Translations under genes and position numbers: made by a program
Assembly: GCA_002716765.1 (NCBI GenBank)
Contig: PBBY01000012.1
Span: forward strand, 18,321-82,320
DNA length: 64,000 bases
Origin: Candidatus Magasanikiibacteriota bacterium
Lineage (GTDB): Bacteria > Patescibacteriota > Patescibacteriia > Magasanikbacterales > UBA922
Direction of reading: 5' to 3'
The notes under the pieces: model-generated
What the model saw: only the letters and a program-made list of their open reading frames with translations
Database searches by the model: none
What the model was told of the DNA's origin: nothing
Shown: piece by piece, positions 1-64,000 of the stretch
Layout: every line of letters starts with the position of its first letter
Numbering within the stretch: position 1 is the first letter of the stretch

Positions 1-372
1 ACTATCACAATTTTGTTTTCCGAGCAGTACTGCACCTTGCTGTCTTATTTTTGTAATAACCGTTGCTTCGTGTGGTGGAATATAATTGTCTAAAATAGTA
101 GCTCCTCCGGTAGAGCGAATCCCCTTTACGCAAATAGCATCTTTTACACCAAAAGGAATGCCTGTTAATTGTGTGGCCTTCCCTTTTGCTATCTGCCCAT
201 CTGCATATTTTGCTTCTTCTAGTGCCAATTCTTTTGTTACAGTAATAAATGCATTGATTTCGTCATTTCTTTCGGTGATCCTACCCAAACATGCCTGCGT
301 AAGCTCTACAGAAGAAAATGTTCTGTTGTCCAACCCCTTTCTTGCTTCTTGTATCGTAAGTGTATGTAACAT
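1..372 (-). CDS. gatA: Glutamyl-tRNA(Gln)/aspartyl-tRNA(Asn) amidotransferase subunit A, N-terminal part; the gene runs off the window start
   Basis: Not in the ORF track because there is no stop in the window. My reverse-strand translation from the ATG at 372-370 gives MLHTLTIQEARKGLDNRTFSSVELTQACLGRI...LTGIPFGVKDAICVKGIRSTGGATILDNY. This looks like an amidase-signature GatA N-terminus. It starts 4 nt after the gatC stop, the usual gatCA order. Confidence 0.85.
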   Translation of the reverse strand, partial: MLHTLTIQEARKGLDNRTFSSVELTQACLGRITERNDEINAFITVTKELALEEAKYADGQIAKGKATQLTGIPFGVKDAICVKGIRSTGGATILDNYIPPHEATVITKIRQQGAVLLGKQNCDS

Positions 373-376
373 AGTG

Positions 377-676
377 CTATTTTTTTGAAAATATTTCTGG
401 CACAACAAGTAAATTCTCTGATTTTTGTGGAAATTGATCACAAATGGCTTTTTTTTGTGCTTCGTCGGCATCTTTTGCCACATCTTCTCGTACCACGTCT
501 TCTAATCCAGTAACTTGGCAAGTTTCTTCAACAGAAGATGTATCTACTTCTTGTAATTGGTCGATATATGAAAAAATATTGGACAACTGTGTCGCGTATT
601 GTTCTTTTTGGTCATCTTCTATATGTATTCTTGCCAAATCGGCAATATGTTCTACATCTTGAATTGAAATAGCCAT
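377..676 (-). CDS. gatC: Asp/Glu-tRNA amidotransferase subunit C
   Basis: 99 aa ORF reading MAISIQDVEHIADLARIHIEDDQKEQYATQLSNIFSYIDQLQEVDTS. This is a typical GatC pattern, and the gene sits directly upstream of gatA. Confidence 0.9.
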   Translation of the reverse strand: MAISIQDVEHIADLARIHIEDDQKEQYATQLSNIFSYIDQLQEVDTSSVEETCQVTGLEDVVREDVAKDADEAQKKAICDQFPQKSENLLVVPEIFSKK

Positions 677-741
677 AGGTATTGTCTAAAAGTTACCCGT
701 CTATTGTAACGTATTATATATAGTAACGCAAACACAATATA

Positions 742-3559
<2,818 letters not shown>

Positions 3560-3584
3560 ATCAGTATATCATAGAAAAGACGTA

Positions 3585-3615
3585 TAAAAAAACACCTAGT
3601 TAAGGTGTTTTTTTA
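3585..3615 (-). terminator. Intrinsic terminator downstream of the pilin gene
   Basis: Sequence aaaaaaACACCTagttaAGGTGTttttttt: a 6-bp GC-containing stem flanked by an A-run and a T-run. On the minus strand the hairpin is followed by a U7 run. Confidence 0.7.
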
Positions 3616-3629
3616 TATTAGACACGTCC

Positions 3630-4067
3630 TTATGGTTCGTTTCTTAGTCCAGAAGGTGTTGCCTGAATTGCTCCTGCAAGGCCGTTTGATGAACCTTCTA
3701 GCGTTGCTGTTATTATGTAACTTGTTCCATCAGCAGAAGTGTATGTATATTTTTCGCCTGCTGCCGGACCTACAGGCACTTGCCCAACTATTGGGTCATC
3801 ACAACCAGCAGCATCGAAACCACCGTTTCCTAAACACGTAAATGCTCCTGCACCAAGATTTTGCGCCACTTGTGATTCTGGATATTCTGAGTTTTCTGTA
3901 TAATAAAACTCAAGAGCTGTTTGCATTTGCTTTAAGTCTGCCAAACGTTTTGCATCTCGCGCTTTTTCTCTTGCAGAACCTAATGCAATTACTGCAAGTG
4001 TAGATAAGAGGCCTATAATAGCAATTACCACTAATAACTCAATCAAAGTGAATCCTTTTTTATTCAT
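3630..4067 (-). CDS. Type IV pilin / pseudopilin
   Basis: The N-terminus MNKKGFTLIELLVVIAIIGLLSTLAVIAL is a class III signal (G|FTLIE) with a hydrophobic alpha1 helix. A strong SD (GGGAGGGAGGTGA) lies upstream. Confidence 0.9.
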   Translation of the reverse strand: MNKKGFTLIELLVVIAIIGLLSTLAVIALGSAREKARDAKRLADLKQMQTALEFYYTENSEYPESQVAQNLGAGAFTCLGNGGFDAAGCDDPIVGQVPVGPAAGEKYTYTSADGTSYIITATLEGSSNGLAGAIQATPSGLRNEP

Positions 4068-4119
4068 GCTATTTTCACCTCCCTCCCCTTTTGTTGTATA
4101 AATTTCATAAATAAACTTA

Positions 4120-4500
4120 TTATGAATGTAATACTTTTTTCACTTTATCCACAGTTTCTGATGGCTTAAAGTGCGCCTTAATCAGATAGTCAGCAGCACC
4201 AAGCTTAAGTCCTTTTTCTACATCATCTTTTTGCCCCAAATTGGTAAGTAATACTACAGGAACATCTTTTAGCGCACTATCTGCTTTTAAATGCTGCAAC
4301 ACCGTAAAACCATCCATTTTAGGCAATAGAATATCTAACAAAATCAAATCAGGTTTTTTCTTTTTAGCCTCCTTTAATCCAAGTTCGCCATTTTCTGCCA
4401 CGTTTACACTAAATCCTTCCATTTCGAACTTAGTCTTGTAAATATTTGCTAAAAAACTGTCATCTTCTACAAGAAGTATATAAATATTTTGTTCTACCAT
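4120..4500 (-). CDS. Single-domain response regulator (REC only, CheY-like)
   Basis: The 126 aa protein reads ILLVEDDSFLANIY...PDLILLDILLPKMDGF...LLTNLGQKDD...GAADYLIK. The acidic pocket, phospho-acceptor Asp, and conserved T and K are all present. It has no output domain. Confidence 0.85.
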   Translation of the reverse strand: MVEQNIYILLVEDDSFLANIYKTKFEMEGFSVNVAENGELGLKEAKKKKPDLILLDILLPKMDGFTVLQHLKADSALKDVPVVLLTNLGQKDDVEKGLKLGAADYLIKAHFKPSETVDKVKKVLHS

Positions 4501-4542
4501 AATGTTATTCGTTCAATAATATATATTATATATGAAAAAGTG

Positions 4543-5709
4543 TTATTTCACAATGGTTCTCATTGCCAAACCAATACTTACTGCCATTCTAGGGCCAATA
4601 GTATCCAACACACCTTTTAATCCTTGCTGATACACCACCCTGGCCCACGGATCTCCGACAAACACACTAAGATTAAGCTTCTCTTGTATTGTATCAAGTA
4701 TTGGCGGAAAAAGACAAGTCCCGCCAGTAAGTATAATTTTTTGTATTTTTTTATTTTCCTGCCCAAGCTGCCTGTCGAAAACATCTATACTACTGTGAAT
4801 TTCTTTTACAATTGGATTTATAAGTGGTAAAAATATATTTTTATCTATTTGGTTTTGCCCAGATGCCCGAGATAAATCAATTTTGATTTGCTCAGCTTTT
4901 TGACTATTAACCGCTAAGATCTCTTTAAGATGTTCATCGAACACTTCTCCGCCAATGTGAATACTTCTATGCGTAATCGGGATACTATTATGCATGACAA
5001 AAAAATTAGTTCTTTGTGATCCCAAATCTATAACCAGAATGGTTGACTGATCATGACCAATAAGTGAGCGTTCTATTGCAAAAGCCTCTGTTTCTAACTC
5101 TTCTAGCTCGACTCCCGCTTCCTCAAAAATACTACTATAGAAAGAAACAAGGTTTTTTGGCGCAGCAGTAACTAAAACACGTAAAAATTCATTATTTGTT
5201 TTTTTTGACTCTTGTGGTAAAAGCTGATGCACCACCTGCATGTGCTCTATTGGACGAGGTAGCATTTTTTTTACTTTTGCATGAACATGATGTGCTAAAT
5301 CCTTTTTTTCGACCTGCGGTAAAGTAATAATCGCATGAAACACCTGTGAAACTGGTAAACTCGCTGTAGCACGCCGCGAAGTAACTTTTGCTTGCTTCAT
5401 AATAGTTTTTAAGAGCCTCCCGTACTCTTTTATACGTGGATCTTTTTTTGCAGAAGTAGCTTGTTGTGTTGCGACTATATGTTCCTGTTGCTGTATTTGT
5501 GTGTATGGAGATGGATATAGGTGACTTGGTGAATCCTGATCCTGAGAAAGAATGCCCGATGCTGGAGGATGAATATCTAAGTGTTTACTCAACATACCAT
5601 ATGTCCACAGACACGGCCTTCCTTTTACTTTTTTAATTTCAACAAGCTTAATGCCATCAGCACCAATATCTATTCCCAAATGCCCACCTTTTTTTCCAAA
5701 CAATCCCAT
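4543..5709 (-). CDS. pilM: Type IV pilus assembly protein PilM (actin-like ATPase fold)
   Basis: Starts LGIDIGADGIKLVEIKK, with later ILVIDLGSQRTNF and ILTGGTCLFP motifs of the PilM/FtsA-like family. It carries a Q/S-rich insertion near residue 55-85. Confidence 0.8.
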   Translation of the reverse strand: MGLFGKKGGHLGIDIGADGIKLVEIKKVKGRPCLWTYGMLSKHLDIHPPASGILSQDQDSPSHLYPSPYTQIQQQEHIVATQQATSAKKDPRIKEYGRLLKTIMKQAKVTSRRATASLPVSQVFHAIITLPQVEKKDLAHHVHAKVKKMLPRPIEHMQVVHQLLPQESKKTNNEFLRVLVTAAPKNLVSFYSSIFEEAGVELEELETEAFAIERSLIGHDQSTILVIDLGSQRTNFFVMHNSIPITHRSIHIGGEVFDEHLKEILAVNSQKAEQIKIDLSRASGQNQIDKNIFLPLINPIVKEIHSSIDVFDRQLGQENKKIQKIILTGGTCLFPPILDTIQEKLNLSVFVGDPWARVVYQQGLKGVLDTIGPRMAVSIGLAMRTIVK

Positions 5710-5738
5710 AGATTATGTATTATGTTATCCTAAAATAC

Positions 5739-5746
5739 ATTATACA
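5739..5746 (-). promoter_or_regulatory. Putative extended -10 promoter element for pilM
   Basis: The minus strand reads TGTATAAT (TGnTATAAT) about 30 nt upstream of the pilM ATG, just after the rpoD terminator. I see no good -35 box. Confidence 0.4.
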
Positions 5747-5801
5747 AATTACTTATAGTTAAGTATACCACAAAACAAAAAAAAAGTTTACTCCTATCCA
5801 C

Positions 5802-5832
5802 AAAAAAACACCCGTATCTTGGGTGTTTTTTT
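5802..5832 (-). terminator. Intrinsic terminator downstream of rpoD
   Basis: Sequence aaaaaaACACCCgtatcttGGGTGTtttttt: a 6-bp stem followed by a T-run, 2 nt after the rpoD stop. Confidence 0.7.
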
Positions 5833-5833
5833 A

Positions 5834-7273
5834 TTAGTAATCCTGCAACTTCGCTATCACGTCAAAGTTTTTAATTTTTTCTAATGCTTTAGCTTCAATT
5901 TGACGAATACGTTCTCGGGTTACGTCAAACTCTTTCCCCACCTCTTCTAATGTATGTGTTACCCCATCAGAAAGACCAAAACGCATTTCTAGTATTTTCT
6001 GTTCTCTGGGAGATAGCTGAGATATTGCTTCCTGGATATACTCTTTTACTAACTCTACACCAGCAACATGTGATGGGCTTGCGTTTTTTACATCTTCTAT
6101 AAAATCTGACAATGGAGAATCTTCGTCATCTCCACCAACCGAGGTCTCGATAGAAATAGTATCCTGTGAAATTCTCATTATGTGGTGAATACGTTCAACC
6201 GATTCACCCATTTCTGCAGAGAGCTCTTCTGGAGAAGGGTCTCTTCCTAGATCTTGGAGCAATCGTCTTTGCACCTGTTTAAACCGATTAATAGTCTCTA
6301 CCATATGGACCGGGATACGGATGGTACGAGATTGGTCGGCCAAAGCCCTGGTTATAGCTTGTCGGATCCACCATGTGGCGTATGTAGAAAACTTATACCC
6401 TTTTCTATAATCGAATTTTTTTACCGCACGAAAAAGTCCAATATTTCCTTCTTGGATTAAGTCAAGAAGTGTGAGCTGTTTTCCTACAAAACGTTTTGCA
6501 ATAGAAACAACCAGTCGTAGGTTAGACTCGATCATTTTTTGTTCTGCTATTTTATCTCCTTTTTCTTTTCTTCTTGCTAACTGCACTTCTTGTTCTGCCG
6601 AAAGTAGCGGTATTTTTCCTATTTCACGTAAATACATTTGTATAGAATCTTGTGAAATATCTCCTAAATCAAATGAGATTACATCGCTATCTGGTTGCTT
6701 TCCCTGAAGCGCTGTTAATAGCTCCTCTTCCCCCTCTTTGTTACGATCAAGCAAGCTTGTGCTTTGCTTTTCAACAACTGTTACATTATTCTTGTCGAGC
6801 ATGTCTATAAATGCCTCATAATGTGGAATATAGTGCTCAAGCCTAGAAAAAACACCAAACAATTCTACTTCTGTCAAAAATCCACGCCCTCTTCCTTTTT
6901 CTATAAGGATGCGTAAATCTTCGTGAGTAGGCGCTGCAATAGATTCAGTATGTGCTTTCTGTTTTTTTCGAAAGGTGAGATTTTTCCTTTTTTTATTTTT
7001 TGCTTTTACCACACTCTTTTTGGGTGCAGCAGTCTTCTTTGTTTCTTTTTTCTTTGTATTTTTTTTGACTACCGTTTTTTTTGTCGGCTGTTTTTTTGAC
7101 GCGACTTTTTTTATTGCGCGTGTAATTTTCTTTACTTTTGATGCGGCTTTTTTGGCCCCACTTTTTTTTGTTACGGTCTTCTTCTTTGTGGTGGTTTTTT
7201 TTGTGACTGTTTTTTTACTCCCACGTTTTTTTGGAACCGCACTCTTTTTGATTGTCGCCTTTTTTTTAGGCAT
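5834..7273 (-). CDS. rpoD: Primary RNA polymerase sigma factor (sigma-70 family) with a Lys-rich N-terminal extension
   Basis: Regions 1.2-4.2 are readable: [59 protein letters not shown], and [24 protein letters not shown]. The first ~105 aa are KKxxxKK low complexity. Confidence 0.93.
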
Positions 7274-7294
7274 GGAACAAAACTAAATAAATAA

Positions 7295-9082
7295 TTATAT
7301 TTCTTGAAACTCTTTTAGTAACTCTTGTAACAAATCCTGATTATTCTGTTTTTCTGCATGTTCTATTTTTTTTTGCAATATATTTCTATATTCTTTTTTC
7401 CACTCAAAAATAAGCAATTTCATAAAAGAATCCAATTCTTTTCGTGCTTTTTCTTCCGAAATACCAGAAAACTCCTCATCGCATTTTAAGAGGAGGATTT
7501 GTACTAATTTTACACTATTGTGGTCTTCTGTTCCTTCACAGAGCGATTGAACAGTAAATAACGTGTTGTTAGTATACCATTGTTTTATAATGCCGTAAAG
7601 TGGCCAATACGTTGAATCTTTGAAGTATTTATCTTGGAAGATATTGTCGATCGAAGATAATACTGGAAAAGTAAGTATTAAGCCTAATATTTTCTCTATA
7701 AACGCATCTTTTCGTGTTAGTTTTACTGGTAGTTTTTGTATTTTTTCTTCTGGTTTTTGTTGTTGAGCATTTCCTTGTTTTTTTTCTTTAGACAAAGTCA
7801 TTTCTTCCCGTAAAACTGCTGACTCTATTCCAAGTCTAAAACTCACCTCTTTTAACCAATGATCTCTTTCTATAGCAAATGGAATGCGTCGAATTTCCGG
7901 TATAAGCTCATTTGCTATATATTGCTTATCTTTTGGATTGGTAATATCTTTTCCAAAAAAAGCCTTATCTACATACCAATTCATTACATCTTGAGCCTGA
8001 TCTACTGCCTGGATCCATACATTTTTATCTTTTGCAATACACTCATCGGGATCTTTACCGGCTCCTTCTGGTATTCTAATAACACGTACATTTAATCCGT
8101 GTTCAATCGCAATATCTATACCTCGTTTTGCCGCTTTTTGACCAGCCTCATCGGCATCAAATGCCATTGCTATGTTTTTTGTATATCGTTTCAATAATAC
8201 AACCTGCTCTTCGGTAAGTGCAGTGCCACTTGATGCCACCACATGTGTTAACCCTGCTTGATGAGAAGAAATAACATCGGTTTGCCCTTCTACGATTACA
8301 GCTAAATTATTCTTTTTTATGGCTTGTTTTGCTACGTGCAACCCAAAAATAAGTCGAGATTTGTCAAATAATTCAGTTTGCGGTGTATTAATATATTTCC
8401 CCCCCTTTCCATCTCCTTCTTTTAGCAATCTTCCAGTAAAGCCGGAAACATGCCCATGTGCATCACAAATAGGAAACAGTATTCTTCCTCTAAATCTATC
8501 ATAAAATCCTCGACCAGAACTACTATTTGCCCCATCTTTTTTAATAGTAAGTCCCGAAGCAATAAGGTCATCTATACTATGTCCTTTTTTGAGTAAATAC
8601 TTGGTAAGCAAATCCCACTGTTCTGGAATGTAGCCTATTTGCCATGTTTCAATAGTGTTTTCTGTTAATCCCCTTTTGTGTAAATATTCTCGTGCTTCTT
8701 TTGAAACATCCATTTTGAGTAAAACATTATGGAAAAAACGTGCAGCCTCTTTGTGAATATCTCGTAAGCGATTCTTTTTGTTTGCATTAATTTTTGACTG
8801 CTTGAATTCAATTTCAATCCCAGCGCGGCTTGCCAAATGTTTTAATGCTTCTACAAATTCCATTCCTTCTATATCTTGTAAAAAGGTAAAAATATCCCCA
8901 CCCTTTGCGCAACCAAAGCAATACCACGCCTGTCGATCTTTGCTTACCATAAAAGACGGTGTGCTTTCATTATGAAATGGGCACAATCCTTTGTGGCTTG
9001 ATCCAGCGGATTTTAATTGAATGTATTCCCCAATAAAATCAACTATATCTATAGCATCTTTAATACGCTGCGTATCGCTCAT
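7295..9082 (-). CDS. dnaG: DNA primase DnaG
   Basis: Has the Zn-ribbon (CPFHNESTPSFMVS...YCFGCAKGGD), a TOPRIM domain (VIVEGQTDVIS...AFDADEAGQKAA) and a C-terminal helical domain. Confidence 0.92.
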   Translation of the reverse strand: MSDTQRIKDAIDIVDFIGEYIQLKSAGSSHKGLCPFHNESTPSFMVSKDRQAWYCFGCAKGGDIFTFLQDIEGMEFVEALKHLASRAGIEIEFKQSKINANKKNRLRDIHKEAARFFHNVLLKMDVSKEAREYLHKRGLTENTIETWQIGYIPEQWDLLTKYLLKKGHSIDDLIASGLTIKKDGANSSSGRGFYDRFRGRILFPICDAHGHVSGFTGRLLKEGDGKGGKYINTPQTELFDKSRLIFGLHVAKQAIKKNNLAVIVEGQTDVISSHQAGLTHVVASSGTALTEEQVVLLKRYTKNIAMAFDADEAGQKAAKRGIDIAIEHGLNVRVIRIPEGAGKDPDECIAKDKNVWIQAVDQAQDVMNWYVDKAFFGKDITNPKDKQYIANELIPEIRRIPFAIERDHWLKEVSFRLGIESAVLREEMTLSKEKKQGNAQQQKPEEKIQKLPVKLTRKDAFIEKILGLILTFPVLSSIDNIFQDKYFKDSTYWPLYGIIKQWYTNNTLFTVQSLCEGTEDHNSVKLVQILLLKCDEEFSGISEEKARKELDSFMKLLIFEWKKEYRNILQKKIEHAEKQNNQDLLQELLKEFQEI

Positions 9083-9137
9083 AATTCTGTATTATATACT
9101 GTCAGAATACCGTAAATTGCGGGCATTAGCAAGACCG

Positions 9138-10133
9138 TTACTGTTTTATCATAATAAGAAATTCCTCAAGAAGTGTTTCTAGCTCGGCAATAGAAGTGAT
9201 TCGAACTAGTTTACCACGCCACTCTTTGATTCCGGGAATTATTGCACCAATTTTTTGTGATTTTACATACCAAGAAAGATGTTTTCTAAACGTCACAATT
9301 CCCCTTTCTCCGTATTGTTCCACATGTTTTTGTGCGTGAGCCATAATAATACGTACACGCTCATTTGGTGTTATTTTTTGTATTGCATGACTATCTTCTG
9401 GAAATGATTTTGCCAAATAAAAAAACCACGGATTTCCAAGTGCACCTCTTGCAATAAGCACACCATCGGCGTTGGTTTGGTCTAACACTTCTTTTACTTG
9501 ATGCGGTTCATGAATATCACCATTTGCCAAAAGTGGCACGGTTGCAATATTTTTGGCTTCTGCAATTCGCGCCCAATCGCTTTTTCCACTATATCCCTGT
9601 GCTTTTGTTCTTCCGTGAATAGTTATAAGCTGTGCACCGGCTTGCTCTACCACAGGAATAAAGGTTTTAAACGTATCTGGATCACTCCATCCAAGTCGAA
9701 TTTTTACACTCAGCGGCGTATTACCAATAGCTGCTTTTACTTCTTTTACTATTTTTGCCGCCAAATCCGCGTCTTTCATTAAGGCACAACCGTTAAAATT
9801 TGAAGTGATTTTATACACCGGACATCCCATATTTATATCTATTCCTTCGGGATTTGCATGTTCCATTACTTTTGCCGCAGCACGCGCCATAGTGGTTGGA
9901 TTGGCACCAAAGATTTGCTGTACAATAGGTCTTTCGGCTTCTACAAAATCCGTCATTCCCAATGTTTTTTCGTTATCTCGTACGATTGCCTCACTACTTA
10001 CCATTTCACGAAACACAATATCTGCACCACCAATTTGGCGTACAATTTGACAAAAAGCAGAGTCGGTCATATCTGCCATTGGCGAAAGCGCATAAATTTT
10101 CTTGTTTTTTTGTATTATATCGTTTATCCACAT
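9138..10133 (-). CDS. dus: tRNA-dihydrouridine synthase
   Basis: Matches the Dus family TIM barrel: LSPMADMTDSAFCQI...DINMGCP...ITIHGRT...SGKSDW. Confidence 0.88.
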   Translation of the reverse strand: MWINDIIQKNKKIYALSPMADMTDSAFCQIVRQIGGADIVFREMVSSEAIVRDNEKTLGMTDFVEAERPIVQQIFGANPTTMARAAAKVMEHANPEGIDINMGCPVYKITSNFNGCALMKDADLAAKIVKEVKAAIGNTPLSVKIRLGWSDPDTFKTFIPVVEQAGAQLITIHGRTKAQGYSGKSDWARIAEAKNIATVPLLANGDIHEPHQVKEVLDQTNADGVLIARGALGNPWFFYLAKSFPEDSHAIQKITPNERVRIIMAHAQKHVEQYGERGIVTFRKHLSWYVKSQKIGAIIPGIKEWRGKLVRITSIAELETLLEEFLIMIKQ

Positions 10134-10207
10134 ATACCCATATTTTAGCTGAGATAAGACAAAAAATCAAGTGTTTTTTGCTTTTACACCTGTTTTTTCT
10201 TACATTA

Positions 10208-10236
10208 TTGACAAATGGCAAAAATTGTGCTAAAAT
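10208..10236 (+). promoter_or_regulatory. Sigma70-type promoter for the repeat lipoprotein gene
   Basis: TTGACA (10208-10213), a 17-nt spacer, then TAAAAT (10231-10236) preceded by TGc (extended -10). An AAGGAG SD sits at 10298-10303, 7 nt before the ATG at 10311. Confidence 0.65.
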
Positions 10237-10310
10237 AACCTGTTAATTGATCTTTACAACGTGCCAACGTATTTACGCTTGGTATTTAAAGGAAAGAAAG
10301 GAGCATTATA

Positions 10311-11570
10311 ATGATGCCACTCTTTTATGTTTTATTTTTTCTATTCTGCGTATCGTGCGCAGGAGCCCCTCATCCACCAACAACACCGCAAGAGCTTGTA
10401 ATCCTACAAACACTTGGTGTTTTAACAAAAGGAATACAAAATAATGATACTGGCTTCGTTTTCTGTGGTGAAAAAGGCACGAATGACGAATTTACGAAAT
10501 CAACACTCATTATTGCAGCCGCCAAAATTCTTCGAAAAAGCCATGCAAGTATCAAACAAAGAAGGTATGACACCGAAAAAGTAACTTTTGCAAAAAACGG
10601 CCAGAAAGCCTGTATTCTCCTTCCGATCAAGACTATAAAAACAGCACTCCAGCAAGTAAATGCAACTAAAACAGGACTTCAAAAAGACGGGAGTTTTGTT
10701 GAGTGCACCATTAAAAAGGGCCAGCCACACAATCAAAGAGAAGTGGCAGCAGCGGCTCTTGCAAGTAGTGGACTAAGTGAAAAGGGCTTCATTAAAGAGG
10801 CTGAAACAAGAAAGAACAAAGTAGGAAGCCTAGGTGCAAAATCTTGCGCCAGAGTCTTTCCACGAGACCCAAAGACAGCACTTGAAGATATTGGTGTAAC
10901 AGTAGCTGGAGTTCAAAAAGACAATAGCTTTGTTACCTGCAAAGTGGCCGGCGAAGACTTTCAAAAGTCAGTTGATAAACTGCAGAAATTGGTGGCAAAA
11001 CATTTTTACAAAAGTGGAAGATATGATGAACGAATGGCAAAGGAGTTAACCATAACATCCTCGACCAACCGCGGAAAAGACAAACAAGTATGTCTAAGAG
11101 TTCGGCGTAAGATTCACTATGATGCAATCAGTCAACTAGGTGCAGAAGAAGTTGGTACCCAAGAGGATGGCACGTTTATTGCATGCAAAGTAATAGCGTC
11201 TGACACTTTTACAAAGACCAAGAACGCGGTCAAAGCATCAATAAAAGAAACTCTTAATGTTGGTGGATTCTTTACGGTTGAATTCTCGGAAGAATTTATT
11301 TCTACAAACAACAAGCACAAAAGTGTTTGTGGTAGAGGAACCAAGACACCTGCAATCCTTTCAGCTTTAGAGGTTTTAAAAACTGGCTTATCTGGCAATA
11401 GTTTTGTAACATGTAGAAATCTTTCTAAAAGCGAGGAGGTCCAAAAAACATTAGCACTAAATAGCTTGATAATTCGCAAAATGCTCTTTAACGAAGGTTC
11501 AGGTAAGTTTTCATATAAGATTGCAAAAAACAGTACGCAAAGGTGTGTTAAAGTAACGTACACGCCTTAG
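10311..11570 (+). CDS. Secreted or lipid-anchored protein built of five ~78-aa Cys-paired repeats; unknown family
   Basis: Has a hydrophobic N-terminus ending in Cys (LFFLFCVSCAG). Five repeats each contain G-x-Q-x-D/N-G/S-F-V/I-x-C plus a second Cys about 50 aa later. It has its own promoter, SD and terminator. Confidence 0.7.
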   Translation: MMPLFYVLFFLFCVSCAGAPHPPTTPQELVILQTLGVLTKGIQNNDTGFVFCGEKGTNDEFTKSTLIIAAAKILRKSHASIKQRRYDTEKVTFAKNGQKACILLPIKTIKTALQQVNATKTGLQKDGSFVECTIKKGQPHNQREVAAAALASSGLSEKGFIKEAETRKNKVGSLGAKSCARVFPRDPKTALEDIGVTVAGVQKDNSFVTCKVAGEDFQKSVDKLQKLVAKHFYKSGRYDERMAKELTITSSTNRGKDKQVCLRVRRKIHYDAISQLGAEEVGTQEDGTFIACKVIASDTFTKTKNAVKASIKETLNVGGFFTVEFSEEFISTNNKHKSVCGRGTKTPAILSALEVLKTGLSGNSFVTCRNLSKSEEVQKTLALNSLIIRKMLFNEGSGKFSYKIAKNSTQRCVKVTYTP

Positions 11571-11605
11571 ACTTTTTTGTTCCTTTCCCGCTCTTTCACT
11601 ATAGC

Positions 11606-11632
11606 AGAGTCGCCTTTACGGTGACTCTTTTC
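11606..11632 (+). terminator. Intrinsic terminator after the repeat-protein gene (convergent junction)
   Basis: Sequence AGAGTCGCCtttacGGTGACTCTttt: a 9-bp stem with one G-U pair, followed by a short T-run. Confidence 0.5.
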
Positions 11633-11634
11633 AT

Positions 11635-13077
11635 TTATCCAAATGTCATGTCGCTGGTAAACCCGGCGTCATCTTTTTTTTCTTCTTTTGCTGGAGCTGA
11701 TGGAATATGAATTTCTTCACCATCTTCTGTTGGTAATACTATATCTGCCATTTCTGGCACTGCTTCAATATGTTCTAATGGCAAACCAACAGGAGGTTCG
11801 GATGCTTTTGCTGAAACTTTTTGCACCATTGGTGTTTTTACGTGAGACATAGGAAAATGCCAAATAGTAGCAAGTTCTTCTACATTCAAAATAAACGGAT
11901 CCGACTTTCCTTTAAGTTTTTTTTCTTTTATTTTTCTTTTTTTATAGCAATCAAATAGTAAATTTTTTCTTTTGGCTGATCGTTTTTCTACCTTATAGTA
12001 TGAAGCACCAACACCATAAACCGGAATAATAGAATTTGCTGTTGGAATATTGAATTGATTTAATGCGCCCATTAATGCTGGTACACCACGCTCTGGCCGA
12101 AAAAATTCTTTTTTTGCCACATATGCCGCACGAATTTTTGATTTCATGCCAATTTTTGCAATTTTTTTCTCCATTCTTTCTATTAGTTTTCCTTGACCTG
12201 GGGATAATTTTGGTGCTTCGGTTTTTGTTTCGGAAGGTTCTACATTTCTTCCGGTAAGTTGGTCCCCTAATGCTTCTAAAAAGGCAAGAATAAAAGAAAA
12301 AATCTTTTCTAAAGCATTTGATTTTCCTGAACTTTTTGCATCTCCGGTAATTTCATTTATCTTCTCAATCGCCGACTCTTTCCATGAATTAGATATTGGT
12401 TCTAAATTAATTTGTAACCACATTTGTTCGCCTGGTCCAATTCTTGAAAAGCTTTCGAGCATGGCACTCATTGGATCTTTTATTACTTCTTCTGCACTTC
12501 CGTGTTCAAATTCGTCATGTGTTCGAATAGGGAAAGTCTCGTCTTCGGAAAAACCAAAATCTGTTGCCCAAATATCGTGTGTATCATTTGGATAAACAGA
12601 CGGCACATCTGTGACATAATCTTCGATTTCGGTAATTTCTGCATCCGGATACTGCGCATAAATAGCAGATTCTAATAAATCTCTGTAAAGTGATTCTGTG
12701 CGAATAATAAACTGAATATATCCTTCTATACTAATAATTTCAAAACTAAACCATCGTTGTTTATATCCACCTCTAAATTTTGCGGCAATATTTGGTTCGT
12801 CTAGTGCGCCGGCAATATGCAAAAATAATTGCTCTACTGCTTTTGGTGTTTGCAAATTCATTGGTGGCACATCTACAGCCAACACTTGCCACTTCCAGGT
12901 GCTGGTATATTTATCTGATCGATATTCTAAATATAATTCAATAGCCAAATACACTAATAACCAAAATAAGAATAGATATAACCCAACCACAAAAAGATCA
13001 CCAACAATTGTGGTAATTGGTTGAAAGAAAAATGCTTCAATGCCTGAAAAATCTATGGTAACAAACCCAAGGTTCAT
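11635..13077 (-). CDS. Conserved-looking hypothetical membrane protein: N-terminal TM hairpin plus a large soluble domain
   Basis: The 480 aa protein has N-terminal hydrophobic helices (VVGLYLFLFWLLVYLAIELYL), then an alpha/beta-looking domain (WFSFEIISIEGYIQFIIRTESLYRDLLESAIYAQYPDAEITEIEDY), and an acidic tail. I recognise no motif. Confidence 0.6.
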   Translation of the reverse strand: MNLGFVTIDFSGIEAFFFQPITTIVGDLFVVGLYLFLFWLLVYLAIELYLEYRSDKYTSTWKWQVLAVDVPPMNLQTPKAVEQLFLHIAGALDEPNIAAKFRGGYKQRWFSFEIISIEGYIQFIIRTESLYRDLLESAIYAQYPDAEITEIEDYVTDVPSVYPNDTHDIWATDFGFSEDETFPIRTHDEFEHGSAEEVIKDPMSAMLESFSRIGPGEQMWLQINLEPISNSWKESAIEKINEITGDAKSSGKSNALEKIFSFILAFLEALGDQLTGRNVEPSETKTEAPKLSPGQGKLIERMEKKIAKIGMKSKIRAAYVAKKEFFRPERGVPALMGALNQFNIPTANSIIPVYGVGASYYKVEKRSAKRKNLLFDCYKKRKIKEKKLKGKSDPFILNVEELATIWHFPMSHVKTPMVQKVSAKASEPPVGLPLEHIEAVPEMADIVLPTEDGEEIHIPSAPAKEEKKDDAGFTSDMTFG

Positions 13078-13094
13078 AGTAGTGTAAACAAATA

Positions 13095-13256
13095 TTATGC
13101 TTCTACGAGTTTATATATAATAATATAAACCACTACAACACTAATTACGGCCCACCACCACCCTCTTGTGCCAGCCATATATCCGGCCACATATAATATA
13201 ATCCCCGCCAAAAAACACAAGGATGCTATAACATGTCTTACGGTATTATCGGTCAT
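13095..13256 (-). CDS. Small hydrophobic protein (53 aa, two predicted TM helices), hypothetical
   Basis: Below the ORF-track cutoff. My translation is MTDNTVRHVIASLCFLAGIILYVAGYMAGTRGWWWAVISVVVVYIIIYKLVEA. It lies between an extended -10 element and the 480-aa gene, with a 17-nt gap. Confidence 0.4.
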   Translation of the reverse strand: MTDNTVRHVIASLCFLAGIILYVAGYMAGTRGWWWAVISVVVVYIIIYKLVEA

Positions 13257-13281
13257 AATACAAAATTTAATAAACAGATAT

Positions 13282-13290
13282 AGTATAGCA
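13282..13290 (-). promoter_or_regulatory. Putative extended -10 promoter for the sORF / 480-aa operon
   Basis: The minus strand reads TGCTATACT (TGnTATACT) about 26 nt upstream of the sORF ATG, immediately after the secF terminator. Confidence 0.4.
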
Positions 13291-13316
13291 AATAAACTAC
13301 AATCAATAAAGCAAAC

Positions 13317-13352
13317 ACAAAAAAGACATGAATGAGTACATGTCTTTTTTTT
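13317..13352 (-). terminator. Intrinsic terminator downstream of secF
   Basis: Sequence aaaaaAGACATGaatgagtaCATGTCTttttttt: a perfect 7-bp stem flanked by an A-run and a T-run. Confidence 0.7.
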
Positions 13353-13369
13353 ACTATGCTATCTACTAT

Positions 13370-14275
13370 TTATTTTCTATTACGAAGCTGTTCCCAAGAA
13401 ACAAGAAGCGGGCTTGCGAGGAATAGCGAGGAATACGTTCCAAGAATAATACCAATAATAAGTGCAAGGGAAAAAAATCTCACACTTTCTCCACCGAAAA
13501 CACACAAACCAAGTAATACAAGCAGTGTTGTTACCGAGGTATTTATAGAACGTGGAATGGTTTCATTTACTCCGGCGTTTACTGTTTCGGCAAAGCGATC
13601 ACTACCTTTTTTAATTAGTTTTTCACGAACACGGTCAAAAACCACAATAGTATCATTTACGGAATACCCCAAAATAGTAAGCATTGCAACAACAAAAGGA
13701 ATGCCTATTTCTACTCCCATGTATTTTCCTAAAAGCGCAAAAACACCCATGGTTATAATAACATCATGAAGCAAAGCAATAATAGCAGTTACACCAAATT
13801 TCCAAGAAGAAACTGGTCGAGATACTTTTCTAAATGCATATGCAACAAATAGTATAATCGCCAGAATTACACCAATTCCTGCTTTAATTGATCGTGAACG
13901 TAAATCACTACTAATTGACGGACCAATTGTTTCTACACTATCTTCAAATACTTCAGATTCCTCTGTTTGAAACGCATCTCGAACCGAAGTAAGCAACGAT
14001 TGATGATCGTCTTCACCAATAAACTGCAGTTTAAGAATATATGAATCTTCGTCAGCTGGTTGCACCAACACAGAGCCAAGAGCCAAAGAGTCTACTATTT
14101 CTTGCATTTCCTGCAACACCGGACGTTCTCCGGTAAACCGTAATTGAATGAGTGTTCCTCCGGTAAAATCTATACCAAGCTTTAATCCAAAAATGCTTAA
14201 CAAAATGATACTAGTGATAAATAGTACACCAGAAACAATAAATGGAATTTTTCTTTTTTGTATTATAGGAATCAT
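13370..14275 (-). CDS. secF: Protein translocase subunit SecF
   Basis: Six-TM SecF pattern: GIDFTGGT...YSVNDTIVVFDRVRE...INTSVTTLL. It starts 1 nt after the secD stop. Confidence 0.92.
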   Translation of the reverse strand: MIPIIQKRKIPFIVSGVLFITSIILLSIFGLKLGIDFTGGTLIQLRFTGERPVLQEMQEIVDSLALGSVLVQPADEDSYILKLQFIGEDDHQSLLTSVRDAFQTEESEVFEDSVETIGPSISSDLRSRSIKAGIGVILAIILFVAYAFRKVSRPVSSWKFGVTAIIALLHDVIITMGVFALLGKYMGVEIGIPFVVAMLTILGYSVNDTIVVFDRVREKLIKKGSDRFAETVNAGVNETIPRSINTSVTTLLVLLGLCVFGGESVRFFSLALIIGIILGTYSSLFLASPLLVSWEQLRNRK

Positions 14276-14276
14276 A

Positions 14277-16316
14277 TTATTCTTTATTACTATAGCCTAA
14301 AAATAACCAACTACCGTATCGTGAAAACCATGGAACCACAAATCGCAAAAAGGCGCGTGTTATGGTAATGGCTGAAAACATACTTAACAACACACCAATA
14401 GAAAGTGTTGCCGCAAACCCTTGGACAAAACTAGAACCAAACCCAACAAGCAAGACACAAGTAATAAGCGTCGATATGTTTCCATCTCGAATAGATGTCC
14501 ATGCACGTAAAAATCCTTCTTCTACTGCTGCTTTTAGGCTTTTTCCTGCTTTTAATTCTTCTTTTACTCTTTCAAAAATAAGAATATTTGCATCAACTGC
14601 CATTCCGATAGATAAAATAAACCCAGCAATTCCCGCAAGTGTAAGCGTGACACCAATTCCCTTAAATACCGCCAAAACAAGAGATATGTATAAAGTGAGT
14701 GACAATGTCGCCAAAACACCAGGAAGTCGGTAATAGAAAATCATGAAAAGCATAACGAGTATAATCGCAATAAATCCAGCTCGAAGACTTTTTTGAAGAG
14801 ATTCGGCACCAAGACTCGCACCAATTGCTTGTTGTGAAATAAGTTCAATTGGCACAGGCAATGCTCCGGTATTTAGTCGTTGTGCCAAAAGCCGCGCTTC
14901 TTGCATAGAAAAGCTTCCGGTTATTACCGCCTCTCCACCACTGATAACTGACTGAACCGTTGGAATACTAATTGGCGCACCATCAAGAAAAATAGCCACC
15001 GGTTTATTTAAATTTCTTTCTGTAATTTCTTTAAATAATTGCGTTCCCTCTTTATCAAAATTAAGTGTTACCTGCACACTACCAGTTTGTTGATCTATGG
15101 CGACGGCTGCCCGGTCAAGTTGTTTTCCGGATAGTTTGGTTGGTTTCCAATTATTTGATGGTGGCAAAATATCTTTTTGTGTTAACTTTCTTTTCATTAT
15201 ATGAGACAACTCATATGCTAATGGTAACTCTTCTGCTGTTTTATAAATAACATGGTATCCAAAATCTGTTTCAACTGGACCAACTATTTGACCAACTTCG
15301 GCATCAAAAACAGCAGCTTCGAACGCAGGAACCATCGCACCTTTGGCAAACGTCCCAAGGTCACCACCAGTATCTTTATTACTTGCATCAGTTGAGTACT
15401 CTTTTGCTAATGCATCAAAATTTTCACCATTTACTTGCGAAAATATATCTTGTGCTTTTTGCAATGCTTGCTCTTTTGTAACATCTTCACTTGCACATGC
15501 TTTTGCACCAAAATAGCATACTAAAATATGTTTTGCCGAAACCTTTGGTTCTCCATCTTTTTGCGCACCTCTTTGTAAAATATGATAACCAAACTCAGTT
15601 TCAATTGGTTTTTCCGAGATATCTCCTTCTTTATGAGAGGAAGCCCAAATATATAATGGATCCAATCCTGGGATACCACTCTCTAAAAACCCAATATTTC
15701 CTGCATTATTTTTACTTCCTTCATCATCTGAATGTTCGGTTACTAAATCAGCAAATACTGCTCCTCCGGCAAGTTTTTGTTGTATGTCTTGAGACTCTTT
15801 TGCCGCATTTTCATTTGTTTCTGTAATTTGCTGCTTTTCTTCTTCTGTTAATTCTCGCGGTGGTTCGTTGTTTTGTTCTTGAAAGTCCAAAATTGGCGTT
15901 TCTCCTATCATTTTAATCGCCTCATTCACATCTTCAATTCCTGGTAAATCTACAATCAGTCGAAATTCATCACCAACGCGCGCAGTTTGCACGTTTGGTT
16001 CAGAAACTCCCGTACCATTTACTCGTCTTTCTACCGCGTCTCGCACTCCTTCTACTGCTTGCGGTTGGTCGCCTGGTTCTATTCCGGCAACATTTGCTTT
16101 ATATACCAAATGCGCACCACCTTGCAAGTCCAACCCTAATCGAAATGGAGATTCTGGTAGTGTTGGTAATCCAACATGCGTTACTGCATTAATTGTAGTA
16201 ATTGCGCGATTTGCATATTGTGGGACCACAAAAGAAAGTGCACCAATGAGTAAAATAAAAATACCAACTATCCCCCACCGCATCTTTGACCGAATGTGTT
16301 CTTTTTGATTTTTCAT
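14277..16316 (-). CDS. secD: Protein translocase subunit SecD with inserted tandem parvulin-type PPIase domains
   Basis: The SecD core is present (LGLDLQGGAHL...; C-terminal TM bundle GMAVDANILIFERVKEE). An insertion of roughly 220 aa at about aa 150-375 contains parvulin signatures: KHILV..., GGDLGTFAKGAMVPAFEAAVF, and FGYH twice. Confidence 0.9.
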   Translation of the reverse strand: MKNQKEHIRSKMRWGIVGIFILLIGALSFVVPQYANRAITTINAVTHVGLPTLPESPFRLGLDLQGGAHLVYKANVAGIEPGDQPQAVEGVRDAVERRVNGTGVSEPNVQTARVGDEFRLIVDLPGIEDVNEAIKMIGETPILDFQEQNNEPPRELTEEEKQQITETNENAAKESQDIQQKLAGGAVFADLVTEHSDDEGSKNNAGNIGFLESGIPGLDPLYIWASSHKEGDISEKPIETEFGYHILQRGAQKDGEPKVSAKHILVCYFGAKACASEDVTKEQALQKAQDIFSQVNGENFDALAKEYSTDASNKDTGGDLGTFAKGAMVPAFEAAVFDAEVGQIVGPVETDFGYHVIYKTAEELPLAYELSHIMKRKLTQKDILPPSNNWKPTKLSGKQLDRAAVAIDQQTGSVQVTLNFDKEGTQLFKEITERNLNKPVAIFLDGAPISIPTVQSVISGGEAVITGSFSMQEARLLAQRLNTGALPVPIELISQQAIGASLGAESLQKSLRAGFIAIILVMLFMIFYYRLPGVLATLSLTLYISLVLAVFKGIGVTLTLAGIAGFILSIGMAVDANILIFERVKEELKAGKSLKAAVEEGFLRAWTSIRDGNISTLITCVLLVGFGSSFVQGFAATLSIGVLLSMFSAITITRAFLRFVVPWFSRYGSWLFLGYSNKE

Positions 16317-16351
16317 AAATAATTACATAATTACAAACATAGTTGTACCAT

Positions 16352-16380
16352 AGCATACTGCAAATACTTGCCAAGGTCAA
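16352..16380 (-). promoter_or_regulatory. Sigma70-type promoter for secDF
   Basis: The minus strand reads TTGACC (16380-16375), a 17-nt spacer, then TATGCT (16357-16352). This lies in the secA-secD intergenic region. Confidence 0.5.
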
Positions 16381-16400
16381 GCAAATATATTTCGTAGATA

Positions 16401-19187
16401 TTACCGTCTCATTTTCCTTCGCTCTTTTTTACTCATTTTTTTCTTTTTTCCCACACCTGGACCCGTGTGTGTATTACGCAAATCTACGTCTGATGTTTTT
16501 TGTGCACCTTTTAACACCATTTTATCTTCTGCCATTATAGTTGGCGCAACTTGTAGACCAATACCAACTTTATACAACGAATATACGACTTCTTTTTGCA
16601 TGCTTTCTTGTAACCGATTAAAAATACCAAATGACTCTCTTTTGTATTCTATTAACGGATCACGTTGCCCATATCCGCGCAAGCCAATACCAGTTCGCAA
16701 ATAGTCCATTTCTACCAAATGATCTACCCACAATCCATCGGTTGATCGCAAATGAAGATGGCGTAAAAATTCATTAATTACTTTTGTATGTTCTGGTGAG
16801 TTTTTTTCTATATTGGTTGAGGTGGCTAGTTTTTCTTCAATATTATCATACTCTTCTTTTGCTTTTGCGAATAAAAAAGTAATAACCGCTTCCCGCGCTT
16901 GCACATCGTCAAACTTTTCCTTTCCAGCATTTCCCATGTTAAGTAATTGTGTTTTTTCTGCATCGGTAAACGGGAAAATAGTTTTGACTGTTTCATAAAT
17001 TTCTTGCATATTCCAATCTTCGTCTTTTTGGTCTTTTTCTTCTTTTTGGGCATTGGTGTGAAAAGAAACAATAAACTCAATTTCTTGCTCCACTAAAGAC
17101 AGTGTGAGTTTTGGTAGCGTGGTAACATCTTTTTGTTCTTCCACATTATTTTGCTCCCCTTCTTTTGTGTGCGCCAAATCAAGAACTTGTCTTCGTTTTG
17201 CATAAATAATATGTCGTTGTTTGTTTAAAATATTATCATATTCTAATACATGCTTTCGTGTATCATAATGATGTGACTCAACTTTTTTTTGCGCATTTTC
17301 TAACATTTTCGATATCATTCTTTGTTCAATTGGCACATCTTCTGGTAAATTGAGCTTATTCATAACACCTTGCAACCTGTCACCACCAAATACGCGCATT
17401 AAGTCATCCTGAGTCGAAACAAAAAAGTGTGTTTCTCCCGGATCTCCTTGACGGGCACTTCTTCCACGTAACTGATTATCTATTCTTCTGGACTCATGTC
17501 TTTCGGTTCCAAGCACAAAAAGCCCACCTGCATCAACCACGCTTTGCTCTACCTCTTTTGTTGCATCCGGCCCACCAAGCTTAATATCTACACCACGACC
17601 AGCCATATTTGTTGCAAGTGTAACGGCGCCAGTTTTTCCTGCATTAGCAACAATTTCTCCTTCGCGTTCATGGTTTTTAGCGTTTAAAATTTCGTGAGCA
17701 ATATTATGAGTCGTAAGATAACTACTAAGCTCCTCATTTTTTTCTACGGAAATAGTTCCAACCAAAATTGGCTGTCCTTTTGCACGACATTTGATGATTT
17801 GTTCCACAATAGCCTTAAATTTTCCTGCATCATTTTTGTAAATTCTGTCTGGTCTATCTATTCTTTTATCTGGTTTATTTGTTGGAATAACTAATACATC
17901 AAGCGCATAAATACTTCGAAATTCCTCTTCTTCTGTTGCTGCAGTTCCTGTCATTCCAGAAAGTTTCGTGTACATTCGGAAAAGATTTTGAAAAGTAATA
18001 GTTGCAAGAGTTCTACTTTCTTGTTGAATTGGGACACTTTCTTTAGCTTCAATTGCTTGGTGTAGTCCTTCTGAATACCTTCTACCAGGCATTTTTCTTC
18101 CGGTAAATTCATCGATAATTACCACTTCATCCCCTTCTACCACATAATCTTTGTCGCGCGTAAATAATGTTTCGGCTTTTAATGATTGTTCCACATGATG
18201 AACAATTCTCATACCACCTTCAGCATAAATATTTTCTATTCCCAACGCTTTTTCAAATACGGTAATTCCCTCTTCGGATAATGTTGCACTACGTAGTTTT
18301 TCGTCGACATTATAATGCTCATTTTCTTTTAACCCTTTTACGAGTTTTGCAAACGTATAATATTGTTCTGTTGCAGCTTCAGCAGGTGCCGAAATAATCA
18401 GCGGTGTTCGTGCCTCGTCTATTAAAATAGAGTCAATTTCATCTATTACAGCATAATGCATTTCTGCCCCTGGTCGCATTACCATTTCTTCTATGGTTTG
18501 CACCATATTATCTCGAAGATAATCAAAACCATATTCATTGTTAGTACCATACGTAATATCTGCTCTATACGCATCTTGTCGTGAACACGGTTTAAGATAC
18601 TCATCCTCTACTGCAAAACCACCTTCTTTATCTCGTTTTTTGTCTAACTCCCCTCCTTGTTCGGCTCCTTTAGTGTTTTCATCATATAAAAAAGAAATCC
18701 GTTGCCCCTGAATTATTCCAACAGACATGCCCAAAAAACCATAGACTTGTCCCATCCAAACCGCATCACGTTTTGCTAAATAATCATTTACTGTAATCAC
18801 ATGAACACCTTTTTCTTCGAGTGCATTTAAATATGTTGGGAGTGTTGCTACAAATGTTTTTCCCTCTCCAGTTCTCATTTCGGCCACCATCCCTTTATGC
18901 AAGGCAATACCACCAATAAGCTGTACGTCATAATGTCGCATACCTAGCACACGTTTTCCTGCTTCCCTGACCACAGCAAATGCTTCTGGTAAAATATCAT
19001 CAAGCGTTTCCCCAGCAGCAAGCCGTGCTTTAAATTCTGGCGTTTTTTGTTGTAATGCCTCATCTGACAGTGCGCTAAATGTTTTTTCTAAATCATTAAT
19101 AGTAGTCACAACTGGTTGAAGCTTTTTCATCGTTTGGTCATTTGCGCTACCAAACACCGTTTCATACATTTTTTTAACTGAAATCAT
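16401..19187 (-). CDS. secA: Preprotein translocase ATPase SecA
   Basis: Has DEAD-like motor motifs (MRTGEGKTFVATLP, DEIDSILIDEARTPLII, TNMAGRGVDIKLGG). The C-terminus is a basic tail (KKKKMSKKERRKMRR) rather than a Cys-rich Zn site. Confidence 0.95.
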   Translation of the reverse strand: MISVKKMYETVFGSANDQTMKKLQPVVTTINDLEKTFSALSDEALQQKTPEFKARLAAGETLDDILPEAFAVVREAGKRVLGMRHYDVQLIGGIALHKGMVAEMRTGEGKTFVATLPTYLNALEEKGVHVITVNDYLAKRDAVWMGQVYGFLGMSVGIIQGQRISFLYDENTKGAEQGGELDKKRDKEGGFAVEDEYLKPCSRQDAYRADITYGTNNEYGFDYLRDNMVQTIEEMVMRPGAEMHYAVIDEIDSILIDEARTPLIISAPAEAATEQYYTFAKLVKGLKENEHYNVDEKLRSATLSEEGITVFEKALGIENIYAEGGMRIVHHVEQSLKAETLFTRDKDYVVEGDEVVIIDEFTGRKMPGRRYSEGLHQAIEAKESVPIQQESRTLATITFQNLFRMYTKLSGMTGTAATEEEEFRSIYALDVLVIPTNKPDKRIDRPDRIYKNDAGKFKAIVEQIIKCRAKGQPILVGTISVEKNEELSSYLTTHNIAHEILNAKNHEREGEIVANAGKTGAVTLATNMAGRGVDIKLGGPDATKEVEQSVVDAGGLFVLGTERHESRRIDNQLRGRSARQGDPGETHFFVSTQDDLMRVFGGDRLQGVMNKLNLPEDVPIEQRMISKMLENAQKKVESHHYDTRKHVLEYDNILNKQRHIIYAKRRQVLDLAHTKEGEQNNVEEQKDVTTLPKLTLSLVEQEIEFIVSFHTNAQKEEKDQKDEDWNMQEIYETVKTIFPFTDAEKTQLLNMGNAGKEKFDDVQAREAVITFLFAKAKEEYDNIEEKLATSTNIEKNSPEHTKVINEFLRHLHLRSTDGLWVDHLVEMDYLRTGIGLRGYGQRDPLIEYKRESFGIFNRLQESMQKEVVYSLYKVGIGLQVAPTIMAEDKMVLKGAQKTSDVDLRNTHTGPGVGKKKKMSKKERRKMRR

Positions 19188-19270
19188 AAAAAATAGAGTT
19201 AGATAATGTGAACATATTCTAGCATATTTTTGTATCTTTGTCCATTACACGTCAATTTTAATTATATATA

Positions 19271-19300
19271 AAAAAAACGAGAGAAATGCTCGCGTTTTTT
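19271..19300 (-). terminator. Intrinsic terminator downstream of hpf
   Basis: Sequence aaaaaaaACGAGAGaaatgCTCGCGTttttt: a 7-bp stem with one mismatch. On the minus strand it is followed by a U-run. Confidence 0.55.
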
Positions 19301-19312
19301 GCTAATTATATA

Positions 19313-19666
19313 TTATTCTACCTCGGGTTTATACACTTTTTGATCTCGGATTGTTCTACGATCTTGTCTACGCATTTTTTCTTTTATTTTTTGCAATTCT
19401 ACTTTTAAATGGTCTTTTACCTTGTCAATTGCTTTGTATAAATCCTCGGTGTCTTTTGCAACACGAACTATTTTTCCTGGAATATACACATTTACTTCGG
19501 CGTAATACTTCTTTCCTTTATTGTGATGGTGATCTCTTACACCAATATCGGCATCGATTTTTTGAATATTATCAAAAAATTTTGTTAACGTTAATAACTT
19601 TGTTTCTGTATATTGTTTAAGTGCTCCACTTGATTCAATATTACTACACTGAATATTTATAGTCAT
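19313..19666 (-). CDS. hpf: Ribosome hibernation promoting factor (HPF/RaiA, short form)
   Basis: 117 aa with ALKQYTETKLLTLTKFFDNI...AEVNVYIPGKIVRVAKDTEDLYKAIDKVKDHL, the sigma54-modulation/S30EA fold pattern. Confidence 0.85.
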   Translation of the reverse strand: MTINIQCSNIESSGALKQYTETKLLTLTKFFDNIQKIDADIGVRDHHHNKGKKYYAEVNVYIPGKIVRVAKDTEDLYKAIDKVKDHLKVELQKIKEKMRRQDRRTIRDQKVYKPEVE

Positions 19667-19684
19667 ATATAGAAAAGTTACGAA

Positions 19685-20644
19685 TTAGACAATCTGTATT
19701 TCTTCTTCAAGATCAAGCCCATAGGTATTATACACGTTTTCTTTAATAAGATCAATCAATACATGAATATCTTTTGCACTTGCACCACCTAAATTAATAA
19801 TAAAGTTTCCATGAACAGTAGAAATTTGTGCTTTACCTGACTTTCTTCCTTTTAACCCAAGAAGTTCAACAACACGACCAACTGGAATTTTATTATATTT
19901 TGTCAGAATTTCTTTAATTTTTTCATCACTAAATTTTGCCAGAAATGCAGCCTTGTCTTTTTCTTCAACAACAATATTTTTAAATACACACCCTGCCGAA
20001 CCAAACCCTTCTGGTTGCGTTCTTTTTCTGTAAGCAATATTTTCCATTGCTTCTTGTGCTATTTCTTGCGTATCTCCTTTTTTTAACTCAAGCCAAATAC
20101 GCAAAATAACATCCGTATTATATTTAAAAACGGAATCTTTTGGTCCAAACATGCATTCTTCTTGTGTTAATATTACCACCTCTCCATCTCTGTACACTTC
20201 TACTTTTGACACCGCATCTTCCATTGCTATACCATTATATGCGGCATTTCCTCGCAATGCACCCGCTATGGTTCCAGGAACTCCAATTGCCCAAACAAAG
20301 CCAGCTAAACTAGCCGAGACAGTACCTTGGGAAATTTCTTTCATTTGTGCACTTGCCACTGCTTCTACTTCTGTTCCAGAAATAGTAAAATGCTTGTCTA
20401 CAATCTTAATAACCACACCATCATAACCTTCGTCTGGAAAGAGTATGTTACTTCCACCTCCCAAAATAATTCGATTTATTCCTTCGCCGTCAATTAACCG
20501 AAGTACATCCGGAAGATGTGAAATATCTTTTATGGTAATAAAATACTTGGCTGGTCCGCCAATTTTATAGGTAATATGCTTTGCTAACGACTCTTGCGTC
20601 CGCACTTTTCCATATGCTTTGAGTTGTTTGTAGAATGAATCCAT
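19685..20644 (-). CDS. murB: UDP-N-acetylenolpyruvoylglucosamine reductase MurB
   Basis: FAD-binding MurB pattern: HITYKIGGPAKYF...ILGGGSNILF...GSAGCVFKN. I place the start at the ATG at 20644 (MDSFYKQL). The ORF-track TTG start at 20665 is less likely. Confidence 0.88.
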   Translation of the reverse strand: MDSFYKQLKAYGKVRTQESLAKHITYKIGGPAKYFITIKDISHLPDVLRLIDGEGINRIILGGGSNILFPDEGYDGVVIKIVDKHFTISGTEVEAVASAQMKEISQGTVSASLAGFVWAIGVPGTIAGALRGNAAYNGIAMEDAVSKVEVYRDGEVVILTQEECMFGPKDSVFKYNTDVILRIWLELKKGDTQEIAQEAMENIAYRKRTQPEGFGSAGCVFKNIVVEEKDKAAFLAKFSDEKIKEILTKYNKIPVGRVVELLGLKGRKSGKAQISTVHGNFIINLGGASAKDIHVLIDLIKENVYNTYGLDLEEEIQIV

Positions 20645-20659
20645 ATAATCTAAAAAGGG

Positions 20660-20688
20660 TTGCAAAAGAAGGTTTTTTTTACTATACT
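20660..20688 (+). promoter_or_regulatory. Near-consensus sigma70 promoter of the ATP-grasp / mraY / mpl operon
   Basis: TTGCAA (20660-20665), a 17-nt spacer, then TATACT (20683-20688). The ATG at 20699 is only about 4 nt past the expected start site, so the mRNA would be near-leaderless. Confidence 0.6.
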
Positions 20689-20698
20689 AAGCCTAAAT

Positions 20699-21949
20699 AT
20701 GCAAAAATTACGAACGTGGCTTAAAAAACACCACATTATCTATGTAAATCGCTCTTTTGAGCGGGCTTATGGAATGGATCTGTCTATTCCTGATTTTTCT
20801 ATTATCTCAAACATAAGTGAATTTGCCAAGCAGCACAAACAAGACAGATCACATATTGTGCTCATAAAAGATGCCACACTTTTGGACTCTTGGCAACTTT
20901 TAACGCATCCAAAAGCATTAACATACATTACCGAAAAAAAACAAAAGCAATTTGGAGGTGTAGTCATTTTTAAAAATAATAAAAAAATAGAGCGAATTTG
21001 TGCAAAAAATAACATACCACTCCTTAATCCACCAGCAGATTTGGTAAACACTATAGAACAAAAAATCTCACAAGTAGCATGGCTTAATGAATTACAGAAA
21101 TACTTACCTCCAACACAAATTGATATATGTAAAAACATATCATGGAACTTTGAGCCATTTGTTTTACAATTTAACCAAGGGCACACCGGGAGTGGAACCA
21201 CTCTTATTGAACATGAAAAACAGTTACAAGAATTACAAAAAAGATTCCCGGAAAGACCTGTAAGAATTTCTGCATATATTCGTGGTACTACATTTACCTG
21301 CAATACCATCGTTTCCAAAGACGCAGTACATGTTGGTTCATTGAGCTACCAAATTACTGGACTTATGCCGTTTACTAACACACAATTTGCGACCATTGGT
21401 AATGACTGGCAATTACCGCATACTATATTATCTTACGAACAACAAGCAATAAGCAAAGAAATAGCAAATGCAGTTGGAAAAAAAATGCAACAAGAAGGAT
21501 GGCGCGGTGCTTTTGGTATAGATGTTATTGTAGAAGAACAAACTGGAAACGTGAATCTATTAGAAATCAACGCAAGACAAGCGGCATCAGTTACATTTGA
21601 GTCACAATTACAGCAATATGCCGCGCCAAAAAGCGCAAATAACCTTATGACCACATTTGAAGCGCATATTGCCGCTCTTGCAGGACTTAGCACAAAAGAT
21701 CACAAACTGATTCCCGTAAAAACAGGCGCACAAATTGTTTTACGATTATGGGAAAAAACAAAAAAAGTAGAACAAGCGCAATTAAAAAAAGAATTAGAGG
21801 ATGCCGGCTTTTTCATTATTTCTTATAGATCAGATGCACCTGGTTCGGATATGCTGCGGATACAGAGCAAAGAAAGTATTATGGAAAAACATGCCACGTT
21901 TAACACAGTAGGGGGAAAGATCATGACCATTATAGAAAAATATTTATGA
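20699..21949 (+). CDS. ATP-grasp family ligase of unknown specificity
   Basis: The C-terminal half shows the ATP-grasp pattern (WRGAFGIDVIVEEQTGNVNLLEINARQAAS). The start is set at the ATG at 20699, because the ORF-track TTG at 20660 coincides with the -35 box. The stop overlaps the next gene's ATG (ATGA). Confidence 0.7.
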   Translation: MQKLRTWLKKHHIIYVNRSFERAYGMDLSIPDFSIISNISEFAKQHKQDRSHIVLIKDATLLDSWQLLTHPKALTYITEKKQKQFGGVVIFKNNKKIERICAKNNIPLLNPPADLVNTIEQKISQVAWLNELQKYLPPTQIDICKNISWNFEPFVLQFNQGHTGSGTTLIEHEKQLQELQKRFPERPVRISAYIRGTTFTCNTIVSKDAVHVGSLSYQITGLMPFTNTQFATIGNDWQLPHTILSYEQQAISKEIANAVGKKMQQEGWRGAFGIDVIVEEQTGNVNLLEINARQAASVTFESQLQQYAAPKSANNLMTTFEAHIAALAGLSTKDHKLIPVKTGAQIVLRLWEKTKKVEQAQLKKELEDAGFFIISYRSDAPGSDMLRIQSKESIMEKHATFNTVGGKIMTIIEKYL

Positions 21950-22722
21950 TAACTAAATACATCGAAAAACCCGCAATGACTATTATCGATACTTTTTTGC
22001 ATTTACCTATTAAAAACAACGTTATTTCTTGTCCATATTTTAATAATAAAGTGACAAAAGCTCGTGCTGGTTTGCGAGTTAACCTAGGAAAAGGTTCACC
22101 AGAAGATATTAAACAAGAAATCACTATTATTGCACAAAAAAAACATATTGATCTAGATCAACTTTCTCGGGACGATATAAAACGATTTTTTGTAGATAAC
22201 AATATTGGTATTGATTGCTCTGGTCTTGCTTATTACATTCTTAATGCACAAGCAATATCTCAAACAGAAAAACCATTACGAAGATTCTTATCTTTTCCAA
22301 AAACACACAATCCATTACGAAAACTTATTCGTAGATTTCGGCCAATAGAAAATACCAACGTAAAAGTATTTGCAGACAATACAAACAGTCAAACTATTGC
22401 ACTAAAAAATGTTCGACCTGGAGACATAATTACTATGATTGGCACAGGAAAAAATCACGATCTTGACCACATTCTTGTGATTCATGAAGTGGAGTATGAT
22501 GAAGATATGCCAAAAAAGATATACTACACCCATAGCCTAAAATGGTTTGCCGACGGAAAACATAATCACGGAGTCAAGCAAGGCAGCATTACGATTACCG
22601 AACCGCAACAAGATATAACAAAACAGTTATGGGAAGAATCTGGTAAAAAAGACAAAGAAAATGAAACACTCTGGCGCGCCAAGACTGCCAATAAAATAGC
22701 GCTCCGTCGATTACGCATATAA
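21946..22722 (+). CDS. Putative NlpC/P60-type (papain-like) cysteine peptidase/amidase with an uncharacterised N-terminal region
   Basis: Has a catalytic-type Cys context (GIDCSGLAYYILN), a downstream His (LDHILVIHEV) and YYTHS. The N-terminal ~90 aa (CPYFNN...GKGSPEDI) are not recognised. It overlaps the upstream gene by 4 nt. Confidence 0.5.
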   Translation: MITKYIEKPAMTIIDTFLHLPIKNNVISCPYFNNKVTKARAGLRVNLGKGSPEDIKQEITIIAQKKHIDLDQLSRDDIKRFFVDNNIGIDCSGLAYYILNAQAISQTEKPLRRFLSFPKTHNPLRKLIRRFRPIENTNVKVFADNTNSQTIALKNVRPGDIITMIGTGKNHDLDHILVIHEVEYDEDMPKKIYYTHSLKWFADGKHNHGVKQGSITITEPQQDITKQLWEESGKKDKENETLWRAKTANKIALRRLRI

Positions 22723-22769
22723 ACACTCCTTGAAACAATAGCGTTTTTATGCTATTATAATCCCTATCT

Positions 22770-23903
22770 ATGATACTCACAGAATCAACAATACACGTAT
22801 TACAGACCGCTCTTGGCTTTGGCGCAATTGCCAGTATTGTGTCATTTCTTTGGGCACCAGTCCTAATTGCTTTTTTATACAAATATAATATTATCAGAAA
22901 TCCAGAATACGACGCATCGCTTGCAATGGGTGCAAGAAAAAGCAAGGCTGGTGTACCAGTTATGGGTGGACTGCTGGTTATTGTAACGGTTGCTGCCATT
23001 ACCATGATTTTTAACTGGGAGAGAAGCTTTACGTGGGTGCCGATTGGTGTAATGCTTCTTTCTGCCACACTTGGTGGAGTAGATGATCTGCTCAACATCT
23101 TTAATCAAAAAAAACGAAGGAACAGAAAGTTGCGGCAGATTTTTACCCTTATAAAAGTCCACAAAAATACCTGGTATAGAATTTGGCTGGTTATTACACT
23201 TCCTTGGTCTATGTTTAAACGCACATCACTTTGGCTTGGCTCACACCCTGGAAAAGGATTACATGTTCATGAAAGACTGCTTACAGAATTTATTGCCGGA
23301 GCCATAGCTGCGTGGTGGATTTATGTAAAACTTGGAAAACATTGGCAAAACATTGCTATTCCATTTGATGGAACTGTCGATATTAGTTGGCTTATTATAC
23401 CGTTTGTCATATTTTTTGTTGTTGCAACCGCCAATGCTGTAAACATGGCAGACGGTATGGATGGTTTAGCTGGAGGCGCCTTGATTATTACATTTTCCGC
23501 ACTCACGATATTAAGCTGGATAGAAGGATATGGAGAAATTGCAATTCTAAACGCAACCACAACTGGTGCGTTGTTAACGTATACCTATTTTAATATTAAA
23601 CCAGCACGGTTCCAAATGGGTGACGTTGGTTCTCTTGGTCTTGGATCACTCCTTGCAATCAATACTATTGTTATAAACCACATGCTTCTGTTACCGCTTC
23701 TTGGGTTTATTTTTTATGTGGAACTTGCCAGTGTTATTATTCAAATTTTAGGGCGATATATTTTAGGAAAACGTATTTTTACTATGGCACCAATTCACCA
23801 CCATTTTGAAATGCGTGGCTGGAGTGAAGAAAAAACTGTTATGCGGTTTTGGATAATCCATGCCATGGTAGTATTATTCGGATTATGGGTTGCCTTGCAC
23901 TAA
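22770..23903 (+). CDS. mraY: Phospho-N-acetylmuramoyl-pentapeptide transferase MraY
   Basis: Ten-TM protein with MraY motifs: GGVDDLLNI, NAVNMADGMDGLAGG, PARFQMGDVGSLGLG, and APIHHHFEMRGWSE. Confidence 0.93.
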   Translation: MILTESTIHVLQTALGFGAIASIVSFLWAPVLIAFLYKYNIIRNPEYDASLAMGARKSKAGVPVMGGLLVIVTVAAITMIFNWERSFTWVPIGVMLLSATLGGVDDLLNIFNQKKRRNRKLRQIFTLIKVHKNTWYRIWLVITLPWSMFKRTSLWLGSHPGKGLHVHERLLTEFIAGAIAAWWIYVKLGKHWQNIAIPFDGTVDISWLIIPFVIFFVVATANAVNMADGMDGLAGGALIITFSALTILSWIEGYGEIAILNATTTGALLTYTYFNIKPARFQMGDVGSLGLGSLLAINTIVINHMLLLPLLGFIFYVELASVIIQILGRYILGKRIFTMAPIHHHFEMRGWSEEKTVMRFWIIHAMVVLFGLWVALH

Positions 23904-23904
23904 T

Positions 23905-24567
23905 ATGACCAATTATCTTAACTGGAAGCAAGAAACAATTACCGACGTGTCTGCAGAACATATTACCAATATGTATAACCAAGGTTTTGTTTTTACCCGC
24001 CGTGGAAAAGGGGCAATGGATCAAACAAGAAGCATGCGGATAGATTTGAATCAGTTTAAATTAACAAGCGAAAATAAGCGGATCTTGCGAAAAACAGCAG
24101 ATATTTCTCTTTCTACCCACACTATTCCTTATTCTGATTACCATTGGTCAATCGGAAAGGTTGCAAAAGATTTTTATGAAACAAAATTTGGTAAAAAAAC
24201 ATTTTCTGCAAATGCAGTAAAAAAATGCCTAACAAACGCAAAAGAAACAAATTTTACCACACTCCTTGTCTACAAAAAAGACGATACTGTTATTGGCTAT
24301 GCCATAAGTTATGAAAACACAGACATACTACATTACTCCTATCCATTTTACCTGCTAGATTTTCCTAATAATAATCTTGGGATGGGAATGATGGTAAAAG
24401 CCATAGTTCACGCAAAAGAAACCGGAAAAAAACATATTTACCTTGGTTCTGCACAAAGAAAGAGTGATGTCTATAAATTACAATTTAAAAGATTGCAATG
24501 GTTTACTGGTAAAATTTGGTGCGATGACTTGGAAGCCTTAAAACACATATTGAATACTACCTCATAA
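23905..24567 (+). CDS. ATE/Bpt-like (arginyl/leucyl-tRNA-protein transferase C-domain-like) GNAT-fold transferase
   Basis: Resembles the ATE_C pattern: KLTSENKRILRKTADISL..., ...ISYENTDILHYSYPFY..., ...HIYLGSAQRKSDVYKLQFKRLQWFTGKIW. The family consensus is ...YLGY...M.YK..F.P.E...G.W. It lacks the N-terminal Cys-rich ATE_N motif. The ATG at 23905 is 1 nt after the mraY stop. Confidence 0.55.
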   Translation: MTNYLNWKQETITDVSAEHITNMYNQGFVFTRRGKGAMDQTRSMRIDLNQFKLTSENKRILRKTADISLSTHTIPYSDYHWSIGKVAKDFYETKFGKKTFSANAVKKCLTNAKETNFTTLLVYKKDDTVIGYAISYENTDILHYSYPFYLLDFPNNNLGMGMMVKAIVHAKETGKKHIYLGSAQRKSDVYKLQFKRLQWFTGKIWCDDLEALKHILNTTS

Positions 24568-24569
24568 TT

Positions 24570-25964
24570 ATGACTAATACAAAACACATACATTTTATTG
24601 GAATCTGCGGCGTTGCCATGAGTGCCTTGGCTTTAGCGCTTCATAAAAAAGGGTATGTTGTTACCGGGAGTGATAAAGGGTTTTATCCACCAGTTTCCAC
24701 AAAACTAAAAGAGTCTGGTATTGTGTTTTACCCAGGATGGCATGTAGAAAAAATGACAAAAGAAGGTAATCCTGATTTAGTTGTTGTAGGAAATGTTGCC
24801 TCCTCAACAAATCCTGAATTGTTGTATATACAAGAAAAAAACATTGCATACAAATCGTATCCAGAATTTATTGCTGAATTTTTAATAAAAGAGCATTCTA
24901 TTGTATGTGCCGGAAACTTTGGAAAAACATCCTCCTCCGCCCTACTTTCTTGGCTACTCAAAGAAAATGACTATAATCCAAGCTATATGTTTGGCGGACT
25001 TGCGGCCCATGATTTTCCATCCGCAGAAATAACCGATAGCACCTATTCTGTTCTTGAAGGAGATGAATATAAAACTGCCAGATGGGATAATCGGCCAAAA
25101 TTTATGTTGTATTCCCCTACTCATTTATTACTTACTTCAATTTCCTGGGACCACGCTGATTTATACCCAACAGAAGAACTATACATGAAGCAATTTAAGC
25201 ACCTGATTTCTCTTGTACCAAAAAGTGGGGTTATTGTTGCATGTGCAGAAGGAAAGCATGTAAAGGAATATGTAACAAAATCCCAATCTCGTGTTGTGTT
25301 TTACGGAAAAGGAAAAGAAAGTGATTATTACTACACAAACATAGAAAGCACAAAAGATGGTCTTCGTTTTGATATTATTACCAATAATACTACGCATCAC
25401 ATCTCTTCCCCACTTCTTGGGACATTTATGGTAGAGAATATTTGTGGCGCATTTGCTATGGCGTGCGAACTTGGAATAAAACCAGAAAATTGCATACAGA
25501 CTATTACCACCTTTTCAGGGATTAAACGACGTTTAGAAAAACGATGCGATAGAGGTGTTGTTGTTTTTGATGATATTGCACACTCACCAGAAAAAGCTGC
25601 TTCAGCGCTTTCTACATTGCGATCTGTATATAGTGGCAATATTACTGCGATTTATGAACCAAATACCGGCAACAGAAATACGGAGTCTATTCCACAATAT
25701 GCAGACGCATTTGCAAACGCAAACACCGTTATTATCCCACGACTAAGTAAGGTAAAACAGGACCCAAATAAACCAGCTATTATGGATGGAGGTGCGTTAA
25801 CAGAAGTTATTGGAAAAACGCACCCAAACACACAATACATACCAAATGATGATGATCTTGTGGCACATCTTATTCAAAATACCAAAAAAGAAGACGTGAT
25901 AGTCTTCCTTGGTTCTCATGGATTTAGAGGTATGATAGAGGCTACCTGCGAAAAACTTAGGTAA
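24570..25964 (+). CDS. mpl: Mpl-type Mur ligase (UDP-MurNAc:preformed murein peptide ligase-like)
   Basis: Reads HIHFIGICGVAMSALALALHKKGYVVTGSDKGFYPPVSTKL, GNFGKTSSS, VLEGDEYKTARWDNRPKF, SWDHADLY, DDIAHSP and EPNTGNR. By eye these align with E. coli Mpl landmarks (GSDxxxYPPMST, EADEYDxAFFDKRSKF, EFDHADIF, DDFAHHP, EPRSNT) better than with MurC. Confidence 0.75.
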   Translation: MTNTKHIHFIGICGVAMSALALALHKKGYVVTGSDKGFYPPVSTKLKESGIVFYPGWHVEKMTKEGNPDLVVVGNVASSTNPELLYIQEKNIAYKSYPEFIAEFLIKEHSIVCAGNFGKTSSSALLSWLLKENDYNPSYMFGGLAAHDFPSAEITDSTYSVLEGDEYKTARWDNRPKFMLYSPTHLLLTSISWDHADLYPTEELYMKQFKHLISLVPKSGVIVACAEGKHVKEYVTKSQSRVVFYGKGKESDYYYTNIESTKDGLRFDIITNNTTHHISSPLLGTFMVENICGAFAMACELGIKPENCIQTITTFSGIKRRLEKRCDRGVVVFDDIAHSPEKAASALSTLRSVYSGNITAIYEPNTGNRNTESIPQYADAFANANTVIIPRLSKVKQDPNKPAIMDGGALTEVIGKTHPNTQYIPNDDDLVAHLIQNTKKEDVIVFLGSHGFRGMIEATCEKLR

Positions 25965-25965
25965 T

Positions 25966-26130
25966 CTATTTTCCTTCGTCCATTATATCAACAGACACTG
26001 ATCCGTCACTAATCTCCGTTACTAAAAGTGTTATTCCACACATTTGACACTCTACTACCGAATCAACAGCAACAGAACTAAAAGATGATAGATCAACTTG
26101 ATTTTTACACTCAATACAGGTAAGATTCAT
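25966..26130 (-). CDS. 54-aa zinc-ribbon mini-protein with LysW-like architecture
   Basis: Below the ORF-track cutoff. My translation is MNLTCIECKNQVDLSSFSSVAVDSVVECQMCGITLLVTEISDGSVSVDIMDEGK. It has a CxxC...CxxC ribbon followed by an acidic tail. A good promoter lies upstream. Confidence 0.45.
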   Translation of the reverse strand: MNLTCIECKNQVDLSSFSSVAVDSVVECQMCGITLLVTEISDGSVSVDIMDEGK

Positions 26131-26160
26131 AGGAAAGTTATATTACAAATAGTATGATTC

Positions 26161-26189
26161 ACTATACCAAATTATCGTATTTTTTTCAA
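26161..26189 (-). promoter_or_regulatory. Sigma70-type promoter for the zinc-ribbon sORF
   Basis: The minus strand reads TTGAAA (26189-26184), a 17-nt spacer, then TGgTATAGT (26169-26161). Confidence 0.5.
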
Positions 26190-26202
26190 TCCCTTGCAAA
26201 AT

Positions 26203-27087
26203 ATGTTAGTCACCCCGCAACAAAACAATAAAAACCTTGCGAAGCACTTTAGTCTACCAAATCTCTTTATAAAAAGAGAAGATCTTCACCCATACACATC
26301 TCACAAAGGCCGTGCGATTCCTTTTATGATTGAACACCATATAACAAAAGATACGGTTCGGGAGTTTACTATATCTTCAACAGGAAACGCCGCACTTGCC
26401 GCTATTCTATTTGTGAAAAAGTATAATAGACAAAACACAAAAAAACCGATCACTCTTACCGTGTATGTTGGAAAGAGAATTCCAGAAAAAAAATATGAAA
26501 AATTGTTACAAGAGATTTCCGATAAACATATCCACTTGTTTCAAGTAGAACGACCAAAGAAAACGGCATTTCAAAAAGGACAAGAAGAAGGTGTTATCTT
26601 TTTACGACAATCTACCAACCCCACAGCACTTATAGGCTACAACTCGCTTGCAGAAGAATTAGACACAATACCACAGCTTGGTGCAATTTTTATACCAACA
26701 TCTTCTGGAACCACAGCACAGGCTTTGGGAGAATGGTTCTATCTAAAACAAAAAGATGTGCAAATTCACATTGTTCAAACTACGGCATGCAGCCCGATAG
26801 CAAAAAGATTTGACACAAACTACACACAAACACCAACATCTTTAGCAAACTGCATTGGTGATGTGGTGGCACACAGAAAAGAATCTGTGGTAGAGATAAT
26901 TAAAAAGACGGAAGGCTTTGGTTGGGTAGTAGATGATACAATTATCAAGGAAGCACAAAAACTTCTTTCAGCAAATAATATTGAGGCAACACCAAATGGT
27001 GCGTTATCGGTTGCTGGTCTTATAAAGGCAAAAAAGCAAGGATGGGGAACAAAAAAAAATGTGGTGTGTATTATTTCTGGAATATAA
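26203..27087 (+). CDS. PLP-dependent enzyme of the tryptophan-synthase-beta fold (threonine synthase / cysteine synthase-like)
   Basis: Has LFIKREDLHPYTSHKGRA (compare NPTGSFKDR, with the PLP-binding Lys), ISSTGNAALAAI and PTSSGTTAQ. The ATG at 26203 is preferred over the TTG at 26194. Confidence 0.65.
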   Translation: MLVTPQQNNKNLAKHFSLPNLFIKREDLHPYTSHKGRAIPFMIEHHITKDTVREFTISSTGNAALAAILFVKKYNRQNTKKPITLTVYVGKRIPEKKYEKLLQEISDKHIHLFQVERPKKTAFQKGQEEGVIFLRQSTNPTALIGYNSLAEELDTIPQLGAIFIPTSSGTTAQALGEWFYLKQKDVQIHIVQTTACSPIAKRFDTNYTQTPTSLANCIGDVVAHRKESVVEIIKKTEGFGWVVDDTIIKEAQKLLSANNIEATPNGALSVAGLIKAKKQGWGTKKNVVCIISGI

Positions 27088-27789
27088 TTATACTTCTTCG
27101 GCCGCTTTCATAACCGTAAGAATGTTCTCTCCTGTACCAATACTACTAACCTCTCCTTTTTTTGTATAATATTGTGTTATAATTTGTAAACCCACTTCAT
27201 TTGCTAATTCGTGCAATTCTTCAAATAGAAACCCGTGGTAAAATCTCATACCAAGAATCTGTCCATCTTTATTTTTCCATGGAATAGAAAAGTTGCCACC
27301 ACCATTGGACGTATATTTTTGTCTCGCCCAATCACTATACAAATTCCAATTCATCATTACAATAGTACCACCAGGTTTTAATATTCTGCGCATTTCCATT
27401 AACGCATCGACACGAAAATCCCGGCTTGGTAAATGCTGAAACGCAGCTATGCAAAATACTGTATCAGCGATACTGTCTTGTAATGTTGTTTTAACCATAT
27501 TGTTAACAAAAAATCGCCCTTCTGGAAAACGCTCTCTTGCAATATTTATTAGATTTTTACTTTGGTCTATGCCAATATAATTTACATCCAAATTCCAAAA
27601 TAGCTGACTCAGTCGCCCATTTCCACAACCAACATCCACGACAGTATTCCCCTTTTCCACATATGCACGTAAATCTTTTAGGTCATGCCAAAGAAATGTT
27701 CTTGTTTTAGAAAAATCCTTTGCAATAGTATTGTACACTGCAACATTCTGTTCTAAAATTTGTTTTGCCTTATAATCCGTCATACACAT
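27088..27789 (-). CDS. Class I SAM methyltransferase, Trm9/ALKBH8-MT-like
   Basis: Reads VYNTIAKDFSKTRTFLW (compare yeast Trm9 VYNEIAPHFSQTRYKPW), VVDVGCGNG, IAAFQHLPSRDFRVDAL..LKPGG..MNW and IPW. It is divergent from elp3. Confidence 0.6.
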   Translation of the reverse strand: MCMTDYKAKQILEQNVAVYNTIAKDFSKTRTFLWHDLKDLRAYVEKGNTVVDVGCGNGRLSQLFWNLDVNYIGIDQSKNLINIARERFPEGRFFVNNMVKTTLQDSIADTVFCIAAFQHLPSRDFRVDALMEMRRILKPGGTIVMMNWNLYSDWARQKYTSNGGGNFSIPWKNKDGQILGMRFYHGFLFEELHELANEVGLQIITQYYTKKGEVSSIGTGENILTVMKAAEEV

Positions 27790-27838
27790 ATAATAATATT
27801 GACTAAGATAGCATATTCGTGGTTATATTACAAGTACT

Positions 27839-29545
27839 ATGAAACACAAAAAAACAAACATTATTCAAATACTAGAAACGATTATAGAAAGAAAGCCCAA
27901 AACAAAGGCTGAATTTGACGATGTCAGAAGAAAAGTATGTAGTTCGTTGAAAATATCCCAACCTTCAAATAGTCAGGTTTTAGCTGTATACAAAGAATTA
28001 TTAAAGCAGAAAAAGATTGTCAAAAATCTTACTATAGAGCACCTGTGCATGAAGGCGGGAATTCGAAGCACTTCAGGAATTGCAGTGGTCACATCTTTAG
28101 TAAAGCCATATGCCTGCCCAGGAAAATGTGTGTATTGTCCCACAGAAGTACGTATGCCAAAAAGCTATATTGCCTCAGAACCTGCTGCGGCACGTTCATT
28201 GGCGCTTGATTTTGATCCATACCTCCTTATGCAAAAGCGGATTGAAATGTTGGAAAAAAATGGCCATCCAGTAGATAAAATTGAATATATAACAAAAGGT
28301 GGAACATGGAATGCCTACACACTCGCATACCAGTATTGGTATATTATGGAATCATTTAATGCATGTAATAACCTAACACGAAGAAAGCAAATTCCTCCAA
28401 CACAAGAATCTGATTGGGTTAAAAAACCAATCCAGGCACTGATTGATCGAACAGAAAAAGAACAACGATACAACGAAAAAGCAAAGCATAGAATTATTGG
28501 TATTACATTAGAAACACGACCGGACTGTATTACACCAAAAACAATATATCACATGCGAAAACAAGGGTGTACCAGGATTGAACTAGGACTTCAGGCACCT
28601 GACGATGCCATCTTATCTCTTATTAAACGTGGTCATACGGTAAATGAGTTTAAAAAGGCTATGTACTTGTTGCGTTGTGCTGGTTTTAAGGTAGACTTGC
28701 ACTTTATGCCAGATTTACCAGGAACCACACCAACCCATGATATTGCCATGTATACCTCACTATTTTCCGATCCAGCACTTTGCCCAGATATGGTTAAAAT
28801 TTACCCAAACACTGTTATTAAAAGCGCTGAATTGTATCAATGGTTTAAAAAAGGCAAATATAAATCATACGGAGATAAAGCATTATTCCGTACACTTCTT
28901 GCCATGAAAAAAGCCACACCCAGGTATTGTAGAATTTCTCGACTCATTCGGGATATTCCATCAAATGAAATTAGCGACGGAAATACGATTACCAATTTAC
29001 GAGAATCACTTGCACAATCATTAAAACAGCAAAATGAAGTATGCGCTTGTTTACGCTGTAGAGAAATCTCAAGACAAGTGGGAAATATACCAAAAGATAC
29101 CCCACCACAACTTTTTGTGGACACGTATAAAACAGTTGGCGGAATAGAACATTGTATTACGTTTGAAGACCCAAAACGTATTGCTGTTTTTGGTTTTTTG
29201 CGACTCCGTATTCCAAAACCGCTCTCCAAAGAAGAGGAAAAAGAGTATCCATGGGCTCCGCAACAGTCCTGCCTTGCCTTACTAAAACAAATACCAGAAA
29301 TCAAAAACTGTGCCTTTATTCGCGAACTACATGTATATGGTCAACTAGTAAAAATTGGTGAACAAAAAGAAAAGGCGTCACAACACAAAGGTTTGGGGAA
29401 AAAACTCATGAAAGCAGCAGAAGATATTATACAAAAAGAAGGGATAAAGAAAAGTGCTGTGATTTCTGGTGTGGGAGTAAGAGGGTATTACAAAAAACTC
29501 GGCTACAGAAAAGTTGGCACATATATGATAAAAAAGTTATACTAA
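27839..29545 (+). CDS. elp3: Elp3-type radical-SAM / GNAT tRNA uridine(34) carboxymethyl-modification enzyme
   Basis: Has the radical SAM cluster motif (CPGKCVYCP) and the Elp3 signature (SYIASEPAAARS...DKIEYITKGGTWNAY...ITLETRPD). The C-terminal GNAT carries QHKGLGKKLM. Confidence 0.88.
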   Translation: MKHKKTNIIQILETIIERKPKTKAEFDDVRRKVCSSLKISQPSNSQVLAVYKELLKQKKIVKNLTIEHLCMKAGIRSTSGIAVVTSLVKPYACPGKCVYCPTEVRMPKSYIASEPAAARSLALDFDPYLLMQKRIEMLEKNGHPVDKIEYITKGGTWNAYTLAYQYWYIMESFNACNNLTRRKQIPPTQESDWVKKPIQALIDRTEKEQRYNEKAKHRIIGITLETRPDCITPKTIYHMRKQGCTRIELGLQAPDDAILSLIKRGHTVNEFKKAMYLLRCAGFKVDLHFMPDLPGTTPTHDIAMYTSLFSDPALCPDMVKIYPNTVIKSAELYQWFKKGKYKSYGDKALFRTLLAMKKATPRYCRISRLIRDIPSNEISDGNTITNLRESLAQSLKQQNEVCACLRCREISRQVGNIPKDTPPQLFVDTYKTVGGIEHCITFEDPKRIAVFGFLRLRIPKPLSKEEEKEYPWAPQQSCLALLKQIPEIKNCAFIRELHVYGQLVKIGEQKEKASQHKGLGKKLMKAAEDIIQKEGIKKSAVISGVGVRGYYKKLGYRKVGTYMIKKLY

Positions 29546-29577
29546 TACATATGTTTACTCACCCTTAATCCGTAATT

Positions 29578-30822
29578 ATGAAGACTGAATCAATACAGCA
29601 ATATGATCCAATTATTAATGATGCCATCAAAAAAGAGTTGCATCGCCAAGAAAATGGATTAGAGATGATTCCATCGGAAAACTTCGTCTCTCCGGCGGTT
29701 CTAGAAGCTTTGGGGTCAGTTGTTACAAACAAATATGCTGAAGGCTATCCTGGAAAACGATATTATGGCGGATGTGAACATATAGACACGATTGAACAGC
29801 TTGCCATTGATCGAGCAAAACAGATTTTTGGCGCAGAACATGTAAACGTTCAACCGCTTTCTGGTGCACCAGCGAATATTGCAGCTTATTTTGCAGTACT
29901 TAAGCCGGGTGATACTATTTTAGGAATGGATCTGTCTCACGGTGGCCACTTAACTCACGGCCATCCGGTAACTCACATGACACAAGTGTTTCAGTTTAAG
30001 AGATATAAAACTAATACAAAAGGTGAGATTGATATAGAAAATTTGCGAGAAATGGCGCTTGCACATAAACCAAAACTTATTTTAGTAGGATATTCTGCGT
30101 ATTCAAGAGAAATTGCATATGAAAAAATACAAGCCATTGCAGATGAAGTTGGTGCTATAACTATGGCCGATATTGCACATATTGCCGGACTTATTGCTGG
30201 TGGAGAAATGAATAATCCTGTACCAATTTTCGATATTATTACCACCACTACCCACAAAACACTACGTGGACCACGCGGTGGCATGATTATGTGCAAAGAA
30301 AAATTTGCAAAATATATAGATAAGTCCGTTTTTCCCGGTTTACAGGGCGGGCCACACGAAAACAATATCGCGGCAAAAGCGATTGCTTTTAAAGAAGCAC
30401 TTGAACCCAAATTTAAAGACTATGCCAAACAAATTAAAGCAAATGCAAAAGCATTAGAAAAAGTATTTCATGCAAATGACTACACCTTATGTTTTGGTGG
30501 AACCGATAATCATCTACTCCTCATTGATGTTACATCAAAAGGATTAACTGGAAAAGATGCCGAGGAGGCGCTTGATAAAGCGGGTATTACCGTAAACAAA
30601 AACATGATCCCCGACGATCCCAGATCTCCGTTTAATCCTTCTGGAATACGACTTGGCACTCCAGCACTTACCACGCGCGGCATGAAAGAAAAAGAAATGG
30701 AAATTATCGCACAATATATTAACGAAGCAATCACATATCACAAAAATGAAGAGAGATTACATGAAATAAGAGAAGCGGTGCGGCTGTTAACTAAAAAATT
30801 TCCTCTGTATACTTCTCTCTAA
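29578..30822 (+). CDS. glyA: Serine hydroxymethyltransferase
   Basis: Reads LEMIPSENFVSPAVLEA...NKYAEGYPGKRYYGG...TTTTHKTLRGPRGG. Confidence 0.95.
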   Translation: MKTESIQQYDPIINDAIKKELHRQENGLEMIPSENFVSPAVLEALGSVVTNKYAEGYPGKRYYGGCEHIDTIEQLAIDRAKQIFGAEHVNVQPLSGAPANIAAYFAVLKPGDTILGMDLSHGGHLTHGHPVTHMTQVFQFKRYKTNTKGEIDIENLREMALAHKPKLILVGYSAYSREIAYEKIQAIADEVGAITMADIAHIAGLIAGGEMNNPVPIFDIITTTTHKTLRGPRGGMIMCKEKFAKYIDKSVFPGLQGGPHENNIAAKAIAFKEALEPKFKDYAKQIKANAKALEKVFHANDYTLCFGGTDNHLLLIDVTSKGLTGKDAEEALDKAGITVNKNMIPDDPRSPFNPSGIRLGTPALTTRGMKEKEMEIIAQYINEAITYHKNEERLHEIREAVRLLTKKFPLYTSL

Positions 30823-30828
30823 AAAACA

Positions 30829-31293
30829 GTGACACGTATGAAACCAGAAACACACATAATAGACACAGAAGAAGATATGGTTACTCTTGGTGCATCTTTG
30901 GCAGAAACACTTTCTGGCGGAGATGTTATATTACTTAAAGGCAATCTTGGTGCAGGAAAAACCACCATAGCAAAAGGTATTGCAAAAGGACTTAATGTAA
31001 CAGAAGTCATTACCAGTCCAACGTTTACTTACATGCAAGTATATCCAGCTAACCTTACAGAAAAAGGTATTACGCAACTAGTCCACATAGACACTTATCG
31101 TGCAGAAAATCAACAAGCTCTAGAAAACATTGGTATAATGGAATTTTTATTCGACAAAGAAACTGTATCAATCATAGAATGGCCAGAAAAAATTTATACA
31201 TTAATAAAAGACAGGTCGTATATAGACATTTCTATACAACACACAAAAGAAAACTCTAGGAAAATTACCATAATACAAAACAAAAAAAAGTAG
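30829..31293 (+). CDS. tsaE: tRNA t6A37 biosynthesis ATPase TsaE
   Basis: P-loop LKGNLGAGKTTIAKGIAKGL followed by SPTFTY...HIDTYR. The start is either the GTG at 30829 or the ATG at 30838. Confidence 0.85.
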   Translation: MTRMKPETHIIDTEEDMVTLGASLAETLSGGDVILLKGNLGAGKTTIAKGIAKGLNVTEVITSPTFTYMQVYPANLTEKGITQLVHIDTYRAENQQALENIGIMEFLFDKETVSIIEWPEKIYTLIKDRSYIDISIQHTKENSRKITIIQNKKK

Positions 31294-31322
31294 TGATATA
31301 CTACTTTTTTCTTTTACAGCGT

Positions 31323-32012
31323 TTATTCCACTACCGTTCCTTTAAATGTTTTTCCTTCAATTGCTTTTTGTACTTCTGTCAAGTTTGTTCCATTTAAAAT
31401 CCCCACTTTCATACCAAATTTTTGTGCATCTTTGCTGGCAATTGGGTCAAATGGCGCACTTTTTCCGGGCTCCCAAGTGTGTCCAACTATATCATCTCGC
31501 AAAGTTTGCCAATCTATATACTTCAGTTTTTTTGCTTCTGGATACACATTGGGATCCTTGTCATAAACATAGGAGATATTTGATAAATTGAACAGCTCTT
31601 TTGCTCCGTATGTTTTTGCCAATAAAACTGCATCTCGATCTGTTGAAAATCCCGGTTTCCACCCGGCTGCAATAATGAGCGGTTTTCTTGTGTGCACTTT
31701 TTTTCTTGGATCAGTAATAATATCTTTGTATGCAATATCTTTAAATAAATACCGCACAAATTGTGCATTATATATTGTAGTGTGAATACCAATCCAATCT
31801 AAATCAGTATCGGACAAAGATACAATTTGCTTTGCCGCATCTTGATACTTTCTACAAATTGCACCACCTCCTATAACCAGTATAAACCGCTCCCCTTTTT
31901 TTATTTGATCTAAAATAAGCTGTCTAAATTTTTTTAAAAAAGGAATATCAAAACCCGTTTTAGGAATAATAATAGATCCGCCAACAGAAATAATTTTCAT
32001 TGCTTTTTTCAT
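31323..32012 (-). CDS. pyrH: Archaeal-type UMP kinase (amino-acid-kinase fold)
   Basis: Reads KIISVGGSIIIP...FILVIGGGAICRKY...IGIHTTIYNA...GWKPGFSTDRDAVLLA...VYDKDPNVYPEAKK. This is collinear by eye with Pyrococcus-type PyrH. Confidence 0.65.
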   Translation of the reverse strand: MKKAMKIISVGGSIIIPKTGFDIPFLKKFRQLILDQIKKGERFILVIGGGAICRKYQDAAKQIVSLSDTDLDWIGIHTTIYNAQFVRYLFKDIAYKDIITDPRKKVHTRKPLIIAAGWKPGFSTDRDAVLLAKTYGAKELFNLSNISYVYDKDPNVYPEAKKLKYIDWQTLRDDIVGHTWEPGKSAPFDPIASKDAQKFGMKVGILNGTNLTEVQKAIEGKTFKGTVVE

Positions 32013-32015
32013 AGT

Positions 32016-32357
32016 CTATTTCTTTTCTAATGCTACGGTGGCAACACCGCTAATAATTGACAACATAAACGCCCCAACAAAAGCAGCCACAAAGCTCGAT
32101 ACCACAAACCCTTCTACCACCGTACTCACAAACCAAAAAAGTAAGGCATTTACCACAAAGGTAAATAACCCTAAAGTAAGAATATTAATAGGCAGGGTAA
32201 AAAAGAGTAAAATTGGGCGAATAATGGCATTTACTAGTCCTAAAATAAGAATAGTAATAAATGCCGCATACCAACCACTTAGTGTAATTCCACCGAGAAA
32301 TTGTGCAATAAGAAGTAATCCAGCAGCATTGATAGCCCAACGAAGAAGTAATTTCAT
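32016..32357 (-). CDS. Small 4-TM membrane protein (DUF360 / holin-4-like family)
   Basis: 113 aa reading WAINAAGLLLIAQFLGGI...LGLVNAIIRPILLFFTLPINILTLGLFTFVVNAL. Confidence 0.6.
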   Translation of the reverse strand: MKLLLRWAINAAGLLLIAQFLGGITLSGWYAAFITILILGLVNAIIRPILLFFTLPINILTLGLFTFVVNALLFWFVSTVVEGFVVSSFVAAFVGAFMLSIISGVATVALEKK

Positions 32358-32372
32358 AAAATAAGCTTAATA

Positions 32373-33257
32373 TTATGGTAATAGCATACTACATCCAGCT
32401 TGTTTTATCAATCCATCTTTAATAAGACCCTGAATAATAGTTTGTTGCCTTTTTTTGGGAATATCAGCACACAATTTGGCAATAGTTTTTATGGTAATTG
32501 ACTTTTCACTCCGCAATGCATCGACTATCCTTCCGCGATAATATCGATTAGTTTGTCGAAACGGGGTATGTGCTTTTTTCTGCTGTTTTTTTACCTGATC
32601 TGGAAATAATTGATCAAATTGTTTTATAGGGCAATCTTGTAAATGTGTCCCACGAGCTAAAAAGTGTGCACCAAAATCCATTAATGCTTGATTCCAATGA
32701 TATACCATACTTTTTTTATCGGAAAACAGTGATGGAAGAGTAAGTAGGTCCGCAACAAGATCTTTGGTTTTTTCTAATAATATTTTGTCTGATTGCCCAT
32801 TTTCTTGAAAAAAAATACGAGAATAAAACTTTCTGTGATTCGTATCCATCATTGCAACTGGCTTATCAAAAGCAAAAGACAGTATGGCTCTTGCGGTATA
32901 GTTTCCAATTCCAGGCAATGTCATCAATGTGTCTATATCTTGCGGAAACCTTCCACCATACTCTTGTCTAATCGCTTGTGCTGTTTTTTGCAAATATAGT
33001 GCACGCCTGTTATACCCTAACCCTTTCCACGCGGTAATCACCTCTCCGGGTGAGGCATTTCCAAGTTGTTTTACAGAGGGAAAGTATCGCAAAAACTCAC
33101 GATATTTTATTATAACACGATCTACTTGTGTTTGTTGCAACATAACTTCGCTCACCAATATATGATATGGCCTCATCGTACGGCGCCAAGGCAAGTCTCT
33201 TTTATTTTTTTTATACCAGTGAAGTATAGGAAGAATAATCTGTTCTTTTCGCGTCAT
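32373..33257 (-). CDS. HhH-GPD DNA glycosylase (MutY/Nth-like) without the usual 4Cys Fe-S loop
   Basis: Reads LPWRRT..PYHILVSEVMLQQTQV, KGLGYNRRA, and LPGIGNYTARAILSFAF...MDTN. Only one Cys follows the HhH-GPD core. A basic C-terminal extension is present. Confidence 0.75.
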   Translation of the reverse strand: MTRKEQIILPILHWYKKNKRDLPWRRTMRPYHILVSEVMLQQTQVDRVIIKYREFLRYFPSVKQLGNASPGEVITAWKGLGYNRRALYLQKTAQAIRQEYGGRFPQDIDTLMTLPGIGNYTARAILSFAFDKPVAMMDTNHRKFYSRIFFQENGQSDKILLEKTKDLVADLLTLPSLFSDKKSMVYHWNQALMDFGAHFLARGTHLQDCPIKQFDQLFPDQVKKQQKKAHTPFRQTNRYYRGRIVDALRSEKSITIKTIAKLCADIPKKRQQTIIQGLIKDGLIKQAGCSMLLP

Positions 33258-33259
33258 AA

Positions 33260-34048
33260 TTATGAACCAACAATAGCATGTTTTGGTGTATTCCCAATAA
33301 TTGAAACAGGTACACCAATATCAATATATGAATAGAGTTTCTTTGCATCAGCCGTACGCATATTTACACAACCATGTGACCGTGTTCGTTGACCAAAATC
33401 ATTATGCCAATATGCACCGTGAATATAATACAGTGGCTTAAATTTCATGTTCCATTCTACCCCAGGCAAATCATATCCGGGACCAGAATATCTTTTTTTA
33501 GGAATTTTTGTTGTAATAGTAAACTCTCCTTCTGGTGTTGGCGAATGTGGATTTCCGGTAGAAACTGGCCAATTTTCTATTTTTACCCCATCGACATAGT
33601 AATACAATCGCTGTGCCGTTCTATCAACCTCCACCTTTTTACTATATTTGATTATCGGACGTATGTCTTTTGGGTCATATCCTCTAGAAACTTCAACAAA
33701 ATCATTATACCCGTCACCATCGGTATCTATTTGTCCTATATCACTTCCAAACCACCGCTCTAACCAGTCATTTAGTCCGTCGTCATCGTAGTCAGATTCA
33801 TGCATCCACGCACCATTTCCTTGGTGTGGAGAATAATCATGCGCAATTTCAACACCATCAAAAAACCCATCACCGTCGGTATCTGGATTATACGGATCGG
33901 TGTGGTATACCTCTTCTAAGATATTAGACAATCCGTCGTTATCGGTATCATGATCTTGTGCAAACACCGGGCTAATAGGTGTAAAACACGCTAAAAGTAC
34001 CATTATAATTATTTGGGATATTCCTTGAGATGTAACGATATATTTCAT
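33260..34048 (-). CDS. L,D-transpeptidase (YkuD) with N-terminal thrombospondin-type-3-like Ca-binding repeats
   Basis: Has a signal peptide and four DxDxDGxxD repeats. The YkuD catalytic motif is HGAYWHNDFGQRTRSHGCVNM. Confidence 0.88.
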   Translation of the reverse strand: MKYIVTSQGISQIIIMVLLACFTPISPVFAQDHDTDNDGLSNILEEVYHTDPYNPDTDGDGFFDGVEIAHDYSPHQGNGAWMHESDYDDDGLNDWLERWFGSDIGQIDTDGDGYNDFVEVSRGYDPKDIRPIIKYSKKVEVDRTAQRLYYYVDGVKIENWPVSTGNPHSPTPEGEFTITTKIPKKRYSGPGYDLPGVEWNMKFKPLYYIHGAYWHNDFGQRTRSHGCVNMRTADAKKLYSYIDIGVPVSIIGNTPKHAIVGS

Positions 34049-34049
34049 A

Positions 34050-35489
34050 CTACTCTTCTCTTTTCACTCTATATAAACTATAAAATACTATACTGAGGAT
34101 AAAACAGACTAATGCGCTAAACTGCACTACTCTTTTAAGAAAATTATTACCAAAATCAAAATGGAATTTGTCTGGTACTAGTGGATCTTCATCATCCTTA
34201 TCGTTTTTTCCATCATTATCGGTATCGGACTCAACAGGATTTGTTCCTTTTTCTTTTTCCTCAATATCCGACAAACCATCATCATCGGTGTCGGATTTTA
34301 ATGGATCGGTACCACTAATTTTTTCGTCGGTATCACTAATTGTATCGTTGTCGTCGTCGGTATCTTCATTATTCCCAACACCGTCTAAATCTGTATCAAC
34401 TGTCTCTTCTGGATTAGTAGGAAACATGTCTTGTTCGTCGTAAACACCGTCGGTGTCGGTATCTACACTTAATGGATCAGTGCCAATTTCATACTCTTTC
34501 CCATCAGTTAGACCATCTTGATCGGAATCTGGATTAAGAGGGTCCGTACCAATTTCTATTTCTATGTTATCATCAAGACCGTCTTTATCGGAATCTTTTT
34601 CTCCTGGATGAAGACCTTTTTCTATTTCTTCTTTGTCGGATATCCCATCTTCATCACTATCACTTTTTTGTGGATTACTTCCGTGAATTTTTTCATCATT
34701 ATCGGTAACACCATCCCCATCGGTGTCTGGAACCAGTGGATCACTCCCAAAAACACGCTCTTCTTCATCAGAAAGTCCGTCGTTATCGTCGTCTGTATCG
34801 CTATTATCCCCTATATTATCATTATCGACATCAGCCCACTCTTTTGCATTTGTAGGAAATAAATCAACCTTGTCTTTGTGTCCATCACCATCAGTATCTT
34901 CACGGATTGGGTTCAGTCCACTATCTACTTCTTTTTTATCTGACAGACCATCACCATCGGTGTCTGTGCTGAGTGGATTAGTCCCCAACTCCTCTTCTTT
35001 AAGGTCATTGAGTCCATCATTATCATCGTCGACATCTTCTTTGTTTCCTATATTATCTCCGTCAGTATCTGAGTCTATATCAAAAGACCTAGAAACATCT
35101 ACAGCAGTAATTTGCTCATTTGCAATAGCGTTTTGTTCTCCGGTATTTGTAGACCCAACAACATTTTGAATTTGAATAGCAATATTTTGCTCACCAAAAG
35201 GAATGGGATATTCTAACCACACTTGTTTTGCTTGCTCAAACCCAAGGTCACGAACCGGGACCAAGCCAATTTGTTCTTGATTATTAAAAAACACCACATC
35301 GGCAGACAGTAAATGGAAGTCATTGTTTACGACAACAGTGTAAATTTTTACCGTGTCTCCGGCAAATGCATTTCCATTGGAAAGCACCACATTTTCGTCA
35401 ACCACAAAATTAAACGTCTGCGCAAACACAACAAACGGAAATAATGAAAAAATAAGGTTAAGTAGGAATACCTTTTTCAGAGGTAACAT
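34050..35489 (-). CDS. Cell-surface protein: signal peptide, Ig/CARDB-like domain, ~15 TSP3-like Ca-binding repeats, C-terminal TM anchor
   Basis: Starts MLPLKKVFLLNLIFSLFPFVVFAQT. DTDGDGLSD/DxDxDG motifs recur throughout. The C-terminus has a hydrophobic helix followed by RVKREE. Confidence 0.85.
   Translation of the reverse strand: MLPLKKVFLLNLIFSLFPFVVFAQTFNFVVDENVVLSNGNAFAGDTVKIYTVVVNNDFHLLSADVVFFNNQEQIGLVPVRDLGFEQAKQVWLEYPIPFGEQNIAIQIQNVVGSTNTGEQNAIANEQITAVDVSRSFDIDSDTDGDNIGNKEDVDDDNDGLNDLKEEELGTNPLSTDTDGDGLSDKKEVDSGLNPIREDTDGDGHKDKVDLFPTNAKEWADVDNDNIGDNSDTDDDNDGLSDEEERVFGSDPLVPDTDGDGVTDNDEKIHGSNPQKSDSDEDGISDKEEIEKGLHPGEKDSDKDGLDDNIEIEIGTDPLNPDSDQDGLTDGKEYEIGTDPLSVDTDTDGVYDEQDMFPTNPEETVDTDLDGVGNNEDTDDDNDTISDTDEKISGTDPLKSDTDDDGLSDIEEKEKGTNPVESDTDNDGKNDKDDEDPLVPDKFHFDFGNNFLKRVVQFSALVCFILSIVFYSLYRVKREE
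34155..35087 (-). repeat. Tandem coding repeats (TSP3-like DxDxDGxxDxxE units)
   Basis: About fifteen Asp-rich units are visible in the translation. The antisense frames give Ser-rich shadow ORFs. Confidence 0.75.
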
Positions 35490-36390
35490 AAATTTTTCCC
35501 AAAGGTGTTATATGTATAAGTATATCACCTTGTGTGTCTGTTCGCCAAGTTTTACTACCATTTCGCTCAAATCGTTTTATAATCCTTCGTGACGGGTGGT
35601 TGTATCTATTACTTCTTCCGGCTGAAAAAATAGTATGCACTGGTGATGTTATCTTTACAAATGGTATAATTGAAGAACCGGCAGCACCGTGATGACTTGC
35701 TTTTAGGATATCTACATCTAATTCTTTTCCATATTGTGTAATAAGGTATGATTCTAATTCATGTTCTGCATCACCAGGAAAAAGCATGCTTTTTTGTCCA
35801 TAATCAAGCAAAAAAACCAAAGAGGTGTTATTTGTGCTTACCTCTTTTTCTATTCCTGGAATCTTTGGATTGTATTGTATATTATGATCTGGATACAAGA
35901 ATCGGAGAGTAGTGCTGGCAATTTCCCAAGATACAACTGAATCAATAATTGTATACTCCGCCTCTTCAGCTTCCACATGTTGTGTAAAAACACGAAAATA
36001 GTCACTCCCCTGTTTTTCTGAGCCATTATACAAAATATGCGCAACCTCAAACTGCCTTAGTACGTCGATGCAGCCACCATAATGATCTAAATCTGGATGT
36101 GTTATAACCAAATAATCAATAGTTTTGTCATGAAATGGCATATATTTCCCCAACGCTTCACCAATTCTTCCATCAAGACTACAATCAACAAGCATTTGTC
36201 TACCATCTGGAAATATAATAAATGTTGCGTCCCCTTGCCCAATATCTAAAAAAATAATTTGTATACCAGTACTTTTTTCTTTTGTAACAGATGTATTGCC
36301 ATATTCTATCACTTCTTGCTTTACTACATATTCACGGAGAAAAACTACACAAAGTAATAAAAAAATAATAGGTATAATACTTTTTTTCAT
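35458..36390 (-). CDS. comEC: ComEC C-terminal metallo-beta-lactamase domain encoded as a separate TM-anchored protein
   Basis: Has an N-terminal TM segment, then IIFLDIGQGDATFIIF...ITHPDLDHYGG...ASHHGA. Its ATG overlaps the upstream gene's stop (ATGA at 36387-36390). Confidence 0.85.
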   Translation of the reverse strand: MKKSIIPIIFLLLCVVFLREYVVKQEVIEYGNTSVTKEKSTGIQIIFLDIGQGDATFIIFPDGRQMLVDCSLDGRIGEALGKYMPFHDKTIDYLVITHPDLDHYGGCIDVLRQFEVAHILYNGSEKQGSDYFRVFTQHVEAEEAEYTIIDSVVSWEIASTTLRFLYPDHNIQYNPKIPGIEKEVSTNNTSLVFLLDYGQKSMLFPGDAEHELESYLITQYGKELDVDILKASHHGAAGSSIIPFVKITSPVHTIFSAGRSNRYNHPSRRIIKRFERNGSKTWRTDTQGDILIHITPLGKIYVTSEKGIPT

Positions 36391-37868
36391 ATCCTTTTAA
36401 TACACTGTTTTTTATCACACATAATTAGAACATAACAAAGTAAAAGATACATACAGAACATGCTAAAAAAATTAATTTGTATGATTGTATATGTAAAAGA
36501 ACGATCTGCAAATAGCCGCACGATTGTTACAACATACGCCATTCCTAGCCACGCAATATACGAACAAATAAGACCCATCGGAAAAAGTACAAAAGAGGCT
36601 ACAACACTAAAAAAACCAAATAACATAATGTACGGAATAGTCCAAAGAATAAGCATATTCACCAAAGGCGCAACCAAAGACAGTCTTCCGAACTGAAATA
36701 AAATAAGTGGTAACGTAATTATAATAGCAGCCATTGTTGCAGAAAATGCTTCGGTAATACCAAAAAAATCTGGGATTTTTTGCATTTTTTTGTCTATTAT
36801 TGGACAAAGATAAATAAGACCAATAGTTGCCACAAAAGAAAGCTGAAACCCTGCATCCCAAAGTAAAATGAGTGGATTATGTAATGACATGATTACTGCA
36901 GTAAAACACAGAATTGGCAAAATATGCCGAGCCCTGCCAATCTGTTTTGCATAAAGCACCAATATTCCCATAATTCCCGCACGAACCACCGATGCGCTTC
37001 CGCCGGCAAATACAACAAACACAATAACACCAAAAACAATAATATAGTATGCCTTTTTTCTTGGAATATACGCGTGAATACAGAGAGTAATAAGTATGGT
37101 CGCAATAATTGTAATATTGTATCCAGAAATTGCAATAATATGAGTAACACCGGTTTGTGCGAACACATCATTGAGTGAGCCTAATCCGCCACGATAACCA
37201 TATAATAAACCAGCCATAAATCCAGCGTACGGTTCATGCCATAATATAGCAATACGCTCCGCAACAATTTGTTTTAGTGAAAAAATATATACTAAGACAT
37301 TATTTCCATCTCCCACTCCTATTTTCTTAATTGCCGGAGAAACACAGATATACGACACCCCAAACCGTGCCAAATACATATCGTAGCGAAATGTTTCTAT
37401 TGGTTCTGGTTTTTCTAACCTCTTGCAGACAATTTTGAGCCTATCTCCATAAGTATATTGCGGATAATTTGGCGCAGAAATAAAAATCTTTCCAGGTATA
37501 TTACTATTTTTTGGTGTGACAATATACCGCGCTTTTCCTTGACGAATATCTGGTTCGGCAGAAACAAACCCAATGATTTTTTGCTCATCATATAACAATT
37601 TTGATGTTCCATGAAAACCAAGCAAAGAAAATGAAATAACACAACGAATCACACCAAATAAAAAACAACTCAAGCAAACAAGAAAAAAACGGCACACAAC
37701 AGTATCCCAAAACACAATGAATAGTGTAATAAGCACAAAAAAACCACTATATATAGAAACAAATGCAATATTTGGTATAAAAAAAGAGCCACAAGCAACG
37801 CCCAAAAGAAAACAAAAACAAAACACAAGAAATGCTTTGCTTTTTGATTGTATTACACCCCTCAACAT
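36387..37868 (-). CDS. comEC: ComEC/Rec2 DNA-uptake channel (N-terminal OB/DUF4131-like region plus competence domain)
   Basis: 493 aa polytopic protein with the competence-domain pattern (GVTHIIAISGYNITII...SASVVRAGIMG). Confidence 0.85.
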   Translation of the reverse strand: MLRGVIQSKSKAFLVFCFCFLLGVACGSFFIPNIAFVSIYSGFFVLITLFIVFWDTVVCRFFLVCLSCFLFGVIRCVISFSLLGFHGTSKLLYDEQKIIGFVSAEPDIRQGKARYIVTPKNSNIPGKIFISAPNYPQYTYGDRLKIVCKRLEKPEPIETFRYDMYLARFGVSYICVSPAIKKIGVGDGNNVLVYIFSLKQIVAERIAILWHEPYAGFMAGLLYGYRGGLGSLNDVFAQTGVTHIIAISGYNITIIATILITLCIHAYIPRKKAYYIIVFGVIVFVVFAGGSASVVRAGIMGILVLYAKQIGRARHILPILCFTAVIMSLHNPLILLWDAGFQLSFVATIGLIYLCPIIDKKMQKIPDFFGITEAFSATMAAIIITLPLILFQFGRLSLVAPLVNMLILWTIPYIMLFGFFSVVASFVLFPMGLICSYIAWLGMAYVVTIVRLFADRSFTYTIIQINFFSMFCMYLLLCYVLIMCDKKQCIKRI

Positions 37869-37888
37869 AATACAACTGTGTTATTGCT

Positions 37889-38995
37889 TTACCAAAAAAT
37901 ACATCTATATGCAATATACCAATACACCTTCATAATAGGATTACCGATATATAGAAGAATTGGATTTTCTACCGCCTTTTCTTGAAAGCGAATGCCAGAA
38001 ACTACGTTTTGTAATAATACTTTGTCGGAAATGGTTCGTGTTTTTTGAATCTGTCTTCGTTTTTTTAGCCAACGTATTATATTTTTAGGATTACACCAAT
38101 ACACATATACCGCTAATCTCTGTTTTAGCCACCCTCCTTTTATGGAAAAAAGCAACAGACTGATTTCAAAAAATATGCCAATTGGAAATATAAGGATAAG
38201 TGTTGGTATTTTATAATATAATAGCAACAATGCAAGCCTATTTCTTTCTATCCAGTAAAGATTTTTTATATTTTTACAAAACACATATTTGTGATAAAAC
38301 ACTGATTCTGAGACTAGCACCGTCCGATAACCAAATAATTTTAGCCGAAGAGAATAATCAGTATCTTCATGATACATAAAATACTCTTCATCCCACAATC
38401 CATATTTTTGCAATAAATCCGTGCGCATCATAATAGCACACCCACTGACATATCCGACATCTTTGACTTTTGGTAAAGCAATAGCGTGCCTATTTACTTT
38501 ATATAAATCACCAAAACCAACACCAAGAAAGTGGAGTTTGTTTCCTGCGGTATTTATTTGGTCTTTATTATCATCCAATAAAATCAGTGGTTGAGCTGCG
38601 CCAATCATTTTGTCATTTTCCATCTCTTTTACCAAGTGCGTAAGTGTGCTACTTTCCATATACGCATCACCATTATGCAAAATAACATAATCATAATTAT
38701 TATCTATTGCCCATTGCATACCCAAATTATTCCCACCAGAAAATCCTAAATTTTCTTCTTGTTCTGCAATGTGTACGTGTGGCAAATCATTTTTATGCGC
38801 AGCAATTTGTTCTCTAATATATGAACAAGCAGAAGAATTACCTTTTTTGAAAGAATTATATACAATCAAAAACACCATATCTTCTTTTGGATAGGTTTGT
38901 GCTTTTACTCCTGCAATCGCATCCGATAAATAATCATATGGTTCCTGATCCCAAAGCAAATACATTATCACTACTTTAGGTTTTTTTGTCTCCAT
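37889..38995 (-). CDS. Family 2 glycosyltransferase with C-terminal TM helices
   Basis: Reads AQTYPKEDMVFLIVYN...NLGFSGGNNLG...YVILHNGDAY...YHEDTDYSLR. Confidence 0.8.
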   Translation of the reverse strand: METKKPKVVIMYLLWDQEPYDYLSDAIAGVKAQTYPKEDMVFLIVYNSFKKGNSSACSYIREQIAAHKNDLPHVHIAEQEENLGFSGGNNLGMQWAIDNNYDYVILHNGDAYMESSTLTHLVKEMENDKMIGAAQPLILLDDNKDQINTAGNKLHFLGVGFGDLYKVNRHAIALPKVKDVGYVSGCAIMMRTDLLQKYGLWDEEYFMYHEDTDYSLRLKLFGYRTVLVSESVFYHKYVFCKNIKNLYWIERNRLALLLLYYKIPTLILIFPIGIFFEISLLLFSIKGGWLKQRLAVYVYWCNPKNIIRWLKKRRQIQKTRTISDKVLLQNVVSGIRFQEKAVENPILLYIGNPIMKVYWYIAYRCIFW

Positions 38996-39812
38996 AGAAT
39001 TTATAATTTCCGCGCCATTTGATACAATATTGTATCCAACTTTTTAAATGTGCTCTAGCGTATTTGTTTTTTATAAGTGCTGTTATAATCCCAGGAACTT
39101 TTGCCGAAGCTCTGCCGTGAGCATGGGAAAGAGTTGCAGTATGTAAATAATAAATCGGCCAATGATTTTCCCACATTCTTTTGCACCAATCAATATCCTC
39201 AAAATACATCCAAAAACGCTCATCAAAACCACCAACTTTTTCTATTGCTTTTTTTCTTACAAACATTGCTGAGCCCATAATGGCATCTACCGGACGTGTG
39301 GCATTATGATCAAAATCTTTCATAAGATGCTTGTCTGCCATTTTTTTATATTTTCCTTTTTTCCCTAGCGATGTTCTACTGCAGATTGGTTGCAAAAAAC
39401 TAGGAAACCGCCAGCAAGAGTATTGCAAAGACTTATCTGGATATATAATTCTTGGCCCAACCATTCCAACCTGCTTATTCTCCTCCATAAAATCAAACAT
39501 TTTTCTTAATAACTGTGATCCATGTTCAACTTGTGTATCTGGATTTAATACAAAATAATATTGTGCATCCACTGCCGTCAGGGCACGATTATGTGATGCG
39601 CCAAACCCCTTGTTTTCTTTTTGCCGCAACAATACTGCATCTGGAAAATATTTTGTGAGCAATGGTTTAATATCTTCTGTTGAATTATTATCAACAATAA
39701 CAACACCAAGACGAAGTCCAGAATTTTTTGCATCACCTAAAAGTGACGTCAAACATGTGTAAATTGCATCTTTTTCGTTGGTATTTACCAATGTAATACA
39801 AATATCTACCAT
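38976..39812 (-). CDS. Family 2 glycosyltransferase
   Basis: Reads VVIVDNNSTEDI...NKGFGASHNRAL...FVLNPDT...YFEDIDWC. Confidence 0.8.
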   Translation of the reverse strand: MVDICITLVNTNEKDAIYTCLTSLLGDAKNSGLRLGVVIVDNNSTEDIKPLLTKYFPDAVLLRQKENKGFGASHNRALTAVDAQYYFVLNPDTQVEHGSQLLRKMFDFMEENKQVGMVGPRIIYPDKSLQYSCWRFPSFLQPICSRTSLGKKGKYKKMADKHLMKDFDHNATRPVDAIMGSAMFVRKKAIEKVGGFDERFWMYFEDIDWCKRMWENHWPIYYLHTATLSHAHGRASAKVPGIITALIKNKYARAHLKSWIQYCIKWRGNYKFYGDKKT

Positions 39813-39821
39813 ATACGTATA

Positions 39822-40922
39822 TTATTCAGAAAACCACCTTCGAAGCCCTTTCCAATACATTTTTTTTGATGCATTCACACTTTCTCGCGCCTTTTTTGTA
39901 TAGGAAAAGTTTACTACTATTTCTTGCCAAGCACGAAGCAAAAGTCGTGGGTTTGTACATAAAAGATACACAAACTTTCGGAACTCATACCAAAAGATAC
40001 AAGGTAAATCAAGAAAAACATTTTGCCAGTATTCATTTTTATATAATGTTCTTAGGTGATTTTTATACGAATGAAATTGTATATAATACGGTTGTGTTTT
40101 TTTGTTTTTGATTGTCGCCAAATCATGAAGTTTTTTTGTACCACTACCAGTTCTATCATGATATGCGGCGGTATCAAGTAATACATAGGATGTATATCCA
40201 GCATTTCTGAGTCTATATGCTAAATCCACATCTTCTTTATATGAATGATATGTAGGGTCAAACAAACACTCTCCTGGAAGAAGAACATGATCTATCGCTG
40301 TTTTTCTGTACAACAAAAACGCACCGGAAAGACCAAAAATTTCTAGAATCTTTTTATTATATGCCGATCGCACTCGTTTATTTTTACTTCCAGAAGTCCA
40401 CACTTCTCCAGTAAGCCACTCTACTGCACGTCTGTTTCGTAATAATCGTATACCAATGGCGTCTATATATTGTGTAAAACCAGCTTTTGCCGACACGTCA
40501 AGCGATGATTGTTTTTTCTCTTCTTTACATACTGCGGAAAAATCCCATTGCATAAGCCTGGTTGAAACATTTGACACCTCTTTATGCTCATCTAAAAATG
40601 AAATCATTTTTTCAAGTACATCTGATTCCAAATACATATCCGGGTTAACCAATAGTACATATTCTGTATTCGTCTTTTTTGCTAATGTATTATTTCCATT
40701 TGCAAACCCGCTATTTTCTTTTTCTGTTATTATGGTATACGGTTTTCCAACATCTTGCATTTCTGATTCAACAGCACGTATTACATCTCCACTAGCATTA
40801 TTATTTAAAATCTTTATCTCCCAATCGGTAAATGTTTGATTTTTTAATGAATTAAAAAGATACGGAATATATTTTGCTTCCTTTTGACTATATACAATAA
40901 GGTGTATAGAAACTCTTGCCAT
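39822..40922 (-). CDS. Family 2 glycosyltransferase
   Basis: Reads LKNQTFTDWEIKILNNNASGD...NSGFANGNN...LLVNPDMY...YKEDVDLAYR. Confidence 0.8.
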   Translation of the reverse strand: MARVSIHLIVYSQKEAKYIPYLFNSLKNQTFTDWEIKILNNNASGDVIRAVESEMQDVGKPYTIITEKENSGFANGNNTLAKKTNTEYVLLVNPDMYLESDVLEKMISFLDEHKEVSNVSTRLMQWDFSAVCKEEKKQSSLDVSAKAGFTQYIDAIGIRLLRNRRAVEWLTGEVWTSGSKNKRVRSAYNKKILEIFGLSGAFLLYRKTAIDHVLLPGECLFDPTYHSYKEDVDLAYRLRNAGYTSYVLLDTAAYHDRTGSGTKKLHDLATIKNKKTQPYYIQFHSYKNHLRTLYKNEYWQNVFLDLPCIFWYEFRKFVYLLCTNPRLLLRAWQEIVVNFSYTKKARESVNASKKMYWKGLRRWFSE

Positions 40923-40924
40923 AA

Positions 40925-41782
40925 TTATGTTTTTTTACGTAAAATAGTATGTAATGTGGTAAGTAGTAACGCAATCGGCCTACAAAGCACAATAATAATC
41001 CACTCGGTTTTTGTGTGCCATTTTTTAAAATACTGCACCATGCTTTTAGTAAACCACAACTGCTTTTGCATCGACGGCAACTGTTTAAATGTTTGTCCAA
41101 TGTAATCAACACAAGAAATTATTGGAGTGTACACAATAGAATACCCGCGTTTTTTTACCTCCTTACACGTGTCCACATCTTCAAACCAAATAAAATAGCG
41201 CGGATCGAATATCCAACCTAATTCATCTACAATAGACTTACGAATGAGCATAAAAGATCCGCGGACACTGTCTACTTCTTGCTCTTTTTCAAAATCAAAC
41301 CCTTTGTACAAATATGTATCAAGAATGTGTGGAAATAGGTGTGGTATTTTTAGGAGTACCGCCAATTGATCAACGAGTGTAGGAAACCGGCGCGGCTTTG
41401 CACCCTCACTTGCTTTTCCACTTTCGTCAGTCAGTTTACAACTTGCAATACCTATTTCTGGCCGTGTATTCATCCACGCAATAAGTGTGTGTAAGGAATT
41501 TGGCAATACTCGCATATCTGGATTTAGCAATAGTATATACTTGCCAGTACAATATGGCAATGCTGCATTATTTGCTGAGCCAAAACCAATATTTGCCTTA
41601 TTCTCAATAATACGAACTTGAGGAAATTGTCTTTTTATTTCTTCTACCGACCCATCTGTAGAACCATTATCTGAAACAATGTGTTCAAATACCAAATCTC
41701 CCGCTCCGGAAATAGTGGATTGTATTTGCGAAAGAATGGTATCTTTGGCATTAGTGTTTACCGTAATAATAGAAAGATCCAT
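40925..41782 (-). CDS. Family 2 glycosyltransferase
   Basis: Reads IVSDNGSTDGSVEEI...NIGFGSANNAAL...LLLNPDM...WFEDVDTC. Confidence 0.8.
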   Translation of the reverse strand: MDLSIITVNTNAKDTILSQIQSTISGAGDLVFEHIVSDNGSTDGSVEEIKRQFPQVRIIENKANIGFGSANNAALPYCTGKYILLLNPDMRVLPNSLHTLIAWMNTRPEIGIASCKLTDESGKASEGAKPRRFPTLVDQLAVLLKIPHLFPHILDTYLYKGFDFEKEQEVDSVRGSFMLIRKSIVDELGWIFDPRYFIWFEDVDTCKEVKKRGYSIVYTPIISCVDYIGQTFKQLPSMQKQLWFTKSMVQYFKKWHTKTEWIIIVLCRPIALLLTTLHTILRKKT

Positions 41783-41784
41783 AG

Positions 41785-42645
41785 TTAAGCGTCTAAATAA
41801 TCACGTAATGCGATTTTCCAATGCCGTTGCTTAGGTAATTTTGTATTTCGTAACACAGAATATGCCGGCACCTGGGCAGGCCGGGGAAAATGTGAGTGAG
41901 AAACCGGTATTATTGGTATGGTAATATTTTTTTGTACAAATACTTCTTTTGCCCAATCAAACCACGAGCACTCTCCTTCGTTTGTGCCATGATATATACC
42001 ATAATCACAATTATTTTCCAAAATAAACTTAGTAAACAGTGCTAAATCTGGCGCATACGTTGGTGCGCTTATTTGATTATTAACTATTTCAAGTTGTGTT
42101 TTACCAGATTCTGTAGCAAGCCAAATCATAGTATCAACAAAACTGCGTTTTGAGGCAGCACTTATTCCTGGCATACCAAAAAGGCGAGATAATCGAATAA
42201 TATACTGTTTTGAAGAAAACTCTTGTGCCATTTTTTCGCCAAGATATTTTGTTTCTCCATATTTACTTATTGGGTTCGGCTTACTTTCTTCGGCATATCC
42301 CAATGTCGTACCACCATCAAATACATAATCTGTAGAATAATGTACAAATGGAATATCATATGTTTCTGCAATTTGCGCAAGTGTTTTTACACACAAACCA
42401 TTTATATTTTTTGCATTTGCAAAAACTGCCACATCCGTTTCTATGGCGTCTACCGCATTTATTGCAACAGTATTTATTATACAATCTGGCTTGCACTCAG
42501 CAATTTTTTCTTGTAATTCTTTTGTGTTGGTTATATCTACATCATCTTTATCCCAAGCTGTTACAGTAAAACCTGCGGAATAAAAAACAAGAGAAAGTGC
42601 TTGACCAAGTGTTCCTTTTGCTCCTAATATAAGAATATGTTTCAT
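41785..42645 (-). CDS. rfbD: dTDP-4-dehydrorhamnose reductase
   Basis: Reads ILILGAKGTLGQ...YSTDYVFDG...YGETKYLGE. The start is placed at the ATG at 42645 (MKHILILG). Confidence 0.82.
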   Translation of the reverse strand: MKHILILGAKGTLGQALSLVFYSAGFTVTAWDKDDVDITNTKELQEKIAECKPDCIINTVAINAVDAIETDVAVFANAKNINGLCVKTLAQIAETYDIPFVHYSTDYVFDGGTTLGYAEESKPNPISKYGETKYLGEKMAQEFSSKQYIIRLSRLFGMPGISAASKRSFVDTMIWLATESGKTQLEIVNNQISAPTYAPDLALFTKFILENNCDYGIYHGTNEGECSWFDWAKEVFVQKNITIPIIPVSHSHFPRPAQVPAYSVLRNTKLPKQRHWKIALRDYLDA

Positions 42646-42658
42646 AATCCTAGCCACA

Positions 42659-43072
42659 CTACTCCTCTTTTTTTTGTGCAATAATATTTTGGTATTCAGT
42701 ATAATCTTCTATATAATCACTACGATCCGGACTATAATTGGTGGAAGACAGAGCTAATAATAAGGCATCTTCTGAAAAATCTTTAAACCCATGCCACACA
42801 TAACTTCCTACAAAAATAGCATCGCCAATTTCAGCAAGCGGAACATCTTCTTTTCCGTTTCCTCTGTCTATAACAGCAGTACAACTTCCTTTTGCCATAA
42901 TAAAGAATTCTTCTTCTATTTTGTGACAATGTTGCCCTGTTGGTTCTTTGCATTCTTGAATAAAATAGACTCGTTTTACGTCCCAATCAAAAAATTCTTT
43001 CAGTTCAGCAAAACTATATAACGCACGCTCATTTTGTACTATTTTTATTTTATATTTCCCGAATTGTAGCAT
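42659..43072 (-). CDS. WxcM/FdtA-like cupin (dTDP-4-keto-6-deoxyhexose 3,4-ketoisomerase-like)
   Basis: 137 aa reading VKRVYFIQ...GQHCHKIEEEFFIMAKGS...FVGSYVWHGF...ALLLALSSTNYSPDRSDYIEDY. Confidence 0.65.
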   Translation of the reverse strand: MLQFGKYKIKIVQNERALYSFAELKEFFDWDVKRVYFIQECKEPTGQHCHKIEEEFFIMAKGSCTAVIDRGNGKEDVPLAEIGDAIFVGSYVWHGFKDFSEDALLLALSSTNYSPDRSDYIEDYTEYQNIIAQKKEE

Positions 43073-44169
43073 ACAGTATTATTTATTCCTAGTCTTTCAT
43101 CTTTATCAACTCTATTTTTTGTTTTTTGTATTCTTTCTGGTGTGTGATTAATAGCATGGGCTTCTTCGTGTTTTGCCCAAAGATCTTCTACCCAATCTTT
43201 ATTGGTTAAATACCAATTTATGGTTTCGGAAAGTCCAATGTCGAATTTTTCTTTTGTGTATTTTGGTTTCCAACCCAGCCGCTCTATTTTTGAGGCATCT
43301 ATGGCATATCGTAAATCATTTGCTGGTCTATCCGCAACAAACTCTATCATATTTTCTGATTTATCCATTAATGCTAAAATCATTTTAGCAATATCGAGAT
43401 TACTGCGTTCATTGTCTACCCCAACATTATAAATTTCACCGGATTTTCCTTTGTGTAACATAAGATCGAGTGCAGCGCAATGGTCTTTTACGTGAATCCA
43501 ATCGCGAACATTTTGTCCATTTCCATGAATGGTAATTTTTTTGTTTTTTAGTAATCGAAACAAAGAAATCGGAATAAGTTTTTCTGGGTATTGGTATGGA
43601 CCATAATTATTTGAACAATGCGTAACCACAACCGGAAGTTTATGGACGGCACAATATGCTCTACACAGTAAATCACCCCCTGCTTTTGCCGCAGCATATG
43701 GCATGTTTGGTTCTATTGGTGTTTCTTCGGTAAAAAACGTGTTATCGTCTAAGGCGAGAGACCCGTACACTTCATCGGTAGACACATTAACAAATTTTTC
43801 TATATCGTATTTCTTTACACTGTTTAAAATATGTAACACTCCAAATGTGTTTGCCATAACAAATTCGGTACAATCTCCGTGAATTGAACGGTCTACATGA
43901 GTTTCTGCTGCAAAATTAATAATATGTGTAATATTGTGTTTTTCTATTGTTTTATGAAGTAAAGGTACATCACAAATATCTCCTTGAACAAATGTATATC
44001 GTGCATTTTTTTGCCCATCTGCAATAATCCGAGATAAATTATTAAGATTTCCCGCATACGTTAATTTATCGTAGTTTACCACACGATAATCCGAATAAGT
44101 GTCCAAAATGTGATGGACAAAGTTGGATCCTATAAATCCTGCCCCACCTGTTACTAAAATATTTGCCAT
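43045..44169 (-). CDS. rfbB: dTDP-glucose 4,6-dehydratase
   Basis: Reads ILVTGGAGFIGSNF...VSTDEVYG...PYAAAKA...CSNNYGPYQYPEKLIP. It has a C-terminal extension of about 40 aa. Confidence 0.92.
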   Translation of the reverse strand: MANILVTGGAGFIGSNFVHHILDTYSDYRVVNYDKLTYAGNLNNLSRIIADGQKNARYTFVQGDICDVPLLHKTIEKHNITHIINFAAETHVDRSIHGDCTEFVMANTFGVLHILNSVKKYDIEKFVNVSTDEVYGSLALDDNTFFTEETPIEPNMPYAAAKAGGDLLCRAYCAVHKLPVVVTHCSNNYGPYQYPEKLIPISLFRLLKNKKITIHGNGQNVRDWIHVKDHCAALDLMLHKGKSGEIYNVGVDNERSNLDIAKMILALMDKSENMIEFVADRPANDLRYAIDASKIERLGWKPKYTKEKFDIGLSETINWYLTNKDWVEDLWAKHEEAHAINHTPERIQKTKNRVDKDERLGINNTVCYNSGNIK

Positions 44170-44226
44170 ATAATTTCCTTTGTTATGCTATAAACCACTA
44201 AAAAAGCCGCATATCGTAATACAGGT

Positions 44227-44255
44227 ACTATATCACGAAAATCTGCACCCGTCTA
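44227..44255 (-). promoter_or_regulatory. Putative promoter of the rfbB / glycosyltransferase operon
   Basis: The minus strand reads TAGACG (44255-44250), a 17-nt spacer, then TGaTATAGT (44235-44227). An AAAGGAAA sequence sits before the ATG. Confidence 0.4.
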
Positions 44256-44310
44256 TACATATACTGTGAAAGCAAAAAGCGTAAAAAAACGACCCTTTTC
44301 CTTGTAAATT

Positions 44311-44694
44311 CTACAAATTATACAAGTAATCATCGCCGGTCTGTAACCTTGCGTCAGAAAAAATAATTACAGTTGCCTTCTTTTTTGACTTATTCTCAAG
44401 AGAAATTGCTACACCAGCTGGCAAATGTATTGCACCAGTTTTCATGGTTATGGGAAACTCTTTTCTTTCTTTTGTGGTAATATTCTCAAATTTTCCTAAA
44501 ACAGAACCAGAACCTACATATAACGTCACTACAGTTTTTTTATAATAATAGCCCCCCACCTTTGTCCCGGGATCTAAAACCAATCGTGAGACATACACAC
44601 CGCGAACTTTTGCTGAATATAATACCCTCCCAGTACGACTACCATCTGGAACAAAATCATGAACAATAATACTGGTTTTTTCTTTTTTACTCAT
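44311..44694 (-). CDS. RmlC-like cupin, paralog 1 (possible sugar-nucleotide epimerase/isomerase)
   Basis: 127 aa reading GRVLYSAKVRGVYVSRLVLDPGTKVGGYYYKKT...VIIFSD. It is collinear with the neighbouring paralog. Confidence 0.5.
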   Translation of the reverse strand: MSKKEKTSIIVHDFVPDGSRTGRVLYSAKVRGVYVSRLVLDPGTKVGGYYYKKTVVTLYVGSGSVLGKFENITTKERKEFPITMKTGAIHLPAGVAISLENKSKKKATVIIFSDARLQTGDDYLYNL

Positions 44695-44696
44695 AA

Positions 44697-45092
44697 TTAA
44701 ATTACCACATAAGAAAAAGATGTAGAAGAACGCAACGGTTTATCGCTAAAAAATATAAGTATCGCATCTTTTTTACCAATATTCTTTGTGGCACGAGCTA
44801 CTTTTGGCCCAATTTCAATAAGCTTTTCCCCTGGTTTTACCTTCATCTCAATTCGTTCTTTTGTTTCCACATTCTCACAATACATCATGACAGCACCACA
44901 TTCCACAGACATCAATACGTTTGTATCGGAATAATAATAATTCCCTGTTGTCACTCCTGGTGCAATACGAAGACGGGACATATACACATCACCAACCTTT
45001 ACACTCTCAAGAACTCTTCCTTGTTTACTAGTGTCTTCTGTAAAGGCAAAAATTTCAATGAATCTTTCTAGGTTTTTTTCTCTTTTTGCCAT
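44697..45092 (-). CDS. RmlC-like cupin, paralog 2
   Basis: Starts MAKREKN at the ATG at 45092. It reads GRVLESVKVGDVYMSRLRIAPGVTTGNYYYSDT...ILIFFSD. The ORF-track start at 45164 would overlap the Nudix gene. Confidence 0.5.
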   Translation of the reverse strand: MAKREKNLERFIEIFAFTEDTSKQGRVLESVKVGDVYMSRLRIAPGVTTGNYYYSDTNVLMSVECGAVMMYCENVETKERIEMKVKPGEKLIEIGPKVARATKNIGKKDAILIFFSDKPLRSSTSFSYVVI

Positions 45093-45106
45093 ATGATTAA
45101 GCGTAT

Positions 45107-45643
45107 CTATACAGGTAACTGTGAACGAACGAGCGCCCATGCAGCAAGGCTCGCACCATCCCAAATAGTATTTGAAATAATTAAATCATCAATCTCGTTT
45201 GGTCTTCTGTATAACACCTCTATTTCCTCTGAATCATCTAACTCTTGTGTATGTTGTCTATTTACCTGAGCCAAAAATACATGGAAGTTTGCCTTTATTA
45301 TGGCATTATTAGAAAAAAATTCTCCTACTTTTGTCCAATCTTCTGCTGACCACCCTGTTTCTTCTTGTAGCTCTCTTTTTGCTGCGCTTAATACATCACT
45401 TTCTTCCTCTATGGCGCCTGCTGGAAACTCTATACTTTGTTTATCACCTAGATAGCGATATTGTAAGGTAAGTACTATTCGCCCATCTTCTGTTACTGGC
45501 ACCACCATTACCGCACCACGTTTTTGAGCATAATAATAATTTCCAACCCCCCCATTTGGTAAGGTGTATGTATCGTGCTTATACTCCCAATATGGGTTTT
45601 TGTGTACAAGCTCTTCTGATAATTGTTTTAGTCGTTTTGGCAT
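45107..45643 (-). CDS. NUDIX hydrolase (ADP-ribose / nucleotide-sugar pyrophosphatase-like)
   Basis: Nudix box GAIEEESDVLSAAKRELQEETGW. Confidence 0.8.
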   Translation of the reverse strand: MPKRLKQLSEELVHKNPYWEYKHDTYTLPNGGVGNYYYAQKRGAVMVVPVTEDGRIVLTLQYRYLGDKQSIEFPAGAIEEESDVLSAAKRELQEETGWSAEDWTKVGEFFSNNAIIKANFHVFLAQVNRQHTQELDDSEEIEVLYRRPNEIDDLIISNTIWDGASLAAWALVRSQLPV

Positions 45644-45651
45644 ACTGTATA

Positions 45652-46056
45652 TTATGTAAATAATGACGCAAGCTCTTTTACAGAAGTGGAACCGGGTTTG
45701 TTTATAATGGTATGCATATTTCCTCCGCCATCACCTTTCCATCTTGGAAGAATATGCACATGAATATGTGGGACTGCCTGACCAGCCTCTTCCCCATTAT
45801 TCCACCCAATACTATATGCATCGGGTTGTAACACTTCTGTTACTTTTTGTACCGCTGACTGAACTCCGGAAAATAGTGTGGTAATTGTTTGAGCATCTGC
45901 GCCTTCGATAGTCTCTACATGGATTTTTGGAATAACTACTGTATGCCCTTTTACTCTTGGATAAATATCTAAAAAAGCTAAACAATACTCATCTTCATAT
46001 ACACTAAAATGTGGTATATCTTTTTTTATTATTTTGCAAAAAATACAAGATTCCAT
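45652..46056 (-). CDS. HIT-family nucleotide hydrolase/transferase
   Basis: Reads CIFCKI...GHTVVIPK...VPHIHVHILPR, the histidine triad. Confidence 0.85.
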   Translation of the reverse strand: MESCIFCKIIKKDIPHFSVYEDEYCLAFLDIYPRVKGHTVVIPKIHVETIEGADAQTITTLFSGVQSAVQKVTEVLQPDAYSIGWNNGEEAGQAVPHIHVHILPRWKGDGGGNMHTIINKPGSTSVKELASLFT

Positions 46057-46107
46057 AAAAATTATGTCATAAATAGCACTCTTTGCTTATAGCATATACT
46101 ATATATA

Positions 46108-48360
46108 TTATTTTTTCAATCTATAACTATAAATCGAAAATGGGGCAAATTCTGCTTCTTGCCCCCTAAAAATCTCTGATAATGCAGTATTATAGGCACT
46201 ATTTTGCTCTTGCTTTGGTAAAATAACCACACAATATGACGCCTCCGTAATGCGCAATGCATGTTGCATGATTGTATGGCTTGGTAATTCGGTTACTTGA
46301 GCAAATAAGCGGGTTCTTTCAAATTGACCAAATTGTGCTGTAATAGGAAACCCGCCACCAACAATACTACCCGATGAGTGTGCTTCAAGCGCAAGTAGCA
46401 ACCAAGTGTCTGCAAGAACACAAGCGTGCCCTGAATCAAAGTGATAGTTTTCCCAAACATATGTTGCTGCATTGTATTCATTAGTACTCAAAACACGAAT
46501 ATCTGGTCCAGAAGCGTATGTTGTGGTTCCTACCCAAGAAAAAAAGAGTACACACACTACAGAAAAAACCCGAACACTTCTTAGAGAGTATCTATAAAAC
46601 CGCAAGTACTGCATTACCGCAAAAAATCCATAGGCACAAAGCAGTAATACCGATAACGCAAATAATGCGTCTAATCTTCTAACAAACGACCTATCACCTT
46701 CTAAAACATACCACCCAATCCCATACCCACCTACAACCATAAATGCCAAGAACGTGGAAACAAGAAAATGTACCGTATATTTTTTGTGCAAAAAATACCA
46801 AAAAGCAGCAATAAGTAGCACCACAATAACACTTACGCACAATACTAAATGCCATCGCCACAATAAAAATGGTGTTGAAAAAAAGATGCTTTGAGGTGTT
46901 TGGTTAAACAGAATATTTCCTGGCAATATATTGTGCAATGGAATACTATTTGCAAAATACCAGCCGCTAAACTGACCCAAAGCGATACGAAATTTTTCTA
47001 TTATATAAATATGAATAGCGACTGTACTACTTTTAGACATTAATTCTATCAAAGGTAAAATAAACAGTCCGGAAAAAAGCATGCCGGTGCACATACCGGT
47101 TCGCCATAATACATCTTTTTTCTTTTTAATCTGCGTAAAAAGTATTGTAGCTACAATTATTACCCACATAACAATTGTATACAAGGTGTACCCAAAAATC
47201 ATAAGAACACTCAACAAGATCACAAGATTCCTTTGTTTTTTTGAAGCATTTTTTATGTACTCGAACCAACATAATAATACAAATAAAAAGGTAATAAATC
47301 CAAAACTCACACCAAGTGTTAGCCCACCATTTGCCTGAAAAATAAATGGGATAGTACTTGCCATTGCTAAAAGGAGTCCCATTTTTGGATGAGAAAATAA
47401 TCGAAAGCCTATTTTGTATAGTAAAAGTGGTACCATCACAGACCACAAAAGCGGCACTAACCACTTATGGATACTTAGTAACGAAATCTGCAATGTTTTT
47501 TCCAACAATATAATAGTTCCGTGTAAGTGTCCATAAATATATTTATGCGGGATAAGTAATGCTTCTGGAATCTGTAAACCAAACAGTTCCTTGTACTGTA
47601 CTTCTGGGCCAAAAAGTACCGGAAGTATACTATTTCCATCTGCAAGCTGCTGCTCTACCGCCACAAGTCTCCATACATCTCCCCCCCAAGGCAATTCATG
47701 TGTAACTGGGAGGTAACTATGAAGCAAAAGAGAATGTGCCACAATAATAATAAGAACAAGAGATGTTTTTATTTTGCTAAACAGGCAAAATCCCATAAGC
47801 ACAAAAAGGAGAAACACGACAGGTAAAAACATATGATGAATAGCCTCCCAAGGAGAAAAAAGTGCTCTACCCGTATTTGACACAAACAAAAGAACTAGGC
47901 CAGTTACGCACAACACTATATATGAGACCAGCGGAAAAGGTGAAAACGTAAAACATGTCATCCAGGAAAAATTTTTTTTATATATAGTATTTTTAGGCAA
48001 AAAACGCCTTTTTTTTCTTAGAATTGTAGCGCTAGTAAAAAATAATAAGGCAATAGTCACGAATACAATCCACAAATAAAGAGGTGTTATTTTATACCAC
48101 ACCACACCAATTGCTGTTGCAAAACCAAGACACAGAAAAACAAAAAAATACGCCAATACCCGGGTTATTCCACTGGTTACCTTATATCCAAATATATGTA
48201 CCAATACATATGTTGCAAAATTACCAACATATCCTATGTATAGCAAAAAAATACAAAAACCAAAGAAAGTGGATGAAAATAAAAATAACTGTGCATAGAG
48301 GGCACAGGAAATAGTTGCGAGACATAAACCATGAACATACCATTTCTTTAGTTTCTTCAT
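46108..48360 (-). CDS. Large polytopic membrane protein with a C-terminal soluble domain; possible GT-C-type glycosyltransferase or polymerase
   Basis: About 750 aa with many hydrophobic helices over roughly 600 aa. I recognise no motif. The ATG at 48360 is preferred over the TTG at 48384. It is adjacent to the glycan gene island. Confidence 0.45.
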   Translation of the reverse strand: MKKLKKWYVHGLCLATISCALYAQLFLFSSTFFGFCIFLLYIGYVGNFATYVLVHIFGYKVTSGITRVLAYFFVFLCLGFATAIGVVWYKITPLYLWIVFVTIALLFFTSATILRKKRRFLPKNTIYKKNFSWMTCFTFSPFPLVSYIVLCVTGLVLLFVSNTGRALFSPWEAIHHMFLPVVFLLFVLMGFCLFSKIKTSLVLIIIVAHSLLLHSYLPVTHELPWGGDVWRLVAVEQQLADGNSILPVLFGPEVQYKELFGLQIPEALLIPHKYIYGHLHGTIILLEKTLQISLLSIHKWLVPLLWSVMVPLLLYKIGFRLFSHPKMGLLLAMASTIPFIFQANGGLTLGVSFGFITFLFVLLCWFEYIKNASKKQRNLVILLSVLMIFGYTLYTIVMWVIIVATILFTQIKKKKDVLWRTGMCTGMLFSGLFILPLIELMSKSSTVAIHIYIIEKFRIALGQFSGWYFANSIPLHNILPGNILFNQTPQSIFFSTPFLLWRWHLVLCVSVIVVLLIAAFWYFLHKKYTVHFLVSTFLAFMVVGGYGIGWYVLEGDRSFVRRLDALFALSVLLLCAYGFFAVMQYLRFYRYSLRSVRVFSVVCVLFFSWVGTTTYASGPDIRVLSTNEYNAATYVWENYHFDSGHACVLADTWLLLALEAHSSGSIVGGGFPITAQFGQFERTRLFAQVTELPSHTIMQHALRITEASYCVVILPKQEQNSAYNTALSEIFRGQEAEFAPFSIYSYRLKK

Positions 48361-48384
48361 ATATGTATTACTCCATACTAACAA

Positions 48385-49008
48385 TTATATTCCATTAGAA
48401 AATAGACTTATTAACGCAAACCCAATAGCAAAACCAAAACACCAGAAAGCAAAAGTAAGTAAATGAGGTGTGTTAAATACCAGTGCAATAAGTGTAAAAG
48501 AGATAGCGAGGACTTGTAGTGCCATTTTTATTTTTCCCCACTTATTAGCAGAAAAAATGCTATTGAACTTTATTTTTGCTATAAGGGCAGTAATAATAAA
48601 CAAGATTTCGATTCCTAAAATTGCCACACCAAGTAAATAGTGAAAATTTTGAAATACCAATAAAATAACCATGCTTCCAATAAGAAGTTTATCTGCAAGC
48701 GGGTCAAATAACATTCCGAAACGTGTTACCTGAGAACGAACACGGGCAAGAGTTCCGTCTACCGCATCAGTAAATGCTACGATTAAAAAAACAATGGCTC
48801 CAATAGAATATTCTCCGTATAACACAAGAAAGAAAGGAATTGGTGTCGTAGCAACACGTATTGTTGTAATAACATTTGGGGTGATTGATTCTGGGATGAC
48901 ACGTAGAAAAAACCTGTACAAAAAACGATCATGGAGAAAAATTTCCTCTGCTTTGTGAAATGTAAATAGTGGCTTGTTGGTAGCAATGAAACGTTTAATA
49001 AATATCAT
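48385..49008 (-). CDS. CDP-alcohol phosphatidyltransferase family protein
   Basis: Motif DAVDGTLAR(x8)G(x3)DPLAD. Confidence 0.82.
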   Translation of the reverse strand: MIFIKRFIATNKPLFTFHKAEEIFLHDRFLYRFFLRVIPESITPNVITTIRVATTPIPFFLVLYGEYSIGAIVFLIVAFTDAVDGTLARVRSQVTRFGMLFDPLADKLLIGSMVILLVFQNFHYLLGVAILGIEILFIITALIAKIKFNSIFSANKWGKIKMALQVLAISFTLIALVFNTPHLLTFAFWCFGFAIGFALISLFSNGI

Positions 49009-49063
49009 ACAGGTATATTATTCTACCTTAGTAGTATACGATTATTAGTAAAATAATTCAAAT

Positions 49064-49088
49064 AAAAAAGAGCCGAAGCCCTTTTTTT
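49064..49088 (-). terminator. Intrinsic terminator downstream of rpsI
   Basis: The minus strand reads AAAGGGCttcgGCTCTTTttt: a UUCG-loop hairpin followed by a U-run. Confidence 0.55.
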
Positions 49089-49092
49089 AAAA

Positions 49093-49500
49093 TTATCTTT
49101 TACGCCACTGATGCCCTCTTCTAGCTCTATGTCTACCATATTTTTTACGCTCTCTTGTTCTGGAATCTCTGGTGAGAAACCCTTCTGCTTTTAGCACAGG
49201 TTTAAGTGTTTCATCTGACTTTACCAATACACGTGAAATACCGTGGCGAATTGCCTCTGCCTGTGCATTTGTTCCGCCACCAACCACTTTAACAGAAATT
49301 TCTACCCCACCTTCCTTGCTTGTAAGCGCAAGTGGTGCTAACACTTTTTCTTGCCAAAAGGTAATAGGGAAATATTCTGTCATCTTTTTTCCGTTTATAG
49401 TAATCCCTGGCTCTCCGTTACGCAATTGCACTCGAGCAACCGCTGTTTTTCTTCTACCAACCGCACGTATATGCGTTGTAGTATTTTGTTCTTTTGTCAT
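49093..49500 (-). CDS. rpsI: 30S ribosomal protein S9
   Basis: Reads GRRKTAVARVQL...GGGTNAQAEAIRHGISRVL...LTRDSRTRERKKYG. Confidence 0.95.
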   Translation of the reverse strand: MTKEQNTTTHIRAVGRRKTAVARVQLRNGEPGITINGKKMTEYFPITFWQEKVLAPLALTSKEGGVEISVKVVGGGTNAQAEAIRHGISRVLVKSDETLKPVLKAEGFLTRDSRTRERKKYGRHRARRGHQWRKR

Positions 49501-49504
49501 ACAG

Positions 49505-49861
49505 TTAAGCTTTAATAGTCAAACGCTTCATCATGCCATTGCGTAATGAATTTTTTGGTAACATACCATTTACTGCTCTCCTAATTACTTCTGCAGGATC
49601 TGATTCAAAAACCTTCTTCATAGAAGTCTTTTTTAATCCACCCGGATAAAGCGTGTGGTGAAAATAGTCTTTTTGGACCAATTTTTTACCAGTAAATGAG
49701 ACCTTTGACGCATTTATAACTCGCACAAAATCACCAGCATCAATATGCGGTTCAAACCCTGGTTTATGCTTTCCACGCAAACAAGTAGCCACTTCTGTTG
49801 CTACTCGACCAACAGCCTTGTTTGTTGCGTCTATTTCTATTGTCTTTCGTTGTATAGTCAT
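49505..49861 (-). CDS. rplM: 50S ribosomal protein L13 (short form)
   Basis: Reads AVGRVATEVATCLRGKHKP...DAGDFVRVINA...GMLPKN. Confidence 0.93.
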   Translation of the reverse strand: MTIQRKTIEIDATNKAVGRVATEVATCLRGKHKPGFEPHIDAGDFVRVINASKVSFTGKKLVQKDYFHHTLYPGGLKKTSMKKVFESDPAEVIRRAVNGMLPKNSLRNGMMKRLTIKA

Positions 49862-49870
49862 AGGTTTTTA

Positions 49871-50221
49871 TTAAACAAATTCTATTCTTACCACTTCGGC
49901 TCCATCATTTGGTCTTGAACCAATTTTAGTGATTCTCGTATACCCCCCTTGCCGGTCTTTGTAACGTGGTCCAATATCTTTCATGAGTTTTTCCACGGCT
50001 AATTTTGTATATAATACTTTAGATACCATTCTTTTGTCAAAAAGATTTCCTCTCTTTGCTTTGGTAACCAACGGCTCAACAACTGTTCTTAATGCTTTTG
50101 CTTTTGCGGATGTTGTTTTTATTGCACCATGCAAAATAAGGCTTTCTGCCAAACTTCTCATAAGCGCTTCCCTTTGCGCTTTTTCTCTTCCTAATGTAAT
50201 TTTTTTCTTCCTATGTCTCAT
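49871..50221 (-). CDS. rplQ: 50S ribosomal protein L17
   Basis: Reads MRHRKKKITLGREKAQREALMRSLAESLILHGAIKTT...GGYTRI. Confidence 0.95.
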   Translation of the reverse strand: MRHRKKKITLGREKAQREALMRSLAESLILHGAIKTTSAKAKALRTVVEPLVTKAKRGNLFDKRMVSKVLYTKLAVEKLMKDIGPRYKDRQGGYTRITKIGSRPNDGAEVVRIEFV

Positions 50222-50260
50222 AAAACACTAACTAATTAATACGTTTGAATATTATTCCTC

Positions 50261-51019
50261 CTACTCTTGTTCACCATCCTCTGCGGATTCTGGCTCTGTG
50301 GTGAGTTGTAGATTTGGATCAAGATCACAATCCGCAACGTTCATAATAACATTAAAGTGATCAAGTAAAATTTGCGTAGCCTGACATACTGCTTCTTTTG
50401 GAGTAACTGTACCATCTGTTTCAACATGCATGACAAGTTTTTCATAATCAGTCACGTCTCCTACACGGGTGTTTTCTACTGCATAACCAATGTCTCTTAC
50501 TGGTGTGTACAAAGAATCTACGACAATTGTACCAAGATCAAGATTCTGTGTCTCTTTTTCTGCTGCAGCAACATACCCATTCCCCTTTCCAATAACAATT
50601 TCCATATTAATAGCTGTGGTTTTTCCTGTAACAGTCATGATTTTTTGTTCAGGGTTAGCAATTACAATATCAGCACTCTTGGAAAAGTCGGCAGCAGTAA
50701 TATCACCAATACCTTTTTTTTCTAATGTAAGAACAACAGGGTTATCACTGTGTGATTGCACCGCAATTTGTTTAATATTTAAAATAATCTCCACGACATC
50801 TTCCTGGACACCTTCTATTGCAGAAAATTCATGTTGTACTCCGTCTATTCGAACAGATTCAATAGCTGCACCCGGTAAAGATGATAAAAGTACGCGACGT
50901 AATGCGTTTCCTAAAGTGGTACCATATCCTTGCTGACACGGTGATACAACAAGCTTTCCGATATGTGGTTTATCGGTTTCCTCAATTGTGATCGATGATG
51001 GCAATAATACGTGTTCCAT
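50261..51019 (-). CDS. rpoA: DNA-directed RNA polymerase alpha subunit, N-terminal domain only (no alpha-CTD)
   Basis: Alpha-NTD pattern: GYGTTLGNALRRVLLSSLPGAA...EGVQEDVVEIILNIK. The protein ends after about 252 aa in an acidic tail, and rplQ starts 40 nt downstream. Confidence 0.9.
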   Translation of the reverse strand: MEHVLLPSSITIEETDKPHIGKLVVSPCQQGYGTTLGNALRRVLLSSLPGAAIESVRIDGVQHEFSAIEGVQEDVVEIILNIKQIAVQSHSDNPVVLTLEKKGIGDITAADFSKSADIVIANPEQKIMTVTGKTTAINMEIVIGKGNGYVAAAEKETQNLDLGTIVVDSLYTPVRDIGYAVENTRVGDVTDYEKLVMHVETDGTVTPKEAVCQATQILLDHFNVIMNVADCDLDPNLQLTTEPESAEDGEQE

Positions 51020-51063
51020 AGAAAATTAGTTAGCGTTGGTAGAAAAAGTCCTACCAAAATGAA

Positions 51064-51687
51064 TTAACGAGTTGAGTAATACTCAATAATAAGTTTTTCG
51101 TCAAATATTTTATCAAAATCTTGCTCAGTTGGCATATGCAGTACTTTACCTTCTTTTTTCTTTGCGTCAACCGATAACCAAGAAGGAAGTTCTACATTGG
51201 TAAGCTGCTCTACAATATCAACAAACACTCCTTTTTTGTGTTTACTTTCTTTTAAAGTAATAACATCTTCTGTTTTAACCAAATACGAAGGAATATTCAT
51301 TTTTTTTCCATTTACAGTAAACATGCTATGACTTACAAACTGCCTTGCTTGTGCACGTGTTTTTGCAAAACCAAGTCTATAGACAACATTATCTAGTCGT
51401 TGTTCAAGGATCTGTTTTAAATTAATACCAGAATTACCAACAACTCGTTCTGCTTCTTTTACATATCCACTAAATTGTCGCTCTCGTAAACCGTAAATAC
51501 ATTTTGCCTTTTGTTTTTCTGTAAGTTGTTTTGCATATGTAGATAAACCACCTCTTCTTCTCTTTGCACCATGAACACCTGGCTTTTGTGTTAAGCGTCG
51601 TGCCACTTTTGCAGCATTTGTTTTAAGACCTAAGTTTACACCAAATCGTCTTGCTATTTTATTTTTTGGACCTATATATCTTCCCAT
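51064..51687 (-). CDS. rpsD: 30S ribosomal protein S4
   Basis: Reads MGRYIGPKNKIARRFGVNL...LDNVVYRLGFA.TRAQARQFVSH. Confidence 0.95.
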   Translation of the reverse strand: MGRYIGPKNKIARRFGVNLGLKTNAAKVARRLTQKPGVHGAKRRRGGLSTYAKQLTEKQKAKCIYGLRERQFSGYVKEAERVVGNSGINLKQILEQRLDNVVYRLGFAKTRAQARQFVSHSMFTVNGKKMNIPSYLVKTEDVITLKESKHKKGVFVDIVEQLTNVELPSWLSVDAKKKEGKVLHMPTEQDFDKIFDEKLIIEYYSTR

Positions 51688-51705
51688 AAAATTAGTTCTA
51701 GTAAA

Positions 51706-52101
51706 TTATACCCGTCTTCTTTTTCTTGGACGACAGCCATTGTGTGGAATAGGTGTCACATCCTTAATAGATAATATCTGTAAACCGTTTGCATATAATG
51801 CACGGATTGCCCCCTCTCTTCCACCACCAACACCTTTTACAAATACATTAATTTCTTTTATTCCTGTTGGCTTTACTGCCTCAACCGCTTTTTTAACCAC
51901 CTGACCAGCAGCATAAGGTGTGGCCTTTTTTGGCCCTTTAAATCCTACCATTCCAGCACTTGCCCAACCCAAAACGTCACCATTTTGATCTGTGATGGTT
52001 ACAATAGTATTATTAAAGGTTGATTGAATATATGCACGTCCATTGCTGACTTGCTTTATTGCCTTTTTCTTTGTTTTTGCTTTAGTCGTTTTTTTTGCCA
52101 T
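51706..52101 (-). CDS. rpsK: 30S ribosomal protein S11
   Basis: Reads [25 protein letters not shown]...FKG.KK.TPYAA...NGCRP.KRRRV. Confidence 0.95.
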
Positions 52102-52129
52102 ATCTCATGTACAGTTAGTTAAATCGGAA

Positions 52130-52516
52130 TTATGTTTTTTGTGCCGCTGGTTTTTTACCGCTGACCGCAAGATTCTTTTTATTTCCTCTTATTGTTCTTG
52201 AGTTTGTTTTTGTTCTTTGTCCGCGTACAGGAAGACGCTTTGCGTGCCGTATACCACGGTAACACTTAATATCTTTTAATCGCTTTATATTACTTGAAAC
52301 CTCTCTTCGTAGATCACCTTCCGTGGTGATATCTTTTTCTACAATAGCACGAATAGCATCTTCTTGAGATCTAGTAAGATCTTTGACGCGTGTGTTTTTT
52401 TCTATATTTGCTCCTTCTAATATTTTTTCGGATGCCGTAAGACCAATACCATACACATAGGTAAGTCCAATAACGATTCTTTTTTGTTTTGGTAATGTAA
52501 CCCCAGATAATCTCAT
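52130..52516 (-). CDS. rpsM: 30S ribosomal protein S13
   Basis: Reads [25 protein letters not shown]...YRGIRH...[11 protein letters not shown]. Confidence 0.95.
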
Positions 52517-52531
52517 AAAAATTCTATTAAA

Positions 52532-52672
52532 TTAAGCGATAGCTTTTTTTCTTTGTTTGGTTCCTTGTCTTTGTTTGTGGCGTGGATTTTTACAAATATT
52601 ATAAACAACTCCACGTCTTCTTACACGCTTACAATCTTTACAACGCGCTTTTACTGATGCCTGTACTTTCAT
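52532..52672 (-). CDS. rpmJ: 50S ribosomal protein L36 with a short basic C-terminal extension
   Basis: From the ATG at 52672 it reads [37 protein letters not shown] plus TKQRKKAIA. The N-terminal 18 codons of the ORF-track ORF are not L36-like. Confidence 0.88.
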
Positions 52673-52802
52673 AAAATTATAAGAAAATATTGAACTAAAA
52701 AATATCAACCACTGCCGCGATATCATTGCTCTACCTTGTGTGCAAATTGCACGTGGTTAAGCTCCACCGCACCGGTTGATATATAAAGTAATGTTTTGTT
52801 AA

Positions 52803-53018
52803 TTACAGCCTATAGGTGATTCTTCCTTTGGTTAAATCGTATGGTGTCATTTCTACTCGCACATCATCACCAACACCGAGCCGGATTCTGTGCATACGCA
52901 TTTTTCCACCAAGATGAGCAATAATCTCGTGCTCATTTTCTAGGCGCACACGAAATGTTCCACCAGGAAGCACTTCGTCTATGGTGCCGTTTACTACTAT
53001 TACGTCTTTTTTAGCCAT
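52803..53018 (-). CDS. infA: Translation initiation factor IF-1
   Basis: Reads [41 protein letters not shown]...I.L.GD.V.VE..PYDLT.GRI.YR. Confidence 0.95.
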
Positions 53019-53108
53019 GAAAAATGAAATAATTTAACTGTGGATATGATACATTATTTTGGTAAGGCTGTCAAGAAAATTCTCTCTACACTGTGAATAA
53101 TCATATAT

Positions 53109-53558
53109 TTATCTACTATACACCTCTGTTTTTGACAAAGATGGTACTAACACCTCTTCTTTGTATACCCAGTATTTGTATAAAAAGAAATTCCAACAAC
53201 CCATACACCCAATTGAAGCAATTCGAACTATACGATAATCAAATGATAACATTTCAGTAAATATATACATTACCACCACCGAGAACAGGTAGTTAGCTCC
53301 AGCAAGTGTGGTATAGCGGGCTGCCTGTTTATGGGGCCGTTGAGTATTTTCAAATGACCAAAACTTATTAAGACTAAAATTATATACTAGCACCCCTATT
53401 TGACTGACTATAACAGCATAGATTGGTCGAATTCCAAACACCTCCTTTAAAAAAACAAGTGAGGCCATATCTATCGCAAGCCCAGTAATCCCCACAACAA
53501 AAAAACAAAAGAACTGCTTGCGAATACTCCGTAAAAATATAAAACATCTATTAATCAT
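53109..53558 (-). CDS. GtrA-family membrane protein (glycan/lipid-carrier translocation associated)
   Basis: Four TM helices, with FFVVGITGLAIDM...NFSLNKFWSF. Confidence 0.7.
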   Translation of the reverse strand: MINRCFIFLRSIRKQFFCFFVVGITGLAIDMASLVFLKEVFGIRPIYAVIVSQIGVLVYNFSLNKFWSFENTQRPHKQAARYTTLAGANYLFSVVVMYIFTEMLSFDYRIVRIASIGCMGCWNFFLYKYWVYKEEVLVPSLSKTEVYSR

Positions 53559-53561
53559 AAA

Positions 53562-55490
53562 CTACTCCAGAACCGCTTTAATGCGCCTGATTCCGGCACT
53601 ACTTGACTCTTCTTTGGTAATACGAAAGTGCCCAAGCGTATTTGTGTTTTCCACGTGTGGCCCGCCACAGATTTCTTTACTAAAGGTATCTGATGCCGGA
53701 TCACCTGCTGCAGAAAAATTTGGATCTCCAATCGTATATACTTTTACTCTTTCCCCATAGGAATCACTAAAAAGTCCGATCGCTCCTTGTGTCTTTGCTT
53801 CTTCAATTGACATTTCCACAGAAGAAACAGTATATCCCTTTACAATAGCCGCATTTACCAAATCTTCCACCTCTTTTTTTTGCTCATCGGTTACTTTTTC
53901 TGTATGTGTAAAATCAAAACGAAGTCTTTTTGGGGTTATATTACTTCCTTTTTGCTCCACATGAGTACCTAAAACCCTTCGCAGTGCAACATGGAGCAAA
54001 TGTGTTGCGGTGTGGTATTTAACACTCATTTCTGACGTATCGGCAAGCCCTCCTTTAAATTTTTCCTCTGCAGCGGACCGAGATGTTTGTTTGTGTTTTT
54101 CTAGTGCTACCCCAAAACCAGACCTATCCACAGATAAACCACGTTCTTTTGCCAACTCTTCGGTCATTTCAAAAGGGAACCCAAACGTATCATAAAGAGT
54201 AAATGCTTGTTTTCCAGAAATCTCGGTAACTTTCCTTCCTGTTTTTTCTTCTCCTTTTTTAAATCCAGCCAAAAGCTTTTCAAACTCTTTTAACCCAGAT
54301 TCAAGTGTTTGTTGAAACTGTCCCTCTTCCTTTTGTAACGCTGATATAATGTGTGATTCATTTTCTGCAAGAACTGTGTACGTTTTACTGTAAGAAGTAA
54401 TAAAGGATCTTGCTATTGACGCACAAAATGATTGAGTAATACCTAAGTCCTTAGAAAAACGAACTGCACGACGAATAAGACGTCGGGTAAAATAACCTTG
54501 ATCCTTATTTGATGGAACAGCACCATCCGCAATCAAAAAAACTGCTGCACGAATATGATCCATTATTACACGAAATGCAAACGTTTCTTTCTCATTTTCT
54601 CCGTATACTTTTCCAGATAAATCTGCAAGAGTTTTTTTTGCACCACTAAATATATCAATCAAAAATATGTCTGGATTACCAATAACAGCTGCCGCGATTC
54701 GTTCAAGTCCCCCACCAAAATCAATATTCTTTTTCTCTAGTTCCGTAAAATCCTTTGTCATTTTCCTGTACGCCATGAATACGTTATTACCGATTTCCAT
54801 AAACCTTCCACAATCACAATTTACGTGACACAAATCATCTTTCCAAACAGATTTTTCATGATGCTTTTGTTCGACACCAAAATCCCAAAACATCTCTGAA
54901 TCTGGTCCACCAGGCTCCCCATTTGGCATGTTTTGTGGAACACCCGCTCTTGACCACCAATTTTTTTCTGAATCATAATAAAAAATACGCCCATTTTGCA
55001 TTCCATCTTTTTCTGGGAAATCTACAATTTCTGCAGACATACCAGATTGTTCAAACTTTTTTTGCCACAATAATGCCGCTTCTGTATCTTTTGGGATATC
55101 AAACTCATCTGATCCGCGAAAACAGGTTATATATAATTGATTTGGATTAAGACCGATAATATTTACAAGAAAATCCCAAATCCAGTCCACTTGCTCTGTC
55201 TTAAAATAGTCACCAAGTGACCAATTTCCTAACATCTCAAAAAACGTGGTATGACGATTGTCTCCAACCTCATCTATATCCCCAGAACGAAAACACTTTT
55301 GAGAATCAGCAATTCGCACCCCTTCTGGATGTGACTCTCCTAATAAATAGGGTACCATTGGTTGCATGCCAGAACCAGTAAAGAGTGTAGTGGGGTCATT
55401 TTCTGGCAAAAGTGAAGCCGAAGGAATAACATGGTGTCCTTTATCTTTAAAATATTGTAAATACGCTTGTCTAATTTCTTGCACTGTCAT
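53562..55490 (-). CDS. alaS: Alanine-tRNA ligase, truncated form (catalytic, tRNA-recognition and editing domains; no C-Ala domain)
   Basis: Reads IRQAYLQYFKDKGHHVIPSASLLP..DPTLLFTGSGM, the editing-site HTATHLLHVALRRVLG and CGGPHV. The protein is about 642 aa from the ATG at 55490. Confidence 0.9.
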   Translation of the reverse strand: MTVQEIRQAYLQYFKDKGHHVIPSASLLPENDPTTLFTGSGMQPMVPYLLGESHPEGVRIADSQKCFRSGDIDEVGDNRHTTFFEMLGNWSLGDYFKTEQVDWIWDFLVNIIGLNPNQLYITCFRGSDEFDIPKDTEAALLWQKKFEQSGMSAEIVDFPEKDGMQNGRIFYYDSEKNWWSRAGVPQNMPNGEPGGPDSEMFWDFGVEQKHHEKSVWKDDLCHVNCDCGRFMEIGNNVFMAYRKMTKDFTELEKKNIDFGGGLERIAAAVIGNPDIFLIDIFSGAKKTLADLSGKVYGENEKETFAFRVIMDHIRAAVFLIADGAVPSNKDQGYFTRRLIRRAVRFSKDLGITQSFCASIARSFITSYSKTYTVLAENESHIISALQKEEGQFQQTLESGLKEFEKLLAGFKKGEEKTGRKVTEISGKQAFTLYDTFGFPFEMTEELAKERGLSVDRSGFGVALEKHKQTSRSAAEEKFKGGLADTSEMSVKYHTATHLLHVALRRVLGTHVEQKGSNITPKRLRFDFTHTEKVTDEQKKEVEDLVNAAIVKGYTVSSVEMSIEEAKTQGAIGLFSDSYGERVKVYTIGDPNFSAAGDPASDTFSKEICGGPHVENTNTLGHFRITKEESSSAGIRRIKAVLE

Positions 55491-55500
55491 AATCAATATA

Positions 55501-56574
55501 TTATACAATTACACCCCCACCCAAACACCTGTTGTCTTTATACAAAACAGCAAATTGACCAGGTGTCATAGCAACTTGCGGCGTATGAAACTGCAATATG
55601 TGAGTGTTATTTTTTTTAAAAAGTGTACAAGTTTGTAACACTTGTCTGTGCCGTGTCCTTACCTTACATTGTAATGGAAATTCCGGCTCTTGTCCACTTA
55701 TGTAGTGCATGTCTACCACTTCTTGCTCTTTTACAAATCGTGCAGGATCATTTTTATGACCAACAATAAGCTCCTGTGTTTGTATATTTTTTTTAATAAC
55801 AAAAAATGGATCGTTACCACCATCTTGTGCAAACCCGTGGCGTTGACCAACAGTGTAAAATGCCACACCGTCATGCGTACCAATAACCTCCCCTGCTGTT
55901 GTTACTATACTTCCCGGACACTTTGGAATTTTTTGTTGCAAGAAATCTTTCATTGATACCTTTCCAATAAAACATATCCCCATACTCTCTTCTTTTTCTG
56001 CCGTTGGAAGATGTGCTTTTTTTGCTATTTCTCTTATGGTATTTTTTGTGTATTCCCCAAGTGGAAATAACGTGGAAGACAGCTGTTCTTGATTCAATTG
56101 GTGTAAAAAATATGTTTGATCTTTGTTTGTGTCCTTTGCATTCAATAATTCATATGTCCCGGTTTTTGTTTGTTCTATTTTAGCATAATGACCTGTTGCA
56201 ATAATATCAAAACCAAGTTCTTGTGCTTTTTTACGCCAAAAACCAAATTTTATCCATTTGTTGCATAATATATCTGGATTTGGTGTTCTTCCTTTTGTGT
56301 ATTCAGAAAACATATACTCCACAACATTGTCTTTGTATTCATTTTCAAAGTCTAGTGTAATAAGCGGAATACCAATATGTGCTGCAACTCGCTGCGCGTC
56401 TCGCCACTCTTCTTTCCACGTACAAACACCACCGACGTCTTTACTGTCACTCCATTGCTTCATATACGCACCAACAACCGTATACCCGTCTTGAACCAAA
56501 AGATGTGCAGCCACCGAAGAGTCCACACCACCAGAAAGACAAACCAATACTTTTGCGTCTTTTTTTCCTTTCAT
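55501..56574 (-). CDS. mnmA: tRNA 2-thiouridine(34) synthase MnmA
   Basis: PP-loop VLVCLSGGVDSSVAA, followed by TPNPDILCN and ATGHYA. Confidence 0.92.
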   Translation of the reverse strand: MKGKKDAKVLVCLSGGVDSSVAAHLLVQDGYTVVGAYMKQWSDSKDVGGVCTWKEEWRDAQRVAAHIGIPLITLDFENEYKDNVVEYMFSEYTKGRTPNPDILCNKWIKFGFWRKKAQELGFDIIATGHYAKIEQTKTGTYELLNAKDTNKDQTYFLHQLNQEQLSSTLFPLGEYTKNTIREIAKKAHLPTAEKEESMGICFIGKVSMKDFLQQKIPKCPGSIVTTAGEVIGTHDGVAFYTVGQRHGFAQDGGNDPFFVIKKNIQTQELIVGHKNDPARFVKEQEVVDMHYISGQEPEFPLQCKVRTRHRQVLQTCTLFKKNNTHILQFHTPQVAMTPGQFAVLYKDNRCLGGGVIV

Positions 56575-56622
56575 ATACTACGGAGTGTATCAGAAATAGA
56601 GAAAAAATCAAGGTTCCGTAAT

Positions 56623-56650
56623 AAAAAAGACGCTTACTCAGCGTCTTTTA
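56623..56650 (-). terminator. Intrinsic terminator downstream of the SPFH gene
   Basis: Sequence aaaaaAGACGCTtactcAGCGTCTttt: a perfect stem with A-run and T-run flanks. Confidence 0.65.
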
Positions 56651-56654
56651 TTTA

Positions 56655-57719
56655 TTACAACCCTCTAAAAAGAGGTACGCCGCTATTAGGGCTTGTTGGG
56701 ACATAAATAGTGCCTTCTGTGTCTTTAAGATTTTGGATGTAGAGATATTGCAAATATTTTGGTGTAAGACTTTCATTAATAATTTGCTGCGCATCTCGCT
56801 GACCACGTGCAGCCACTCTTTTTCGCTCAGCCTCTTTTTCTTCTTTTTGTAACAAAAAGTCATACCGCTGCGCATCTTGTTCTGCAGATAGCTTTAACTC
56901 AATACTGTCGGCTAAATTACTTGGCAACTGGACATTTCTCAATAACACCTCTTGGACAATAATACCACGTGGCTCTAATTGTTCTTTGAGTTTTGTTAAA
57001 ATATCCAAAGATGTCTGTGTTCGCTTTTCTGAATAAATATCTTTTGCATCATACAGTGCAATAGACTCTCGTATAACACTTCTAATTTGTGGTCGAATAA
57101 TAACATCATCGTAGCGTAATCCCACATCCCGGTACACATCAGAAGCACTATCTTCTACTAAATTATATAATACTGTCATATCTAGCCCAACTTCCAGACC
57201 CTCTTTTGTTAAGGCAGAAATAGAGTCATCTCCTGTTTTTTTTCCTTCACCACTTACAATACTCATTGTATAGTCCTGTGTTCGTATGTTCATAGGTGTT
57301 ATACGAACAAACGGATTCTTCAAATGAAACCCGGAAGAAAACTCCCTATCTTTTACCTTTCCAAATAATGACTGCACACCTGTTTCTCCAGCATCCACCA
57401 CGACCCACGCAGTGCTTGCAAGAAACAAAAGAAAGAGAAAAATAACACTACTTATTGCAGCCTGCTTTATTTGTTTTGTTTTTCTTGGATCTATTGTGTC
57501 CATACCAGTATATATATTAGATGATGAATGAGACTTATTCACTGAATTAAACAGCGAACGAAATGCGTGTGTCTGGATTGGATTATTTTTAAAATAGGAT
57601 ATCACAGAAAACACACCAAAAAGAACTAAAAGACCTATACGGGTTATAAGACCAAAGATAATTAATCCTAATCCTATAATAAGTTGTCTATGTTCTTCAA
57701 AATTATTTCTTCTGCGCAT
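56655..57719 (-). CDS. SPFH/Band-7 (prohibitin/HflKC-like) membrane protein
   Basis: Has N-terminal TM helices and an SPFH core (VVVDAGETGV...ISALTKEGLEVGLDMTVLY). A coiled-coil tail follows (AEQDAQRYDFLLQKEEKEAERKR). Confidence 0.8.
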   Translation of the reverse strand: MRRRNNFEEHRQLIIGLGLIIFGLITRIGLLVLFGVFSVISYFKNNPIQTHAFRSLFNSVNKSHSSSNIYTGMDTIDPRKTKQIKQAAISSVIFLFLLFLASTAWVVVDAGETGVQSLFGKVKDREFSSGFHLKNPFVRITPMNIRTQDYTMSIVSGEGKKTGDDSISALTKEGLEVGLDMTVLYNLVEDSASDVYRDVGLRYDDVIIRPQIRSVIRESIALYDAKDIYSEKRTQTSLDILTKLKEQLEPRGIIVQEVLLRNVQLPSNLADSIELKLSAEQDAQRYDFLLQKEEKEAERKRVAARGQRDAQQIINESLTPKYLQYLYIQNLKDTEGTIYVPTSPNSGVPLFRGL

Positions 57720-57825
57720 ACAATTGTTTATGTATTACAGGATACCACATTCCTTTGTTTATGCAAATAGCAATGAAAAAAAGAAATCATTCGTGTGAAA
57801 TCCAAAAGGAAGATTGCATAACTTA

Positions 57826-59658
57826 TTATTGAAGTGCACTTGGTGAATTATTCTTTTGATGAGACGGTTTACCCCTTCTTCTTCTTCTTTTTCCCCCACT
57901 ACGCTTTTGTTGCGTGTCACCACCCTCGTTTTTGGCCGGTCTATTATTTTGTGGTTTTTTTGCTAAATTTTGCAATGATACTGTAGAGGTTTGTTTTTGT
58001 GTATTGTTTTTTTGTGGTTCAGTCCGTTGTTTTCTATTTTCTTTGTGTGTACCAAACGTATGTTGCGTTCTTTCTACTGGATGATTTGACCCAACCGTTT
58101 GTTTTGGTTTAGGACCACTGTCTGTATGTTTTTTTGGCAAAGAAGTAAATGAAATCGATGGTGTATTTTTTTGTGGCAGTACAGACCTTACCGAGTCTTT
58201 ACGCAGTTGATTAAAATCAAATGATGGTGATTTTGTTCCCTGCCTCTTATTTCTTGACTGAAGCTCTCTTTTTGGATCAAAAGATTTCTTTGTATATCCA
58301 TCACGCCCTTTTTTTGGATCTTCTTTTTTACCGCCCTTTCCAACATCCTCACTCCACTGATTCACGACTGCCTCTATGTCTGCTCGTGCACCAGCATACT
58401 GTTCCCTTGACCGATCCACCACTTTTTGAAAAGACCCCGTTGGTGAACCAATCGGCGGTAAAGTACCAGAGCTAAACGGTGCCGAAGCGACCCCATCTAT
58501 CATGAGTTTTAAAATAATATTAAACTTCCCCAAATTAACAAGGTCTTCTTCTACAAATTGTGGAGTAAACTCTTTTACTAAAGAATCTGCATCAGCAGAC
58601 CCAACACGAAAAGACACGAGTGTTCCCACATTTCCAAAAACAGCATCTGCCACCACTTCGTCCAACTGTGCCACATATTGATGTGCCATAATCAATCCCA
58701 AACGATATTTCCGTGCCTCGGACAAAATACTAGCAAAAGATGGTGTGGCAAAATTCTGAAACTCATCAACATACAAAAAGAAATCTTTTCTTTCTGACTC
58801 AAGTTGATCTACCCTTTCCATTGCCGCAAGCTGGATTTTGGTAATTATCATTCCCCCAAGCAAAGAACTATTATCTTCTCCCAAACGCCCCTTTGATAAA
58901 TTTACTACAACTATTTTTTTACTATCCATTGCCTCACGAATATTAAAGCCAGATTTTTCTTGTGCCACCATATTTCTAATAATACTGGTAGACAAAAACT
59001 GCCCCACCTTGTTTTGAACTGGGGCTACTGCCTCTTTTGCATATCGCGGCTCCCACTTGTCATACTCATCGTGCCAAAATCGTTTTACCATTGGGTCAAC
59101 CATTTGACTTATAATACTTTTTCTATATGTTTTATCGGCATACATTCTGTTAATACCCATAAGGGTTGAACCAGGCACCTCTACCAAAGAAGTAAGTGTG
59201 TTTGCCAAAATATACTCCATTCTACTCGACCAAACATCTGGCCATATTTTTTTAAATGTTGCCATAAGTCCGCCGACCACCAAATGCTTTTGATCTTCGT
59301 TTACTACCTCTAAGATATTAAACCCAACAGGATGCGCTTTGTCTGCTGGGTTAAAGTAAATAACATCATCTATACGATTTTCTGGTATAAAATCAATAAT
59401 ATTTTCTGCAAAGTCTCCATGGGGATCCACCAAACCAACACCATGACCATTGTAAATATCTTGTAAGATCATGTTTTCCATAAGTGTGGATTTTCCCATT
59501 CCAGTTTTTCCAATAATATACATGTGTCGTCTTCTGTCGTCTGTCTTTATACCAAACTTTTTCATTTTTCCACGAAAATTAATTTGACCAAAAAGACATA
59601 GATCTTGTTTTACTCCATCTTGTTTTTGACCTAATTTTTTTAGTTGTGAAGCCACCAT
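57826..59658 (-). CDS. T4CP/TraD/VirD4-FtsK-HerA-superfamily P-loop ATPase without TM segments, with a long basic disordered C-terminal tail
   Basis: Walker A is IIGKTGMGKST and Walker B is FFLYVDEFQNF. RLGLIMAHQYVAQL is also present. The last ~170 aa are K/R/Q/P/S-rich. Confidence 0.7.
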   Translation of the reverse strand: MVASQLKKLGQKQDGVKQDLCLFGQINFRGKMKKFGIKTDDRRRHMYIIGKTGMGKSTLMENMILQDIYNGHGVGLVDPHGDFAENIIDFIPENRIDDVIYFNPADKAHPVGFNILEVVNEDQKHLVVGGLMATFKKIWPDVWSSRMEYILANTLTSLVEVPGSTLMGINRMYADKTYRKSIISQMVDPMVKRFWHDEYDKWEPRYAKEAVAPVQNKVGQFLSTSIIRNMVAQEKSGFNIREAMDSKKIVVVNLSKGRLGEDNSSLLGGMIITKIQLAAMERVDQLESERKDFFLYVDEFQNFATPSFASILSEARKYRLGLIMAHQYVAQLDEVVADAVFGNVGTLVSFRVGSADADSLVKEFTPQFVEEDLVNLGKFNIILKLMIDGVASAPFSSGTLPPIGSPTGSFQKVVDRSREQYAGARADIEAVVNQWSEDVGKGGKKEDPKKGRDGYTKKSFDPKRELQSRNKRQGTKSPSFDFNQLRKDSVRSVLPQKNTPSISFTSLPKKHTDSGPKPKQTVGSNHPVERTQHTFGTHKENRKQRTEPQKNNTQKQTSTVSLQNLAKKPQNNRPAKNEGGDTQQKRSGGKRRRRRGKPSHQKNNSPSALQ

Positions 59659-59721
59659 ATGTTCTTATTATTATATCTTTAGTATAACATATTTTTGACA
59701 CAAGACTAAAGCGGTGTTTGA

Positions 59722-60804
59722 TTACGTATTTTTTTTAGACAACAAACTATCTAACAGAGATTCCACATCCTCTTTTTTAGTCATAGACAGTGCTTGAAAA
59801 AGAGCCTTTCCGATACTTGTTCGTTTTTTTTCACTATCTAAAAGGTTGGTAATATGTCGTACCAAGATTTGACTCTCTGTGTTTTCAGAAACAGTGATAA
59901 GCGCTTTTTTTTCTGCAAAGTAAGCGGCATTTTTTTCTTGATGCCCCGGTTTTGGTATACAGATTGCTGCTTTTTCTAGTGCAGCTAACTCAGTTATTGT
60001 TCCAAACCCCCCTCTAAAAATTACAATGTCGGCAATAGCGTAAAGATGGTGAATATTTTCAGATAAAAACTCATATGGATGATACCATGAATATTGTTTT
60101 TTAAGATTTACCACCTGTTTTGACCCGCGGTTTTTTCCAGTAAGGTGTACCAACTGACACTTCCCTATTAATTGAGGTAAAACATCATAAATCATTTCAT
60201 TAAGTTTTATTGCCCCTGTTCCACCACCAGTAACAAAAACCACGGGGATATTTTTTTGCAATCTAAATATTTCTCTTGCCTTGTTTTTATCTCCGGTATA
60301 AATATTTTTACGGACAGGATTCCCCAAAACACATACTTCTTTTTTAGGGAATTTCTTTTGTAGCTCTGAAACAGAAACAGTAACACATGATGCAAATGGT
60401 GCAAGTAATTTATTTGCCAATCCAACATGAATATCTTGCTGATGAACCCATGTTGGGATGCCCAAAATTTTTGCCGCCACATGAAGTGGAAAAGATACAA
60501 AGCCACCAGCCGAGATACAGACATCTGGAGCATGTTTTTTTAATAAATAGAGTGACTGTGCTATGCCGACAATAATTCCCACCCCATCTAAAACAGTTGT
60601 TATAGAAAAATACCGCCGAAGTTTACCACAATATAGAGGAAAAAATGGTATGTGCTGTTTTTTTACTATGTCATTTTCTATACCACGTTTTGTGCCACAC
60701 CAAAAAAATGTTGTATTGTTATACTTTTGCTCAATATGCTCTTTTATTGCCAAAAGCGGTATAACAGAACCGAGCGTACCGCCTCCAGAGAAAAAAATTT
60801 TCAT
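59722..60804 (-). CDS. murG: UDP-GlcNAc:lipid I GlcNAc transferase MurG
   Basis: Reads KIFFSGGGTLGSVIPLLAI...ISAGGFVSFP...VTGGGTGA...RGGFGTITELA. Confidence 0.9.
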   Translation of the reverse strand: MKIFFSGGGTLGSVIPLLAIKEHIEQKYNNTTFFWCGTKRGIENDIVKKQHIPFFPLYCGKLRRYFSITTVLDGVGIIVGIAQSLYLLKKHAPDVCISAGGFVSFPLHVAAKILGIPTWVHQQDIHVGLANKLLAPFASCVTVSVSELQKKFPKKEVCVLGNPVRKNIYTGDKNKAREIFRLQKNIPVVFVTGGGTGAIKLNEMIYDVLPQLIGKCQLVHLTGKNRGSKQVVNLKKQYSWYHPYEFLSENIHHLYAIADIVIFRGGFGTITELAALEKAAICIPKPGHQEKNAAYFAEKKALITVSENTESQILVRHITNLLDSEKKRTSIGKALFQALSMTKKEDVESLLDSLLSKKNT

Positions 60805-60824
60805 ACAAAATACTTTATGTATCT

Positions 60825-61937
60825 TTATCTTTGTTTACTTACGTTGAGTACCACACCAACACCAATTAATGAAATTACCAAAGCTGTTCCACCATGACTC
60901 ACAAATGGGAGTGGCACACCGGTAATTGGCATTAACCCAAGCATTGCACCAATATTAAAAAAAGATTGTGTAATAAACCAAATAACAATACCAGAAACAA
61001 TCAATATTCCAAAATTATCTGGCGCAGCTTGCGCTATACGAATACACCTAATGGTGATAGCAAGAAGTAAAACTACCAACAAAAGACTTACAACAAACCC
61101 CATTTCTTCCGCCATCACCGCAAAAATACTATCTGCATGCACTTCTGGTAAATATTGAAATTTTTGCACCGAATGACCCAATCCTTTGCCAAACCACCCA
61201 CCTGAACCAATCGCTAAATATGCCTGATTAATATGATACCCAATACCCTGTGGATCAAGTTCTGGGTGTAAAAAGGTAGTAAACCGAGCGGCTCTATATG
61301 GTGCAATAAGAATTAACACAAAAAAGGCAGCCACAGCCAAAAGTGCCAATACACCTAAGTGGCTCCGTTTTGCGCCAGAGACAAAGAGTAGTCCAAAAAC
61401 CAAGACAAATAATATTGATGCGGTTCCAATATCTGGTTGCAAGATCACTAAACCAACCGGCACCAAACCCAAACATAATGCGGGCAAAAACCCTGTTTTT
61501 AGTTCGGTAACAGACTTACCAAGTTTTGCTAAATATGTTGCAAGAAAAAAAACAACACCCAACTTTGCAAGCTCCGCTGGCTGAAAAGAAAAGCCGCCAA
61601 AAGTGATCCAACTTCTGGCACCAGTATTGAACGAAGAGCCTATTCCAGGAATAAGCACCAAAACAAGAAGAGCAAAAGATCCGATTGCGATAAACCATGT
61701 AATCTTTTTTATCCAAGTATAGGGTATTTTTATTAAAAAAAATACCGCAAGCACACCAGGTATAGCACCATACAGTAGTTGTCTTTTAATAAAAAAGTAC
61801 TGATCACCAAACCTATCATACCCAATAACAGCACTTGCCGAAGCAAGCATAATAAGTCCAAAGACTAACAATACTCCAAAATAAGACAATAAGACGTAGT
61901 CTATTTCTTTTTGTTTTTTAGTAAAAGGAAAGTTCAT
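60825..61937 (-). CDS. ftsW: SEDS-family peptidoglycan polymerase FtsW/RodA
   Basis: Ten-TM protein with FQPAELAKL...PDIGTA...LPEVHADSIFAVMAEEMG...PLPFVSHGGTA. The start is the ATG at 61937 or the GTG at 61946. Confidence 0.88.
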   Translation of the reverse strand: MNFPFTKKQKEIDYVLLSYFGVLLVFGLIMLASASAVIGYDRFGDQYFFIKRQLLYGAIPGVLAVFFLIKIPYTWIKKITWFIAIGSFALLVLVLIPGIGSSFNTGARSWITFGGFSFQPAELAKLGVVFFLATYLAKLGKSVTELKTGFLPALCLGLVPVGLVILQPDIGTASILFVLVFGLLFVSGAKRSHLGVLALLAVAAFFVLILIAPYRAARFTTFLHPELDPQGIGYHINQAYLAIGSGGWFGKGLGHSVQKFQYLPEVHADSIFAVMAEEMGFVVSLLLVVLLLAITIRCIRIAQAAPDNFGILIVSGIVIWFITQSFFNIGAMLGLMPITGVPLPFVSHGGTALVISLIGVGVVLNVSKQR

Positions 61938-61945
61938 GAAATACA

Positions 61946-62308
61946 CTACACATTAAGAAACACGAGCAAGACAGCGCTCATAACCAAAAATATATGGCAA
62001 AAAAATGTTACCAAAGCAAGTACTTGGCTTGTAAGTTTATCTTTTTTATACAAAAACATACCTAACAAGAGATTTACAATAAGAATAATAATACCAATTA
62101 AAGGTAAATAAAAAACGGCATACCAGGGTCCGGTTAGATCTACACCAAACAAAACATTATGGTGCAAAAATATGGGCACTTCCTGTGGGCGAACATACCA
62201 AGAAAGCCATAAAATAATACCAAAATTACACAGCAAAGAAAGCCCAAATAGTGTCTTTATAGGCTTAAGTCGTACATACAACTTAAATGGATATAAGTCT
62301 TTTTTCAT
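61946..62308 (-). CDS. Small 3-TM membrane protein, hypothetical; first gene of the ftsW-murG transcription unit
   Basis: 120 aa hydrophobic ORF whose stop abuts the ftsW start. I recognise no motif. Confidence 0.5.
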   Translation of the reverse strand: MKKDLYPFKLYVRLKPIKTLFGLSLLCNFGIILWLSWYVRPQEVPIFLHHNVLFGVDLTGPWYAVFYLPLIGIIILIVNLLLGMFLYKKDKLTSQVLALVTFFCHIFLVMSAVLLVFLNV

Positions 62309-62361
62309 ATATATAACATTCTTACCCTACATACTTAAAAGTATACTCTAGCAGCCCCCTA

Positions 62362-62390
62362 TTGACAAGTAGAGGTAATGTGCGTATACT
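62362..62390 (+). promoter_or_regulatory. Consensus-like sigma70 promoter of rpmA
   Basis: TTGACA (62362-62367), a 17-nt spacer, then TATACT (62385-62390). Confidence 0.65.
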
Positions 62391-62408
62391 ATAGCAACAA
62401 AGTATATT

Positions 62409-62440
62409 GGGTTTTATGAATTCCATAAAAACCCTATTTT
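62409..62440 (+). promoter_or_regulatory. 5'-UTR hairpin plus U-tract in the rpmA leader
   Basis: Sequence GGGTTTTATGaattcCATAAAAACCC followed by TATTTT: a 10-bp stem with one bulge. It begins about 12 nt after the predicted start site and about 55 nt before the ATG. Confidence 0.45.
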
Positions 62441-62463
62441 CACACCCTTAACGTAATACCAAT

Positions 62464-62742
62464 ATGGCAAAGAAAAAAGCCGGTGGTTCAGCCAAGAATT
62501 TGAGAGATTCAAATCCTAAGTATCTTGGTGTAAAAACAGGTGATGGTCAAACAGTAAAATCTGGCATGGTGCTTGTGCGACAACGTGGTACAAGAATCCA
62601 CCCCGGAATACATGTTAAAAAAGGCAAAGACGATACACTTTTTGCAACCACAGCCGGCATAGTAAAATTTACCACAAAGAAAAAGAAGAAGTTTGACGGA
62701 AGACTAAAGCAAACAAAGTTTGTAAATATCATCCAAAAATAA
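62464..62742 (+). CDS. rpmA: 50S ribosomal protein L27
   Basis: Reads [46 protein letters not shown]. Confidence 0.95.
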
Positions 62743-62746
62743 GACA

Positions 62747-62776
62747 AAATAGCATGTATGTGCTATTTTTGTTTTT
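62747..62776 (+). terminator. Intrinsic terminator after rpmA
   Basis: Sequence AAATAGCAtgtatgTGCTATTTttgttttt: an 8-bp stem followed by a T-rich tract. Confidence 0.6.
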
Positions 62777-62821
62777 CATCCAAATAATATGTTATACTAC
62801 CGTACATAAAAAAAATGTTTT

Positions 62822-63640
62822 ATGCAGGAATTTTTTATTGGTCTCGTAAAAATTGTGGGTTTAGAACTTGTTGGAATATTCGGTATTTTTTTTCTTCTTG
62901 GTTTTATTCTTGCAAAACTCCAACAATATACAATTGCACAATATATAGATACCATTGGGTGGAAAGGTATTTATATTACCGCGTGGTTTGGTACCCCGGT
63001 TCATGAACTTGCTCATCTCTTTTTTGCCAAAATATTTAGACACAACATAGTTGGTGTACAACTCTTTAAACCAAACAAAGAAACAGGCGGACTTGGTCAT
63101 GTGGACCATTCATATGATTCTGGAAGTCTGTTTCATAATATTGGGAACTTTTTTATTGGAGCGGCCCCAATGATTTTTGGTGGTGTTATTTTGTTTGTAT
63201 TATTACACATTCTTGTACCAAACGCCAAAGAAGTATTTGCTCCACTAAACCAAGACCATTCTTCTGTTTTTTCCATACTCGTTGCAACTAGCAAAGCACT
63301 GTTTACACTTTTTTCTGTAGAAAATATGCAAAATCCATTATTTTGGATTTTTCTATATTTTTCTTTTTGTGTTTCTTCTCATATTGCACCAAGCAAACAA
63401 GACAGAAGCGGCATGTGGAAAGGATTAATTTGGATTATTATTTTACTTATATTACTTAATATTGTACCACTACTACTTGGATTTGATGTAACGCAATATG
63501 TATTTCGAATCTATAGTTCTATGAGTATTGTTATAGCTATTTTTTTATATGCCCTATGCATCTCTTTTGCACACTTTTTATTAGCATATGGTATTTTTTA
63601 CATACCAAAATACCTGAAAAAAAAGTTTCGTACACAATAA
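62822..63640 (+). CDS. Polytopic membrane protein with an HExxH motif (putative membrane zinc metallopeptidase)
   Basis: 272 aa. TPVHELAHLFFAK sits at the end of a TM helix, and there are six or more hydrophobic segments. Confidence 0.45.
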   Translation: MQEFFIGLVKIVGLELVGIFGIFFLLGFILAKLQQYTIAQYIDTIGWKGIYITAWFGTPVHELAHLFFAKIFRHNIVGVQLFKPNKETGGLGHVDHSYDSGSLFHNIGNFFIGAAPMIFGGVILFVLLHILVPNAKEVFAPLNQDHSSVFSILVATSKALFTLFSVENMQNPLFWIFLYFSFCVSSHIAPSKQDRSGMWKGLIWIIILLILLNIVPLLLGFDVTQYVFRIYSSMSIVIAIFLYALCISFAHFLLAYGIFYIPKYLKKKFRTQ

Positions 63641-63708
63641 TGATAGACAAAAAGCAGATAATACTGATAAAATAAAAGCACGTTATTAATATATTTTTTT
63701 ATCCCACT

Positions 63709-64000
63709 ATGAAAAAAATCTTCTTACCAATTTCCACACTTGCTGCGCTTTTACTTATTGGGTCTGGATGCATCCCAAGTGTTGAGCCTACACAAGACGA
63801 CATCAAAGAAAACGAAACCATAAAACAAGAAGAGCTCGTATTACAAGAAAGCGCTTCTCTTGAAGTAACAGACCAAGAAAAAAAAGATAATATCGTGATC
63901 ATAGAAAAAGTAGTCTCATCTATAGATGGATGGGTTGTCCTATACAAAGAAAACAATGGTGTTCCAAGAAACTGGATTGCCTATGCCAGTATCACAAAAG
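63709..64000 (+). CDS. Putative lipoprotein, N-terminal part; the gene runs off the window end
   Basis: My translation from the ATG at 63709 is MKKIFLPISTLAALLLIGSGCIPSVEPTQDD... It has a signal peptide and a lipobox (LIGSGC). The frame is open to the window end. Confidence 0.6.
   Translation, partial: MKKIFLPISTLAALLLIGSGCIPSVEPTQDDIKENETIKQEELVLQESASLEVTDQEKKDNIVIIEKVVSSIDGWVVLYKENNGVPRNWIAYASITK

Follow-up and report, generated by a model that had tools for sequence, protein, structure and literature searches.

A divergent gene pair in a marine bacterium of the candidate phyla radiation (Patescibacteria) encodes Elp3 and a SAM-dependent methyltransferase whose closest characterised relative, judged from sequence comparison, is Trm9. 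The two genes are predicted to modify the tRNA wobble uridine in two steps, as a module of the archaeal and eukaryotic type within a bacterium, and we assign a probability of roughly three in four to this reading. The pair is a conserved unit across Patescibacteria and not the peculiarity of a single organism. The DNA analysed is a stretch of 64,000 nt from contig PBBY01000012.1 (GCA_002716765.1), hereafter called the window, and the features discussed here are listed in Table 1. In the proposed pathway, Elp3 would use its radical-SAM [4Fe-4S] cluster and its acetyl-CoA-binding KAT domain to place a carboxymethyl group on C5 of U34, forming cm5U34, a step assigned from orthology to the biochemically characterised archaeal and bacterial Elp3 proteins. 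The Trm9 orthologue would then use SAM to methyl-esterify the cm5 carboxylate, forming mcm5U34, as suggested by full-length homology, a complete set of essential residues and conserved linkage to Elp3. MnmA may further add the s2 group in the tRNAs for Lys, Glu and Gln, which would result in mcm5s2U34.

Table 1. Features of the window bearing on wobble-uridine modification
Feature	Position	Strand	Description
Trm9-family SAM-dependent methyltransferase	27088..27789	-	233 aa; predicted tRNA (cm5U34) carboxyl methyltransferase, giving mcm5U34
Spacer	27790..27838	.	49 nt, AT-rich, between divergent genes
Elp3	27839..29545	+	568 aa; radical-SAM and GNAT/KAT; tRNA uridine-34 carboxymethyl-forming enzyme (by homology)
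MnmA, bacterial-type tRNA U34 2-thiolase	55501..56574	-	PF03054, PF20259, PF20258

The gene pair and its conservation

The preliminary description of this DNA had reported an Elp3 gene and a methyltransferase gene diverging across 49 nt, and both ORFs are found head to head exactly in this way; as they are long and strongly matched by their families, chance is of no concern for their identities. Met3 of the methyltransferase coincides with the start position of its homologues, so the true start is probably at 27783, and the spacer would then measure 55 nt. The head-to-head layout and the short spacer suggest co-regulation, and the two genes presumably share the spacer as a bidirectional promoter region; of the 73 loci carrying the pair, 63 have a spacer below 350 nt. 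A promoter-like site facing Elp3 lies at 27765-27794 on the plus strand (TTGCCT-18-TATAAT), and when the spacer was scanned for promoters and terminators, the site counts were not above those of shuffled sequence.

Of 80 loci centred on the methyltransferase, each from a different GTDB species representative and with methyltransferase identities of 31 to 55%, 73 have Elp3 directly upstream on the opposite strand, and the pair is strictly divergent in every one of them (73/73). Five of the seven loci without Elp3 have less than 900 nt of upstream sequence, being cut by contig ends. An exact-protein look-up found the pair in 6/6 places. Carriers of the pair include genomes labelled Saccharibacteria (loci L038 and L041) and complete genomes such as OZ246404.1 and OY782391.1. 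Starting from the other gene, the methyltransferase is present in 7/7 evaluable Elp3-centred loci, consisting of 4/4 chosen by Elp3 similarity and 3/3 from a metagenome scan that used a single Elp3 sequence and overly specific peptide patterns and so yielded four loci, three of them evaluable. A lack of conserved linkage to Elp3 had been named beforehand among the findings that would speak against the reading, and the linkage held from both directions. The next commonest neighbour after Elp3, SHMT, occurs in only 24 of 84 loci (Mur ligase in 22, NUDIX in 15), which indicates that conservation is confined to the pair and does not extend to the wider gene context. No conserved third gene was found in the 84 loci, and small ORF clusters that seemed conserved are antisense shadows of Elp3. 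The NUDIX hydrolase recurs as a linked or fused partner, P0130 and P0337 being fusions.

Elp3 and the Trm9-like methyltransferase

The Elp3 protein had been described as full length, with the CPGKCVYC cluster and a GNAT domain, and the present analysis agrees: its TIGR01211 match scores 482.3 bits against a curated cutoff of 350, its catalytic motifs are intact, and Pfam places Radical_SAM, Radical_SAM_C and Acetyltransf_1 domains on it. Matches to Elp3 entries in the PDB extend from 3e-100 to 1.5e-76, led by Methanocaldococcus infernus Elp3 (6ia8, 3e-100, query residues 37-567 onto MinElp3 25-518) and Dehalococcoides mccartyi Elp3 (5l7j, 2e-97). The CxxxCxxC radical-SAM cluster (C93/C97/C100) is kept in 74/74 bacterial homologues; in the acetyl-CoA motif QHKGLGKKL of the C-terminal GNAT/KAT domain (QHKGLG at 515-520), Q515-H516 and G520 are kept in 74/74 and G518 in 73/74. 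Together with the YY motif at 550-551, these motifs are retained in 69-74 of the 74 homologues. The archaeal and D. mccartyi proteins are stand-alone enzymes with the same rSAM and KAT architecture and the same motifs, and by this likeness no further Elongator subunits are expected for the window Elp3. A long N-terminal extension is common to the window and archaeal Elp3 and is missing from DmcElp3 (PMC6367351), a paper in which bacterial Elp3 is termed rare. The window Elp3 has a Trm9-like gene as its genetic partner. A homologue search seeded with Elp3 of another locus (L004) returned further Elp3 of the Patescibacteria type and none from Dehalococcoides.

The methyltransferase matches Methyltransf_11 (7.1e-18) and Methyltransf_25 in Pfam, which places it in the class I fold, and both its N-terminal stretch VYNTIAKDFSKTRTFLW and its DVGCGNG motif, quoted in the preliminary description as Trm9-like, are found in the protein. 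The best PDB match of the single sequence in a phmmer search is Yarrowia Trm9 (5cm2_Z, 4e-11), with an alignment that does not end at the Rossmann core but also takes in the W..L / PW / RYYH region. A profile of 53 bacterial homologues matches nearly the entire 5cm2_Z chain (1.7e-29), and with 106 bits against 83 for the next match its margin over generic methyltransferases is moderate. Family-to-family alignment with hhalign covers 206 columns (positions 13-241 of 250, E 8.9e-40) when the bacterial family is set against 16 yeast Trm9 sequences, whereas against the nearest non-family methyltransferases it covers 114 columns, the SAM-binding core only. The AF2 model (pLDDT 96.3) has a Rossmann-type strand order. 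In Foldseek against the PDB it also finds 5cm2_Z first, at 1.2e-15 and with the next match at 7.4e-15, a margin too thin to set Trm9 apart from other class I methyltransferases. The earlier impression, gained by eye, that the protein tracks Trm9 thus agrees with the top match of the sequence, profile and fold searches and with a similarity that runs end to end.

Clustered at 50% identity, the family at E<=1e-30 falls into about 2,200 groups. Among 116 matches at E<=1e-5 from a search of 5.8 billion proteins, only P0108 bears a eukaryote name; it is a confirmed, genuine yeast Trm9 orthologue (5.2e-70 to 5cm2), its second-best PDB match is 1ve3, the same as for the bacterial family, and its Trm9 N-terminal motif is also present in P0105 and P0107. 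PDB entry 6f5z_A, at one point taken for Haloferax Trm9, was dropped from the comparison, being Hvo_0019, an unrelated Trm112 partner (PMC6144793).

Eight residues of yeast Trm9 have been identified whose replacement by alanine abolishes or strongly reduces activity: R29, D72, H116, W145, W168, R241, Y243 and N271 (PMC4678810). All eight are found in the window methyltransferase, as R30, D75, H119, W148, W171, R182, Y184 and N222, respectively, where D75 corresponds to the acidic SAM-ribose ligand. Across 84 bacterial homologues they are conserved in 84 (R30), 83 (D75, H119 and W148 each), 74 (W171), 82 (R182), 53 (Y184, 63%) and 81 (N222) proteins. A more distant bacterial subclade has PY and R-x-variants in place of the PW and RYYH motifs, and in view of these changes and of the variability of Y184, substrate details may differ there. 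With its bacterial host and about 29% identity to yeast Trm9, the window protein shares with it the N-terminal Y..IA..FS.TR lid, GCGNG, H119, W148, PW, R-x-Y-H and the C-terminal N222; it is short (about 230 aa) and lacks the insertion that yeast Trm9 carries before the RYYH strand.

Trm112 and the identity of the product

Trm112 is the obligate activator of eukaryotic and archaeal Trm9. The preliminary description had seen no such partner here, and a small-ORF inventory combined with phmmer likewise detects no Trm112-like ORF in the window. When all six reading frames of the window and of 86 related loci were searched, no ORF resembled PF03966, with a best phmmer E value of 0.32, in a search whose sensitivity is limited by its single seed, E. 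coli YcaR, a sequence validated against PF03966. In the methyltransferase itself, V59 and F78 of YlTrm9 belong to the core of the Trm112 contact; residues at the equivalent positions are hydrophobic in all 16 yeast sequences and in 11% and 7%, respectively, of the 84 bacterial proteins, the bacterial family having polar residues at both. The hot spot E100, acidic in yeast, is replaced by Lys or Arg in 41 of the 84. As no Trm112 gene is seen linked to the pair and the two contact positions carry polar residues, we infer that the bacterial methyltransferase probably works without this activator. If Trm112 were truly needed and absent from the genome, the methyltransferase might do something else. 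A 54-aa zinc ribbon at 25966-26130 was considered as Trm112 and rejected, for it is LysW-like and travels with the adjoining Mur-ligase/PALP cluster.

The missing Trm112, in the window as in the 86 loci, also bears on an alternative in which a Trm9-family enzyme does act with Elp3 and has a product or substrate other than canonical mcm5U34, for example a different side chain made by Elp3, a different position in tRNA or a different RNA, or a changed order of steps relative to thiolation. Such a departure could be reflected in the variable Y184, in the altered PW and RYYH motifs of the distant subclade, and in the position of ScH115, which is Gln in the window protein and His in 57/84 homologues; the recurrent linkage or fusion of a NUDIX hydrolase hints at additional chemistry, and in Haloferax and yeast lacking Trm9, cm5U is known to end up in other products (PMC6144793). 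Against this, the proposed binding residues for the cm5U carboxylate (R29, H116, R241 and Y18) and for the uracil ring (N271 and W145) are nearly invariant, and yeast Trm9 carrying H115A or Q149A is still functional (PMC4678810). We therefore regard a non-canonical product as unlikely, though worth keeping in mind, and mcm5U34 stays the predicted product.

A rival view, which takes the methyltransferase for a generic class I enzyme acting on small molecules in the manner of UbiE/UbiG/BioC, with Elp3 next to it by chance, draws on the Pfam result, which consists of general methyltransferase domains only plus Ubie_methyltran at 28 bits, on the label 'UbiE' in some JGI annotations of homologues, and on the many class I enzymes that score near Trm9 in Foldseek. 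This view is already largely refuted and has very little probability left, because NCBIfam scores fall far below the respective cutoffs (TIGR01934 39.8 against 158 bits, UbiG 34 against 103, BioC 35.5 against 185, MenG 32 against 420), because the generic similarity ends at the SAM core while the Trm9 similarity is full length, and because Elp3 stays adjacent in the 73 of 80 loci while other neighbours vary. Moreover the Trm9-specific substrate residues are kept in the window protein, whereas R30, W148, W171, R182, Y184 and N222 are all missing from the closest methyltransferases outside the family. That the enzyme is CmoM-like and methyl-esterifies cmo5U of the bacterial oxyacetic-acid pathway instead of cm5U is just as hard to credit, since CmoM, although likewise a class I enzyme that makes a methyl ester on the U34 C5 side chain and weakly matched in NCBIfam (4e-05, 23 bits) together with CmoB, scores 23.2 bits against the NF008264 cutoff of 366, neither the window nor the loci examined showed a cmoA or cmoB, and the conserved partner is Elp3, with cm5U as its product.

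Thiolation and comparison with known pathways

The MnmA gene, which the preliminary description had named, is borne out by PF03054 (9.1e-80) and both C-terminal MnmA domains, PF20259 (5e-19) and PF20258 (1.3e-19), so that the PP-loop HUP, PRC-barrel and beta-barrel parts are all present. It is unlinked to the pair, at a distance of 26 kb, and may belong to the same pathway. No U34 tRNA gene is present within the 64-kb window. Pfam scans of 33 ORFs of the window and tblastn of the window found neither MnmE nor MnmG. The tblastn search, with E. coli MnmG and MnmE sequences validated by Pfam, returned zero matches over 866 kb (window and loci), an extent in which the control MnmA was seen in the window only, so that this search is uninformative on the rest of these genomes. 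It is a tentative and rather doubtful proposal that Patescibacteria as a group have Elp3, a Trm112-independent Trm9 and MnmA (for s2) in place of the near-universal bacterial MnmE/MnmG.

Like the proposed pathway, the bacterial route of MnmE/MnmG (cmnm5U/nm5U) and MnmA acts on the wobble uridine at C5 and C2, and the two differ in the C5 chemistry, which in MnmE/MnmG is GTPase-, FAD- and folate-based with glycine and in Elp3 is radical-SAM-based with acetyl-CoA. Trm9-Trm112, known from yeast, from the ALKBH8 methyltransferase domain of animals and from Haloferax (HVO_1032), has the class I fold in common with the bacterial family, and both Trm9 and, as proposed, the bacterial methyltransferase are placed downstream of Elp3. 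The Haloferax complex makes mcm5U (PMC6144793). The same paper also gives the Elp3 and Trm9 genes as clustered in Sulfolobus solfataricus, where the same two functions are thus physically together, but in an archaeon.

A review of 2020 treats Trm9-Trm112 as archaeal and eukaryotic and, of this chemical family, assigns only cmnm5U, mnm5U and nm5U to Bacteria (PMC7694415). Our literature search found no paper on a bacterial Elp3-Trm9 pair and none that joins Elp3, or wobble uridine, with the Candidate Phyla Radiation; the one paper with both Elp3 and Patescibacteria mentions Elp3 for Thorarchaeia only, and queries combining Elp3 with five lineage names gave none with Elp3 among the matches listed. 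Within the literature searched, mcm5U-type modification is therefore previously unreported in Patescibacteria.

Presence of the pair in dozens of Patescibacteria species predicts that wobble modification of the mcm5U type is common in this very large radiation, and, if the group as a whole does use Elp3, a Trm112-independent Trm9 and MnmA, much of the bacterial domain would contain mcm5U and mcm5s2U, and this Trm9 would be the first found in nature to stand alone. Such a compact Trm9 would be on hand for testing whether Trm112 is indispensable, and decoding at split codon boxes in these small-genome organisms is predicted to resemble that of archaea and eukaryotes. There are anticodon nucleases that recognise mcm5s2U, and their action on such bacteria might be affected as well.

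The divergent pair and its conservation

The methyltransferase and Elp3 genes diverge from an AT-rich spacer of 49 nt, as the preliminary description had it, and because homologues begin at its third residue, a Met, the true methyltransferase start is probably at 27783. G+C content of the whole window is low (~36%), and its housekeeping proteins are of bacterial type: NAD-dependent DNA ligase, DnaG, sigma-70, SecA, SecDF, AlaRS, FtsW, MurG, Dus, and ComEC. The nearest named relatives among the best 80 loci are MAGs of Magasanikbacteria and other Patescibacteria, and a 52-kb contig from the Tara Oceans marine metagenome carries an Elp3 identical to that of the window.

Coordinates and main characteristics of features in the window
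Feature	Position	Strand	Remark
Trm9-like methyltransferase, 233 aa	27088-27789	-	long ORF
Elp3, 568 aa	27839-29545	+	long ORF
MnmA (U34 2-thiolase)	55501-56574		earlier assignment confirmed; unlinked to the pair
Cluster directly upstream of methyltransferase	20660-27087
LysW-like zinc-ribbon protein, 54 aa	25966-26130	-	C-terminal DEGK; PF21344 24 bits, just below cutoff
SHMT, then TsaE	29578-31293		t6A protein TsaE at 30829-31293
SecD/SecF-type protein	14277-16316		two PPIC-type peptidyl-prolyl isomerase domains between its P1 subdomains
479-aa protein	34050-35489		bacterial thrombospondin type-3 (TSP3) repeats
ORF, 758 aa	46108-48384		no Pfam family at E<=1e-5
ORF, 480 aa	11635-13077		no Pfam family at E<=1e-5
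ORF, 419 aa	10311-11570		no Pfam family at E<=1e-5

Elp3 had been described as full-length with radical-SAM and GNAT domains, and this holds: the protein scores 482 bits against NCBIfam TIGR01211 (cutoff 350) and contains Radical_SAM, Radical_SAM_C, and GNAT domains. Its solved-structure matches are the Elp3 of M. infernus (MinElp3; 3e-100), of D. mccartyi (DmcElp3; 2e-97), and of eukaryotes (1e-76 to 6e-80). Across 74 bacterial homologues the cluster cysteines C93, C97, and C100 and the acetyl-CoA motif residues Q515-H516 are invariant, with G518 kept in 73/74, G520 and Y550 in 74/74, and Y551 in 69/74. The alignment with MinElp3 starts at residue 37 of the window protein, which therefore carries an N-terminal extension; this region is important for substrate recognition and is short in DmcElp3 (Lin et al., PMC6367351).

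Linkage was scanned with one genome per GTDB species, yielding at least 538 relatives, of which the best 80 loci were examined, all labelled as Patescibacteria-type or unresolved MAG. Of the 80, 73 encode Elp3 on the opposite strand upstream of the methyltransferase, and the gap is below 350 nt in 63 of these 73. In five of the seven loci without the pair the sequence upstream is shorter than 900 nt, and the real exceptions are locus L053 only, possibly also L060. Exact-protein look-up gave the same arrangement in six of six places with otherwise unrelated contexts. From the Elp3 side, the conserved synteny extends to 7/7 evaluable loci: the pair is present in three of three metagenome loci, and four of four Elp3 proteins picked by Elp3 similarity alone adjoin a divergent family methyltransferase of 225-249 aa. 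The next commonest neighbours, counted over 84 loci, are SHMT (24), Mur ligase (22), and NUDIX hydrolase (15). Since the pair is kept while its surroundings vary, it bears the signature of functional coupling.

Identity of the methyltransferase

Pfam assigns only general class I methyltransferase domains to the methyltransferase, and every NCBIfam model scores far below its cutoff; a dedicated Trm9 model is absent from both databases, and therefore other tests were required. In a single-sequence search of the PDB the top match is Yarrowia lipolytica Trm9 (YlTrm9, 5cm2_Z; 4e-11), in an alignment that extends past the SAM core into the W-x-L, V/IPW, and R-Y/F-Y-H motifs. A profile of 53 bacterial homologues retrieves the same structure over almost the whole chain (1.7e-29, 106 bits), followed by PH0226 (83 bits), which is also the runner-up for P0108, a bona fide yeast Trm9 orthologue (5.2e-70 to 5cm2). 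In profile-profile comparison the bacterial family matches 16 yeast Trm9 sequences over 206 columns (E 8.9e-40; positions 13-241 of 250), whereas its match to the closest non-family methyltransferases, taken from the first database search, covers 114 columns of the SAM-binding core only. Hence the protein is Trm9-like and not generic, as first proposed. A search of 5.8 billion proteins gave 116 matches at E<=1e-5, of which P0108 alone bears the name of a eukaryote; the homologues P0105 and P0107 have the Trm9 N-terminal motif in common with it, and a few bacterial members are labelled TRM9 or ALKBH8 by the JGI pipeline. Foldseek with the AF2 model (pLDDT 96.3) also ranks 5cm2_Z first, by a margin so small that the result is consistent with Trm9 and not discriminating; with this qualification, all available tests identify the protein as a Trm9 orthologue.

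Eight alanine mutants of yeast Trm9 (ScTrm9), at R29, D72, H116, W145, W168, R241, Y243, and N271, are zymocin-resistant and have lost activity, and it has been proposed that R29, H116, and R241 together with Y18 place the cm5U carboxylate, that N271 and H115 read the uracil, and that W145 stacks on it (Létoquart et al., PMC4678810). The window protein has Y19 and, as equivalents of the eight, R30, D75, H119, W148, W171, R182, Y184, and N222, which are conserved in 84, 83, 83, 83, 74, 82, 53, and 81 of 84 bacterial homologues from different loci, respectively. The closest non-family methyltransferases are without R30, W148, W171, R182, Y184, and N222 and keep only generic SAM-binding features. 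Purifying selection therefore acts on the Trm9 substrate-binding apparatus within the bacterial family.

Trm112 and the proposed pathway

Trm112, the activator of Trm9, is required for solubility and activity of the eukaryotic (PMC4678810) and Haloferax (PMC6144793) enzymes. The preliminary description saw no Trm112-like partner, in agreement with our small-ORF inventory of the window, and a search of the window and 86 related loci with a single Pfam-validated YcaR seed, of limited sensitivity, found none. YlTrm9 interface residues were mapped onto an alignment of 16 yeast Trm9 and 84 bacterial proteins. The contact core positions V59 and F78 are hydrophobic in 16/16 yeast sequences, whereas only 11 and 7% of the bacterial ones are hydrophobic there, with mostly Arg/Lys at V59 and mostly Asp/Glu/Asn at F78. 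The hot spot E100 is acidic in yeast and Lys/Arg in 41/84 bacterial proteins, while V102 and F116 are hydrophobic in both. This pattern fits a stand-alone, Trm112-independent methyltransferase, with a Trm112 gene possible elsewhere in the genome.

MnmE and MnmG, the usual bacterial route, were found neither among the 33 window ORFs scanned nor by tblastn of the window, a small part of the genome; tblastn over related loci also gave no match and is uninformative, because the MnmA control was not found there either. The window contains no tRNA genes. In the reading we favor, which the preliminary description had suggested and the results support, Elp3 would convert acetyl-CoA and SAM into cm5U34 by the radical mechanism established for archaeal Elp3, tRNA-dependent acetyl-CoA hydrolysis having been shown for the bacterial DmcElp3 (PMC6367351); the Trm9 orthologue would methylate the carboxylate to mcm5U34, and MnmA may thiolate Lys, Glu, and Gln tRNAs to mcm5s2U34. 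The analysis itself demonstrates the identity of the genes, the retention of catalytic residues, and the conserved linkage, while the products, independence from Trm112, and a part for MnmA are inferences. On sequence grounds we put the probability of the route from Elp3 through Trm9 to mcm5U at roughly three in four, and there is a credible chance that a Trm112-independent Trm9 replaces MnmEG.

Neither the chemistry nor the two enzyme families are new, and an Elp3-Trm9 cluster was noted before in Sulfolobus (PMC6144793). The pair in a bacterial host, group-wide and strictly divergent, is new; also new would be the apparent loss of the Trm112 interface in the bacterial family and the combination of an Elp3-Trm9 module with bacterial MnmA. 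Of this modification group, Bacteria are credited with only cmnm5U, mnm5U, and nm5U in a 2020 review (PMC7694415), Lin et al. (PMC6367351) regard DmcElp3 as a rare bacterial Elp3, and a 2026 paper places Elp3 in "numerous bacteria" without Trm9 context. Our literature search, with most subscription journals outside its range, found no paper in which Elp3 or wobble uridine occurs alongside "Candidate Phyla Radiation"; with five lineage names paired with Elp3, none of the listed matches contained Elp3, and the sole paper with both "Elp3" and "Patescibacteria" mentions Elp3 for Thorarchaeia only. The testable prediction is that a modification regarded as archaeal or eukaryotic would extend to a very large bacterial radiation, as homology to known enzymes and not new chemistry suggests.

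Neighbouring genes

The cluster directly upstream of the methyltransferase encodes an ATP-grasp ligase, an NlpC/P60-like protein, a GT4 (MraY-like) transferase, an ATE_C/FemAB-like transferase, a Mur ligase, the LysW-like zinc ribbon, and a PALP-dependent enzyme. Its order recurs from the GT4 transferase on in the related locus L003, as do the Mur ligase, zinc ribbon, and PALP enzyme in L005 and L087, and it may represent a carrier-protein-assisted amino-acid or peptidoglycan-precursor pathway. SHMT is found downstream of Elp3 in 23/84 loci, the window being one of them, and is co-directional with it in all but one. In 15/84 loci (e.g., L013, L035, L046, L065, L071, L075) a NUDIX hydrolase is encoded within 3 kb of Elp3, in 8 of them directly downstream on the same strand, and two independent cluster representatives (P0130, P0337) carry NUDIX as a C-terminal fusion to the Trm9-like methyltransferase. 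Another neighbour of the methyltransferase, a protein of ~176 aa, has two CxxC pairs and matches the NMD3 family weakly (28 bits); it is found directly downstream in L025, L038, L041, L050, and L076 and 1.1-3 kb downstream in L058, L083, and L084. P0369 (542 aa) and P0409 (469 aa) join the methyltransferase to a WecG/TagA-type glycosyltransferase domain and may represent either genuine fusions or read-through in gene calling. The pair is also found on L004 (ENA ERZ25039603 contig_31486, 772,908 bp), a contig that also encodes PAS/HAMP histidine kinases, TetR, DHFR/ThyA, and alpha-2-macroglobulin; its methyltransferase belongs, like those of L091-L095, to a more divergent subclade with altered PW and RYYH motifs.
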